A program made the position numbers and the translations under genes. A stretch of DNA of 64,000 nucleotides from Camelus dromedarius. Taxonomy: Eukaryota. Positions 1 through 64,000 of the stretch are shown here, piece after piece. The notes under the pieces were generated by a model, which ran no database searches, had not been told where the DNA came from, and saw only the letters and a list, made by a program, of their open reading frames with translations. The stretch is taken from positions 75,518,001 through 75,582,000 of the forward strand of contig NC_087436.1 in NCBI RefSeq assembly GCF_036321535.1. The letters run 5' to 3'. The stretch's first letter is position 1. Every line of letters starts with the position of its first letter.

Positions 1-185
1 TGTTTGGTGTTTAATCCTCACGACAAGTTCATGAGGTAGTTGTTACCATCCTTATTTTTCAGATGAAGAAATAGAGAGGCTAAGAAACTTGCCCAAGTCC
101 CATAGCTCATAAGGGGCAGCGCTGGGACTCATGCTCGTTCTTCTGACTTCAGATCTTAACTGCCTCTTAACTGCTGTACTGCTGC
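1..185 (-). mobile_element. MIR SINE
   Basis: Reverse-complement MIR core: ttaatcctcac...tttttcagatgaagaaa...acttgcccaag. Confidence 0.8.
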
Positions 186-1222
186 AGTGACATAACATCT
201 CCTTGTGCACCTCTGCCCGTTTTCCCTCTCTTCTTCTCGTTGTCCTCTCCCTGGCCCTCCTCTTCCCTTCCTTCTTGTCTTCCTGTCAGTCTTTAGATCA
301 GCTGGCTGCCCTGTGGACATCGCCAGGTCCACAGGTAGGCACCAAATGGTGAAGGAAAGGTTCGAATTGAGTTTATTGTGATGGTCATACCTATTGAAAG
401 GGTGTGATGACTTTTTTTTTAAATAACCAAGTCCACTAAGTCAGTAACAATCTGCAGTCCATAAAACTTCCTTGAGTTACAGTCCTCATTTTGTTTACTG
501 ATCAGGGCAACAGTACAAATGAGATGATCCTGGGGACATGACAAACACACTTGTCTTAGAGGAGAGAGAGAGCTCTCAGCAGCTGCTGGCTGAAAGCTGT
601 GCAGGGATCCATCCGCATCGCTGGTGTGAGAAATCTCACTCGATACAGACAAGTCACAGGTGGCTTCTGTGTGGATTTGGAAGAGAACAAGGAAAGAAAA
701 GCAAGCTGCCATTACCCTGAGCATTTTAATCTTTTTCTGCCAGCATCACTTTCCTGCTCAATTAAGCCAGATGTATGCTCTAAAGGTCGGCAGATGTCAA
801 GTTTGCACTAACTCAAAGGCCTCAAGGCATTTACCCTTTAACTCCCCGAGGACACTGGCTGCTGTCACTGACAAGGAGCCGGTGACACCGGCCTGCCACC
901 GAGACGATAGTATCTGGAGTGAGAAGCAGCCTCTGCTAGGGAGCACGTGTACGTAAAAGGAGGGAGGGCTAGTGTGAGCCTGCGGCGGTGACGGGTGGGA
1001 ATGTTCTTGGGCTAAGAGGTTGAGTGAAGAAAGCCAGAGCTCCCTGCGGACTGGAAGAATTTAAAAAGAAGACTCCTGAACAGGTGGCCGAGGGAGAGAG
1101 TATATATCTGAAATGCTCTCTGTGTACATTTTGAAACAAAGCAGAAAGCAAATTTCCAAATAGGAGGATTGACCACTGCTGACAGTCAGCCAACCCATCA
1201 ATTGATCAAAAGGTAATTACTG

Positions 1223-1355
1223 GGGGAGGCTATACCTCAGGGTAGAGTACATGCTTAGTGTGCATGCATGAAGTCCTGGGTTCAATCCCCAGTAGCTCCA
1301 TGAAAATAAATACATAAACCGAATTACCTCCCCGAAAAAACAAATAAACAAAAAG
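1223..1355 (+). mobile_element. tRNA-derived SINE (camelid Vic-1-like)
   Basis: Degenerate A box (TACCTCAGGG) and B box (GGTTCAATCC), A-rich tail; TSD AGGTAATTACTG at 1211-1222 and 1356-1367. Confidence 0.88.
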
Positions 1356-2029
1356 AGGTAATTACTGAACACCTGCCACGTGTGTGGCAAATACAAGACT
1401 TTGTGCCGCCATTAACGTTGGCCAGTGGTCGTTTTGATACACAAGGCTGGGATGTACAGTTTTCATAAGGTTATTGGAGTTCTCTAAGTTTGTATCAAAG
1501 GCCTTCAGAAAGGTTCACAGAAATATTTTCTAAAATAAGGGTGAGCCAAGTTACTGATTGGTATCGGAATGTTAATTAAGACGTCTGATGCTGATAATGC
1601 TGACTTCCTTTCAATTCAGATTAGTGCTGTTTAAGATAAAGACCAGCTGGTGTTGGTTTAATAATTTATAACCAAGCAGCCGTATCTGTAGAAATCTCAA
1701 AGTCGAGTGCTGAGAAAAATCCAGCACAACCTGTTATAAATGGTGCTATGCTCTGGCTGAAAGAATTTACAGCAACCAAGTTTATCTCTGGGACAGGCTT
1801 TGAGTTTTACAAATATTAGGTATAAAGGGTGGGGAAATTCAAAGGACAGAACCTCCTCATTCTTTAGTCATTTAAGTACCGGTGCTATTATGCAGGGCTT
1901 TTCTGACTCTAGCTAACACAATAAATCAAAGCAAGTTCAGAGGTTTCTGTTAGCCCGTCTCTCTTTCTTCCTTCCTCCTCTCCCTTTTTCTCTTTCCTTG
2001 CTTCCTTTTACACCAATTTCCCTTCCTCA

Positions 2030-3400
2030 CTTAGGCAACAATTTTAATTTTTTTTTATCTTCTTGTTTTTATGGGCTCATACAAAATGGGTATTGTTTTC
2101 AGTGAGTATATGTAAATGTATATCTTTCTTAAATAATACCATGTTACAGACTTCATGTGGTTCTTTTTTCACATACCAGTGCGTTTTTCAGATTTGCCCA
2201 CATTGTTAGACTGTCTAGCCCTTTGCTTCTCATGCTACATAGTCCTTCCTGGTCTGCGTCCCCCACACCCATCCACTCTCCCAGGGACGGACACCATCAC
2301 TAGAGAGCACCCGTGAACACTTCAAACATGTCCATTGGCGAACCTGGGTGGGAGGTTCCCTGAGATGCATGGATAACCCAGGAGCAGAATTGTTGACTTC
2401 TTGACTCCGCATGTGCTTTGTGTAACTAAGTAGTGCCAGGTAGCTCACCAGCATCTACACTCCCAAAGGTAGGGGTTCTCTCACCCCTACATCCTTGCCA
2501 CCATTTGGCATTATCAAGCTTCAGGTTTTTTCAATACGTATACAGGGACATCCCATTTTAATTTGCATTTTTCTGATTATTAATGAGTTTGAGGTTATCG
2601 TCAATTCTTGTTGGACTTTTGTGTTTCCCCCTCAATAAATTGCTTTTTAATGTTTTCTCCACTGTTTTATTAGCCTTGCTGCCTTTTTATTGTAAATTTT
2701 ATGGAGTTCCTTGCCTGTTATAGATCTTTACTGTGTCATTCTTAACTATGCAAATATTTTCCCATTTTGTTACCTTTTGTGGTACACTTTGCTGAACAGA
2801 AATCTCTTAATTCATCATTTCTTACTTTAACATTTTGCTTTTGAATTTTTGTCTAAGAAGACCTATTCTGCTCAATTTCACAAAGAAATTATCCTATAAT
2901 TAATAGAAGAAATTCTATTAATTTCACAGTTTTATTTTTATGTAGACTGTTGACCCATCTGGAGTCCACTTATATATATATATATATATATATATAGGTT
3001 TAAGTAGGGATCTAGTTTGACTTCTCTCCATTTCATGATCCAGTTTCCACAGAATCGTCTAATAATTCAGTGTAACCTTCTCCATTGACCTTTATTGTAT
3101 ATTAAATTTCTATATGCATGTAGGTCTATCTCTGAGCTATTTCAGTAGTCTAAATTTCTATTCTTGTACTACTATCACATTGTATTGTTTTATTTATTTC
3201 TATTGCTTTCCAGTATGTCTCAGTGTCTAATTGGGCAGATTCTCCCTTTTTTTCCCTCATTTTCAAAGTTAACTATTCATGAACTTTAGAGTATGTTTAT
3301 TGAATTCCTAATAAAATTTAACTGGAAGTTTTATTAATATTGTATTGAACTATAGGCTAGTTTGGAGGAGAAATGATGTCTTCCTAATAATTTTATTTAA
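2030..3400 (-). mobile_element. Ancient degraded L1 (L1M-type) 3' part
   Basis: Antisense L1 ORF2-end/3'UTR-like text (ccaggagcagaattgttg, ttaatttgcatttttctgatt, gcaaatattttccc); boundaries approximate. Confidence 0.65.
2971..2996. repeat. (TA)13 microsatellite
   Basis: Read directly. Confidence 0.95.
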
Positions 3401-3730
3401 ATTTACAAATAATACTCCAAGTATTACTTTAGGTGTACCTTGAGATGTCAGTTCTAGAGTTAGAAACTTCAGAAGTTTTGGATAGGAGACTTTAAATTTT
3501 TTTAACAGTAGGATGGGTTTGAGATCATGTTACTATCAGTTTAATAAAAACAGTTATAGTCATGGGTTGATAAATTTACAAAAAAGGGTAACCACAAGCC
3601 AAAAATTTACAAAGGAGTCACAAAAATTAAATAAAATCCATGATAATATAAAGGAAAATTACCAAACCACAAAAGGAAGAAGAAAGGAACAAAGAGGATA
3701 TACCAATTCAACTGCAAAGATAAGTTCAAA

Positions 3731-6700
3731 ATGGGAATAAACACACATCTATCATTAATTACTGTAAATGTTAATGGACTAAATGCTCCAGTCAAAAGAC
3801 ACAGAGTGGCAGACTGGATAATAAAGCAAGAACCTTCAATATGCTGCATACAAGAGACCCACTTTAGGGAGAAGGACACATATAGATTGAGAGTGAAAGG
3901 ATGGAAAAGGATATTCCATGCAAATGGAAAAGCCAAAAAAGCAGGTGTTGCAGTACTGATTTCAGACAAAATAGACTTTAAAACAAAGGCCATAAAGAAA
4001 GATAAAGAAGGACATTTTATAATGATTAAAGGAGTGATACAAGATGAGGATATTACACTCGTTAATATATATGCACCCAATATAGGAGCACCTAAGTACA
4101 TACAAGAATTACTAACAGAGATAAAGGGGGATATTGATGGGAATACAATCATAGTTGGAGATTTTAACACTGCATTAACATCACTAGACAGATCTTCCAG
4201 ACAGAAAATAAACAAGGCAACAGAGAAATTAAATACTACAATAGAAAAACTAGATTTGGTGGATATTTTCAGAGCATTACACCCCCCAAAAATAGACTAT
4301 ACATTCTTTTCAAGTGCACATGGAACATTTTCCAGGATCGATCATGTACTTGGGCACAAAAGAAACGTCAACAATTTTAAGAAGATAGAAATTATCTCAA
4401 GCATCTTTACTGACCACAATGCCATGAAACTGGAAATCAACAACAGAGAAACAAAGGAGAAAAAAAGGAAAGCATGGAGATTAAACAATATGTTATTGAA
4501 AAAACAATGGATCAATGAGGAAATCAAAGCTGAAATTAAAAAATACCTTGAGACAAATGATAATGAAAGCACAACCACTCAAAACCTATGGGACACAGCA
4601 AAGGCAGTGCTAAGAGGGAAGTTTATAGCAATACAGGCCTTCCTCAAAAAAGAAGAACAATCTCAAAGAAACAATTTAACCCACCACCTGAATGAATTAG
4701 AAAAAGAAGAACAAAAAGCCCCAAAAAGCAGCAGAAGGAAGGAAATAATAAAGATCAGAGAGGAATTAAATACAATAGAGATTAACAAGACCATAGAAAG
4801 AATCAACCAAACCAAAAGCTGGTTTTTTGAAAAAGTAAATAAAATCGACAAACCTCTGTCCAAACTCACAAAGAAGAAAAAAGAGAGAGCACAAATTAGC
4901 GAAATAAGAAAGGAAAATGGAGAAATTACAACAAACAAAATAGAAATACAGAATATCATACGAGAATATTATGAAAAACTATATGGAACCAAACTGGATA
5001 ACCTAGAGGAGATGGACAAGTTTCTGGAAACATACTGTCCACCAAGACTGAATCAAGAAGAATCTGAACACTTGAACAATCCGATCACTAGAAAGGAAAT
5101 AGAAATAGCAATTAAAAACCTCCCTACAAATAGAAGTCCAGGACCGGACGGCTTCACCGGGGAATTCTACCAAACATACAAAGAAGAACTCATACCAGTC
5201 CTTCTCAAACTCTTCCAGACGATTGAAAAGGAGGGAATACTCCCAAACTCATTCTATGAAGCCACCATCACCCTGATACCAAAACCAGGCAAAGACACTA
5301 CAAAAAAAGAGAATTATAGGCCAATATCACTGATGAACATAGACGCCAAAATCCTCACCAAAATATTAGCAAATAGAATCCAACAACGCATAAAAAAGAT
5401 TATACATCATGACCAAGTGGGGTTCATCCCAGGGACACAAGGCTGGTTCAACATATGCAAATCAATCAGTGTAATACATCACATCAACAAGAGAAAGGAC
5501 AAAAACCACATGATCATCTCAATCGATGCAGAAAAAGCATTTGATAAAATTCAACACCCATTTATGATAAAAACTCTCGCCAAAGTGGGTATAGAGGTAA
5601 CATATCTCAACATAATAAAAGCTATATATGACAAACCTACAGCCAGCATAGTACTCAACGGTGAAAAAGTCAAAAGCTTCCCACTAAAATCTAGGACAAG
5701 ACAAGGATGCCCACTATCACCACTCCTATTCAACATAGTCCTGGAAGTCCTAGCCACAGCTGTCAGGCAAGAGAAAGAAATAAAAGGGATCCAAATTGGA
5801 AAAGAAGAGGTAAAAGTGTCATTATATGCTGATGACATGTTACTATATATAGAAAACCCTATAAGGTCCACACAAAAGCTACTAGAGCTGATTGAAGAAT
5901 TCAGCAAGGTAGCAGGTTACAAAATTAACGTTCAAAAATCAGTTGCATTTCTTTACACTAATGATAAATCAACAGAAGAAGAAAGTAAAGAAACAATCCC
6001 CTTTAAAATAGCACCCAAAGTAATAAAATATCTGGGAATAAATCTAACCAAGGAGGTGAAAGAATTATACACAGAAAACTATAAACCATTGATGAAGGAA
6101 ATTAAAGAAGACTTTAAAAAATGGAAAGATATTCCATGCTCTTGGATTGGAAGAATCAATATTGTTAAAATGGTCACACTGCCCAAGGCAATCTACAGAT
6201 TTAATGCAATCCCTATCCAATTACCCAGGACATATTTCACAGAACTAGAACAAATCATAATAAAATTCATATGGAACCATCAAAGACCTAGAATTCCCAA
6301 AGCATTACTGAAGAGAAAGAAAGAGGCTGGAGGAATAACTCTCCCAGACTTCAGACAATACTATACAGCTACAGTCATCAAGACAGCATGGTATTGGTAC
6401 CAAAATAGACATATAGACCAATGGAACAGAGTAGAGAGCCCAGAAATGAACCCACAAACTTTTGGTCAACTCATCTTTGACAAAGGAGGCAAGAATATAC
6501 ATTGGAATAAAGACAGTCTCTTCAGCAAATGGTGTTGGGAAAACTGGACAGCAGCATGTAAAACAATGAAGCTAGAACACTCCCTTACACCATATACAAA
6601 AATCAACTCAAAATGGATCAAAGACTTAAACATAAGACAAGATACAATAAACCTCCTAGAGGAAAACATAGGCAAAACATTATCTGACATACATTTAAAA

Positions 6701-7528
6701 AATTTTCTCCTAGAAGAAATAAAAGCAAGAATAAACAAATGGGACCTAATGAAACTTACAAGCTTCTGCACAGCAAAGGAAACCAGAAATAAAACAAGAA
6801 GAAAACCTACGGAATGGGAGAAAATTTTTGCAAGTGAAACCGACAAAGGCTTGATCTCCAGAATATATAAGCAGCTCATACGACTCAATAAGAAAAAAAT
6901 AAACAACCCAATCCAAAAATGGGCAGAAGACCTAAACAAGCAATTCTCCAAGGAAGACATACAAATGATCAAAAAGCACGTGAAAAAATGCTCAATATCA
7001 CTAATTATCAGAGAAATGCAAATCAAAACTACAATGAGGTATCACCTCACACCAGTCAGAATGGCCGTCATTCAAAAATCCACAAATGACAAATGCTGGA
7101 GAGGCTGTGGAGAAAGGGGAACCCTCCTACACTGCTGGTGGGAATGCAGTTTGGTGCAGCCACTATGGAAAACAGTGTGGAGATTCCTCAAAAGACTAGG
7201 AATAGACTTACCATATGACCCAGGAATCCCACTCCTGGGCTTGTATCCAGAAGGAAATCTACTTCAGGATGACACCTGCACCCCAATGTTCATAGCAGCA
7301 CTATTTACAATAGCCAACACATGGAAACAGCCTCAATGTCCATCAACAGGTGACTGGATAAAGAAGAAGTGGTATATTTATACAATGGAATACTACTCAG
7401 CCATAAAAACCGACAACATCGTGCCATTTGCAGCAACATGGATGCTCCTGGAGAATGTCATTCTAAGTGAAGTAAGCCAGAAAGAGAAAGAAAAATACCA
7501 TATGAGATTGCTCATATGTGGAATCTAA
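3731..7528 (+). CDS. LINE-1 ORF2p (APE endonuclease, reverse transcriptase, Cys-rich C-terminus), 1265 aa, uninterrupted
   Basis: Endonuclease motifs NVNGLN, QETH, YAP, GDFN, RIDH, TDH; RT motifs [19 protein letters not shown] (5825-5836), KYLG; CWRGC...HCWWEC knuckle (7094-7147). Confidence 0.98.
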
Positions 7529-7624
7529 AAAACAAAAACAAAAGCAAACAAACAAACAAAAACAAAGCGTAAATAAAGGACAGAAATAGACTCACAGACA
7601 GAGAATACAGACTTGTGGTTACCA

Positions 7625-7646
7625 GGGGGGTGGAGGGTGGGAAGGG
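7625..7646 (+). other. G-quadruplex-forming polypurine tract of the L1 3'UTR
   Basis: GGGGGG TGGA GGG T GGG AA GGG, four G-runs; a G-rich 3'UTR tract is a known feature of mammalian L1. Confidence 0.7.
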
Positions 7647-8849
7647 ATAGACTGGGATTTCAAAATTGTAGAATAGACTACACTGTATAGCACAGGGAAA
7701 TATACACAAAATGTTATGATAACTCACAGAGAAAAAAATGTGACAATGAGTGTGTATATGTCCATGAATAACTGAAAAATTGTGCTGAACACTGGAATTT
7801 GACACAACATTGTAAAATGATTATAAATCAATAAAAAATGTTAAAAAAAAAAAAAAAGAAACTTCAGAAGTTTTGGAGGGTGGGAGGGGAGAGTGCTTTT
7901 TAGATTCAGTTTTGCTTCTTTGTTCCAGTTATGAGTTGAGAGGCTGATTTTCTTCTTCACTGATATGAAGGCCAGGGCCTTTATCCATTTACTGAAGATG
8001 AATTTGCCTTACATGTTTGCTTCTAGAGGTGCCAGATCCTCCAGGATTTGGGATGGAACATTTGGCCTCATCACTTGCCATCTTTTTTCTCAAGTTCTTA
8101 AAATACTTTTCAGGAGGTTAGAATAGTGTTGGTAGATTAAAAGAACAGACAGAATAAGTCTTCACAGTTCTCTATACCTCAAACATTGAGTCTCTGGTCG
8201 TGAGAAGAGATTTGCTTTGCTTGTTTTTAAAGAATTTAACCAAGGAGTACGGAGTCAACTGAGTCATAGGCTTACCCGCAGCTGCATTCCCCTCCCCTCG
8301 CTTCCACTCTCGGGAAAGGCAGCTTTCCTCTGTTCTGTTCAAGGCTAATCTCCCCATCTGTGCTTTTGAATGTAATTCCCCTTTTTCTCCTAGATATGCT
8401 TTCAACGATTATTCAGACTCTTCTCTTGTTAAAAACCTTTGCCAGGGTCTGTATTGGCCTTGGGCTTTTACAGTATTGGAGAGACAAAATATCTTGTTAC
8501 CCTTTTAATTATTTCCTACCTGTGCCCTTCTGTTCACAGCCAAGCGCCTTTAAAGGAACAGTTTGTTTATTTTGTTTGTTTGTTTGTTTATTATTTAACA
8601 GTTAAAGAAGAAGGAGATGGATTTATTTCTATGTATTGATACAAATCCAAGAACTATCACACAGTTTTAAAAAGGGAAATAAACCACGTAATATGCTAAC
8701 ATTTATATAAAAACAAAAGGATATATATGTATATGAGTAAAGGACATATTTATGTAAAGAATATATGAAAATAGAAAGACCACTTTCCCACTAAGAATGA
8801 GTAAGAGTTTAATATCGTTGTAAAGAAACAGTTTATAATCATGGCCTTC

Positions 8850-10046
8850 GCTCCCATTCTGTCCGATGAATCCACTGAAATGGTTGTGGCACAGGTCACC
8901 AGGTCCCAATTTCTAAGGGACGTGAACCTTCTTCAGATTTTATTTGTCTTCTCTGTACTGTAAATGTCTTCCTTCTTGAACTTTTTTCGCTCTTGGGTTC
9001 TCAGCCACCATACTCCTGTTTTTCTCTCCTACCTTTGGATCACTTCTTCTCAGTCACTTTTGCTAGTTTTTTCTTCTCTCAGTGACTTTTGGTGTTCTCT
9101 TAATCTTTGACTACTTCTCTCTAATCCTTCCTCCTTTTACTGAATAAATCGACTCATTTCTGATTTCGGCAACCACCTCTCTGTAATGACCCCCGGGCCT
9201 CTTTCTTGAGTCCCAGAGTTATAACTCAGGCTGTTTGCGGGCCACATGTATGCCAAAGCGAGCCCATCCTAATCCCCCACACCTACCCTCCTTTTTGGGT
9301 TCCTTGAGTGGCGTCACTCATCTCCATGCCAGAGCCCTGGAAGCCATTTGAGACACTTTTCCCCGCACTACTCTCAAATCTGTCACCTCATTCACAGCCT
9401 TGATTCAACTCCCAATCATCGCGTTCCGTGAGCATTGCCACCATCTTCCAACCAGGCCCCCAACTCTCCTTTCTCACCTCTCCCAACTGTCTCCAAACTG
9501 AAGCCAAAGTGATCTTTCTTATATGCAAACATGACCCCATTTCTACTGTGTTTAAAACTGTGTAAGGGCTCCCCGTGTCTTTGACGGGATGAGAATCTCC
9601 ACTAGACTAGTCTGGTGTAGTTTCCATAGTCTGGCCCTTCACACTATCTCAGCTGAACGGAACTGCTGGTTCCCAGGATTCTCCTGGGGTCTGGGCCTGC
9701 GCTTGCCTTGCTGCTTCAGCCAGGAGTACATTCCCATCAGCCTGGCGTTCTCTGACTCACTTTCCAAGACAGCGCTCAAGGGTCATTTCTTCTCTGAACC
9801 CTTTCTTGACCTTTCATACCGCCTACCCCACACACATTTTGTTGGAATGTTTCTTGTGCCTACTAAGTGATGTGTTTAGTATTCCTAATATTACACGTGT
9901 TTATCTCCCTCTGGCAGACTAATAGGTCCCTTAAAGTAGAGACCAAGTTGATTTGGCTTTTGTGTCTCTACCACCTGACACAGGACCTAACACATAGCTT
10001 AAGAAATGTTTTGGGGGCTAAATGAATGAATAAGTGAATGAATAGA
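8850..10046 (+). mobile_element. L2 LINE 3' part
   Basis: Pyrimidine-rich degraded body ending in the L2 tail aaatgaatgaataagtgaatgaat. Confidence 0.65.
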
Positions 10047-10142
10047 TCCTGGAAGGTTGTGTGAAGTTCAGCAATTTCTACCTAATTTTTGTAGCATGAC
10101 CTTGTTTAGTAGAACTCTGAATTTCTGAATTCTCTCTCCAAC

Positions 10143-10275
10143 TAAGGTTGTCAGGTAAAACACAGAATGAAATATTTGGGACAAACATAAACTAAAAAAT
10201 TTATTCATTATTTATCTGGAAATTCAAATTTAGCTGGGCATCTGATATTTTTATTTGCTAACTCTGGCAACCCTA
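10143..10275. mobile_element. MER53-like hAT MITE (internally deleted)
   Basis: Termini taaggttgtcag ... tctggcaacccta; internal aaattcaaattt text. Confidence 0.75.
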
Positions 10276-10560
10276 CTGCCAAAACCATTTTGACTTTAAG
10301 TCCCATATTAAGTTGGATACACTTAATATATTGTATAGGTGGGCCTCAGTACTTGTTATGCTTAGTTCAATGAATAATTAGTTGGTTCTCCTTCAACTGT
10401 GAAAACAGAAATGTTGGAATCAAGGAAATAGAACTCAGCTGAGCAGCCAGAGAATGTGATTATTATGTTGATATCAACTGTGGATGTTGTAAAGAATAGA
10501 CTTTCTCTGCTCCCTTTGCTCACTATTGATTTTCTCTGATGAGTTTTCCTCCCCTTTTAG

Positions 10561-10701
10561 CTTGTGATCAATCCTGTAAGAGTTGTGGCCCCAGTAGTCC
10601 CAGATGTCTCACCTGTGCTGAGAAGACGGTGTTGAATGATGGGAAATGCATTTCTGAATGCCCTGATGGCTACTACGCTGATGCCACGGGCAGATGCAAA
10701 G
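10561..10701 (+). CDS. FRAS1: FRAS1 internal exon, furin-like repeat (A)CDQSCKSCGPSSPRCLTCAEKTVLNDGKCISECPDGYYADATGRCK
   Basis: ccccttttag|CT acceptor, AAAG|gtatga donor, 141 bp, phase 1-1; 8-Cys furin-like pattern matching recalled FRAS1 sequence. Confidence 0.96.
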
Positions 10702-10731
10702 GTATGACATGGGTAATTGTTAAATGGTTAT

Positions 10732-10765
10732 ATCATCATCATCATCATCACCATCTTCATCATCA
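10732..10765. repeat. Imperfect (CAT)n microsatellite
   Basis: Read directly; starts 30 nt after the 10701 donor. Confidence 0.9.
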
Positions 10766-11894
10766 AAAAGTATGTAACACGTTTGGTTATGCTTGCTGCT
10801 GTATGCTGCTCATTTGGAAATTTGTTTATATGATGGGAAATTGTCAAATTAAAAGGAGTCGCTTTTCCTTATAGAACCTATGTGGATCTGGTATGGGAGC
10901 AGGAAATATGGTGGATGCTGGAGGACTAGAGCAGTTAAATACAGGACTTATACATATCAATCATCATTAGAGATCATTGGGTCTTTTTGAAATGCCAAGA
11001 ACACCTTCAGTATCTTTGTACAGTCCTTGTGTACTTGTAAACCATCACTAACTTACGTTGTAGGTATGACAATCATTCCTTAGATGGCATTTATAAACAC
11101 ATATATTGGCAACTACATCACACCATAAAAATAAAATAAGTAAACCAGGTTTGATAGCTTGTAAAGCTAAAGTCTGTATCTATTGAAAATTTGGTTTTAT
11201 GTGCTATCCATAGTGTTTCTTTCAGACTTACACAACTTAAACTAGGAGACATTCCCATTTGAGGTGGTAACTTATTGCTGCCTACGATATTTTGATTGCC
11301 CCTCTTCTCCAAAACAAACCCACATATTCTTACTTCCACCTGTAGTGTCTGTCAGTGGCAGGGCATTTAGATTGGTCTCACAACCTTGTCTTTTCAACCT
11401 CCTGTTTATTTGCCAACCTCTTTACTCATCCAGTGTTTGTGCATCCCTTTTCCTCGATATCCTGCCCCCAACAGGCTCATCCTGTCTCCACACTCCCCTC
11501 TCCCAGCTCCTGACCCTTGTCCTCTGAGCCTTCTTTCAGTATCTCACTGCTGTCTGTTAGGATGGCATGGTACCATCTGTCTCTTAGAGTCAGAGGTGTC
11601 CCACCGCTACCCCCAGAACCAAAGCAGTGGAGATGCATGCTGACATCATCACATGTAGTGCTCAGATTCTTTCATATAATTCTTACTTAGGATCCTAGAA
11701 TGTCCAGCTGTAAGTATTTGAGATGACCATTTGGTCCAGCCTCTCACTGTGCATATGCCAAAGAAACTAGGCCTGGAGAGACTCAGACTTGGCTAAGGGC
11801 ATAAGTTAACAGACAAACCAGTCAAAAATGCCAGCGCTCCCAACACGCAGATCAATGAACTTTCCACTCTTCCCTATTCACATGGGCAGTTTTA

Positions 11895-12105
11895 GGTTCA
11901 GGCAAGCCTAGGGCTAAATCTCAGCTCTGCTACGAATGAACTCTGTGATCCTGAGTCAATTTTTTTTTAACTTTCTATGACTTCAGTTTTCTCATCTGCA
12001 AAATGGGGTTCACAGTACCTACCTCATAACGTTGCTATGAAGATTAAAAAGTGCAATATGTGTATAACACTTAGTTCAAATGCTAAGTAAAGGGTAGCTA
12101 ATAAA
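11895..12105 (+). mobile_element. MIR SINE
   Basis: cttcagttttctcatctgcaaaatgggg...acctacctcata...gaagattaaa. Confidence 0.85.
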
Positions 12106-12320
12106 TCATAGCTAGCACATGGGTGACAGATGGGTAAAGGAGCAATGTGGGTGGTTCTGGTGATATTACGACCTCTGAACGTGTCTTTTCCCTTGATTTG
12201 GTGTGACAGCTAGCGAACTGAGTGAGAGAACTGAGTGAGAGTGGCACATAAGGAGCCCAGCCAAGACATAGGCTTCTTAGTCACCTCAGTCCCACGTGTC
12301 CCCCGCACTCTCTTCCTCAG

Positions 12321-12461
12321 CGTGTCACCACTCGTGTGCCAGCTGCTCCGGCCCTGCCGCCTCTCAGTGTACTGCCTGCAGCGCCCCCCAGGCTCTGCGC
12401 CAAGGCCACTGCCTGCCCAGCTGCGGAGAGGGCTTCTACCCCAACCGCGGGGTCTGCAAAG
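12321..12461 (+). CDS. FRAS1: FRAS1 exon, furin-like repeat (A)CHHSCASCSGPAASQCTACSAPQALRQGHCLPSCGEGFYPNRGVCK
   Basis: tcttcctcag|CG acceptor, AAAG|gtatcg donor, 141 bp, in frame with neighbours. Confidence 0.96.
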
Positions 12462-13758
12462 GTATCGTTGGCGTCACCCTCATTCTTGAGAGACTTTCCC
12501 ATCGCGAGGATGTAGATTGAAGTTACTTTCCGGGGCAACTTTTCCTCTAGTGTATCCCATATGGTTATGTATGCATTACATGCCTTTTTTTTTTTTTTTT
12601 TCATTACTAAGGGATAATCTGAAAAAAAAAATCACATTGGAATATTTGTGAAGACATCCAAAAGGTCTTGATTTTTCTGGCTATCCTTGAGAGGAATTCG
12701 CCGTACATTAACACAAAACCCAACTCTTATTTCCTCCTTTTTCTATTCTCCAAGATGTGCTAATGGTTTTCTCAGTGTTCATTTTGTTTTTCCCTGAAGA
12801 ACTTCTTGTTAATGATATCGCTGAGCAAACTGAGAGTTACTAGCAATGCCTCTGGGCTGAAATAAAATGGAAAATCTTAAATACCTGTTTGCCAAAAAGG
12901 CTTTGGGCTCTTTGGGAAGGCAGATTCATTTGAGCCTTTTGAAACTAGAACATTGGGAGCAAACATTTTAATTAAGTGAAGTTAATTTACGTTTATTTAT
13001 ACGTAGGGCACCTTGGAAAAGAATATGAGGACAGTTAGCAGAAAAATATACTTAAAACAGGGCAGTTGCAGTAAATATTATGAAGAAGAAAATTTAGAGA
13101 ATCTTTTAAAGTACAGGAGAGTTTATTATATCAGAACATGGGTGTGAGAAATTCTGAGTACTCTCTTGGGCTCGGATTTTCACCAGTAGCCAAGGAAAAC
13201 CAGAAACTGTGATGGATTGTCAAATTCTTGTTGCTGCTCCAAAGGGGCCTCTTCCTTGTCTAGAAAAGCAGCCTTTTCTCACATAAATTCTAAGAGAAAT
13301 TTGTTGCCTGGACCCCTCTTTAGTGGGTGATGGATGACATAATGGATAGTAACACAACTACCATTTTTGCCAAAAATACAGTAATGGCCTTTATAGGAAT
13401 GCTTCTTAAAATCATCCATAAAAACTGAGGCCATAATGTTAAATCGTTATCCACTGTATGTGAATCTCTGGAGAACCAAGCCAATATTGTCCAGTGTGCT
13501 ATATTTTTTTTCCATGATCTAGTCTGGCAGCCTTTCAGGACCTGAGAGATTTGACTAGTTAACATCACCTTCGTTTGGCCTCTCACAAATAGTAATGTTA
13601 TCACCCTGTGCTTTGTATAGAATGCAGGAAAAACAGTTTTCTGAAAGGATGTATCTGGTGAACTGGTCCAAGTGGTTTTGATTTAATTAGGGTCTCCCCT
13701 TGGTGGTAACATGTACATGATCCTTAGATTGTTTTTTGCATTTTATTCCTATTGGCAG

Positions 13759-13935
13759 CCTGTCATTTCTCTTGCCTGACTTGTGTGGGTCCGCAGCCCT
13801 CTCAGTGCACCCAGTGCAAGAAGCCAGAGGAAGGACTGCAAGCTGAGCAGCTGTCTGGGGCAAACATCACCTCTGGCGAGTGCCTGCCCCAGTGCAGAGC
13901 CCATTTTCACTTGGAGAACACGGGGCTGTGTGAAG
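13759..13935 (+). CDS. FRAS1: FRAS1 exon, extended furin-like repeat (A)CHFSCLTCVGPQPSQCTQCKKPEEGLQAEQLSGANITSGECLPQCRAHFHLENTGLCE
   Basis: attggcag|CC acceptor, GAAG|gtgagt donor, 177 bp; KKPEEGLQ insert characteristic of FRAS1. Confidence 0.96.
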
Positions 13936-14305
13936 GTGAGTAAGCCCGATTTGAGGACATGTTGGGTAGCTTCTGGGCTCACCTCTTAAGAGATCCTGTG
14001 AGGTGGGGCCAAAGCCAGAAGATCTTAGTTTTCCTGTTACAATGGTTCCTGGATGCTTGTGGATGGAACCCAAGACCGGCATGCGAAAGCGTGGCCCCAC
14101 TGATGGCCTCCTTCCCTTTGTGAGTAATGGATGATCTTAAAGAGTGAACAGCTCTTACCCCTCTGTCCCCAGAGTCACACTCAGAAATTCCAGGGAGGGA
14201 TTCTTTCAGAGACAGTGTAAGTAGCTGAGACAGACCTAGAGCTCGCTGTAGAATTCCATTTATTTGTTCTAATTTGCTGCTCTGAATATGAATTGGTCCC
14301 TTCAG

Positions 14306-14409
14306 GGCAAAATCTGGACTTCTGTCAAAATTTAAAAGTGATTCCCCCCATTGTCTTGGCATATCATCTACAGAGAATTGATGCCCTCCTGAATAATTTG
14401 ACTCAGTAG
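14306..14409 (+). CDS. FRAS1: Candidate alternative terminal exon of a short FRAS1 isoform: (G)QNLDFCQNLKVIPPIVLAYHLQRIDALLNNLTQ*
   Basis: ggtcccttcag|GG acceptor 370 bp after the 13935 donor; open in phase 1 to TAG at 14407-14409; no transcript evidence available. Confidence 0.35.
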
Positions 14410-15544
14410 CCTGGTCATCTGTAGGTGGTTGAGAAGATGAACAGGAGATATATACTCACCATCTACCACCTAAACCCAATGGCCTTTACCATTTTTCTGT
14501 ACTATAGCCAAGTCTTTTTCCCTGTGCATAGCTTTGAGTTTTTATTTTTGCAACCTAACTGTAAGCATCCTGCAGATTCAGTTTTGTATTTTACAAGCCC
14601 ACTTATTGAAGTGGCTTCAATTTTACATTGGAATATACCCTCACGTGGAAATGCTGGATTTCAAGGTTAGATGAAAAGATTTTGGACACAGGAGTTTATG
14701 GCACAGTAGAAAGTATGCAGAATTGGAATACCAAGACCCCAGGCCAGACACGTAAGCTCTCTGAGCCTTTGTATTCACAGCGTTAGAAGAGGGATAATTA
14801 TTTTTCACACAAGCTTTTTGCCAGGATCAAAGGAAGTGCAGAGCGTGTAAGTGCTTGGTCAATTGTAAAGCCCCCATGATCAACTGGTATAAATCTCAGG
14901 CCATATACTCGGGTGTTCAGGAATATTATAGGGGTAACCGCCTGCTCCCTGGGAGGCACTAGGCTACAGGGGTTTGCCTGGTGCCTAAAATTGAAGAAGG
15001 GTCTGTTCTTTCCAGACATGCTGGTTTCTACCCATTGTGCATCGCCCAAACTCTCTGTGGTCCCTTCAACTCCTGTGGCTCTGTTTCCACTACCACTTGT
15101 CACTAAGAGTGACAGTGCCTTCCCAAGTCTTCGTCACTAAGAATCTTCGTCACTAAGAGTCCCAGTGCCTTCCCAAGGCTTATCACACAGCCTTCCCTTT
15201 TGATCCCAGGAGAAGTAAAGAAGAAATCTTCCCAGGCTATTCAGCGTAGTTAGCCTTTTCCTATGATTTTGATCATTATATTAAAAATAAAAAATAGGGA
15301 ATTTGGAGAAGGATCAGAAAAGAGATACAAAAATGCTTAACATTTTGAAAGTTAAATTGTTAATAACAATTAGAGTAACCAGGGTCGTTCAGCCAGAAAA
15401 TGATGTTCCTGTTTATTCGGTGCACATGGTAATGCAGACATTGTGAGAAGCGGCTTGTTCTTTTCACTTGGTCCTGATACCAACCTGACAGGGTCAATAG
15501 GACAACTATTTTATTTTATTTATTATCTTTTTTCCTAGTGGGAC

Positions 15545-15685
15545 AACCGTTTTAGAGGAGAAGAAACTGAGGCTGGAGGAAGTTAAGGCTGTAACTTGCT
15601 CAATGCCATGTAGCCAGCACAGAGTAGAGTCCAGTGGGGACTTGAGTCAGCCTGACTCCAGCATCCATGCTCTCTCTACACCAGG
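15545..15685 (-). mobile_element. MIR SINE
   Basis: gaagaaactgaggctggaggaagttaag...aacttgctcaa. Confidence 0.7.
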
Positions 15686-16338
15686 ATGCTGCTATCATAT
15701 GGTCACTGAAGGGGCAAAAGCACAGCATACCAACGCTGCAGGATTGAGACATCTTAAATTTAAGAAAGCATCTTTGACAAAGGGGGGAGTTTTCTGGGAA
15801 TCCCTTTATATAGACACCTCTTAAAAAGGATTAGAATCTAATCCCTCTGGAATGGTTTAGTTGTGGTCCCGTGTGAAAGGGCTAGACTGACCTCTTGAGG
15901 CCCCGTGTTGCCCCGTGATTTTAGGCTAATTAACATAATATTATTAGGTATCACACATATAGCCCTCTACTCATATTTATTACCAAATCCCACACAATCT
16001 CTGCTAGGCAGATTGTTGTACTCAATTTATAAGTGATGAGAATGTGGGAGAGGGAGGTTAATTGAGTTGCCCAAAATTCCACTGGGAAACTGAGCGTAAC
16101 CACCGATTGTTTCCAACCTTACCTGAGTAGTAAGTGTGTTGATTGATGTATTCCCTGTCACTCATCCCGTATCTCAGGAAACCTTTCTGCCTCCCCACAA
16201 TCTGTTCATTTTCGATTCTGCTGAAGCGTTGTCTCTGAAATCAGGCCTGGGAGCCCTGTGAGATTGCACTGGGCTCCCCTCCTCACATTCCAGGAAACAC
16301 CCTTGCCTCTTCAAAGAACATTTTGAAAGGTTAGAGTT

Positions 16339-16340
<2 letters not shown>

Positions 16341-16379
<39 letters not shown>

Positions 16380-16389
16380 GGCGCGCGCC
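16341..16389. repeat. (GT)18 followed by a short GC repeat
   Basis: Read directly. Confidence 0.95.
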
Positions 16390-16774
16390 ACTGAGAGTTG
16401 ATTTTACAGCCCTTTTGATCGCTAAGCTTTTCATAAAGAAGGAAAAAGCAACTGTTTTCTGGAACTCTCCCTCTTCCTCTCTGAGACTGCAGCACAGAGT
16501 GATTAGAATATGACTGCGGCTAATGAAAGTGAGAGGCGGATGCATTAGAGGGAGTAGCAATTTACTTGGAGTCTGAATATTGTCAGAAGTTATTATAAAA
16601 GTTTCTACTCTAGAGCTCTATGACAATCCAGGAAGGATCTTGTGGAAGATGAAGCAAATTTACTCAAGATATCTGACTAAGATCCAAGTCTGTGACGGAA
16701 AGACAAAAAATATAACATTAACAAACAGTGACCAAAGAGATATTGTTTATTATTAGCCAGAGAACGATCTGTCT

Positions 16775-16960
16775 TGATTCATTCCTTCTATAAATGTTTA
16801 TTGAATGTTTTGTGGGTACCAGGCATTGTCTAGGCACTTGGGGTGCACGTGTGAATGAGTCAGAGGAAATTCCTGCTCTTCTGGAACTTATATGCTGGTG
16901 AGAGAGACAGACAATGAGTAAATAAATGAATAACAACACCAGCAACAAAGCCCATGGTAT
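16775..16960 (-). mobile_element. L2 3' end
   Basis: ttcattcc...aatgtttattgaatg...ccaggcattgtctaggcacttgggg. Confidence 0.7.
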
Positions 16961-17127
16961 ATATACACTTGGCTCGTGGTCTGTACTGTGAAGCCCACAG
17001 CCAGGGAATGAGGAAGGCAGGGGCTAGCTGAGGTGGGCTCCAAAGCAAAAGTGCTTTGGTGGGAAGGGTACGGAAACCTGCGTGTGTTTGTCCTGTATTT
17101 TTGACTCATTCTCAGAAATGAACTTGG

Positions 17128-17267
17128 GAGGGGGAGGGTGTAGCTCAGTGGTAGAGTGCATGCTTAGACATGCATGAGGTCCTGAGTTCACTCTCTAGTA
17201 CCTCCATTAAAAAAAAAAAGCAAAATTAATAAATAAATAAAACCTAATTACTTCTCCCTCCCCCCAA
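17128..17267 (+). mobile_element. tRNA-derived SINE (camelid Vic-1-like), same family as the 1223 copy
   Basis: GGGGAGGGTGTAGCTCAGTGGTAGAG...GAGTTCACT...AAACCTAATTACTTCTCCC; TSD AAATGAACTTGG at 17116-17127 and 17268-17279. Confidence 0.9.
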
Positions 17268-17859
17268 AAATGAACTTGGTTACTTCAGAAGATGGGACTC
17301 TAACATGATGCTTCTTTTTCACATGGCCTCTATGTTTTCAAAGTGTGACCAGAATTGCTGGTACAAAATAAAATCTGTTACTAATTGTAAGAGATCATTT
17401 GAAGGCATTGTCAGTAATCAACCAAAATTGTGCCCGTTTATTAAATATCAATCTTGAGTATTAGCTAAAAGAAGGATTTTAGTGATTTTATTCAGCGTTT
17501 ATCTCACCAGTTTAACTAATTGTTCACTAGCATTGATGGATTCTACTTTCTAAAACAAATGGAAAACCCAAGAAATACCCAATACCAGGGGCACTGTTCT
17601 CACAGTAGTTTATGTGACTGGTGCCTCCTGAAGTCATATAGTGACTGTGCAGCCCATGTGGATGGGTGGATGGACGGTAGGAAGGATCCGGGGCTCTGGT
17701 CAGTAGGAGGCCCCTCCTCTCTCCCATGGGTGGTCCTTGGATCACGTCAGATTGCTCAACTCAGTCTCAGAGTCTCCTTCCACTCTTATTGAAGACTTTT
17801 TTTTTTTAAAGGATTCAACTATTTTGAAAACCCAGCTTTTAGTTGAGGTTGCTCTAGAG

Positions 17860-18005
17860 TTGAACTTCTCATAGGAATCTCCTGGGAATCTTGTTAAAAT
17901 ATGGATTCAGATGAATGGTCTGGGGTGGGGTCTGAGCATCTGTATTTTAACACGTTCCAGGTGAGGCTGACGTTCCTGGTCCACAGACCTTGGTTTGAGT
18001 AAGCA
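17860..18005. mobile_element. MER5A-like hAT-Charlie MITE
   Basis: gaatctcctgggaatcttgttaaaa...ggtctggggtggggtctgag...ggtccacagacc. Confidence 0.7.
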
Positions 18006-18168
18006 AAGCCTCTAATCAAAGAAGGACAAATACGGCATTTTATCACCTGCATATTTGTTTCTAACAGTTAAAAAAAAATCCCAATTTTTATTTCTTCTCA
18101 CTGCGTGCATTTTACATATTACAGAAACTTAAAAAAATCCAGATAAAGAAAACAAAAACATCTATTAC

Positions 18169-18345
18169 TAGGTTTACCCAGATTTAACAAATAAAAATAT
18201 AGGATTAGGAAATGAAAATATTTAGCAAATAAAAAAAAGAAATGTCTAGTATGTCCCACATGTTACCTGAGATATTCTAAAATATTTTTTATTGTTTATT
18301 TCAAACTAAACTTAACTTATCCTTTATTTTACATGTAAATCCTAC
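18169..18345. mobile_element. Second, more degraded MER53-like MITE
   Basis: taggtttacccagatttaacaaataaaaatatagg...agtatgtccca...tttattttac. Confidence 0.6.
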
Positions 18346-19205
18346 TTACAACTCTTCTATCTTGAGATTACCTCTTTTAATCTTTTAGCATAGATTCTTA
18401 TAATTATTTACATAAAAACATATAAATCACTTTATAGTTTATAAATTTTTTACAACTCAATTTTATTGGAAATTCTGTGAGTTTATATTTACTCCCATTT
18501 TATAGATGAAAAAAGTGAGGCTTAGAAAGAACTAACTTAAGAATAACATAGCAATGGGGGATCCAGGCTCTAATAGAGAACATAATTGCTCAGGAAATGT
18601 TTCCTTCTTTCCGAGCCTAGATCTCTTCTTCTGCATTTCACACTGGAACTTAACAATTTAATTTTAGGCCAGGCCATCTCAATTAATGCTCCAGCTCAAT
18701 CACCATTGCTCAATCCAGCTCAATCAACAGTTTGGCAGTGGTAGAGCAGGATGGGCTATGAACATGGTCAGGATGACTAGATTAGCCTTGTAATTGCCCC
18801 GATTCTCTGGCAAATTAATGATGGATTTTTTTTTTTCAATTCCCACAAAGTTCAGCAAGAGAGTTCAAGATAATATAATTTTGAGGAAAGTACAAGTTTT
18901 ATTTTTAAAATGAACTCTGTTGTGCAATAATGAATGTTACCTACGTATCTTCTAATGTATTATGTCAGTAGAAACACTGTGGTTCAAGCAAGAATGCAGA
19001 GGCAATAAACATCCCAGTCACCCCCATCCCTGCATCGCTGCCTTTTCATTGTACTTAGAATGTCACAGAACTTTCTTTGGTCAGGGAAACATCAGGGAAA
19101 TTTTTGCAACTAAATTTTTCCAAGCCTTCTTTTTCTGTTGAAGATAGTATTGCCTCTTTAGGCGGGTCTTACTTCATAGGGCAAAATTGCACAAAATCAA
19201 TACAG

Positions 19206-19566
19206 GTTTTTATCTTTTTTCCAGTTTTATTGAGATATAATTGACATATCACATTGTATTAGTTTAAGGCATACAACATAATGATTTGATATATTTATGT
19301 TGCAAAATGATTCCCACATTAAGTTTAGTTGACATCCTTCACCTCACAGAGTTGCAATTTTTTTCCTGTGTTGAGAACTTTTAAGATGTACTCTCTTAGC
19401 AACTTTCAAATAAACAGTACAGTATTGTTGGCTATGGTCACCATGCTGTATATTACATTCCCCCCAAACTTATCTCATAACTAGAATTTTGTGCATTTTG
19501 ACCACCTTAACTCATTTCCCCTCCTCTTATTCCTACCCACCCCCCAGCAATCACCCATCTGTTGTC
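19206..19566 (-). mobile_element. L1 (L1MA-like) 3' end
   Basis: T-rich tail then ttttattgagatataattgaca...ctctcttagcaactttcaa, typical antisense L1MA 3'UTR. Confidence 0.8.
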
Positions 19567-20615
19567 GGAACGTCATCATTCAGCCCAGCTCTTGCTCTTG
19601 GTTGTCTCTCCAACATTTGTGATTATCCAACCCACATCCTTTGTTCTCAGTGGCTCCCAGTAGTTGAGGGTGTGCCAACACCCCATCCCAAAGGGGAGGA
19701 TCTTAGTCAGCACCTAGATGTTGGCTGATTGGAGCCAGACCCTCAGGCAGCAGCTCCTAAAGTGTGCAAGTGAACCTCTTTCAGAGAAAGACTGGGAGAT
19801 GGGTGTTCCTGTCCACGCCCTCTGCGCTGAGCCCTGGGGTGACAGCTGGTTAAGAACTGTTCCTCTGTTTGCTACAATCCCACAGAACCCACAGACTCAA
19901 ACCCTGCTTAATCACCATAGTCATCTAGGGGTGTGTCCTCTGGGCAGCAGCTGTAAAAGCCAGGGCACCAGACGGTATCCTCCCACCTCCCAGGTCTCAG
20001 AAAAGGCTAGCAGGCACTCAGCCTCTACGTGTGTGTAAAAGCAGAAGCCTGACGCTCAGGCTGCAGCTTTTCATATAGGCAAATATGTTTCTTTCAGGAG
20101 AAGACTGGGAGATGGGCGTTTCTGACCGATGCGCCTGCGCCGAGCCCTGGGCGATAACCACCACAAATCTTAGAGAGCCTGTGAAGAGCTATGTCTTTGT
20201 ATGCTCTAGTCTTACAGGCCTTCTGGAGTCAAGCCCCACTGGCTTTGAATTTTTGCTTCATTGGCTTGGAGTTTTGGGGGCCCATTTCCAAGACAGAAGT
20301 CCTAAATTTAGGGTTCTAGATGTTAGATTCAAATCCTTCACTCCTCGGGGAGAAGCTGGGCGTTGTGAGTTCCCACCTGACAGTATGTTGCTGTTCCAGG
20401 GGTAGGGTTTGTGGCAAGACTGTGTCTCAGCCTTTCCTGTCCATTTTGATGTTTTTTTTTTTTTCTTTTTCTTCAAACTTACTTAACCTGTAGGAGTCAC
20501 TCAGCCAATTTCTGGATTCCTTTCAGAGGGAATTGTACCATGTATAGCTGTAGATTTGGTGTGACTGTGGGACAAAGTGAACTCAGGAGCCTCCTATGTT
20601 GCCATCTTGGACCAA
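19567..20615 (-). mobile_element. L1 5'UTR-like segment with two diverged ~108-bp units
   Basis: Ends in gccatcttgg (reverse complement of the CAAGATGGC YY1 motif at L1 5' ends); repeated units at ~19731-19838 and ~20044-20151. Confidence 0.65.
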
Positions 20616-20989
20616 AATGAGTTTCTTTTTTAAATGAGAAATTCACTTTTTTAAATGAGAAATTCGGTTAATTAATGAACTTGCTTTAGGTGAATAGGAA
20701 GAAATAAAGTATATTGTGGTATTTTGATCTATGTAGTTGTTCCTAAAATTCACCAAAGGCCTAAAGGCACAGAATTTTAATTAAAGAAATAAATGGGCAG
20801 GAGTCGGCATCCTCTGTTTGAGTACGTTACTATTTATGAAGTTGGGATTCCCTTGCATTAATTGAATGAAATACGTGGCATCTCTATTAGGCAACACTCC
20901 TTAATGTAGTCCCTAGAGTGCTGACATAAGTTGTACGAATGCATGCCTTCTGGAAATGTTCAGTCTTCTTCACTTTCCCCTTCTTGCTT

Positions 20990-22385
20990 TGATAGCATGG
21001 GTGTGCTAGGCTTTGGGAATAGAAAGATGAAAAAGATATAGACCATGCCTTCAGGAAAGCGTGATGATGTAGGGGAGGCTGACATCTGAACAAGTGATTA
21101 AAAGAACATGATGCATGTTGTAATGACAGTAGACACAAGATTCAGGAAGAGTGCAAAGGAGACTGACTGTCTGGGTAGAGGGTATGCGGAGAAATGTGTA
21201 GGGGGAAAGCTACACCATCATGCTGTTGAAGGTCAGTGGGAGCTCACCAAGCAAGAAGGTGGAAACGGGCATTCTGGGACAGGGAAGCAGCAAGTGCAAA
21301 GGCATGGCATGTTTGGAGAAGTACCATGCATTTGGTATTCCTGTGGTATAAAGTCCAAAGCAGTGAATTGTAGAGAGTGATACTTGAGACGTGGGGGTGA
21401 TTCATGTCATGAAGTGCTGGTGTGCACTGTGCTAAGGAGTTTCAAGTTGACATTATTGGTTTTGGAGAACCATTAAAAGATTTTAAGTAGAAGAAGAAGT
21501 TGGTCAGTTTGCATTTTGTAGCAATCTATCTGGTGGTTGTGTGGCAGGTAAGTGGGGAGAAACGGAGTGGGGCTGGCCAGGAAGCTGCTGCACTAACCCA
21601 CATCATGGGTGATGTCAAAGGTCTGCATGAAAGATCACAGGGACAATTAAATTGAGATAGATTTGACAGAGATTTAAGAAGTAAAAATCAGCATATCTTA
21701 GATGTGTTGTGGTGATGGAAAAGTGGAAGTCTAGGGTTTTTGCCATGAGTGACTTGGTGAATGGTGAGGTAACAGGTGAGCCAGGGACTACAAAAGAAGG
21801 ACCAGGTTGGCGGTAGGATGCGAGGTTGGGGGTGGACATTGAGTACAGTTTGGACGGAAGGAATGTGATGTCATAATTTACAGTAAGTAGGCAGGAGCTG
21901 AGCTTGGGAGTGGATAATGGTGGTATTGGCAGAATTAGGAATATGAGATACCAACGAAACACCAAGTAGAGATATCCCCAAGGCGGTTAGGTTTGTGTGA
22001 TTAGAATTCAGGGTAAAAGTCAGAGCTGTAGACTCACCTGCATGGAGGTCATCATTAATGCTATGACTAAGTTTGCTCAAGCGTGAGAAGAGCAAGAGCA
22101 GAGGGTACAATTTGGGGAAGCTCCTCCATTCATGACGTGAACAGAGAAGGGCTGAAAAGAAATGATCAAAGAGAAAGGAGACCTAGAAGTGTGCTGTCAG
22201 TGTTTCCACCCACCCACCCACCCACTGACCCTCCTACCTGCCCCCCCACCCATTCAGTTAGCAGAAACTCATTTATTGGGAACATGTGACATGCCAGGGA
22301 CAGGGACTATGACAGATACTGTGGGAATCACAGAGATTGAGAAGATGAGATTTTTTACTCTTAAAGGCTTCCCAATCTAGTAGCA
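20990..22385 (-). mobile_element. L2 fragments
   Basis: Purine-rich antisense L2 text (gtgctaggctttggg, aaggagtttcaag, catttattgggaac); approximate boundaries. Confidence 0.55.
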
Positions 22386-22415
22386 GGTGGGGAGGTAAAT
22401 TAAATCATTTTCATT

Positions 22416-22563
22416 AAAAAAAGAGAAAGAGAAGGGGGAGAGGGAGAGGGCCGGGAGAGAGAGAGAGAGAGGAGAAAAGAAAAGAAAAGAAAAGAAAAAG
22501 AAAAGAAAAGAAAAGAGAGAGAGAAAAGAAAAGAAGGAAAAGAAGGGTGAGCAAAAGGAGGGG
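22416..22563. repeat. (GA)n/(GAAAA)n polypurine tract
   Basis: Read directly; only purines on + strand from 22453 to 22547. Confidence 0.9.
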
Positions 22564-25404
22564 AGTGATTTTATTTAATTTCATTCATTTCAGTGCTCAT
22601 CCTTTATCACACTATCCCTACTGCATATCCTAGAGGATTTTGATGTTTACATCGTAATTCAGGAGACGTCTACCTCAAAAATTGTTTTGACATGAAAAGC
22701 CAGGAATTTTTACATGATATGGAGATAGGGCTGCTGGCCCACTTTTTGTGTCATTAAAAAGAAAAAAGAAGTAGTAGTGTTCATCACCTGAAATTTAAAT
22801 AGAAAATAGAATGAACAAAAAAATGATCTGTTTTAATTGTTTTAGGTACAATTTTTACTGGAGTCAGGTTGACTGGAATTTACAACCATCTAAGGACACT
22901 TTTAGTGCTGGCACTTTTAGTGCTTAAGCAGCTCAGTTATGCTTTTTCAGAAATATACTCAGCCATCAACTGGAAAACCACTCTCTAAAAACATAGTATT
23001 ACGCGGAGAAATTATTCATAGGACTTTTTATTTCATATCTCTTCCATATATGCCCTGTAATGGAGTTAGTCTTCCTTGAAGGATCTTAGACTTCAAACCA
23101 GAACTTCTGCTGTGAAATCAGCTTCCATAGAATGACAGACCCTCATAAAAGTCACTGAAATAGTGTAGACAAATCAGCACAGAATTGAAGTTTCATGTGT
23201 GTGTTTTAAAGATGCAGATGCCTGTAGTTACAGACATAGAGAATTACAGAGAAAAAAGTGCTTAGAGAGGATGGCCACCCAACATATCCTTTTCCTCTGT
23301 GCCACACGGCCCCTAGCTAGCTCATTATCTACTTGGTTTTTACACATTTCCAATGAAGGCCATTCTGAAATCTGCCATGGAGATGTTCAGTGAGGCTCAT
23401 TTCTAAAATCTAGTGGGTGGCAAAGGGACTTTCTCCTGGAATTCTTGGCCAAACAACCTTTCAACTCATTTGTCCTCATTGCTTTCTTGTTTTCTGTAAT
23501 TCAATAATAACCTTTATTCACACTGAGTCAGGTTATCACATCGATTCTGTGACCAAATGGAATGAAATAAAGTAAGTTGTGTGCCCATAATGCATTTATT
23601 CATCTTCTCCCGGCTTTCAATTCCACAGTGATACGCTTTGATTTCCTATTTATCAGGGAGGTGTAAGAGGAAGAGCTAGGGATTTTAACAGTCTTGTAAA
23701 GTCTAATAGGAACATATTGGTATTATCATAAATACATTGAAGTATGTAGAAGTATGTTGCTTCCCCAAATCATGCTGGAAAGCCCTGTGTTGACAATATA
23801 ATTTAGCTGTTTTTTGAAATATTGCCACCTGACTTTCTAGTACATGCTGTTTCATTTTGTGTTAAACTTGCTTTAAATAATGAGATAATGTGTACCCTTC
23901 TTTTATAATAATATTTGTTCACCTATTCTATTTTGTTTCTTAAAGAGAGGAAGTGTTTTCTCAGTGATTCTGAAAATACTTGGGAAAAAATTCCTGTGAC
24001 TTGTGCGAACAGAGCTGTTAACAAGGCAATCTAAAAAAAAAAAAGGAAAGGAGGGGGAATTATTTTAGAACTTGGAGCTCTGATTCTGTTTTTCATAGAG
24101 GAATAAGTATTGTGAAACAGATATAGAGCTCTACGGCGTATCCTGGGATGATGATCAAAATATTCAGCAACCAGTAAGGTAGGGTGTACTACAGTGAGGC
24201 CCCATCCAAGTGGGTACTGGCCTTAGCTCAGGAGCAGGGTCCTGGAGGCTTCCTGGTACAGGTGTTAAACCTTTAGGTGCTGGGTTATGGATGAGGCAGG
24301 GTACTAGGGTGCAGCCAGGGCTGCAGGGAGCACCAGAGAGTTTAGGACAGCAGTCAGACACCAGCTGTATACCAGGAGTTTAACCAGTACTTCAACAACC
24401 AGTACTGCTGGAGCAGGACATCCTAGCTTATGTCAGCCCCACATAAATCCCAGGTTGAAATTTATGTTTCTGTGGAGGGTTGGTGGAAATGGAGACCTCA
24501 GTGATGGAAAATCCCATCTGGTTCTTCTAAGCTGCTGGTCTCTAAGTCCTCTGGGTATTTGATGGAAGGGTCAGAGGAAGGGAAGAGGAGGCTGAGAGTG
24601 GTGCCTCTGTAGTCAGTGGAGCTTGTGCATTGGACAGAAGGTGGCCTGAAATGCATGGGGTCATCCACATGGGTACGAACCAGGTCATTGTCTTGCTCAT
24701 GGTTGTTTCCCCAGCACCTAGACCTACCTGAGGCTCAGTAACAAATGAAGGAATGAATGAATGGAGGTGAATGACTGGCTATTTCAAATGGTAGGTGTTA
24801 TGATTATTCAAGTGTGGTGAAGCCAACAGATCAGGAGACAGTTGCCATTGGAAAGGTAGTTTGTTACTCTTGCTTGTGCGTCTGTGGATGCAGCTAATTT
24901 GAGAAGCTCAAAATGTTCGACAGTTCTCACCTGTGTATGTCCGGTCTCCATCAGAGAGTGGGCACCATATAAACCTTTGTGGAATCAATAAATAGGGCTT
25001 CTATCACCTTTCTCTTTAACCTAAGCAGCCTGATCAGCAGCGCATCAACCGTGAGGGGGGGGGGGGCTCTCTTGAGGGAAAGAGACCTGTTTTATGGCTT
25101 CCTGTTCTTTATTTGACATTCTCCAAGAATGGGAACATGGGAAGAAAGAAATGGATGATTCTGCAAAGGATTATTTCTGTTTTGCAGGATTTATGCCTTA
25201 CTTAATCTGGGTTCTGCAGACGCCTGCTGTGTAGGACATGTCCTTGAGGGAGAAGTATGTGAGATGTGTGCCCTGGCCTTGGGAAAACTGAGCAAATGTG
25301 CAGAACTTACGCCCATGCGGGAGTGTCCACGGGAGAGATGGAGCTACTGCAGTTGTTGAATGGTGGCTTTCCTGATTGTGCCCTCTGCTTTCTCTTTCTT
25401 CCAG

Positions 25405-25545
25405 AGTGCCACCAATCCTGTTTGGGGTGTGTAGGGAAGAGCTCCCATAACTGCACAGCCTGCAGGTCTTCCCATGTGCTGTTGGATGGGCAGTGCCTCC
25501 CCCAGTGCCCAGATGGATACTTTAACCAGGAAGGCAGTTGTACAG
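25405..25545 (+). CDS. FRAS1: FRAS1 exon, furin-like repeat (E)CHQSCLGCVGKSSHNCTACRSSHVLLDGQCLPQCPDGYFNQEGSCT
   Basis: ctttcttccag|AG acceptor, ACAG|gtgagt donor, 141 bp. Confidence 0.96.
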
Positions 25546-27846
25546 GTGAGTGTGTAACACGCCAGCGCACATGCCCTGTGCCCGTGTTTTGTCTTCATTA
25601 TGCAGCCAGCCTCCGTAATTAGAAACCCTGTCATACCAGGGGTCTAGGGCTGGGCTGTAAATCCTTGTCTTGAACTTGTAGAAGTAAAGGGACAGAGTGA
25701 GGGAGCAAGTGAAATTCTGTTCTTCCGATAGGGCAGTATGGATGAAGTGAAAAGTTAGAATCGGCTTGAACTACGTGTACAGCGCGGGGCGGATTTGACG
25801 GTGATCATCACGCAGCTGAGCTACTACAGGGTCTAGTGTATTTGTGAAGGATCAGGCATCTGGCGTGGCCTCTGCCATTCTCAGCCCCACTTCCCCTGGG
25901 TACAGCCCAATAGGGCAAAAGGAGAGAGAGGTATTTCTTCCTTTCCTTGACATGTCAGTCCAATATGTTTTTAAGAGCACCTTTGTAGTTCAGTGACAGA
26001 GATTCTAGAAATTACTAGTTCAGATTAGTACAGGGTTTTATTGGAATTGACAAAAGACTAAAATTTGAGCACGTCATTGTAGCACTGTGTTTTCTCATAT
26101 CTACAGAAAAAAAGGAAAAGACAAAACACAGTCTATCATGATCACGGTTTTGTTTCTAAAAACAGACTGTTGAGGCCAGCTTATAGGAAGAAGCCCATTG
26201 TTAAGAAATGGTTTGACATGTATTTCTGGACTTGGAAAACATGTCATAAATGTAGAAACTATTTTTGAAATGAATGAAGACTTGTTAGATTCATCTAGCC
26301 TCAAACTCCAAAGAGGGAATTTAACGTGAACACAAATTTGGGCAATGGAATAGCAATATTATATTTTTCCTGGAATTTTCTTCTTCCAAGTGGCCTTTTA
26401 ATCTCTGTAGGCGCCTCATGGGTTGCTTTACTTGAAACACTCACTCAAGCTCAGTGGGGAGCATTCCTGGTTTCTCTGTCACTGGGGTTGTCCTCGAAAA
26501 CAGGGCTCTGTCGTATGTGCTCTCACCCTCCCCCAGTTGGTTTTTGTGTATGGAAAACTGTTTCAGGGAGAAAAGTCTGAGTAAGCTCTGACGCTCCTCT
26601 GTCCATGCCTCTACCTGCGTGAAGCCAGCAGATGGGTACCTCAAGCGGCAGGGCGCCAAGGTCACTGGAAATATTCTGGCAGGGAGGAAAGCACTGGGCG
26701 GTGGGACCATCCTGAGGATTCCAGTATCTTTTGGACAGGCGTTTGCAAAGTTAAGAGCCTCAGGAATGTAGGAGGGGTTCATGCTAGCCTTCTAATCAGT
26801 TCACTTTCTTGCTCGCTTTTTTTTTTTTTTTTAATATAACGCCTTATCTTATCTTGGCCTCCTGCCAGCAGAAGTGAGAAGCAGTTGACTTTACTCGAAA
26901 TCCTGCCTTTCCTTCCCACCAGCTCTGTGCCAGAAGGGAATTCTTTGTCATCAGTTCTTGCCAGCAAGCTCTACCCAGCTCTGGTCCCTCCCTTCCCCTC
27001 CTCTTGGAATCAGACATGCTTAGACCTCGTCATCCTTGGCAGAGAAATCCTTAAATCTCCTTCCCTGCTCCTGCCTCTGCCTCCTGCCTGGCGGCACAAG
27101 TGTAGCTGCAGCCATAGCCTCCCGTTCCTCTCTGCCGTCCACCCTTGTCTTTCTCACCTGCCCCCACTGTGACTCACGGCTCATTTCAATGTAGGACCTC
27201 TGAGTAATTTGGTCGTTTTTCTGGGGGAAAACATAGCTTGGATGCAGTGTTGTCTAAGGAATTGAATTTCAAACACAGCTCCTGATAACCTCCAGAAGGA
27301 GGGCTTTTTCAGTTCTTTGTATTTTAATTAAGTGTCGCTGCTAAAACCAGCATCCAAGTTGTGGCCTCAGGGGGAGCCCTGCTGGCATCTGACTCTAGCG
27401 AGAAGTTTCCATTTCCTCTGCTGCGTCCGGTTCCCCCTGGGCCTGCCAGGAATTTCTTAGAAGCAAAGCACCTCCCCCCTCTCCCTGTCCCGCTCTTGGA
27501 ATCACAGTATTTTATAGGGAGAGCCCTACCAAGTGCTCTTCTGCTCTGTGACTTTGATGTGAACTTCCTTACTTGCATAGATGGGGATGGTCAGGCCTTG
27601 CAGTCGGTTCCTCTAATTCTGATGCTTCTAGCTTCTGTGTTCTGTTCCCGGACCGTGTTTTCACTAACATCAGAGAGGCCGTCCTGCAATCAGGCCTAAG
27701 GCTATGTCGGGCTCACTCAGGAGTCTTTAAAAGATGATGAGCGTTTGAAGTCTGCTCTTAAAGTAATTTGTGGAGTCCATGAAACACTTCATGTATTTAC
27801 ATGCTGAGCTGCTAATTCTAATCTTGGTTCTCATTTTGCCCCCCAG

Positions 27847-27990
27847 AATGCTACCCAACCTGCAGGCAGTGCCACGGCCCGTCGGGATCTGACTGCATCT
27901 CCTGTCACCCTCACGGCACTCTGGCCGGCGGGAGCTGCAGGACCAGCTGTCAGGAGGAGCAGTTCCTCAACCTCGTGGGCTACTGTGCCG
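27847..27990 (+). CDS. FRAS1: FRAS1 exon, furin-like repeat (E)CYPTCRQCHGPSGSDCISCHPHGTLAGGSCRTSCQEEQFLNLVGYCA
   Basis: Translated by hand (absent from ORF track); ttttgccccccag|AA acceptor, GCCG|gtgagt donor, 144 bp. Confidence 0.96.
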
Positions 27991-30579
27991 GTGAGTGTGA
28001 CTCCTTCTCAGTCTCAGGAATCAACCGCCATTCGCTCACGTTCTTCTTGCCCAGCCTCTGAGGGCTCCTGTGCTTGTCCTTGGTCATCAGATTAGGAGCT
28101 CTCTTGTGGGAGTCATTGGTCTCCTGCCTGGAAATTCGCTTCACTGCTTCCTATCAGATATTTAGTAAATATGTGTGGTTTCAAGTAGAATCTTCTAATA
28201 ACACTCTTGCAATTCCTGAAAAAACTTAGAACCTCATATTAGTGGAGATTAAAGTCGTGATAATAGTGCCTTCTGGGCCTGTGGTGTCCTTCAGCTGAAG
28301 ACAACAAGAAGTATTTTCAAAAGAGTCACTCTGAAGACTGTCTCCTGCGGTGGAGAGCCTTTGTCATCACTACCAGGCACAAACGTCTAGGGAGACTTAC
28401 CGAGAAGTAAATCAGTGGCTTCAGGAGATGGGTTTTTTCCTCCTCAGTTTAGAACTCAGATCTCAAAAAGAAATGAATTAGAAAAACAGCCTGGAATTTG
28501 GAAGATGATGAAGGAGCCATGCAGTGTTTGTCTTCAGCCATCTATTCATGCAACAGGTATCTTTGAGTGTCTCCTAATGGTCAGATGCTCATAATACCAA
28601 AAAAAAAAAATATAGTGACAAATAAAACAATGACTCTGTCCTTAAAAAGCTTACAGTCTGGAGAGAGGAGCTGACAGTTTAGTGGGTTATTATATACCCC
28701 TACCCACTTCTCCAAATTGTAGGAGAAACTTGAAGAGCTTTGCCTGGAGAAGCTGTTGTCATAGCACTGAAGGGCTTGACCGGGAGGCAAGAGGGAGAGC
28801 TGGGAATCTGGCTGGATCTGGTTGGATGCATGCTGGAGGGATGACCTGGCTGTAGGGAGGAGGTGTGGCCAGTTGTCTAGATCATAGTATCCAGCAGGCA
28901 CATGCCATCCGGGCCAGCACTGCTGTCTCAGCCATCCAGTTTGGTGGGTGTGGGCACAGCAAGCCAATGGTAGCACTTCAGGTGTAGCTGGGGCACCATG
29001 GTCTGGGTGATCCATTCTTTTCGCACATGACCTTAGCTGGAGACTAGACAGTGGGGTCCAAGGTCTATACCCTAGGAAGCTAAACTGTCGAGAGCAGGGC
29101 TGCAGCTAAAAAATGCTGGGATTCAGGGCAAAACCAAATCATAGAGACCGCAAAGCATTTTAGGAACAATGGAAAGTAGAAGCTTGGAGAGTCCAGACTA
29201 ATGAGATACCCGACAGCTGTAGGGTGTGAGCCGATCGCTAGTCCCACCAGTTGTAGTCAGAACTGGCCGGGGAAGTGGGCAAATGGGAGGCATTAGCACC
29301 TACTCTTGAAGGGAAATCTGGCAGTGGCAGGGTCTGACTGGTGTAATAGTTGGTAAGCTTGAGCTCCGCTGCTCATTCTTACTTTAGGATACGAAGGAGC
29401 AGCTGCCGTGAAAACTAAGGTTCCTGACATGGTTAGAGCTCATTAGTGGATATATATTGAGAACCGACCGAGTACAGGTGCTGAGTTGCTGTTTGAAGGG
29501 GACATAGAGTTTCCTTCTACTTAAGGAGGTGAACCAAAGACACAAGTGCAGTTAACAAATAGTACAAAGCAAGTTATGGATAATAACACCAACAGTCAGC
29601 ATGGGCTGCAGGAGTTCAGAGAAGAGAGAAGTGAAAGGTGTGGAAAGTGTTGTGGAGGAGGTGGGACCTAAAGTTTTTCCTGAAGAATAGCTAGGATTCT
29701 GTTAGAGAGGTCAGGTGGATTCTACCAGGAGACAGACCCAGGGGGAGAACACGTGGGCCATTCATGGCTAGTGAGAGTGGTCCAAGGGCATGGTTTGGCT
29801 GAAGGGCATGGTTTGAATTAAGGCATATTAGATGAAATGGTTGGAATCAGGGTAAAGGGAACCCAAAGTTCTGGGTCAAAAACTCTGGACTGAATCTTGT
29901 GGCCAATAGGGCCATGAGAGTTTTGGGGAGGACTGTGATTGACTAAGACTATGTCACAGGCAGGAAATCTGCAAGCTGCGTGGAAGATGGATTGGAGTCA
30001 GGAGAGATTACAGTTAGAGGGGCATTAGAAAGTTGAACCTTCATAATGGCTTTTCTATTTCCAACCTATTCTGTAAGTGGACCCTAAAAATTTTATGCTG
30101 GGGCAGATTTTATAAATAAATGTTTATATAAGGAGATTGGAAAAATTTAATTTTTAATCAGCTCTGTTCTCTCCAATGTCCAGAGCCCTCTTTGATGGTA
30201 AATTAGGTGATTAGGAGTTGCATTAATTTTTAAGGCTTTTAAGAGATCACTGGAATAAAGTATCGTGGGACTAGGCTAATTGACTCTACAAGTCCCCAGT
30301 CCTAGAAGATCAAGTCTCACTAAAATAAGCTAGAAGGGACAAACGTTGGCTGTCCTGAGATTAGGTATATTAAATGAAGGCTTTAAGTAAGGTAACTCAT
30401 TGTCCGGTGCTTGGAAATCCTTCATTGACTGGAGAATGGTGTATCAATATTTGTTACAGAAAAATTTGGCCAATCATTTCAGTTGTTGATCTTTCAGAGA
30501 AGTGCACTGACCCAAAGTTTACTTTTTCAATAAATACATGCTCTTTCCAAACCCCTCCCAATTCTCTCTGTAGCACTGT

Positions 30580-31270
30580 AATGCATTCATTCATTTATGG
30601 CTTCATCAAACATTTATCAGGCACACACTTCATACTAGGCACTGTGCTAGTCTCTGGGAAGGCCCGGAGAAATAAGATACAGTGCTTGCATTCAAGAAAT
30701 GTATCATGCAGTAAAGGAAGGAGGTATGTGTTGGGTATGATATTGCTGTGGATATGAGATGAGCCTGTGGGACAGCACCCTAACCCAGGCTAGAACATAT
30801 ATGTGTGTGTGTTTAGTGGGTAGTGAAGGCTTTCTGGAACAGGTCGTAACTGGGATGATTTGGAAACACGGGGAAGAGTTAGAGGGGTTTGGAGATTTAG
30901 AGGCGAGAGCATTCCAGAAAACAAGCCAAAGAATATTTTCTGCTCAGGCACTGGCGAAGAGTTAAGTAGAAGGCAGCCCTAGTCTGGGAGTGCTGGGACC
31001 TGAAGCAGAAGGAAGAGGGGCAGGTCATGAAGGCCTTTGTATGCTCTGTTTAGGAGAGCAAGCTTTGTTATCCAGGCTGTAGGCATCTCTTAAAGGTTTT
31101 TAAAGAGAAAAGCATCATGATGACATTTCTGCGAAAAGATCTGTGGAAGACTGGGCAGAAGAAGACAAGACTGGGGGCAGAAAGACCTTTAGGAGGGGGT
31201 TGTCGGTGTCCAGATGAAAGATGAAGCCCTTTGATGAGGAAACTGCTGAGGGGATGCAGAGAGGGGGGCA
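30580..31270 (-). mobile_element. L2 3' part, continuing after the LTR at ~32050-32330
   Basis: cattcattcattt...aaacatttatcaggcac...ctaggcactgtgctag. Confidence 0.65.
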
Positions 31271-31303
31271 TGGCTTCACTAAGTATTCATTATGTATCAG
31301 ATT

Positions 31304-32048
31304 TGTTACCGAAACACAGGTCCAGCTGCTTGCTATTTGAAAGCCAATACAAAGAGAGGCACATGTGAGTAGAAAGGAAAGTTTGCTGTATTCTGCAGAC
31401 AAGCATCCAGGAGCGAAGGAAGCAGGGAGGAGGGGAACTCTTGTCCAAAGATCAATTCCCACCAGCTCCACCCTCAACCGCCGCCTCCCCCCGCACCAAT
31501 CAATGGGCATGGGCTTTTAAAGGGGAGTTTCAGGGTGTATAGACAGAAGGGGCAGCTACATGCAGATCAGCACAGTCAGCTCTGACAGTCATCTTGCACA
31601 TTAGTCATGCAGTGGTCTGGTCAGCATCATCTTGATTGTTTTAAGTACAGATAGCATCTTCAGTTTCAGGGTCAGTTTGTTCCCATTTCTATGAGGCCAG
31701 TTCTCGGAATTGTGGCAGCTTATGTCGTGGCTACGGTCTGGTCATCGTGTAGTTAACTTCTACCTGGTGGGGGTTTCTGTACCTACAGGACAGCTCAAAG
31801 GATCTGGCTCAGAGTATTATCTATAGCCCTTGAGGAGGAACTAAAGGTCCTTGACTTTGTTTAATGACTAAACTACTATTATTTGGTCTTGTTTGACTGC
31901 TTTCTTTTGCTTTTGCATTGTTTCCCTTCTAAACTTATTCTTTGACTAAAGTTTTTCTACAGACAACAGGCAGGTGGAGGCCATGGCAGGGCTGGAGGGT
32001 GGGGCAGGTCTATCCTGAGAAGGCCCCATCGAGTCCTGCTCCATTTCA
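31304..32048 (-). mobile_element. Solo ERV LTR (ERV1-like), 745 bp
   Basis: TG...CA termini (tgttacc...catttca), 4-bp near-TSD gatt/ggtt; interrupts L2-like sequence. Confidence 0.75.
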
Positions 32049-33294
32049 GGTTGACCCATGTGAGACTGCTATTTGGCAAGGGGAGGGGGAAATGAAATAG
32101 TGGTGATTTCTTATGGTTCAACCTAATAGAAGCAGCAGAAGTTGGTGATCTTGCCCTTTGGATAAGGGAGAGGGAGTTTCCAGGGATGATTTCTAGGTTT
32201 CTGGTCAGGTAAATTTGAGGAATGGGAGTACCACTTACCAAGGGCCAGAACAGGAACATGCTGTGTTGAGCTTGGGCTTCTTGGACCACTGGACACCCAG
32301 GGGTAGCTGTCCAGGAGGAGGTTGCAGGTCTAAGTGAACACAGCTTTCTGACTGTAGCCCCCGTGAGCTCATCTGCTGTTTTCATTGTACCCCGAACCTA
32401 AAGTCCTGGAGCTCTATTTTTAGCTGAAGTGTTGCCTTAGTCAGGTCATAAGTTAACCTTGTGTAACTTTTATCTAAACTTAGGAAGGCTCTAGGAGGAG
32501 CCCTGGAGATAGTCAAAGCAGAAGATAATCCACCCCATGCAGTGCCATCAGTAGAGTGTATTTCCATCGTCCTTGGGACGTCCTAGCACAGTGGGAGCCC
32601 TGGAGAAGCATCCTCTCTGCTCCATCTTTCATGTGTGAGCTTTGCAGGGTGGTAGGATTTACTCACAGGATTTATTCTCTACCTGAGCTACACCTAAGAT
32701 CATCATCAGAGACCTCTTAATTACACTTAGCTGTTTAAGAAAGAAAATTACATCTAATCAATCACACAGACAAGCATAAACTCTTCCTGGGAACAGGTCC
32801 AATAACCTCAATGTGTTATCACATATGGAGATGTCATATGTGTGGGGTTCTTTCCTTCAAGCCTATCAAAGCAAATATACAGTTTGTGAGATTTTGATCA
32901 GAGCTGAAGGCTTTCAACAGAAATAAATGAACTGGGGTGAGAGGTGACAGTGGATAAGATTGCAACAGACATGGTTAAGTCCATGGAAAGCCAGATTTTT
33001 TCTTCATATTTTTTTGTTCTTTATATTTTGCCCACATCTCAACAAAGTGATCCCCAAATTTCAAAGCCTGGGGTGCATCTTCCATTCATCTTTCTCCCCT
33101 AAAACCTTTTTCCTGTTCATAGAAGAGGGTGAGAATTAAAAAGAAAAGGAGAAATATCCAAATGCAAATTCATTTAAAAAAAAAAAAAAGCCTTGGGCTT
33201 TGTGGAATGGCCAATGGGAAGGCAGTACTTTTTAGTTTTTATGTAGAAAAAGGAAATAATACTGAGAGTGATGTTGTAGAGGGGAGGGCTGCAA

Positions 33295-33570
33295 GTTTTT
33301 ATTTATTTTTGATTGAAGTATAGTTGATGTACAATATTGTGTTCATTTCAGGTGTACAGCAAACTGATTTGTTTCATAGATGTGTTTTTTATTCTTTTCC
33401 ATTATAGTTTATTATAAGATATTGAATATAGTTCCCTGTGCTATGCAGTAAATCCTTGTTGTTTATCGATTTCATATATAGTAGAATGTATCTGTTAATC
33501 CCATACTCCCAGTTTATCTCATTCCCCCTTCCCCTTTGGTAACCATAAGTTTGTTTTCTATGTCTGTGAA
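33295..33570 (-). mobile_element. Short L1 3' end (cetartiodactyl-type)
   Basis: ttttttgattgaagtatagttgatgtacaat...tatgtctgtga; imperfect TSD g(g/a)ctgcaa at 33287 and 33571. Confidence 0.8.
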
Positions 33571-33726
33571 GACTGCAAAATTTTAAACAGCTGATTTGTT
33601 AGGATGGTAGAATTCTTCTAGGGGATTAAAATTTGTTTATGCAGTAATTTTTAAAATGCTGGTTTGTTTTTGGAAATCTTTGCCAGAATGTAAGCAAAAT
33701 AAGTATCAGTAAAGAAATATTAGTCT

Positions 33727-34029
33727 GAGCATTTTCATATTGTATTCCATAGTCCTCGAGTTCTGAGCAATGGTTAGTAGGTGTTATATGCAAAGAAGTC
33801 TCCTGGCAGAATAAATTTGAGAAACTCTCAGTTAAATAAAGCAGAGCAGCTTCCTTTATTGCAGGATTTCTCAAAACCATAAATAAGCAGATGTGCATTA
33901 TGAATCTCTGAGATGAAGGAGGCTGGACATCATGTCTCAAACATTTCATTGCAGACCCCTCCCTTTGGTTTATTATAGCCTCTCACAGAGCTCACCAGTG
34001 CTTTACAGAACAATCTTTGGGAAGCCCTG
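33727..34029. mobile_element. MER103C-like hAT-Charlie element
   Basis: ttcctttattgcaggatttctc...gtgcattatgaatctc...tttgggaagccctg collinear with recalled consensus. Confidence 0.6.
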
Positions 34030-34114
34030 AACTGATGTTAGTATGTTGGACAATTTGTTGGCACTCCGTAAAGGTAAAATGAAATGATCAACCTATATTC
34101 AGATTGTGGACTTC

Positions 34115-34210
34115 CTTCCTTCCACCCCTCGGTGCCTTTCTCCCTTCCTTCCACCCCTTGGTGCCTTTCTCCCTTCCTTCCACCCCTTGGTGCCTTTCTC
34201 CATTCCTTCC
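34115..34210. repeat. 29-bp minisatellite, ~3.3 copies of CTTCCTTCCACCCCTTGGTGCCTTTCTCC
   Basis: Units at 34115, 34144, 34173; a single mismatch among the three full units. Confidence 0.92.
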
Positions 34211-35009
34211 TATTTTCCTTCCTTCTTTTCTCTGTGGGCAAGCAGGCGGGGCACTGAGAAGGCTCAGGTTTGCCACTCTTCTGTCTACTAAAGAGCATCA
34301 AAGAGCAATTATAATTACCCTCTCATGTTGGGTCTCAGAAGTGTCTGCTCTCTGAACCTGAGTTGAATAGTGAGAAAACCTGTTCATATTTTTTTCTTTG
34401 AAAGCATTAAAAAAACAAAGTAAAATCTTTTGAGTCCCTTCCACCGTTTCCCCCATTTATTGTCAATCATTTCTGAAAGAGGACCCTAAAAAAGGTGGTG
34501 AAAAAGTTGAAATGCACAGATTAAAAGAGCAAAAAATCCTTGTTTTGGAATAAGCTGATAAAACCGCAACAGTGAGTAATAAGAAAAACCAGTTCCAAAT
34601 GAGCATCATTAAGGGCTGGGTAGGAGCCCTGTATGAGCTGGTGTACCAGCTCTTTCTCGGGATACTGTGACTTGAAGCTGGAAAGGTGGGAGCCAGTTGT
34701 TTTAGAGCAGCTTCTACGCATGGGGACGGTGGGTGGGCACTGCCCTACATCTTGCTGCAGCTGCTCCAGAAGCTATAAGCTGAGAGAACGAAAGAAGCAC
34801 ACCCTAAAACGTGTAGCAGTTGCTACCTTATTTTCATCATCAAAATCCCACCCATTCATCCCTTGTAGCCCTGTTCAGATTCCTTCCCTTCTAGGACCAG
34901 CTTCCTCTTGGCATCTCCTGCGGTGTAATTCCTAGGTATGCTGATTGTTTCTACCAGTTACCTAGCACTTGGCATTGACACGTTCTCTGTGAGTGATCTT
35001 TTCTTGGTG

Positions 35010-35260
35010 TCTAATAATAGGTGACTGTTCCGAGGGCTTATTATGGGACAGGCACTGTGCTAATTGCTTTGAATGCATTTTGCCATTTAACATTAGCAAT
35101 AATCCTCCAGGGTAGGTACTAACGTGATCTCCATTTTACAAATAAAGAATCTGAACCACAGAAAGGTTGAATCATTTGCTCAAAATGACAAAAGTTGGAA
35201 GATAGAGCCAAGATTGGAACCTAGAGAGTGTGATTCCAGAATCCACATACTTAACCATTT
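35010..35260 (-). mobile_element. MIR SINE
   Basis: ggcactgtgctaa...ctccattttacaaataaagaatctga...tttgctcaa. Confidence 0.8.
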
Positions 35261-35602
35261 TGTCATACTCTACGATGCCAAATACAGTTGATTACAACAA
35301 TAGGGACTCAAGAACAGTTTTCTGATTGTAGATTAAAAGGTGGATCGTCAGGGACTGGTATGACAGGATGTCTTGGAGAAGCACTGCTGGGGAAAGTTGA
35401 AAGAACTTGCTGGTCTGTTCTAAGGAAGCTGTTTTAGACTACCATGTAGTTTTATTGTGTATATGCTTATTAAATGAATAAACTTTAAACAAAAACATTA
35501 ACACATACTAAATTTTAATAATTTATATCACTCTGCATATACTTTAATCTTTTCAGTGGATACATACCTGCATTTTTCATAGCTATAATCAGTAGCTACG
35601 TA

Positions 35603-35927
35603 CAGGTACACCTCAGAGATGTTGTGGGTTCGGTTTCAGACCAGTGCAATAAAGTTATCATCACAGTAAAGCAAGTCACACTAATTTTTTTGATTTCTCA
35701 GTGCACATAAAAATTATGCTAACACTATATTGTAGTCTATTAAGTGCACAATAGCTTTATGTCTTAAAAAACAATGTACATACCTTAATTTAAAATACTT
35801 TATTGCTAAAAAAAATTCTAACCATCATTGATAACATAGGGTTGCCACAAACCTGCAATGTGTAAAAAGACTGCAATTATCTGCAAAGCACAATTAAGCA
35901 AGAGTGCAGTAAAATGATGTACACCTA
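35603..35927 (-). mobile_element. Internally deleted Tigger1-type MITE (TcMar)
   Basis: TA on both flanks; ends caggtacacctc... and ...gatgtacaccta resemble the Tigger1 TIR CAGGCATACCTC; subterminal Tigger1 text at both ends. Confidence 0.8.
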
Positions 35928-37214
35928 TATTTCTTTGTCATTTCTTGTATCACTTTAATTGTGTATTTCCATGTGTTGGCAAATAATTGAAGAACTCACA
36001 TAATTGTCTTTTTTAATGGTGAAATAGCATCCAATTCTGTTTGTGTGACTTAATCTGATAGGCCACTGTCCTTTTGTGGATCTGGGCAATAACCAGCAGG
36101 AGATAGATGTACTTCCTGGTAAGTTAAGCATGACTTCCAAGACATCTGCTGGAACTAGGTCTGTTTTTCATGTTATTGTTAGTAGCACTAATGGTGTGTT
36201 TTTGGAATTTTACAATTTTAAAGCATCTTCTCACTTATTTTTCATTTCATCATCCCAAGAATCCTTCCTGCGGAAGCGGGAATAAGCACACTCAGTGCAG
36301 TGCCTAAGTAGCACGTAGATGGTGATTGAGGGATGTTGGCTAGAGGAGTGTCTCGATTCTGGCGTCCTGGTGTCGATTTTCATCCCCTTCTAATGCATCG
36401 TACGGTAATTACATCAATCATCTTCTTCGTGTGACCCGTTTTTTGCTTCTTACCTCTTCTTCTTCGCCATCCACTTCATCTGGTCCTATCCTTCTATCTC
36501 TATATTTTTTTTCAATTTTCTTGTGTCTTTTTTTTTAACACTTGATTCTTTATTTCCCTTCTCTTCTTTTTCTGGCAGTGCACATCCTTCTCTTATTTCT
36601 CATCTGTCACCCTGTCTCCTATTGCTTGAACTGTGAGTTGCATATCCAATCTCTCTCCGGAACTTTCAGTGATTGTCTCTCCCTTGTTCTCTGAATTGTG
36701 TTTTATTTAAGGGACCACACTGTCTGCTGAAGGATGATTGAATATTTCAAGGCATTCTTTTTCTCTGAACTTTTAGTTTCAGGAAAAAAAAAATGGTGTA
36801 TGCTTAAATCGAGGCCTTCCTAAATTTAAAAAAAACTTGTATTTTCTCCTTTGCATGACTTTTACTAAACAATATCTTACCTAGCTTTAGAAATGACCTT
36901 ACTTACAAGTTTTCAACTTGGCAGGGCTCCCAATGAAGTCCGGATGGCTGTTGACTTCATCAGAACTGCAGGCCAGGGCCTGAACTGCAAAGAAGGCTTT
37001 GAGGGTTGATGCTTAAAGAACACAACTGAATTTAGACTCACAGGCTGTCCTCTTAAGTACTAAAGATAGCAAAATTGGTATGGCTACACTTACTTTTCTT
37101 ACACGCATGTAAACCTCTGTGGCTTACATGTAATAGGCAAAAATAGTGACTTAGATGGAAGTTTGATCATCAACATCAATACCAGTTCTGACTGGGTCTG
37201 CTGTGTATAAAAAA

Positions 37215-37420
37215 TAATCACTGATATTTACTAAGCACTTCCTCTGTTCCAGCTCCTCCCATACACGGTCTCATTTAATCCGGACTGCAGCCCTGGGAGG
37301 TCGGTCCTATGATCAGTAGCATTTCTGTCTTATAGCCCAGGAGACTGAGATGCGAGACGTTAACGGGGTTACCCAGTGTTTCACAGCTAGTGAGCAGTAG
37401 AGCTGGGCTTTGAAGCAGTG
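37215..37420 (-). mobile_element. MIR SINE
   Basis: atttactaagcact...tctcatttaatcc...gagactgag...cacagctagtgag. Confidence 0.7.
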
Positions 37421-37619
37421 CCACGTCAGAGGAAACACGTGTGAACACTGTGCCATCAACCTGTGTCACTCCAGTAAGACCTTCTCTGCCCCGCATCATT
37501 CGTATTATTTACAGTTCTTTTTGATGCTTTGTCACCTTGCCCATCGTGGGCTTTCCGTATGCACTCGCCACACTTTACTTCATCTCAGCTCTCACTCCAA
37601 TCAGTTGACGACTTTGCTC

Positions 37620-37775
37620 TTTTAATTGAGGTATAGCTGATTTACAGTGTTGTGTTAGTTTCTGGTGTACAGCATAGTGATTCAGTTATACACATGTATT
37701 TTTCATATTCTTCTTTATTATGGGTTATGACAAGTCATTGATTATAGTTCCCTGTGCTATACAGTAGGTCCTGTG
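37620..37775 (-). mobile_element. Short L1 3' end
   Basis: tttaattgaggtatagctgatttacagt...ccctgtgctatacagtagg, same 3'UTR type as 33295. Confidence 0.75.
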
Positions 37776-38332
37776 GTTTGCTTTCTTTTTTGTTTAGAAG
37801 ATTAACATAATCAGATAAAACAACAGTAAAACTCTCATCTTTTCTCCTCAAAATGTCTCTTTGTCTTCTTCCAGATACCTTTTTCCTCATTCCTTCCTTT
37901 GAGAAAGGAGCTCCCTCACCTTGGTCCAGGGAATCCCTCCATCTGTGACCCATCTGCCCCGTCACCTTCAAGAGCTGGTTCTGCCCATCAGTCATTTCCT
38001 CTTCTGGCTTCTCATTTCATCCCCTCCTTTCCTCTTTAAGTTTTCCTCTCTCCTTCCCACCTGGCCCTCTTTCCTCTAGGACCTTAGTGTCTTAATACAG
38101 TCCTCCTTTCTGTTTCCTCCTTAGAGTCCATCTCAAGTGCACACGTGATGATCAGCTCCAGGCTCTCTTTTTGTCTGTCTACCTTCTGGACATCTGATCC
38201 ACAGGAACAACATACTCAAAAAACTCTAAAGAAACCCTCCTCACCCCTCCCCATCAGGTCATTTCCTTCCTTCTCCTGACTCTCTTGTGCATCCACCACT
38301 GATTTTTCAATCAGTGTAATTCAACATGAGTA

Positions 38333-38544
38333 CAGTTGACCCTTGAGCAATGGGGGTCTGAATGGCGTGGATCCACTTATATGCAGCTATTTTTCACAAG
38401 TAAATACTACAGAACTACACAGTCCGCACTTAGTTGAGTCTGAGAATGCCGAGGAACAGCGGATAAGTTGTAAGTTGTAAGTTATACTTGCGTAAGTTGT
38501 AAGTTATACCCATATTAAGCCCTGCATTGTTCAAGGGTCACCTG
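38333..38544. mobile_element. Tigger2/MER8-like MITE
   Basis: TIRs CAGTTGACCCTTGAGCAATG / CATTGTTCAAGGGTCACCTG with TA TSD on both sides. Confidence 0.88.
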
Positions 38545-41500
38545 TAATTCAAAATTGAGTTACACCTGCTCCCTTCCTACCGCTATTCCATATTCTAGTC
38601 ACTGCCACATCTGGCAAGGTTCAAGGCCTTCTTACTCCCTTTGGGTAAAATACTCTCTGGTCCTCCTCAGACACCAGTTGCATTTTAAGTGTGGCTTTCT
38701 TCTGACATTGGACCTTATCACAAGCACCTGAGAGAAATCTGCCTCTGACTCAATGCTCTGTCTCCTGCAGTAACTTCCACAGGGCCTCACACCCAGCTCG
38801 CCTTCCAGAAATGTTAATGAAAGTGAAAGTTTTTCTGATTTTGAGGTAAGGCAAGAGTAAAACATAAACCGATGGGAGGCCAGGCACAAGGCATCAGGCT
38901 ACCTGGGCAGGAGCAGTGCTTACGTCCCCTCGTTGGCAGCAAGAACTGGCACCAGAGCTGCGGAGAGGGCTTTGCTCTCATATCCGACACCGCCTCTCAC
39001 CCCCTCCTTCCGACCTGTCTGTCGCCAGGGGTCCTACCGCAGGCTTCTCACCCCATTTGTAAGTTTGTCAGCACTGGGTGGAAATCACTGTCCTTTAACG
39101 TTAAAGTCAGTCTGTTGTCTTTGTTGTTGTTGTTGATTTTTTTTTCAGGATAAAACAATAGCCACAGACACTGAAAAAAGGGGAAGTTCTAGAGCCGCTA
39201 ATAAAAAGAACGCATGATTTGTAAGAGCTCGTAGGTGGGCTAGGACTCAAGTAATGATCGAAAGAGGAAGAGAGGAGGCTGATGCTTCTTTGCCACCGTA
39301 TGTTATTTTCTGGCTTACTGCTGTACTTATCTCCCAAGTCCAACCCCATCAGTTTTAAAAGTGGCATCAGAATTCAGATTCTATACACACTTTAAGGACA
39401 CTGAGCTTCAGCATGAAATTCTTTCTTTTTGGCCTGACAAGGAACCGCTACATGTGCAAATTATTTTAACAGCTTCCAAACACACTTAATGTGGTTGCAT
39501 TAAGGACCTAATCGACTGACAGGACATTATTAAAAAATCTCACTGTGTCTAAATTTGTCTTTATAGATCATTATTTACCAGCTAAGGAGTCGCTGCCCCA
39601 TAAAACCAACATCCAAAGCCATTGCTTCAACAGTGCACATTTACTGTAATATCTTCAAGCTTTTTTGACTTTGCTCCAAAGACATGAAATAAGTCATTTC
39701 ACTGCCGTGTGCTTCCATCCATCATGATTGCAGGTAATCCTCACTGATCCTCGAAGCAGAGCCTTTGTGATTTGAAGAAAGCCTCACACAGTGATGACCA
39801 CATATAATTTCCTCACAGCTGTGGGGCGACATATGAGAGGATATTGCAGCTGCTGAATCAAAACATTAATTTTTTTTTTAGGTATTTAAATTTTTAGCCC
39901 ATGTGCATGCTGTGCATATTTAGGAAACAAGTGGAACCCTCTGTTTGCTTACAAACAAGAAATGTATTTATTCCAGCTTGAGCTGATACTCCATTTCCAG
40001 TCCCTTATGTGTGTCCATTCATCTGTTTGGTTAAAGTGCTAATTCACCGGGTAAGCAGTGAATTAGTAAGCAGGCATTTAGACGAACAAGTGGAATTCCA
40101 TCAGTGCACCCCCACCCACCCCACTTGCTTATTATTTAGCAGGGATCTGAAACAGGCTAAATCTAAATGTCTCCCTGGTCTCTCTCCTCTCCTTGTCACC
40201 CCTAATGAGTCTTTTATTTAAAGACTCTTTACTGTAATCGAAGTAGTGTCAAATGAGGACTGACTTACTGAACTGCCGTGGAAGGACTCTGAGAGACGGC
40301 CTCCAGGAGAGGCACTGTTTTTAAGCAGTTAATGGATGCACACCCCCCATTTAGACATATTTGAGGTTAGCCTGCTTTTTTGATTACAGGCAGGCAGGTC
40401 AGATGCAAACGCCTTACCGCACAGATGGGACATTTAGGACGGGCCGTTAATCCTTGCAGAGGCCGCTAGATTGGTGGGTTGGAATCTCAATTCTCCTATT
40501 TTAGTAACGCGGTCCTGGTACAAATTAAGCAGTGACAGTGTAAGCTTCCTCTCATATATCCTGTGAAATTATTCCAAATATCACCTGCGGGGAGGAGTGG
40601 GAGTGGAAGGTGGGGTGAGAAGGATGACAGGGGAATTCACTCTGGTTTGTTGGCCTCTCTGAGAATAACTGGCACTTTAAGGACACTGTTTCTGACACTT
40701 TTGCTCCTACAGTGTGGGTCCAGCAAGGATCTGAATCAGCATTTCTCAGATGGTCACCACCTACCAAGAAGAATTCAAGACTTGCCTCCAAATCAGCTTA
40801 TTTTTTAGGAAACATGCCCCTAGGTTTTACTGTGCGTGAAGTGGCTGGTGTCATAGCAGGTCCCTGGGATGCATAGTCACCTCCTGCAGTGCCTGGAGAT
40901 GAGCTCGTACCACCTCTTAATTATGTTTAGATTGTATAATTAATACATCTGGCTGGCCATGGGGTATTTCCCTCTTCATTATCTCAAATTGTACTGAAAA
41001 GGCAATTGTGAATTGCCTCACACACAGCCGAGTAGTGCCCTGCTCCTCGTGGCCTGAAGTGCATTTTGAAAACCAGGTGGTGCAGCCCAGGTTGACCTTG
41101 TCATGGGCCTACCGTTTCCTAGTATTTTGACTCCAGTAATTTTTTTCTTTCATTTAACCAATAGGGAAGAGGTCCCTATGAGGTACTGCTGATTCAGTCA
41201 AATTTTTTAATTTAAATTTTAAAGGCATTTTGGAAGCTGACAGTTTGCGTAAAGGTCTTTCCTGGTCACACCTGAGAGACAAACCACTGGTGTGGTCTTC
41301 CTTCTCCAGGGACACCTGACAGCTCCAATCCTGGTCATGACAGCTTTCATATACTTACACTATAGGATTCTTAGTTTTCCTAATCTGCCTTCTCTAACAT
41401 CAGCCTCTTGAAAACAGTTCAGCATGGGATGCTCTCAACAGTGAAGGGTCTTCTGTGAACATGTCAGAAGGGGGAAGGGGAGAGAAGAGTGGTGACTCCT

Positions 41501-43045
41501 CTCCTCTCTCCAGCAAAGTTCACATTGAAAACTGCTGTGTGTCAGAGTTTTCTTGGATTGTTGGTTCTTTGCTGTGGTTTTAACGTCTTCTGCCATCTCT
41601 AGTCACTTTCATACAACAATTTCTCATTTAAATCTGTAATAAAAATAGAGACCTCAGTAGATAGACTGGCGAAGAACACGTACAGTTAGGCAAACCGATT
41701 CCCAATGGCCATTAGGATAAACCCATACTCTCTCATGACTTACAAGGTATTCCAAAACCAGCACAGCCAGGTCCTGAGTGGCTCTTTTGTATGTTCTTCA
41801 AGATCCAGTCATATGAACTTTTTTCAGTTGGGCATCCTGTTCTGTTGGGCTTCTGGGTTCTTGCTGTTTTTTTCCTCTTCTTGGGACCCTTTCCAAGCCC
41901 TCTCACCCCTGTCCAGGTCCTTTTGCAGTGCTCCTAACTATATGAAAAAGTAATTATATGACAACATTTAATATAATCTCATCTATGTAAAAAATCTATA
42001 TGTGTAAAATTGTATAGAAGAACTAAAAGAAAAAAGTCCATGTTAGTAGCTATTTACTCTGAAAGGCCTACTTAGGGTCATTTTTATGTTTATGTATACT
42101 CTGTAAAAAAAATGTTTTGTATTTTTTTCCATGGCTCACTTTGTAGTCAGAACAATAAAACCTTAAGCTCCCATTTTTGAGCCCCAGTCAGCCTCTGTCT
42201 GTGCAGAAGATCACAGTGGCCGCCTGGGCTTGAGCCTGAAGCTTGCTTACAGGTGGTGCCCCGGGTACCGGCCACCTGTGGTCCATCACACCTGGGTTCT
42301 GTAGCCCGCCCTCGGGAACTGTGCTTTTCTGATTAAGTCAGACACTGAGATTAATCCTCAAGCCCTTGTTGCTCTGATGTCTGGCTTCTTACCCTGCACA
42401 TCATTCCTCATTTTGAGCTCTCCCAAGGAATTCTCTCCAACAAAGAGATTCTGGCTTCAACCTCTTAAGATAAAGGTATTTCCTAGGTTTTAGGAATTTA
42501 TTTTTCTTTTCTGGTTGGTTTAATAAAAGTCAGTCAACCTTCAGATTGACTTCAGAGTAAGATTTGAGAGCATATTGGTTTCAAGTGGCCTTCTGTTGGG
42601 GGCTTGTATAAGACAGAGTTAGGAAGGGAGGTTTGCATGAAGATGTTAACACGAGACCCACACAGATTGCCGTTTTGGAATGATTCTGTTCCTAGGATTG
42701 GGTGCTCAGTATGACTTTTTAAACCATGGATGAATGAATAAGGGATGAATACAGGTAGTGAACAAAAAGAGCCCAACTTTCCAGACTTGAGTAGTTACAG
42801 TCTTGTGTGTAACGTGAAACTATAAACTAACTTGGATTAATGTGATGCTTGGGGCAACCCGCATCACACCGATTGTTTTATATTTTCAGGTATCATTTAT
42901 TGATTTCTCCTTGCCTCTGGGTACTTACTCCATCATTCAATGTGCTATGTCCAGTGATTGATCCGATGCCTCCTTAAGGCTTAATACGGAACCATGGAAC
43001 AAGGCAGAGGCCTTGAGTGATTTTGGAGTCTTGGCAGCTCTCTCT

Positions 43046-43799
43046 TTTGTTTTTTTTTGTTTTTTTTTTTTTTTACTGAAGTATAATTGACCTACAACAC
43101 TGTGTTAGTTCCTGTTGTACAACATAATGATTCGATATTTCTGTTTGTTACAAAATGATCGCCATGATAAGTCTACTTACCATCTGTCACCATACAAAGT
43201 TATTACAGTGTTATTGACTGTGTTCCCCATGCTGTACATTTCAGCCCCATGACTCATTTATTTTGTTACTGGAAGTTTGTACCTCTTAATCTCCCTCACC
43301 TATTTCACTCATCCCCTCTAACCCCTTCCCCTCTGGCAACTGCCTATTTGTTCTGTGACTCTTGTTTCTGTTTTATGTTTGTTCATTTGCTTTGCTTTTT
43401 AGATTCCACATGTAGGTGAAGTCATATGGTATTTGTCTTTCTCTATCTGACCTATTTCGCTTAGCATAATACTCTCAAGGTTCATCCATTGTTGTTGCAA
43501 ATGGCAAGATTTCACTCTTTTTATATCTGAGTAATATTCCATTGTGTGTGTATGTGTATACCACATCTTCTTTATCCATTCATCTATTGGTGGACACTTA
43601 GGTTGCTTTCATACTGTGGCTTTCATAAATAATGCTGCAATGAACATAGGGGTGCGTGTATCTTTTCCAATTAGTGTTTTTGTTTTCTTCAGAAAGATCC
43701 CCAGAAGTGGAATTGCTGGATCGAATGGTAGTTCTATTTTTAATTTTTCTGAGGAGACTCCATGCTGTTTTCCAAAGTGGCTGTATCAGTTTACATCCC
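43046..43799 (-). mobile_element. 5'-truncated L1 (ORF2 C-terminus and 3'UTR)
   Basis: Poly-T tail; antisense ORF2-end text (ccacatcttctttatccattcatc, ggaattgctggatc); possible TSD ctctctct. Confidence 0.85.
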
Positions 43800-46464
43800 C
43801 TCTCTCTGCAACTTTTGAGCCCTTTCTACTAGCTTCTGGTAGGTGTATACCAAAAGGACGCACACAGCCACGCCTGGTTTAAGGCCTCCGGAGAATGAGA
43901 CTTGGCTAGGAGGAGAGAAGAAGTTGAGGGCTGTGAGGAATTTCTACGTTTGTCAGGCAATCAGAGGCAGAGAATGACCAAGAGGAGCCCCAGGGTAAAG
44001 CATGGAGGGGGAAGGAGGTCGAGGAGGAGGGGTGATCCAAAGTACTGCAGAGACTCCAGGTGGGTTAGGCGTTAGAGGAGTCCATTAGATTAGGTTGCTA
44101 AGAAGTTGTCAGATGCCAGTGAGATGAGGAGTTGGGGGTGAAGGGAAGACAAGAGATGGGGTGGTTGTAGAGAAAAGCTTTGGGGGGAAGTTGAGGTCAA
44201 GGAGAATGACGAGAGGTGGGCATAAAAGGGCAATAATGTTCAAATAATGTGGAAAAATAGATCAAAAAATGTGGTGGGGGAATTGGCCATTTCATCCTGT
44301 GAGGGGAGATGTAATGAAATAAAACTGGTCAACAGGAAAGAATCGAAGGTGCTCGTGCCCAGTGAGCTGAATCAAGGAGAAGGCGAACTACCCTGGGAGG
44401 AGGAGGAGGGTGGGCAGGGTGGGCTGGTGCTGGCGTGGGCGTGGGGGGGCAGAGCAAGGTTCCAGAGCAGCTGCCCTGAGAGCTGGAGGGAGCGTCCGTA
44501 ACCTCGCCCAGCTTCCTGGAGAAGTAATTAATGTGCATCACACTCTTCATTTAAACAGCTTCTAGACATCCCCAGGATCAGACAGATCCATAAATGTTCA
44601 TTTATTGCACCCACAAAGTACACCCGAGGTCGGCTTACTTTCTCTTCAAAGCATCCCCTGGTGATTATCCTTTTTCATTTCTCTAATTGTACACTAGAGC
44701 CAGCCTCAGTTAGATGCAACTAGTTTTTAGACCACTGAGCACCTGCAGGCCTTGCTGACGCATGCCTGAGCCCAGAACTCTCTGTAAGCACTTGCTTTTC
44801 AGAGGAAGAGGCCATGACTTTTCAAATAATGGAGCCTCGAATCGGGAATGTTTCCCTGATTTCCAGTCCTGACATGTACCCACTCATTAAGGTTATCATA
44901 AAGCAGGGTCACCTCCATTTGCTCCAGAACTTTTGAAGTGCTCCTGGCACTGTGAGGGGAGCCCGGGAAAAAGAAAACAAAAAGGTTGGCCTTGTGTGGA
45001 AACCATACACTAAGTCGGGGGAAATAGCCTCCTTATCAGATTTCTCTCAACACAGCCATCATTTCCTGTAGAATTTACTGAAGGGCTATAATGGGATTAG
45101 TTTGCCTCCGAGGGTATCAAGAATTGTTCCTAATATTGGCAAAAGGCTGCCTGTAATCTGAAACTCCCGAAGTTCAGAGAGAGGTCAGGGGCTCTTTGTC
45201 GGTGTACTGCTAGAAGAGTCAGCATTTTTGAGGAGGACAGTCTGGGTTCAGCTTCTGGAGTGGCTGCAGAGTCCCAGAAAGACTTCTCGTGTGGATGAGT
45301 GGGTGCCGGGAATGGGACTACAATCTCTTCTTTGGCAAGGAATGCATCTCAGATGATGAACCATTAAGAAAGTGTATCACTGAGGGTATAGAGAGAAAGA
45401 CCTGTTTCCACAGATTTTAGGAGACAGGCAATCTGTTTTATTGACAAGGATTTTTTTAGTCTAAACATCACTAGAATTCACAATCTCCATCTACAAGACT
45501 TTGAGATGAAACAAAACATACCTGGTTGTTGAGTGGTGCATTAGCAGCCGTAAACAGTGCTTTGAATCCTAAGGAGGAAGATGGACAGGTCCTATAACCA
45601 GAGCTCTTTCTTCTTTTTTCCTAGGCCTTTACTCCTTTTTCATTTTGGTGGGTAATTCAGGATTTGTGGATTTTCTTCCACCTTTGGGATGGAGGGGGGT
45701 AAATGGGATTTGAAGGATAATTACCACTTAAGGTAGGACAGAGGGCATTTTCACCTATCGTGGGAGCTGAACACAATCACGTTATTTAACTAAAGGATGC
45801 CTGTTATATGGGCAAGAATAAGAGGCAATTCTGGCCGTTCCAGATAATTAGTCCTATAGCTTTACCCACAACTGGTACAGCATCTGCTACGAACCAGGAA
45901 TCAAGTCATGAACATGACTTTCAACTCAACTCTTTTTTGTAACTTTACCTCTGGTTAGAGACTAAAATTTTCCACCATTCACCTATCGACCAGTCCTAAT
46001 CCCCCCATACCAACGCCTGAGACTGGTGTCCTGACTCTGGAAGGCCACGTTTGTGAGGAGGAGCTCGGGAGGGTGCTGAGCACAGCTCAGGAGCTGTGTG
46101 GATGGGAGCCATGCTGTGCTTGAGTTCGCAGAGGTCTTGGGGATATGTTGATATGATGAAGTGTTCCTGTTATCTAACAGTTCTCTCCATGCCCCTGGCA
46201 AGTATCTGTCACAGGCTGCCCTAGAACTTGAAGGTTGTTCAGTTGGAAAGGGATGAAAATTCAATTGCTGTGCTGGGCCCAGTCATTTGCTAAAATCCTC
46301 AAACACACAATTTGTACAGGTCCCAGGCTTCTGCTTTACTGCTGCACACTGCCTCTGGGCCACTCTCCGGCTGTCGGTGCTGCAGCAGTGGTAATTGCAA
46401 TCCCGTTTACCCTTCGGTGTCGTGATGAGCATTGTGCCTTCTCTGTGGCCCCCTCCCTCTCCAG

Positions 46465-46617
46465 ACTGCCATCCTCTGTGCCAGCACTGTGCAGCCAATC
46501 TCCGCAACACCGGGAGCGTCTGCCTGCGGTGCCAGAACGCCCGGTACCTGCTGCTGGGGGACCGCTGTGTTCCCGACTGCCCTTCGGGATACTATGCAGA
46601 GAGGGGAGCTTGTCAAA
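46465..46617 (+). CDS. FRAS1: FRAS1 exon, furin-like repeat (D)CHPLCQHCAANLRNTGSVCLRCQNARYLLLGDRCVPDCPSGYYAERGACQ
   Basis: ccctctccag|AC acceptor, CAAA|gtaagt donor, 153 bp. Confidence 0.96.
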
Positions 46618-46833
46618 GTAAGTGCTGGACGCAGGAGCCGGTGGTGCGTCTTGAGCTTCTCTTGGGGGCAATAGTGGAGAAGGCTTGAACTTCCCAGGCG
46701 AGAGAGAGGGCAGGAAGCACACTGTGGGGCCAGAAAGCAGACCAGCGAATGCTCTCTGCACTGGCACTTTTATTAACGGCTTTGGAAGGGGGTTTGGCTT
46801 CACAGGTTCTCTTTGTGTCTCTTCCCTCTGCAG

Positions 46834-46980
46834 AATGTCACTCCTCCTGCAGAACCTGCCGGGGCAGAGGACCCTTCTCCTGCTCCTCCTGTGACACTGG
46901 CCTCGTTCTGTCCCACCTTGGTACCTGCAGCACCGCCTGCTTCCCAGGGCACTATCTTGATGACAATCATGCTTGTCAGC
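46834..46980 (+). CDS. FRAS1: FRAS1 exon, furin-like repeat (K)CHSSCRTCRGRGPFSCSSCDTGLVLSHLGTCSTACFPGHYLDDNHACQ
   Basis: ccctctgcag|AA acceptor, CAGC|gtaagt donor, 147 bp; follows a 216-bp intron. Confidence 0.96.
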
Positions 46981-47794
46981 GTAAGTTTTTAAAAATGAAC
47001 TTTCTCTCCTGTCCTGCTCTGCTGAGGTCATTGAAGGAAATAGGAACTTTTTGCTTCCATATTCACACCTGGTAGCCTTTATTTTTATAAAAGGAAGAAA
47101 ATGAATCTCCAAAGGCATATGGGCTCCATCAGCAGATTTATAACTCAGGTATGGGCTTAACTGGAAGTGCTGGGCTAGGGATCTCCTCTGCGAGTACCTG
47201 CTGTGTGACCTCAGGCCATTCATTTAACCCCTCTGTTCTCTAGTTATATCATTAAAATAATAAAAGTATTAGTCTATTTCATTCCTGTGGTTTCTCTCAG
47301 TGTTTCTATTCCAAGAGCCTGAGCAGAGAGGGGAGCTCATTTTATTACACAGGCTGTGGCCTCAGCTCTTCTCTGGGTTTAATTTGTTTTTGACATGTAT
47401 TTGTTGAATATTGACAATATTCAAGGCTTGGCATGCTATAAAGCATTCAGTTTCTGCCCAAACAGTAGTTATTTTTCTTGCATGAGAGTTACTTGTATAG
47501 ATGTCTTAGTCCTAAAATAAGTAAAAATATGATTAAGTACCTGAGTCAGGCACAAAGATTTAGGATAAATTAGGGAAAGGGCAAATCTGGATGGAAAAAA
47601 ATTAGAAAATCCTGCACAGGTGAAGGAACATTTTTGAGATAGCCTGAGGCAGCTTAGTTTATTTCGATCAGTAAAGTGTCATTCGCCAAAAAATTGTGTT
47701 ATATTTTTCTCCTTTTGAAGATGACAGTTAACAAATGCAGGGCTGATATATCAACTTTATGTCCTAGGATGTACCATGTTGAAGGAATTATAAA

Positions 47795-47960
47795 GTAATG
47801 GTTAGGAGAATGGGCTTTAGAATCAGGTGACTAAAGTTCAAATCCTAGCTGACACCTACTAGCTTTGTGACCTTGAGCAAGTAAATTAACCACCATGCAT
47901 CAGTTTCCTTTTTCTATAAAAGGGGGATGATAATAGTGCCTACATCTAATGTTGCTGCTC
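47795..47960 (+). mobile_element. MIR SINE
   Basis: gttcaaatcctagct...tgtgaccttgagcaagt...cagtttcc...taaaagggggatgataatag. Confidence 0.85.
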
Positions 47961-50909
47961 TAACACAGACCCTAGCAGAGAATCAGCTTTCACTGTCTCT
48001 CTTGTTGTTATCATCATCATCACGTGAAGTGAGAGGCAAATGAAGCAGTAAAAGATATTTATATTTTGTAGGTAGAAAGATTGATCTTACTGTTAGTTTA
48101 TGGAGGTGCTTGTAAGGATTTGCATTTGAAATGAAGTTACAGGGAACCCACTGTTTGCATCATCTGTTGAGATACCAGAGATAAAATCCCTTTTTGGACC
48201 AATGAAAAGATTTTTCTACATTTTGTAACAAAAACTTTGCTTGGTATATATCAACCGTCTGCTGAAATCTGTAGATTCTGTAACACTAGAGACACGAATG
48301 AAATACTTGCATGTTCTATTCCAGAGCCACAGAGTGTTGGTGTAGAAGTAGTGACCTAGATTTATGAGGCTCTTCACAGCAATGAAATCACAGAAATAAA
48401 AGTTGAAAAGAGAAAACAGAATCCCTTATATGGCACATAGGTGACAAAAATATGTTGCACTAAAATATTTCTCTTCTGGGAAGCTTTTGCTCTGCACAAA
48501 TGCATTTGCTATGCCACCGTGTAAATAGGATTTTATAGACTATTTCAGTTAAATTAAGAATCTCCTAACTTTAGTCCTTTGCTAAAGCCAAAGTTTCCTT
48601 CCTCCAAAGCTTAAATAAAATATGCCCCTAAGTTGGGATATTTGAGTTTCTAGTACATTAAAAAAAGAAAAATCCACAACGTCCCTTTCTAACGTTCATC
48701 ATTATAGACAATTATGGGCCTGACAATTTTTGAAATTGTGCGATAAAGGGCTTTTAAGGAAATATAATCAGTATTAAGGGAAGACATTAAAAACCATATT
48801 ATAGAAGAAAGTTAGAGCTGGAGAGCTGTTTAGATTCTGGTTATAGAAACCTTTAGAAATTACGTACCCAGCTCTAAAATCTAAGGACAACCAGCTGAGC
48901 AGGAGCTTTAAAGAAGAGGTGGTAAGTGAGGTTCTCAGTGCTGGAAACCATGGTGCTCGGGAGGAGGAGAAGAGCCCCGGGGCGCCAGCGCAGAGGTTCC
49001 GTCTCACCCTCCAGGCTTCTGCAGCTGAGGAAGGAAGCCAGGCCGAGGGTGGGGATGCCAGCTGTTCAATGGTTCTTTCTCATCAGCCTAGCACTTCCCT
49101 CTGGAGCAGGATAGCATGTCCCCTCCCTCATTCACATTACCTTCAAAGGTTTGAAATAAGCATGTCTCTCCCACTCGGACATCTCTGCTCCAGGCAGGAC
49201 TGGAGTCAGTGGAGTATTTTAAGCAGAAATGGAGAACCGTTCTCTCAGAGGGACTGTAAAAAACAAGCCTATTGAGGAGGGAGCATGGACTTCATAAGCT
49301 ATGAGGTCCCTTCCTCCTCAGTGAATGATGGCTAAAGATCATCCCCGATACCCTCACTGCCTTCTGGTCCACTCGCCACCTTCTTCACTGTCCTCTTGGC
49401 ACTTTCCTTGGGGTCACTGACCTCAGAGAACTGCACCAGGTACTCCAGACATGGTCACGCCAACATGACTGCAATAGGACTGATACCTCTGTGGTCTGAA
49501 TATCGCAGGATGGAGAAAAGGCTCCTCACCCACACTCCTCTGAAGGTGGAAGCTGAGAACCCAAGGGATTTGGTGTGTGTAAGACGTAGTCATTTGAGGG
49601 TTGCCCTGGAGAGAGCTAAGGGCTTCAATCAGAGAGGAAGTGTTCAAACAGAAATGATGGAAGCCCCTGCTCCTTAGCGTGGCACTCCTGCCTCCCTCCA
49701 AATCCCCCACATAGTCTTTTAACATTTCAAAATGCTCAACATGAATCTGTTTCTTTCGGGAGTCAGTGAAGGAGGTGAGTTATGCTTTGGGAATGAAAGA
49801 CTTCGTAGAAGAATTCAAGAACACAGAGGCAGACAGAAGCTTGGGGAGTAAACTACACAAGACTCTGAGTTGTCAGGACAGGGCACCAACCTGTCACCCC
49901 AACCAAGGGACTAGCCTAGGGGTCAGTCTTCAGCTCTACGTCCAGCAGAGGGTCCAGCTGATACTGAGATTACACTATGGCTCTTCAGCTTAAGACTGGG
50001 TCAGTTTCTTTAGTAACCATATCAACTTTTAGTAAGCTTTTAATCAACTAAAATTCTGAGATCGTTTTTATGATACTGACGTCTAAACAGGTCTACTGTA
50101 CCGTCTATTTGTACAATTAATTATAGAACATAATACAGGACGTTACGAACAGTTTAGCTTTTGTTTCGTCTGATTACTTTTAGTTTATTGCTTCAATTGG
50201 TTTAGTGAGTTTTTCTTTCAACTGGTGAAACTTAACTATGTGTGTATCCTATATGAGTGGATGTGGCATATTTAAATATCATTAGCCTGATTTCTTTGTT
50301 TTCATTAAAGTCACTAATAAAAATACCAATCAAGTAAATAATTAAGACTTCATCATAATACTCTGCTAAAGACATTTCCTTTCCAATTACAAAGGTTTAC
50401 TGACAATGTTTTGAGTGTGTATTTCAACTATCTTCAAATCCACCTTCCATTGGTAGACCCCACTTCATTTTTACATTCACAAGTTTATCTGTGGGATTTT
50501 TGTCAAACCCTTTGCCAAAATTAAGATACAACATGTGTAGAAATCCTACCCCCCAAAGGGTAAAAGTTTAGTCCCCTATAAGTTTCCAGCAATGAGAGTA
50601 TTCTTTTTCTAATTATTCTCCAACTGTTTGAAAATTCAGGCTAGAATTTCCCCAGGACCTTTTATTACCAGTCTACATATTCTAACAAATATCTTATACC
50701 AGTGGCTTTTCTTGTAGGTGAAATGAGGAGTTTCTTTTTCTTTTATAAGGAGGTGACTTTTCTGCACTGCGCCACACACTTTGGTATCCTGTGAAAGTAG
50801 GACTCACGCAACCCCTTTCTAGGCTTCCCGTCTGACGCACACTGAGGGAGGAGTTCCGAATGAGGCCGAGACGCTCATGCTCATGTATAATTACAGTATC
50901 TGGCTTCTT

Positions 50910-51700
50910 CCATTTATGTGGCAAGTGTTTATTGAACACCTACAAAATTACAGATAACCAGCGAGGTGCTGGGGACCATGGCAAGGACCAAAACAAACTT
51001 GGTCTTTGCCTTCAGGAAGCTTACAGCTTTAAAGGATAAGATGTTAAATCATCGCTGAAATGAACACTGTTACATATGGCGTGAATGGAAGGTCTGGGGT
51101 GCTGTCAGAGCACTGCCTGGGAGACCTGTTCTAGACTAGAGAGTCAGGCAAGGGCTTCTTGAAGGAGGAGGCTGAAGCATGAGTAAGAGTGAAAGAGAAG
51201 AGATTGGGAGATTATATTGAGAGAGTTTGAATGTATGTGTTATGATTTATAGGTGAAAAGAATGGAAGGAATGGTGGAGGAGGAGTATTTGCAGGAATGA
51301 TGGCTGGAATTTTTCTAGGACTGAAGAAAGATATGAATTCATAGATCAAAGTATCCTCTGAAACTTGAGCAGGATGGATAAAAAAAAAAAAAACTCACTC
51401 TAATGGATACATGGAAAATAGAAAGCAAGGGAGTCAGACCAGTTAGGAGGCTGTGCTAGTGGTCCAGTAGGAGATGATGATGGCTTGGATGTATTGGCAT
51501 TTGTGGATGTGGAGAAAAGCTGAAAGTTCTGAGAATTAAATAGGAGAGTTCAAATAAATAAATAAGATCCAGTGAGTAATTGGATTAGGAGTGAGAGAAA
51601 GGGAGGTGTCAAGATAGACTCTAAGGTTTCTATCATGAACAGCTGAGTAGATGGAGAAATGCTAGTTGTTAAGTTAGGGAAGACAGAGGCATGACCAGAC
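50910..51700 (-). mobile_element. L2 fragments
   Basis: gtttattgaacacctac...ggtgctgggg...gaccagttaggaggctgt. Confidence 0.6.
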
Positions 51701-52108
51701 CCGGCAATCATCCCTGAATGCCTGGATTAAGTGGCTGCTAAGAATTACAGCTGGGTAGTTCAGTAAGCTGGGTCACTTTAAGGTCTTTTGTATCTTAAAA
51801 TATGAGATTTCCTGAATTCCAGAGTAAGTCGATGCCTAATTTTAATCTTGGCATCCCACAAAATTCCATCTCTACCTCATGAACTATATAGGAGGCTTGA
51901 TTCCTTACAAAGCAAGGTTTCAGTGAAACTTTGGACTATTATTCCAGAGATCTTGGAATGCGTATAAATTCTGTTAAGGGTTCTGAGGCATGATTAAAGA
52001 ACAGGTTGGAGGCGGCTCTCTGCCTTCACAGCATCTGTCTCGGTTTGATCGGTGCTTCAGTATTTGCAATTGTAATCATCTGGTCATTTTCTTTTCCTAT
52101 CTGCTCAG

Positions 52109-52255
52109 CGTGCAACGCACATTGTGGAAGCTGTGATTCACAGGCCAGCTGTACCTCCTGCCGAGATCCAAACAAGGTCCTGCTGTTTGGGGACTGTCAG
52201 CATGAGAGCTGTGCCCCACAGTACTATCTTGACTTCCCCACCAAGACATGCAAAG
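52109..52255 (+). CDS. FRAS1: FRAS1 exon, furin-like repeat (P)CNAHCGSCDSQASCTSCRDPNKVLLFGDCQHESCAPQYYLDFPTKTCK
   Basis: ctgctcag|CG acceptor, AAAG|gtaaag donor, 147 bp. Confidence 0.96.
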
Positions 52256-52389
52256 GTAAAGCTCTTCCAGAATTGCACAATGACTTTTATCCTGGGCAAT
52301 ACCCCTTTCCTGGAGATGTCCACTGTCCCACATTGGGAAGATACTGTTATCAGATGTTTAGACTTCTTCTGATGATAGCAAGACATCAT

Positions 52390-52425
52390 TATGTATGTAT
52401 GTATGTATGTATGTATGTATGTATG
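52390..52425. repeat. (TATG)9 microsatellite
   Basis: Read directly; abuts an antisense L2 tail. Confidence 0.95.
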
Positions 52426-53669
52426 TATTCATTCATTTATTTATTAAGCAAATATTTTTGAGTACCTACCATGTGCTAGATGTTGTGCCAGCAGACCAGA
52501 GGTGGCAGACTGGAAACTCTCAGGTTGTATTTGGTCCCAAAGCATGGGTTGGTTTTTTTTTTGGTCCACTGAATGTTCCAATGTTTGAAAATCTTTAATT
52601 CTTTTCCTTTTAAGAATCAGAAGACTTCACATACAAAAAATGAGACTTCCCATTTCTTTTGACAAAGCCAGAAGGTCTGGCAATCCTGAATTTGCATTTG
52701 CTCAGTGCAGGAGTAGGAGTATCCATCGTCTCCTTGGGTGGAAGCCTGATCTCCTCGGGTTGCCGCCGTCCCCACCATTCCCTGTCCTATCACATCCAGC
52801 CTGTTTTGAAGATCAGCATGGCCTTCCTGGGCCACATAGGCATCTGCATTTACAACTGTAGATAGCCAGACCCCAAGCTTAGCAGACAGGACTTGTGTCT
52901 GATTTGTTCATCTCTGCTGAACATACTTAAATGAGTGAAGACACAGTCCCCATCCTCCAGGAGTTTATAAGGAGGCAATGTCAAAAACAGAGTGCCTTTT
53001 CCCTTGTTCTCCAGGGGTTAGAATTCTTGGAGCTTGTGCTCTTCGAATGGCAGTGCTCAGTCAGGAGAAGAAGAGAATTAAAGGATGAAGTTTCCTTGCT
53101 CCTGTTTCATTTCCCTTCTCCGTTCCTCCATTCCGCATTTCTCCCTGCCTCTCGGGTCTTCCAGAGAAGCTGGGGCTCAGATAGAGGTCAGACATCAGTC
53201 AAGTCAACTTGGTATGCTTTAAGGTTTCGCAAAATTGCATACTTTCCATTCCAAGAAATTCTCCTTTGTTGTGAGCTGAGGTGGTCTGCTGCACTCAGGA
53301 CCACAGAACCCTTACAGTTTTTTTCCCTTCTAACCAGGGGCCGTCGGTCTGTGGTGAAAAACAAGAGTACCACAAATCCTCCCTGTTGTAAATGATTTCA
53401 CAACTATGCTGGCAGTTTTCAAGACTCTGTTTTAGTCATTTTCCCTCAGGACCGATACAGTCATGTAAATGAGTGAGCTTAACTTCGTAAGTCTTTTTGG
53501 AAGCACATGTACTGTCCTGCATATTTACCTGCTTCTTTGGGACTTGGAAATACTGAATCAAGGTAGAGAGAAAGGTGACTGATGAGAGATTTCCCCCAGC
53601 TTCTTAGCGGAGAGGGAAGGTGGGGCAAGGCAGCACTGAGAGGAGATACTTCTCCAAGGAAACCGGTCA

Positions 53670-53915
53670 GCAGCAAACATTTATTCAACTACTTTGTGTC
53701 AGACACTGTGCTGAGTTCTTTAAATTCATGATTTCATTCAATCTTCACAATAGCCTTATGAAATAGGTGTGACTCTTATCCTTGTTCTACAGTTAAGGAA
53801 ACTGAGGCTCAAAAAGTTTCAGGAAGGTCTGTAGGACATGCAGATAAAAAGTGACAAAACCATGACTTGAATACAAATTTAACTGACTTCAAAACCCAAA
53901 TACTTAGTCCTGGTG
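53670..53915 (-). mobile_element. MIR SINE
   Basis: aacatttattcaactact...aatcttcacaatagccttatgaaatagg...ggaaactgaggctca. Confidence 0.85.
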
Positions 53916-54886
53916 CCTTGTTACATCTCCCAGTGCACGAAGGACTTCCCTTACCAGCTGGAACTTTGCCTTTCAAACATGCGTCTCGTGACTGCATCCG
54001 AATTGCCCGGGTCATGAAAACAACAGCACCCACAGCTCTGATAATCACAGTGAGGGAAACAATAGCAGTAGTACCGTGTCTCCTGTGCCGCCTCGCTCCC
54101 CGAGACGGGCTCGGTGGTTCTGAGCCCGAGCCCGGCCATCTGTGTTTCTAACACGCCCCTGGGTTATTTGGGTGCACATCTAAGGCTGGGACCCGCTAGC
54201 TCTTTGAGGGCGGGGTCCCCACCCACCACATGAGAACCTGGGTCAGGGCTGTACATCCCGTTGGTGCTTGCTGAGTGAACGAACATGTGAAGGCATCAGC
54301 TCTACTCGAAGTGAGCAGGAATCTTTTTCTTTCCGGACAGTTCTTTTCCGCCCCGTTTAATTCTAACGTCATTCGTTCTTTCTGTTGTGTTGGTCAACAT
54401 CTGAGTTTGGAGAGGAAGAGAGTCACACGCCTGAAGTCAGTGGAGAGAGCAGATGCATCCTTAGTTGAGTCTCTGACATCCTTTACCTGTTGACATTTGG
54501 AGGAGGTTGGATTAGGTTTGTGGAGGCGAATCGGCCACTCCCTAGAGCAGGCTTTGCATGAAGATGCTGTAGCTCGGGGTAAAGAGCCCTGGGGCCCAGA
54601 CGGATAAGATCAAGTCTATCTGGCCCCTCAGCAGCCCTGCTGACAGGCAGGCTTTGCACAAGCCGGGAGCGATCCTTGTACACGCCCGTGTCTAGCATAA
54701 CGAGGAAACAGCCTCAGAGAGGTGTTCAGGCTGCTACATGCAGAGCCTCGTCAGAGCTCACTTATCTGACATCTCTTATGTTGTCCTCACTTTACCCCAT
54801 GCAGCTGCAGACAGTGTCCTCATAAATTAGTCTCTGGAACAGAGACTGGACAGGAGGGAAGCTGATCTAAGGAATTTTCTTTCTAG

Positions 54887-55027
54887 AGTGTGATTGGAGT
54901 TGCAATGCGTGCAGCGGGCCTCTGAGAACGGACTGTCTGCAGTGCATGGACGGCTACGTCCTCCAGGACGGAGCCTGCGTGGAGCAGTGCTCACCAGCAT
55001 TTTACCGGGACCGGGGTCTCTGCAAGA
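54887..55027 (+). CDS. FRAS1: FRAS1 exon, furin-like repeat (E)CDWSCNACSGPLRTDCLQCMDGYVLQDGACVEQCSPAFYRDRGLCK
   Basis: Translated by hand; ttttctttctag|AG acceptor, AAGA|gtaagt donor, 141 bp. Confidence 0.96.
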
Positions 55028-55904
55028 GTAAGTGTCTGGGGCCCTTGCTGTGTGCTCACTGAGGCTTCCACCTCCTCTGATTTCTACTGTTCTGAGAAGG
55101 AGCCTGTGGCAAGTTTCCTTTCTGGTTTTTTATCCAATTTCTGGTTTCTTCCCTGAGAGCTTTTCTTTGCTATAATGAAAACATCCCCTCTTTCCTTCTC
55201 CTGTGCCCAAATACAACATTTGATACATTTGAAATCTACATGGGAATCTTGGGGGTATATGGCCACACAAATAGGTATGTTTTGACCATTAAGTTTTGAA
55301 TTTCTGTAAAAATGGAACAGTCCTGTGCTACAGATAGAGAGGTCTGTATTCTCCAGTCATGTGAGCACAAGGAAAGACCATATTATTCCATCATCTGCCT
55401 CTCACGACCCTCCAAGTACCATACATCTAACCATTGCCTCTCTCTGACCCAGTACCCCCTCCAGCCTCAGTTTAACACCACAACGTCTTCACACCCCGTA
55501 GTGACCACCCAAACAAAGTACATAGGCAGCATCCTGGGAGCATCCTTGGGTAATGCTCTGATAACTCACCGGGTGAGTGAGGAAAGATAATTGACACTTA
55601 CAGTGAAACAGTGCAGAGAGCCAAGGACTCATTAATAATATGATAATGGTTGATATCTGTCAGTTTATAGGAGCAGTGTGTCAACTCCCCTTCTCTGGGA
55701 GACAACACTGAGGCTCAGAGAAGTGGAGTGGCTGGTCCTCAGTCACCCAGCTGGTAAGCGCAGCAGTCGCAGACAGAAGCCTGGCTCCCTGGCTCCCCGT
55801 CTGCGGCTTTGCCCAGCGCACCAGGTTAAGTTGCGTCACCACGAGGGCCCAGAGCCCCTTGGAAAGCTGTACCCGTTCCTGTTGACTTGACTTCTGTCTT
55901 CCAG

Positions 55905-56045
55905 GCTGTGCCAGACACTGTCTCCAGTGCCAAGGTCCCCATGAGTGCACCCGCTGTGAAGAGCCATTTCTCCTCTCGGAAGCCCAGTGTGTCCAGGACT
56001 GTGGGAAGGGGTACTTTGCAGATCATGCAAATGGCAAATGCACAG
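55905..56045 (+). CDS. FRAS1: FRAS1 exon, furin-like repeat (S)CARHCLQCQGPHECTRCEEPFLLSEAQCVQDCGKGYFADHANGKCT
   Basis: Translated by hand; tgtcttccag|GC acceptor, ACAG|gtaact donor, 141 bp. Confidence 0.96.
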
Positions 56046-57039
56046 GTAACTTGGACACTGTGCTGAGTTCTCTGGAAAGAAATGAGGCCAACAAGTAAGT
56101 CAGGTGTGCTGATTCTCAGGTAATTAAGGGCAGAAAGGAAACCTGGAAGTTTGGCCTAAGTAACTGATGGCTTCTTGTGCACATCTGCCAATTGCTGACT
56201 AAATAGAACACTGGAATGCCGGCCAGTAATTCTCTTGCACAAATCAATACTGTCCCTAGAAGTCTATATGGAAATAAAGCCAATATTTCATGGGATGCAA
56301 AACTTACGTTGAACTAAGGTGAGGGATCCATTAAGAGAGATCAGCCCTACTGATACAGGGCCAGGGTGTTCAGTGCATCCACTAAATTACCAGTGACCCT
56401 GATACCGCGTTATGTCCTTGAGGTGTCGGATTTCTGGGGGCAGTTTAGTGAGACGTGTTGAGCTTTATTATGAAACTAAAGTTAAACCCAAAGTCTTAAT
56501 CTCCTTGTCCACTGAGTTATTCTCAAGAGTTCCTTGTTTTATTCTCATCGTTTCTATCAAAACCTGGTACTGTGTGCCCCACTTTAAAGAATACCGGACA
56601 TTTAATCATATGCCATTACCCAGGTGTGGCATTTTACATTTCCCCAAATTTCCTTCATCTGCGTTATCTCATTTAATATTCACAATGACTTGGTAAAATA
56701 TGGCAAACACTACGAGTCCTGTTTCACAAGTGGAAAAAAAAAAAAAAAAGAGGCAGAAGAGTATAACCAGGGCAACATAAAGTCAGGTACTGATCTCAAA
56801 CTTTCTGATTCTAATTCAGGAACCAGAATAGTTTAAAGGGCGAATTCAGGGCCCGTTAAGCTATCCTGTGCCCCCTCTCTATAACAAAATCTCAACTGAG
56901 AAAGCAGAATAATTAGGCAGTAAACACTTGATTTGTAGAAGGTTGTTAACTTGATCCAAAGAAATTATCTATGGTCCTTTAAATAGCTTGCTCTCCTCGT
57001 GCATTTAAAATAATAATAATAAAAATCATCTCAGAATAG

Positions 57040-57280
57040 CAGTGATGGTAGGAGTACACTTGAGTCCTTTCTGTTGAGCCCAATACTGTTCTAGTCAATT
57101 TGTATCATTAATAGCTCACAGTCCAACCAGCAATCATTGGTATTAGGTGCTATTACTATCCCCATTTTTAAGATAAGAAATTGTACCGCAGACTGTTGAA
57201 AGAACTTGCCCAAATTCAACAGCCGGTAAGTGGTAGAAGAGGAACAGTACCCAGAAAGAGTTTATGCTCTTAATCACTAT
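57040..57280 (-). mobile_element. MIR SINE
   Basis: taggtgctattactatccccatttta...aacttgcccaa...gctcttaatcact. Confidence 0.8.
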
Positions 57281-57571
57281 AAACTACCTCTCTGACAAGT
57301 CACTATGGTTAACTTTTTAAACAATCTGTTTCTGTGCAACATTTTCAGGTCATGGCGTGTAAAGCAAGGGTGCTCCTCCCTTCCCACTGTCCTTTCTAGG
57401 GTAGACCAGCTGTCTCTGAAGTTCTGTGGGGAACTGTTGGAATTCTCTTCTGCTACAGCTGGGGACCCCATGCTGCTTGTGCTCTCACTTGTCATTTCTC
57501 TATCACCGGTAGCCCTCGCTGGGTGCCTGTGCCTTTGTCCTGCCTCATTTAGTGTGTCCTCTCTTCAACAG

Positions 57572-57712
57572 CCTGCCCTCGGGGGTGCTTGCAGTGCAGC
57601 CACAGAGACCGGTGTCACCTGTGTGACCAGGGGTTCTTTCTGAAGAGCGGCCTTTGTGTTGCCAACTGTGTTCCTGGCTTTTCTGCCCACTCCTCTAATG
57701 AAACATGTGCTG
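57572..57712 (+). CDS. FRAS1: FRAS1 exon, last furin-like repeat (A)CPRGCLQCSHRDRCHLCDQGFFLKSGLCVANCVPGFSAHSSNETCA
   Basis: ctcttcaacag|CC acceptor, GCTG|gtaagt donor, 141 bp. Confidence 0.96.
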
Positions 57713-58953
57713 GTAAGTGCTTCTCCTCCAATGGTCCAGTGAATTCACCTGTAATTTCTCCAGGCAGAGGCTGAGTTTCCAGGTACAATTGGCTCACATG
57801 ATGCAAGATGCAGGATTCCCATTCTGTGAATACGCCTGGTGCTGCTATGGAATAAGGAACTGTTTCTAGAACATGGAAAATTGGGAAAATTCAAATTCTA
57901 CGATCTCTGAAAGAGAAAAAGAAGCAATGTGTGCTTTAAAAGTCACAACTATCGCATCAAAGATTTGGCATAAAATTTAGTTATATTCCTGAATTACAGT
58001 CATGTTATAGAAAATTATATATATTCTTACAGATATAACATTATATTTATATAAACATACAGAGCTAATCATGCCAAGGTACAGTGGTTCATCCTTTGTG
58101 CACACACTCGAGATTAATGGTAAATAATTAATGAATAGAGAGTAGCCTACCCCATTAGGTCCTCACATTTAAACTGAATGGATTTCAAGCCACTCTGTTT
58201 GCCATTAAGAATTAGGTAAGATGTTAAGGAATGGAGCTAGTCTTCTCTGGACCCTTTACCTTAAACAACAAAGAAAAGCAAATTTAAATGCAGGCTTAAT
58301 TTTGAAGCCAAAACTTGTATAGGTGAATGAAGATTGGGAGTTATATTATAGCCAAGCATTCCTTGGCTTTTGGGTGTCCTTCATCAATAACACGGATCAT
58401 GTTTTATCACCTGCAGTCACTCGTATTTTTCATCTCTCTATTTCTGACCTTTAATGATACTAAGATTTCCCATGCGGAAAAAAAATCTTTGGCTTATTTC
58501 ATTGGGATCCTCCTGGAAAGCCCGAGTACTGAGAGTCAACTTACTCCTCTTGGGACATAATAAAAGTCAACTTGCAAGAATGAATTTGAGTTTCATTAGT
58601 GTAATCTTACATTAGAAGTAGTTGGCCTGCGACTTGGCATCCCTGAACTGCCCTGTCTGACCTACTTGTAAAAGGAAGTGCTACCAATTAAAGTTCAGGC
58701 AAACCAACTTGCAGGAGACAAGATGAATTCCACATCAAGGTCAGAAATCCTGATTCATCCATCAGATGCTTCCTATGGACAGAGATGGTAAAATTTTAAA
58801 ACAGGTTGTAAATATTTCACATGAAGTCTGAATATAAACCACTGATAATCCTACTTCATTGTAGATTAACTGGGGCTGTCCCTGCAAATGGCACCAGACA
58901 CTTGTCTCTTGGTGGGTCTGATGGTCAGATATGACAGGTGTATTAGGATAGGA

Positions 58954-60265
58954 CTGTGGTTCTCAGAGGTGGCAGCCCTTTAGGATTACCTGGGGAGCTT
59001 GCAAAATCACCAAGGCTCATCCCGGAACATTTAAGTTGGAATCTGGTGGTGGAGCCTAAGTATCAGTATTGTTTTAGAAGATCCCTATGTGATTCCTTAT
59101 TGTTACTCTTTCTGAGATACAATCCACATACCATAGAATTCACCCTTGAAATTATACAGTGGGTTTTTAGTATATCCACAGCGTTGTGAAACTATTATCA
59201 TTATCTAATTCCAGGTCATTTTAATCACCCTAAAAAGAAATCCAGTAACCATTAGTAGTCTCTCCCCACTGCCCCGTTGTCTTGGCCCCTGGCAACCCCT
59301 GACCTACTCTCTATCTCTATGGATTTTCCTCCTCTAGATATTTCACATAAATGATATCATTCATTTTATGTCTGGCTGCTTTCACTTGGCACAGTATTTT
59401 CAAGGTTCCTTCATGTTAGAGCACGTATCAGTACATCATTTCTCTCTATGGTTGAATAATATTCCATTGTATGGATGTACCACATTTTGTTTATTCACTC
59501 ATCAATTGATGGACATTTTGATTGTTTCCACTTTTGGATATTATGAATAACACTGCTGTGAACGTTTGTGTACAAGTTTTTGTGTGGACAGATGGTTTAA
59601 TACTCTTGAGTATATACCTAGGAGTAGAATTGCTGGATCATATGATAGCTCTGTGTTTAATTGCTTGAGGAACTACTAGCCTGTCTCCCAAGCAGCCGCA
59701 CCACTTTACATTCCCACCAGCAGTATATGAGATTTCTAGTTTCTCCACCCCCTCGGGAACATGTTTTATTGTTCCTCCTAGTGGGTATTAAATGATACCA
59801 TCTTGTGGTTTTGATTCGAATTTCCCTGATGACTGATGATATTTGAACACCTTTTCATGTGCTTATTGTCCTCTTGTATATCTTCTTTGGAGACATGCCT
59901 ATTCAGATTCTTTGCCTGTTTAAAATTAGGTTATTTATCATTTAATGAGTTGTAAGAATTCTTGTTATTTTCTGGATACAAGAGGGGGACAAGTCCTTTT
60001 TCAGATACGTAATTTGCAAATATTTTCTCCTATTCTGTGGATTGTCTTTTCACTTTCTTGCTGGAAGCATAGAGGTTTTTAATATTAATGATGTCCAATA
60101 TATCCATTTTTTCTTTTGTCACTTGTGCTTTTGGTGTCAGATCTGAGAAAGCATTGCCTAATTCAAGATCACAAAGATTTTCTTCTATATTTTCTTCTAG
60201 GAGTTTTATAGATTAACGTTGAGACCTTATGTTATTCTCATGTGCATCCAGGGTGAGAACCACTA
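58954..60265. mobile_element. MER5B-like hAT-Charlie MITE split into two halves (58954-59095, 60225-60265) by an L1
   Basis: Termini ctgtggttctca ... tgagaaccacta; internal text matches recalled MER5B consensus. Confidence 0.75.
59096..60224 (-). mobile_element. L1MB-like 3' fragment nested in a MER5B
   Basis: Antisense L1 3'UTR/ORF2-end text; degenerate 13-bp TSD at 59083-59095 and 60225-60237. Confidence 0.85.
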
Positions 60266-60409
60266 GATCAGAAGGAGGCTAATGGTATACAGTAGCCTAG
60301 AGTTTCATCTTTGTAGCTCAGAATGAACATTACAGGTCTGTTTCTTTAAAAAATAATAACCTAACTAGTGACTGTACCAAGTCTGACCTTTGATTTGTGT
60401 GATTTCCAG

Positions 60410-60680
60410 GCAAAATACACACTCCTAGTCTTCATGTGAATGGTTCCCTCACCCTTGCCATTGGTTCAATGAAACCACTGGATTTTTTCCTCCTGAATGT
60501 CCAAGACAAGGATGGCAGGGTCGAAGACCTCCTGTTCCATGTGGTCAGCACTCCCACCAGTGGTCAGCTCGTGCTCTCAAGGAATGGAAAAGAGGTTCAG
60601 CTCGACAAGGCTGCTCACTTTAGCTGGAAAGATGTGAAGGAGAAAAAAGTGCGTTTTGTGCACAGAAAAGAAAAACCCAG
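60410..60680 (+). CDS. FRAS1: FRAS1 exon, first CSPG/NG2-like repeat (G)KIHTPSLHVNGSLTLAIGSMKPLDF...KKVRFVHRKEKP(R)
   Basis: gatttccag|GC acceptor, CCAG|gtgacg donor, 271 bp, phase 1 to 2; LLFHVVSTPTSGQL and VRFVH motifs typical of CSPG repeats. Confidence 0.95.
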
Positions 60681-61604
60681 GTGACGCGGTGCTCCGTTGT
60701 TTTCTTCCTCCCTTCTTTCCGTCAGTGCTCTGCGCAGCCCCCCACTCCTCCCCCATCTCAGCAGCTCTCCCTTCTCTCCTGGGGAAGATCAATACTCTAC
60801 CAATGCCAAATACTTTCAGCTGCCTGTCGTCGTTTCACTGTAACTGCTCAGAGAGAGTGCTTCTGTTAGAGGCATTTTCATTATATCACATAATTATGGG
60901 TAATTCTTTGATGTGACAGGGAAGTTTCTAGTACAGTTACCCAGTTTTTTGGCCCAGGAGAAACAAAATCACTTATACACCCAGATGTGCTGCTGCTTCT
61001 TCAGCACTGGGGTACTATACTGGGAGGAGGGAGTAGCTGGAGGATGGAGTGTGTGCTTTTCAAGATGTTGTATGGTTCCTAGAATTTCAGAGTTAAAAGG
61101 AAACTAAGAGTCATCGTTAACTTTTTATTATCCGCTTTGTGGGACTAATTGTTAATTTTTAAGCCTGATCCAGTTTTCCTCTGATGCCGAGCACACTTCT
61201 GGCTGTCCTCCCCACCTCAGCTGACACAGGCTTTAAGAATGCAATTGTATGTTAACACTAACTCAAGCAAACATAGCCGAGTAATTAGCAGAGCAGATCT
61301 ACTAAACAGAAATCAGAGAATGCACCCCAAGGATTAGCCTCTTGGATTATCCTTCACGCTGCTCTGCATCATTAGTGCAGATTATTCAGAGTAGACTATA
61401 TATGTAAACAAGGAATTGAAACCCAGGGAACAATGATAAAGAACAGTGAATATTTTCAACTATCACCACTGAACTTGAGATTTTTTTAAATGTTCAAGGT
61501 TTGGGCTAGGAGATAGGTAGGGGGGAATTAGATTGCACTTTCCGTATTGCATTTCAGAGCCAGTGATGCCAGAAATCTCAAAACCTCCCATCTTATGGGA
61601 ATAA

Positions 61605-61800
61605 GAACAACTAACATTTACTGAGTGCTAACTATGACCCAGGTTTTTCAGCAGCTTATGTGAATTTATTTATTTATGTTCCGACTCTACAGATAGGGAA
61701 ACAGAGGCCTTGAGTGAATCAATAAGTAATCTTGCCCAAGCCTCACAGCCAAGCGTGAGCATAGAGCTGACACTCCAACCAAGGCTCTCTGATTCCACAC
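61605..61800 (-). mobile_element. MIR SINE
   Basis: aacatttactgagtgct...acagatagggaaacagaggc...cttgcccaagcctcacagc. Confidence 0.8.
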
Positions 61801-62719
61801 CCCATGGCTTCAGCCACCATGATTTCTGCCTCCTCAATAGTACTAGGAATAATGGGCATGCATCCATCCTCCAGGGGCAAAAGATGACTGTGTAGGAAAG
61901 TATTGCTGTAGAGATGGAGCTTCAAACTCTGGTGTCTGATGCCATAGAATCACTCTTCAGGTTTGTGCTCCATCCCCTTCATTCATTTTGCCTCAAGTGT
62001 TGTTCTTAAGTATTGGCATCACACAGCTCTGTACCTGTAGTCATTTGTCTCGGAATCACTTATGAAAAGTGCATAAAGCATGTAAAGCTCCACAGACAAC
62101 CAAAGTTAACCCTCTTATCTGTTTAACTTCTTTAATCTCTCATCACCTGGCTTTTTTGCAGAGTCAACTTTATACTCCTAAATGGGCAAATGCCACCTAT
62201 TTTGCAGGGACTTCTTTCAGTACTCTTTTTATTTTTTAGTGCCCATTTTAACATTGGATTTTTCTTATCTAAAATGTTTTTGAAAAGAAAGAATGAGAGG
62301 AATAGTAAAACAAGGTTAATAGAAACTCATGGAAAGAGGAAATTATGTCTCTGAATTATACAGAAACAAAAGGGGCAGCTTGCCACATGGGTTTGTGGTT
62401 GTTTTTCCCTGTGAAAACATCCACCATGGTTCTTTAGGATTGGCTTCCTTTGGGTTGGAGTGCCCCCGGGGAGTGCCAGACGACTTGGAAATACAGTCGT
62501 GGTGGCCGAGATGAGCTGGCGTTGCTGAGAGACTGGAACCTCAGTGCCAACAAAAATCGTTTTTCCCCTGTCGGTTGGGAGTAACAACCCCTCTTTCTTC
62601 ATTCTGCTGCTTCCGTCACCTGCATTCTCTTGAAGTATGGAGGTAGCAGTGGAGAGGGGCAGGATTTAAATGGGACAGAAAATGAAAGAGACAATGAAAT
62701 GAGAGGGAAGACAAGAATT

Positions 62720-63050
62720 CCTTTTTTAAAAAATCAGGTTTACTGAGGTATAATTTGCATTCAATATAGTTCCCCATTTTAAAGTATACTGTTCTACGAG
62801 TGTTAACAAATATATAAGGTCTTGTGGTCTTGGGACTGCAACAATTTCGTCACCACCCCTCCAAAGTCATTTTTACAGGACTCCCTACCCCCATCCCTGG
62901 CAATCACTGACCTGTTGTTTACCCTTATTGGTTTGTCCTTTCTGAAATGTCATGTGAATGGGCCATATGGTATATAATCTTTTGTTTCTGGCTTTTGCCG
63001 TGATGCTTTTGAGATCATCCACATTCTTTCATGTATCAGTAATTAGTTCC
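62720..63050 (-). mobile_element. Old L1 (L1MB/MC-like) 3' end
   Basis: tttactgaggtataatttgcattcaat...tgcttttgagatcatccac. Confidence 0.7.
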
Positions 63051-63277
63051 ATGAATGCCCTTTAAAGAAGCTTATCGTCCCTGTAGTAGACCAGAATTCA
63101 AAACCTTCCATAATGCATTAATCACACATCTTACCGGCCTGAAGTGAGTTCTGAGCTTGCTTTGGCTTTGAAGGTGGGCACCTCCTACCTTCCCAGGAGG
63201 AGTTGGGGCTCTGAAGCTGCTGGAACAACACTTTTATAGGAAGCAAAAACCACAGCAGAGTGAGCCTTATTTTGTTC

Positions 63278-63690
63278 TATTAATTAGGACTCTTTAGTTG
63301 CAAGTAATGGAAGTCAACTTGAACCAGATTAAGGCTTGTTTATAACATGGCCGGTATGGCTCCGATCTCAAACCCATCAAGGGCACCTGGGTTTCCAGAG
63401 CAAGCCTGGAAGTTAGAAAAGGGAAAGGAAAGTGGGATTCAGTTCTTCCTCTCGTCTCTGTCTCTTTGCTTATTGACATGATAGACTGTGGTTCCCCATA
63501 GTCAAATGGGGTCGTTTCCAAATTTCCAGGGAATAATCAGCCATTCTCCCCTTGTCCAGTCCACATCAAATGTGTATGTGTATGGCCGGAGGGAGAGGGG
63601 GCTACAGAGTCATATAATACAAACATTGCCAACATTGTTAATCGGGGCCACTCACATGAATTGGGCAGGGGTTGGGAAGAGGATTCGCAG
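63278..63690. mobile_element. MLT1-like (MaLR) LTR remnant
   Basis: tattaattaggactctttagttgcaagtaa start and ggggccactcacatgaattggg near the end; degraded. Confidence 0.45.
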
Positions 63691-64000
63691 GGAAGAGGGA
63701 ATCACTGAGGACTAGTCAGAAACTATGAAAGATTCCTTTTCATTCTCCAACTTAAGCATTAGCCTTCAATATATTACTAACCTGTCTTGGCCCGACAACT
63801 GATTTTTCAACCTATTCCATATTCTATTTAGAAAAATAGAAAGCCAAAAGTTTACATAATTGTTATATTATAATAAGATCAAAGAATACACAGTAGCATC
63901 ATCTGCATCTCACTGTGTTCATCTTTATGTGGTCACTTCTATGTACAGTATTATGTTGCTGTAGTGGTTTGAGCCAAATTCCTATGTGCACATAGCCTGA

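Follow-up and report, generated by a model that had tools for sequence, protein, structure and literature searches.

A promoterless ORF2-only L1 of the dromedary, probably an old passenger of a FRAS1 intron

Organization of the locus

The window, a 64,000-nucleotide stretch of contig NC_087436.1 of Camelus dromedarius, carries exons of FRAS1, a developmental basement-membrane gene whose loss leads to Fraser syndrome. These exons are found on the plus strand from position 10561 onward and show 71 to 91% identity to two named FRAS1 proteins. An L1 element occupies positions 3462 to 7877, including its target-site duplications (TSDs), in sense to the FRAS1 exons. Because the first FRAS1 exon in the window is internal (residue 560 of P0245), the element should lie within an intron; thus, the sense orientation that had originally been predicted is seen directly, whereas the intronic position is deduced, the preceding exon being beyond the window and more than 3.4 kb away. 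The features discussed below are as follows.

2998 to 3168, minus strand: remnant of an old antisense L1 ORF2 (34% amino acid identity), approximately 300 bp before the insertion site
3462 to 3482: 5' TSD, 21 bp; pre-insertion site TT/AGAAA
3483 to 3730, plus strand: last (3') 248 nt of the inter-ORF region, with no ORF1 match and no Pfam match (family spacer, 442 bp)
3489 to 3508, plus strand: candidate cryptic 3' splice site, read from the sequence, with a T-run and a CAG ending at 3508
3731 to 7528, plus strand: ORF2, 1265 codons, open; full-length match to the human ORF2p structures 8UW3 and 8SXT
3758 to 4417, plus strand: APE-type endonuclease domain (PF03372), aa 10 to 229; N13, E42, Y114, D144, N146, D204, and H229 present
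5276 to 6046, plus strand: reverse transcriptase (RT) domain (PF00078), aa 516 to 772; D599, F604, and YADD (699 to 702) present
7094 to 7147, plus strand: C-terminal CCHC motif (C1122-C1126-H1134-C1139), read from the sequence
7529 to 7842, plus strand: 3' UTR, with a G-rich tract (7625 to 7646) and AATAAA (7830 to 7835)
7843 to 7856, plus strand: A-tail, 14 uninterrupted A residues, directly before the 3' TSD
7857 to 7877: 3' TSD, matching 3462 to 3482
10561 to 10701, plus strand: closest downstream FRAS1 exon (furin-like repeat), separated from the element by 2684 bp

The two TSD copies agree at 21 of 21 nucleotides, a match with a chance probability of approximately 1e-8 in 64 kb, and the target site TT/AGAAA conforms to the L1 endonuclease consensus. 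With its TSDs, 3' A-tail, TT/AAAA-like site, and an ORF2 that combines the APE endonuclease, RT, and CCHC, the element shows the hallmarks of a mammalian LINE-1 inserted by target-primed reverse transcription (TPRT). In spliced integrated L1s (SpIREs), a piece of the 5' UTR is fused through a splice acceptor to L1 sequence further downstream; the 5' end of this element (position 3483) precedes the acceptor-like AG at 3508 by 25 nt instead of coinciding with it, although a short 5' UTR piece may be present. The ORF2 ATG follows 248 nt after this 5' end. Searches with three ORF1-bearing proteins found no ORF1 remnant upstream of ORF2, and the inter-ORF region of the camelid family L1-1_Vpa is 442 bp long according to Table S2 of PMC4072516, which places the 5' break inside the spacer. 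The element thus has neither the 5' UTR promoter nor the intact ORF1 of an autonomous L1, and its intact ORF2 puts it among the ORF2-only L1s. On all these points of anatomy, from the identical 21-bp TSDs and the clean A-tail to the stop-free 1265-codon ORF2 and the truncation that removed promoter and ORF1, the original prediction was accurate.

ORF2 protein and family assignment

Compared with human L1 ORF2p (PDB 8UW3, 8SXT, and 8C8J), the camel protein matches over its full length and has the same EN-RT-CCHC order and all of the catalytic residues, but it is 10 residues shorter and carries YADD instead of FADD, a family-wide difference. A search for near-length homologues returned no camelid proteins, the best match having 78% identity, and a search of representative proteins added one dromedary fragment, P0270. 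Camel fragments are 96 to 98% identical to this ORF2p. Exact scans of metagenome contigs with the 3' junction and with the ORF2 start gave 0 matches each.

The closest published relative is the Repbase alpaca L1, L1-1_Vpa, which is the youngest known camelid L1 family. Compared by eye with the protein as printed in Text S2 of PMC4072516, this ORF2p is 97% identical, with 37 differences at 1264 positions, of which 9 are common to the camel sister copies, 23 are private, and 5 are unresolved. The two have the long inter-ORF spacer in common and, relative to cattle L1-BT, lack the same 7 residues in the wrist as well as the same single residue near position 1030. However, the dromedary copy lacks the 5' UTR, ORF1, and approximately 194 nt of the spacer, and at the 9 residues mentioned it has the camel sister state rather than the alpaca consensus. 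Near-identity to the family ORF2p combined with these diagnostic indels assigns the copy to L1-1_Vpa, as a 5'-truncated member of the branch of this family found in Camelus.

The shortfall amounts to 6 to 7 residues near aa 990, where 97 of 102 homologues are longer. The idea that this copy alone had lost residues there, in the “star cluster” that is sensitive to mutation, was rejected upon finding the shortfall in L1-1_Vpa as well. An alignment-free structure prediction of the ORF2p core reached a pLDDT of 38.6 and was not usable.

Private changes and age of the insertion

At 14 of 751 positions (approximately 1.9%), this ORF2p departs from two or three camelid sister copies that agree with one another, in a sister set that consists of five partial proteins. 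Such private differences number 0 of 437 in P0161 and 1 of 385 in P0249, both of which may be collapsed assemblies. When the published L1-1_Vpa protein is added to the sisters, the private positions number 23 to 28 of 1264. Conserved and variable columns are hit equally (6 of 337 versus 8 of 414; p=1.0), unlike the lineage-fixed changes, which fall on 20 conserved and 188 variable columns (p=0.002), and the private changes are spread evenly along ORF2 (KS p=0.86). This pattern argues for neutral decay after insertion, with no selection on the protein. Six private changes affect columns that are at least 90% conserved, while leaving the catalytic residues intact; V213, V623, V647, and R655 replace residues conserved in 95 to 99% of mammalian copies, the last three at RT-domain columns with 97 to 99% conservation. 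Human G624, L648, and G656 turned up nowhere in the literature covered, from which the per-mutant data of 10.1101/721357 are excepted; those data bear on whether this ORF2p could function. Among other mammalian copies, 11 to 20% likewise carry the private residues G2, D189, R357, R439, and I711, which may characterize a subfamily not represented among the sisters.

The protein differences translate into an estimated nucleotide divergence of 0.88% (0.56 to 1.32), which would date the insertion to roughly 4 million years (My) ago (2.5 to 10 My, depending on the rate), with approximately 4 My at 2.2e-9 per year and 7 My at 1.3e-9; this age is derived from protein differences under an assumed mutation model and not from a DNA alignment. 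The divergence is 10 to 17 times the coalescent depth expected within the species, with pi values of 0.88e-3 and 0.52e-3 taken from published camel diversity, which suggests that the insertion is probably fixed. It is perhaps common to the dromedary and the Bactrian camel, which split 4.4 to 7.3 My ago, and is probably absent from the alpaca. The element had been predicted to be a very young, possibly polymorphic insertion. Its TPRT origin, sense orientation, ORF2-only structure, and descent from the youngest known camelid family all stand; extreme youth is not supported by the private changes, which accumulated irrespective of conservation, nor is polymorphism by the depth of the divergence.

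We therefore favor, with good but not complete confidence, a decaying L1-1_Vpa-type copy that most likely is a fixed passenger of the FRAS1 intron. TPRT would have placed it in sense at TT/AGAAA, and reverse transcription would have stopped in the spacer, leaving neither promoter nor ORF1, so that the copy was presumably dead on arrival. Neutral mutation to approximately 0.9% would have followed, with ORF2 staying open by chance, and the L1 would be transcribed only within FRAS1 pre-mRNA and then spliced out, probably with no effect on FRAS1. Such a copy is ordinary, since some hundreds of camel L1 copies have an open ORF2, and could at most serve as a presence/absence marker for the time around the split of dromedary and Bactrian camels; a segregating empty allele or a chimeric FRAS1-L1 RNA, if found, would give it importance.

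Two observations run counter to this explanation: a model with assumed indel ratios gives an open ORF2 at 0.9% divergence a probability of only 2 to 7% per copy, and identical TSDs suit a young element. At this divergence, identical TSDs are expected in 68% of cases, and the two features together are no proof of youth. Our literature searches found no published description of this insertion. Of 24 rows matched by the 3' flank (7878 to 13940), 14 are of assembly size and contain a fraction of 1.00 of its 637 words; they represent three organisms and 8 studies, and 8 rows are flagged as a possible source of the DNA. The flank is thus shared, which is uninformative on the insertion itself; the RNA rows X15 to X20, with shares of 0.07 to 0.43, are left out of account.

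Alternative explanations

Judging from motifs in the sequence, the element may affect FRAS1 RNA. At any age, it could reduce full-length FRAS1 by slowing elongation, by cryptic splicing at 3508, or by polyadenylation at its own AATAAA signals; such interference is described for intronic L1s (PMC3192792). It is inserted in sense, while all three older L1 fragments of the window run antisense, and it contains 20 AATAAA motifs in 4.4 kb (4.6 per kb, versus 0.7 to 1.7 per kb in the rest of the window). The acceptor-like site at 3508 has a pyrimidine share of 0.69, within the range of true FRAS1 acceptors (0.62 to 0.94), yet the flanking intron holds 35 acceptor-like sites that are just as good and go unused. 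LINEs are depleted within 2 kb of exons, and only 0.7% of human LINEs beyond that zone give chimeric ESTs. Mutagenic sense intronic L1 insertions (PMC3088655) resemble the camel copy in orientation and in being kilobases long, but all five human cases are less than 2 kb from an exon, whereas the camel copy keeps a distance of 2.7 kb even to its nearer exon, outside the zone of underrepresentation, and looks old. It also has no L1 promoter, and its apparent persistence in FRAS1 for millions of years speaks against a large effect. We consider a reduction of full-length FRAS1 unlikely.

Somewhat less probable still is that the insertion is recent and remains polymorphic, its apparent divergence having come from a donor L1 that was older and mutated yet functional, or from RNA mobilized in trans. 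The open ORF2, identical TSDs, and unbroken A-tail would fit, and camel L1 has been scored active; the tail, however, has just 14 A residues. A donor would need an ORF2p working in cis, given the cis preference of L1 (PMC4072516), yet a signal of purifying selection is absent, and approximately half of the trialanine changes strongly reduce human L1 retrotransposition (10.1101/721357).

The suggestion that the copy acts as an ORF2-only helper fares worse. ORF2-only L1s are a known and abundant class, with 186 members in the dromedary and 49 in the wild camel (Ivancevic et al. 2016, PMC5203782, Table 6) and 105 “ORF2 alone” L1s in hg38 (PMC12179785, Table 1). The camel copy is a further member, sharing an intact ORF2 without an intact ORF1, although these counts also cover full-length elements whose ORF1 is broken but whose promoter is kept, while the camel copy is promoterless. 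Beside them, 326 promoter-bearing dromedary L1s have both ORFs intact (PMC5203782, Table 6) and already supply ORF2p, so that a promoterless, mutated copy is not a needed helper. Camels have no Alu (PMC8605555), and a helper driven by the host promoter would mobilize camel tRNA-derived SINEs: FRAS1 would be spliced to 3508, a phase-1 splice would reach a stop after 4 codons at 3520, and translation would reinitiate on ORF2. All catalytic residues are present, the literature describes ORF2 translation by reinitiation after an upstream stop, and monocistronic ORF2 mRNAs with RT activity, one fifth of which are intragenic, are reported in human brain (PMC12179785). Against this stand the three further ATGs and 210 nt between that stop and the ORF2 start, the lack of selection on the protein, and the changes at columns 95 to 99% conserved, which make such a helper very unlikely. 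Equally hard to credit is the notion that the true copy is nearly identical to the family and that assembly errors created its private differences: repeats are difficult to polish, but long-read errors are mainly indels, which would disrupt the intact frame, and collapse of copies should bring the sequence closer to the family state rather than further from it.

FRAS1 is among the selection candidates in Iranian dromedaries (PMC9187634); it appears in 0 of the 11 supplementary files of a dromedary CNV paper (PMC11513024), a count that is uninformative because the gene file was covered only in part. Least probable of all is a combined scheme in which the L1 borrows the FRAS1 promoter via 3508, so that FRAS1-expressing epithelia and embryos secrete a truncated N-terminal piece of FRAS1 and make ORF2p by reinitiation, from an allele that is limited to one camel species, segregates via dromedary-Bactrian hybridization, and underlies that selection signal.

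Structure of the L1 copy

The element is a real yet ordinary ORF2-open, 5'-truncated camel L1, with the following features:
3462-7877, + strand, L1 element including both TSDs, ORF2 and the A-tail
3731-7528, + strand, ORF2, 1265 codons with zero stops
7830, + strand, AATAAA at the 3' end of the element
AG ending at 3508, + strand, candidate acceptor-like site, located 26 nt inside the element

The original prediction of identical 21-bp TSDs, a fully open ORF2, and a clean A-tail was borne out: 3462-3482 and 7857-7877 match over all 21 nt (computed chance ~1e-8, far beyond coincidence), the 1265 codons are read on the + strand without a stop, and 14 A residues end the element. The target site before insertion was TT|AGAAA. 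A search with three ORF1-bearing proteins found no ORF1 upstream of ORF2, and Table S2 of PMC4072516 gives a 442-bp spacer for the camelid family L1-1_Vpa (described in alpaca), so the break, 248 nt before the ORF2 ATG, falls inside the inter-ORF spacer, as had been proposed. What is left of the spacer includes an 84-codon open frame (3486-3737, + strand), in which an ATG at 3513 starts 75 aa that end slightly beyond the ORF2 start, out of frame; a Pfam search with this frame gave zero matches.

Solved human ORF2p structures align along the entire length of the element's ORF2p, in which Pfam detects the endonuclease and RT domains, the CCHC motif is present, and the catalytic residues N13, E42, Y114, D144, N146, D204, H229, D599, F604, D701, and D702 are kept. 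Around residue 990 (window ~6700-6720), the camelid wrist is 6 to 7 residues shorter than in 97 of 102 other mammalian copies. This shortfall is family-wide, being found in L1-1_Vpa too, and lies inside a part reported as mutation-sensitive in human L1 (10.1101/721357).

Family affiliation

The closest named ORF2p sequences place the source in the genus Camelus (C. bactrianus P0248, 96.5%; C. dromedarius P0270), and one 90% cluster holds four camelid ORF2p fragments. P0248 is XP_074230101.1, listed in RefSeq for C. bactrianus as "lipase member J isoform X1"; its residues 1-907 are L1 ORF2p. This protein from another locus is either an exonised L1 or an artefact of annotation. Two or three camelid sister fragments cover 751 ORF2p positions, and at 14 of these (1.9%) the sisters agree while the element has another residue; the sisters' own private differences are 0/437 (P0161), 1/385 (P0249), 11/751 (P0248), and 12/314 (P0250). 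Comparison by eye with the published L1-1_Vpa protein gave 37 differences over 1264 positions, 9 of them common to the camel sisters, 23 private, and 5 without sister coverage. The nine sister-shared residues suggest a Camelus sub-branch and an insertion after the alpaca split.

Age and fixation

Age was taken from ORF2p protein differences, not from a DNA alignment. Under an assumed mutation model whose missense share is 0.69, the 23 private changes correspond to 0.88% nucleotide divergence (95% range, 0.56-1.32%), or to 1.07% if all 28 changes are counted and 0.69% if only 18 are. Using the values of PMC7305198 (a 5-year generation and 1.1e-8 per generation), the copy would be 4.0 My old (2.5-6.0); an assumed slower rate of 1.3e-9 per year yields 6.8 My. 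Since these estimates overlap the dromedary-Bactrian split (4.4-7.3 My; PMC7305198), it is a toss-up whether both species carry the insertion. A rate-free coalescent argument is stronger than such dating. Taking the expected coalescent depth per lineage as ~pi, which needs no mutation rate, and the nucleotide diversities given in PMC7305198 (dromedary, 0.52e-3; Bactrian camels, 0.88e-3), the copy is 17 times older than this depth in dromedary (lower bound, 11) and 10 times in Bactrian camels (lower bound, 6), and a neutral allele so old should therefore be fixed, barring hybridisation or balancing selection that keeps the empty allele. These estimates do not support the original prediction of a "very young" copy; at 0.9% divergence, TSDs that remain identical are expected in 68% of cases.

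The copy combines TPRT hallmarks, spacer truncation, membership in the L1-1_Vpa family, and unselected private changes. Probably it was dead on arrival: it would have inserted by TPRT, losing its 5' end within the spacer, stayed inactive from the outset, gathered neutral mutations over a few My, and become fixed, being spliced out with the FRAS1 intron while ORF2 stayed open by chance. Against this reading stand the small sister set, five private residues that 11-20% of the copies in other mammals also have and that may represent subfamily states, and a probability of only 2-7% that ORF2 stays open at 0.88% divergence (assumed indel ratios, 0.1 and 0.05). Across a whole genome such low per-copy odds are unsurprising, given the L1 counts of Ivancevic et al. 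for the dromedary assembly (PMC5203782 Table 6): both ORFs in 326, ORF1 only in 677, and ORF2 only in 186. For hg38, Table 1 of PMC12179785 gives 105 "ORF2 alone" sequences.

Relation to FRAS1

Two named FRAS1 proteins gave 10 and 9 exon-sized matches between 10560 and 60681 (71-91% identity), with AG/GT borders at 12 FRAS1 exons; like ORF2, the matches lie on the + strand, confirming the sense orientation of the L1. Residues 560-606 of P0245, a named FRAS1 protein, correspond to the first FRAS1 exon of the window. Paralogous repeats were the only match within the window for the preceding exon, so the L1 probably sits in the intron just before that first exon, at a distance of 2684 bp, with the previous exon >3.4 kb away. 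Three L1 ORF2 remnants of greater age (2998-3168, 43402-43816, and 59339-60233) are all antisense to FRAS1, the first ~300 bp from the insertion point. PMC9187634 names FRAS1 as a selection candidate in Iranian dromedaries and does not link the element to that signal; a literature search found no paper describing this insertion.

Measurable interference with FRAS1, which is compatible with the other readings, appears unlikely. In its favor, the sense strand of the element carries 20 AATAAA motifs (4.6 per kb versus 0.7-1.7 elsewhere), and the acceptor-like site at 3508 has a pyrimidine share of 0.69, within the 0.62-0.94 span of 12 true FRAS1 acceptors. However, 35 sites in the flanking intron meet the same acceptor cut-off, and a phase-1 splice at 3508 is predicted to reach a stop after four codons, separated from ORF2 by 210 nt that contain three ATGs. 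In human, long LINEs are reported to be depleted within 2 kb of an exon, a zone that also holds all five mutagenic L1 cases; beyond it, 0.7% of LINEs have chimeric ESTs (PMC3088655). This element lies beyond that zone. A mild effect on FRAS1 may exist; a strong one is unlikely because the allele is so old.

Private changes and remaining alternatives

In columns from 257 non-camelid homologues (conserved, at least 90%), private changes fall in 6/337 conserved and 8/414 variable columns (Fisher p=1.0) and are evenly distributed along ORF2 (KS p=0.86), in contrast to lineage-fixed changes (20 conserved versus 188 variable; p=0.002 for private against lineage-fixed). At V213, V623, V647, and R655, the element departs from a residue shared by the camel sisters, L1-1_Vpa, and 95-99% of mammalian copies. 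Changes so even and blind to conservation argue for neutral mutation after insertion, not inheritance from a working donor; judged from the protein alignment, they appear unselected and to have arisen after insertion. A recent copy of a mutated donor L1, against which this pattern speaks, is likewise unlikely. Read on the sense strand, the inferred private missense changes in 3731-7528 include 8-10 A>G and zero T>C (post hoc p 0.02-0.05, against an expected share of 0.68), which would be a weak fit to the strand asymmetry that transcription can cause in a transcribed intron.

That the copy acts as a host-driven ORF2 helper is highly improbable, since L1s with both ORFs and their own promoter already supply ORF2p; an assembly error is equally improbable. 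The helper substrate would presumably be the camel tRNA-derived SINE, of which the window has copies; Alu is absent from camel genomes (PMC8605555). Two tRNA-headed camelid SINE copies lie at about 1225-1340 and 17131-17260, the latter with its head motif at 17131.
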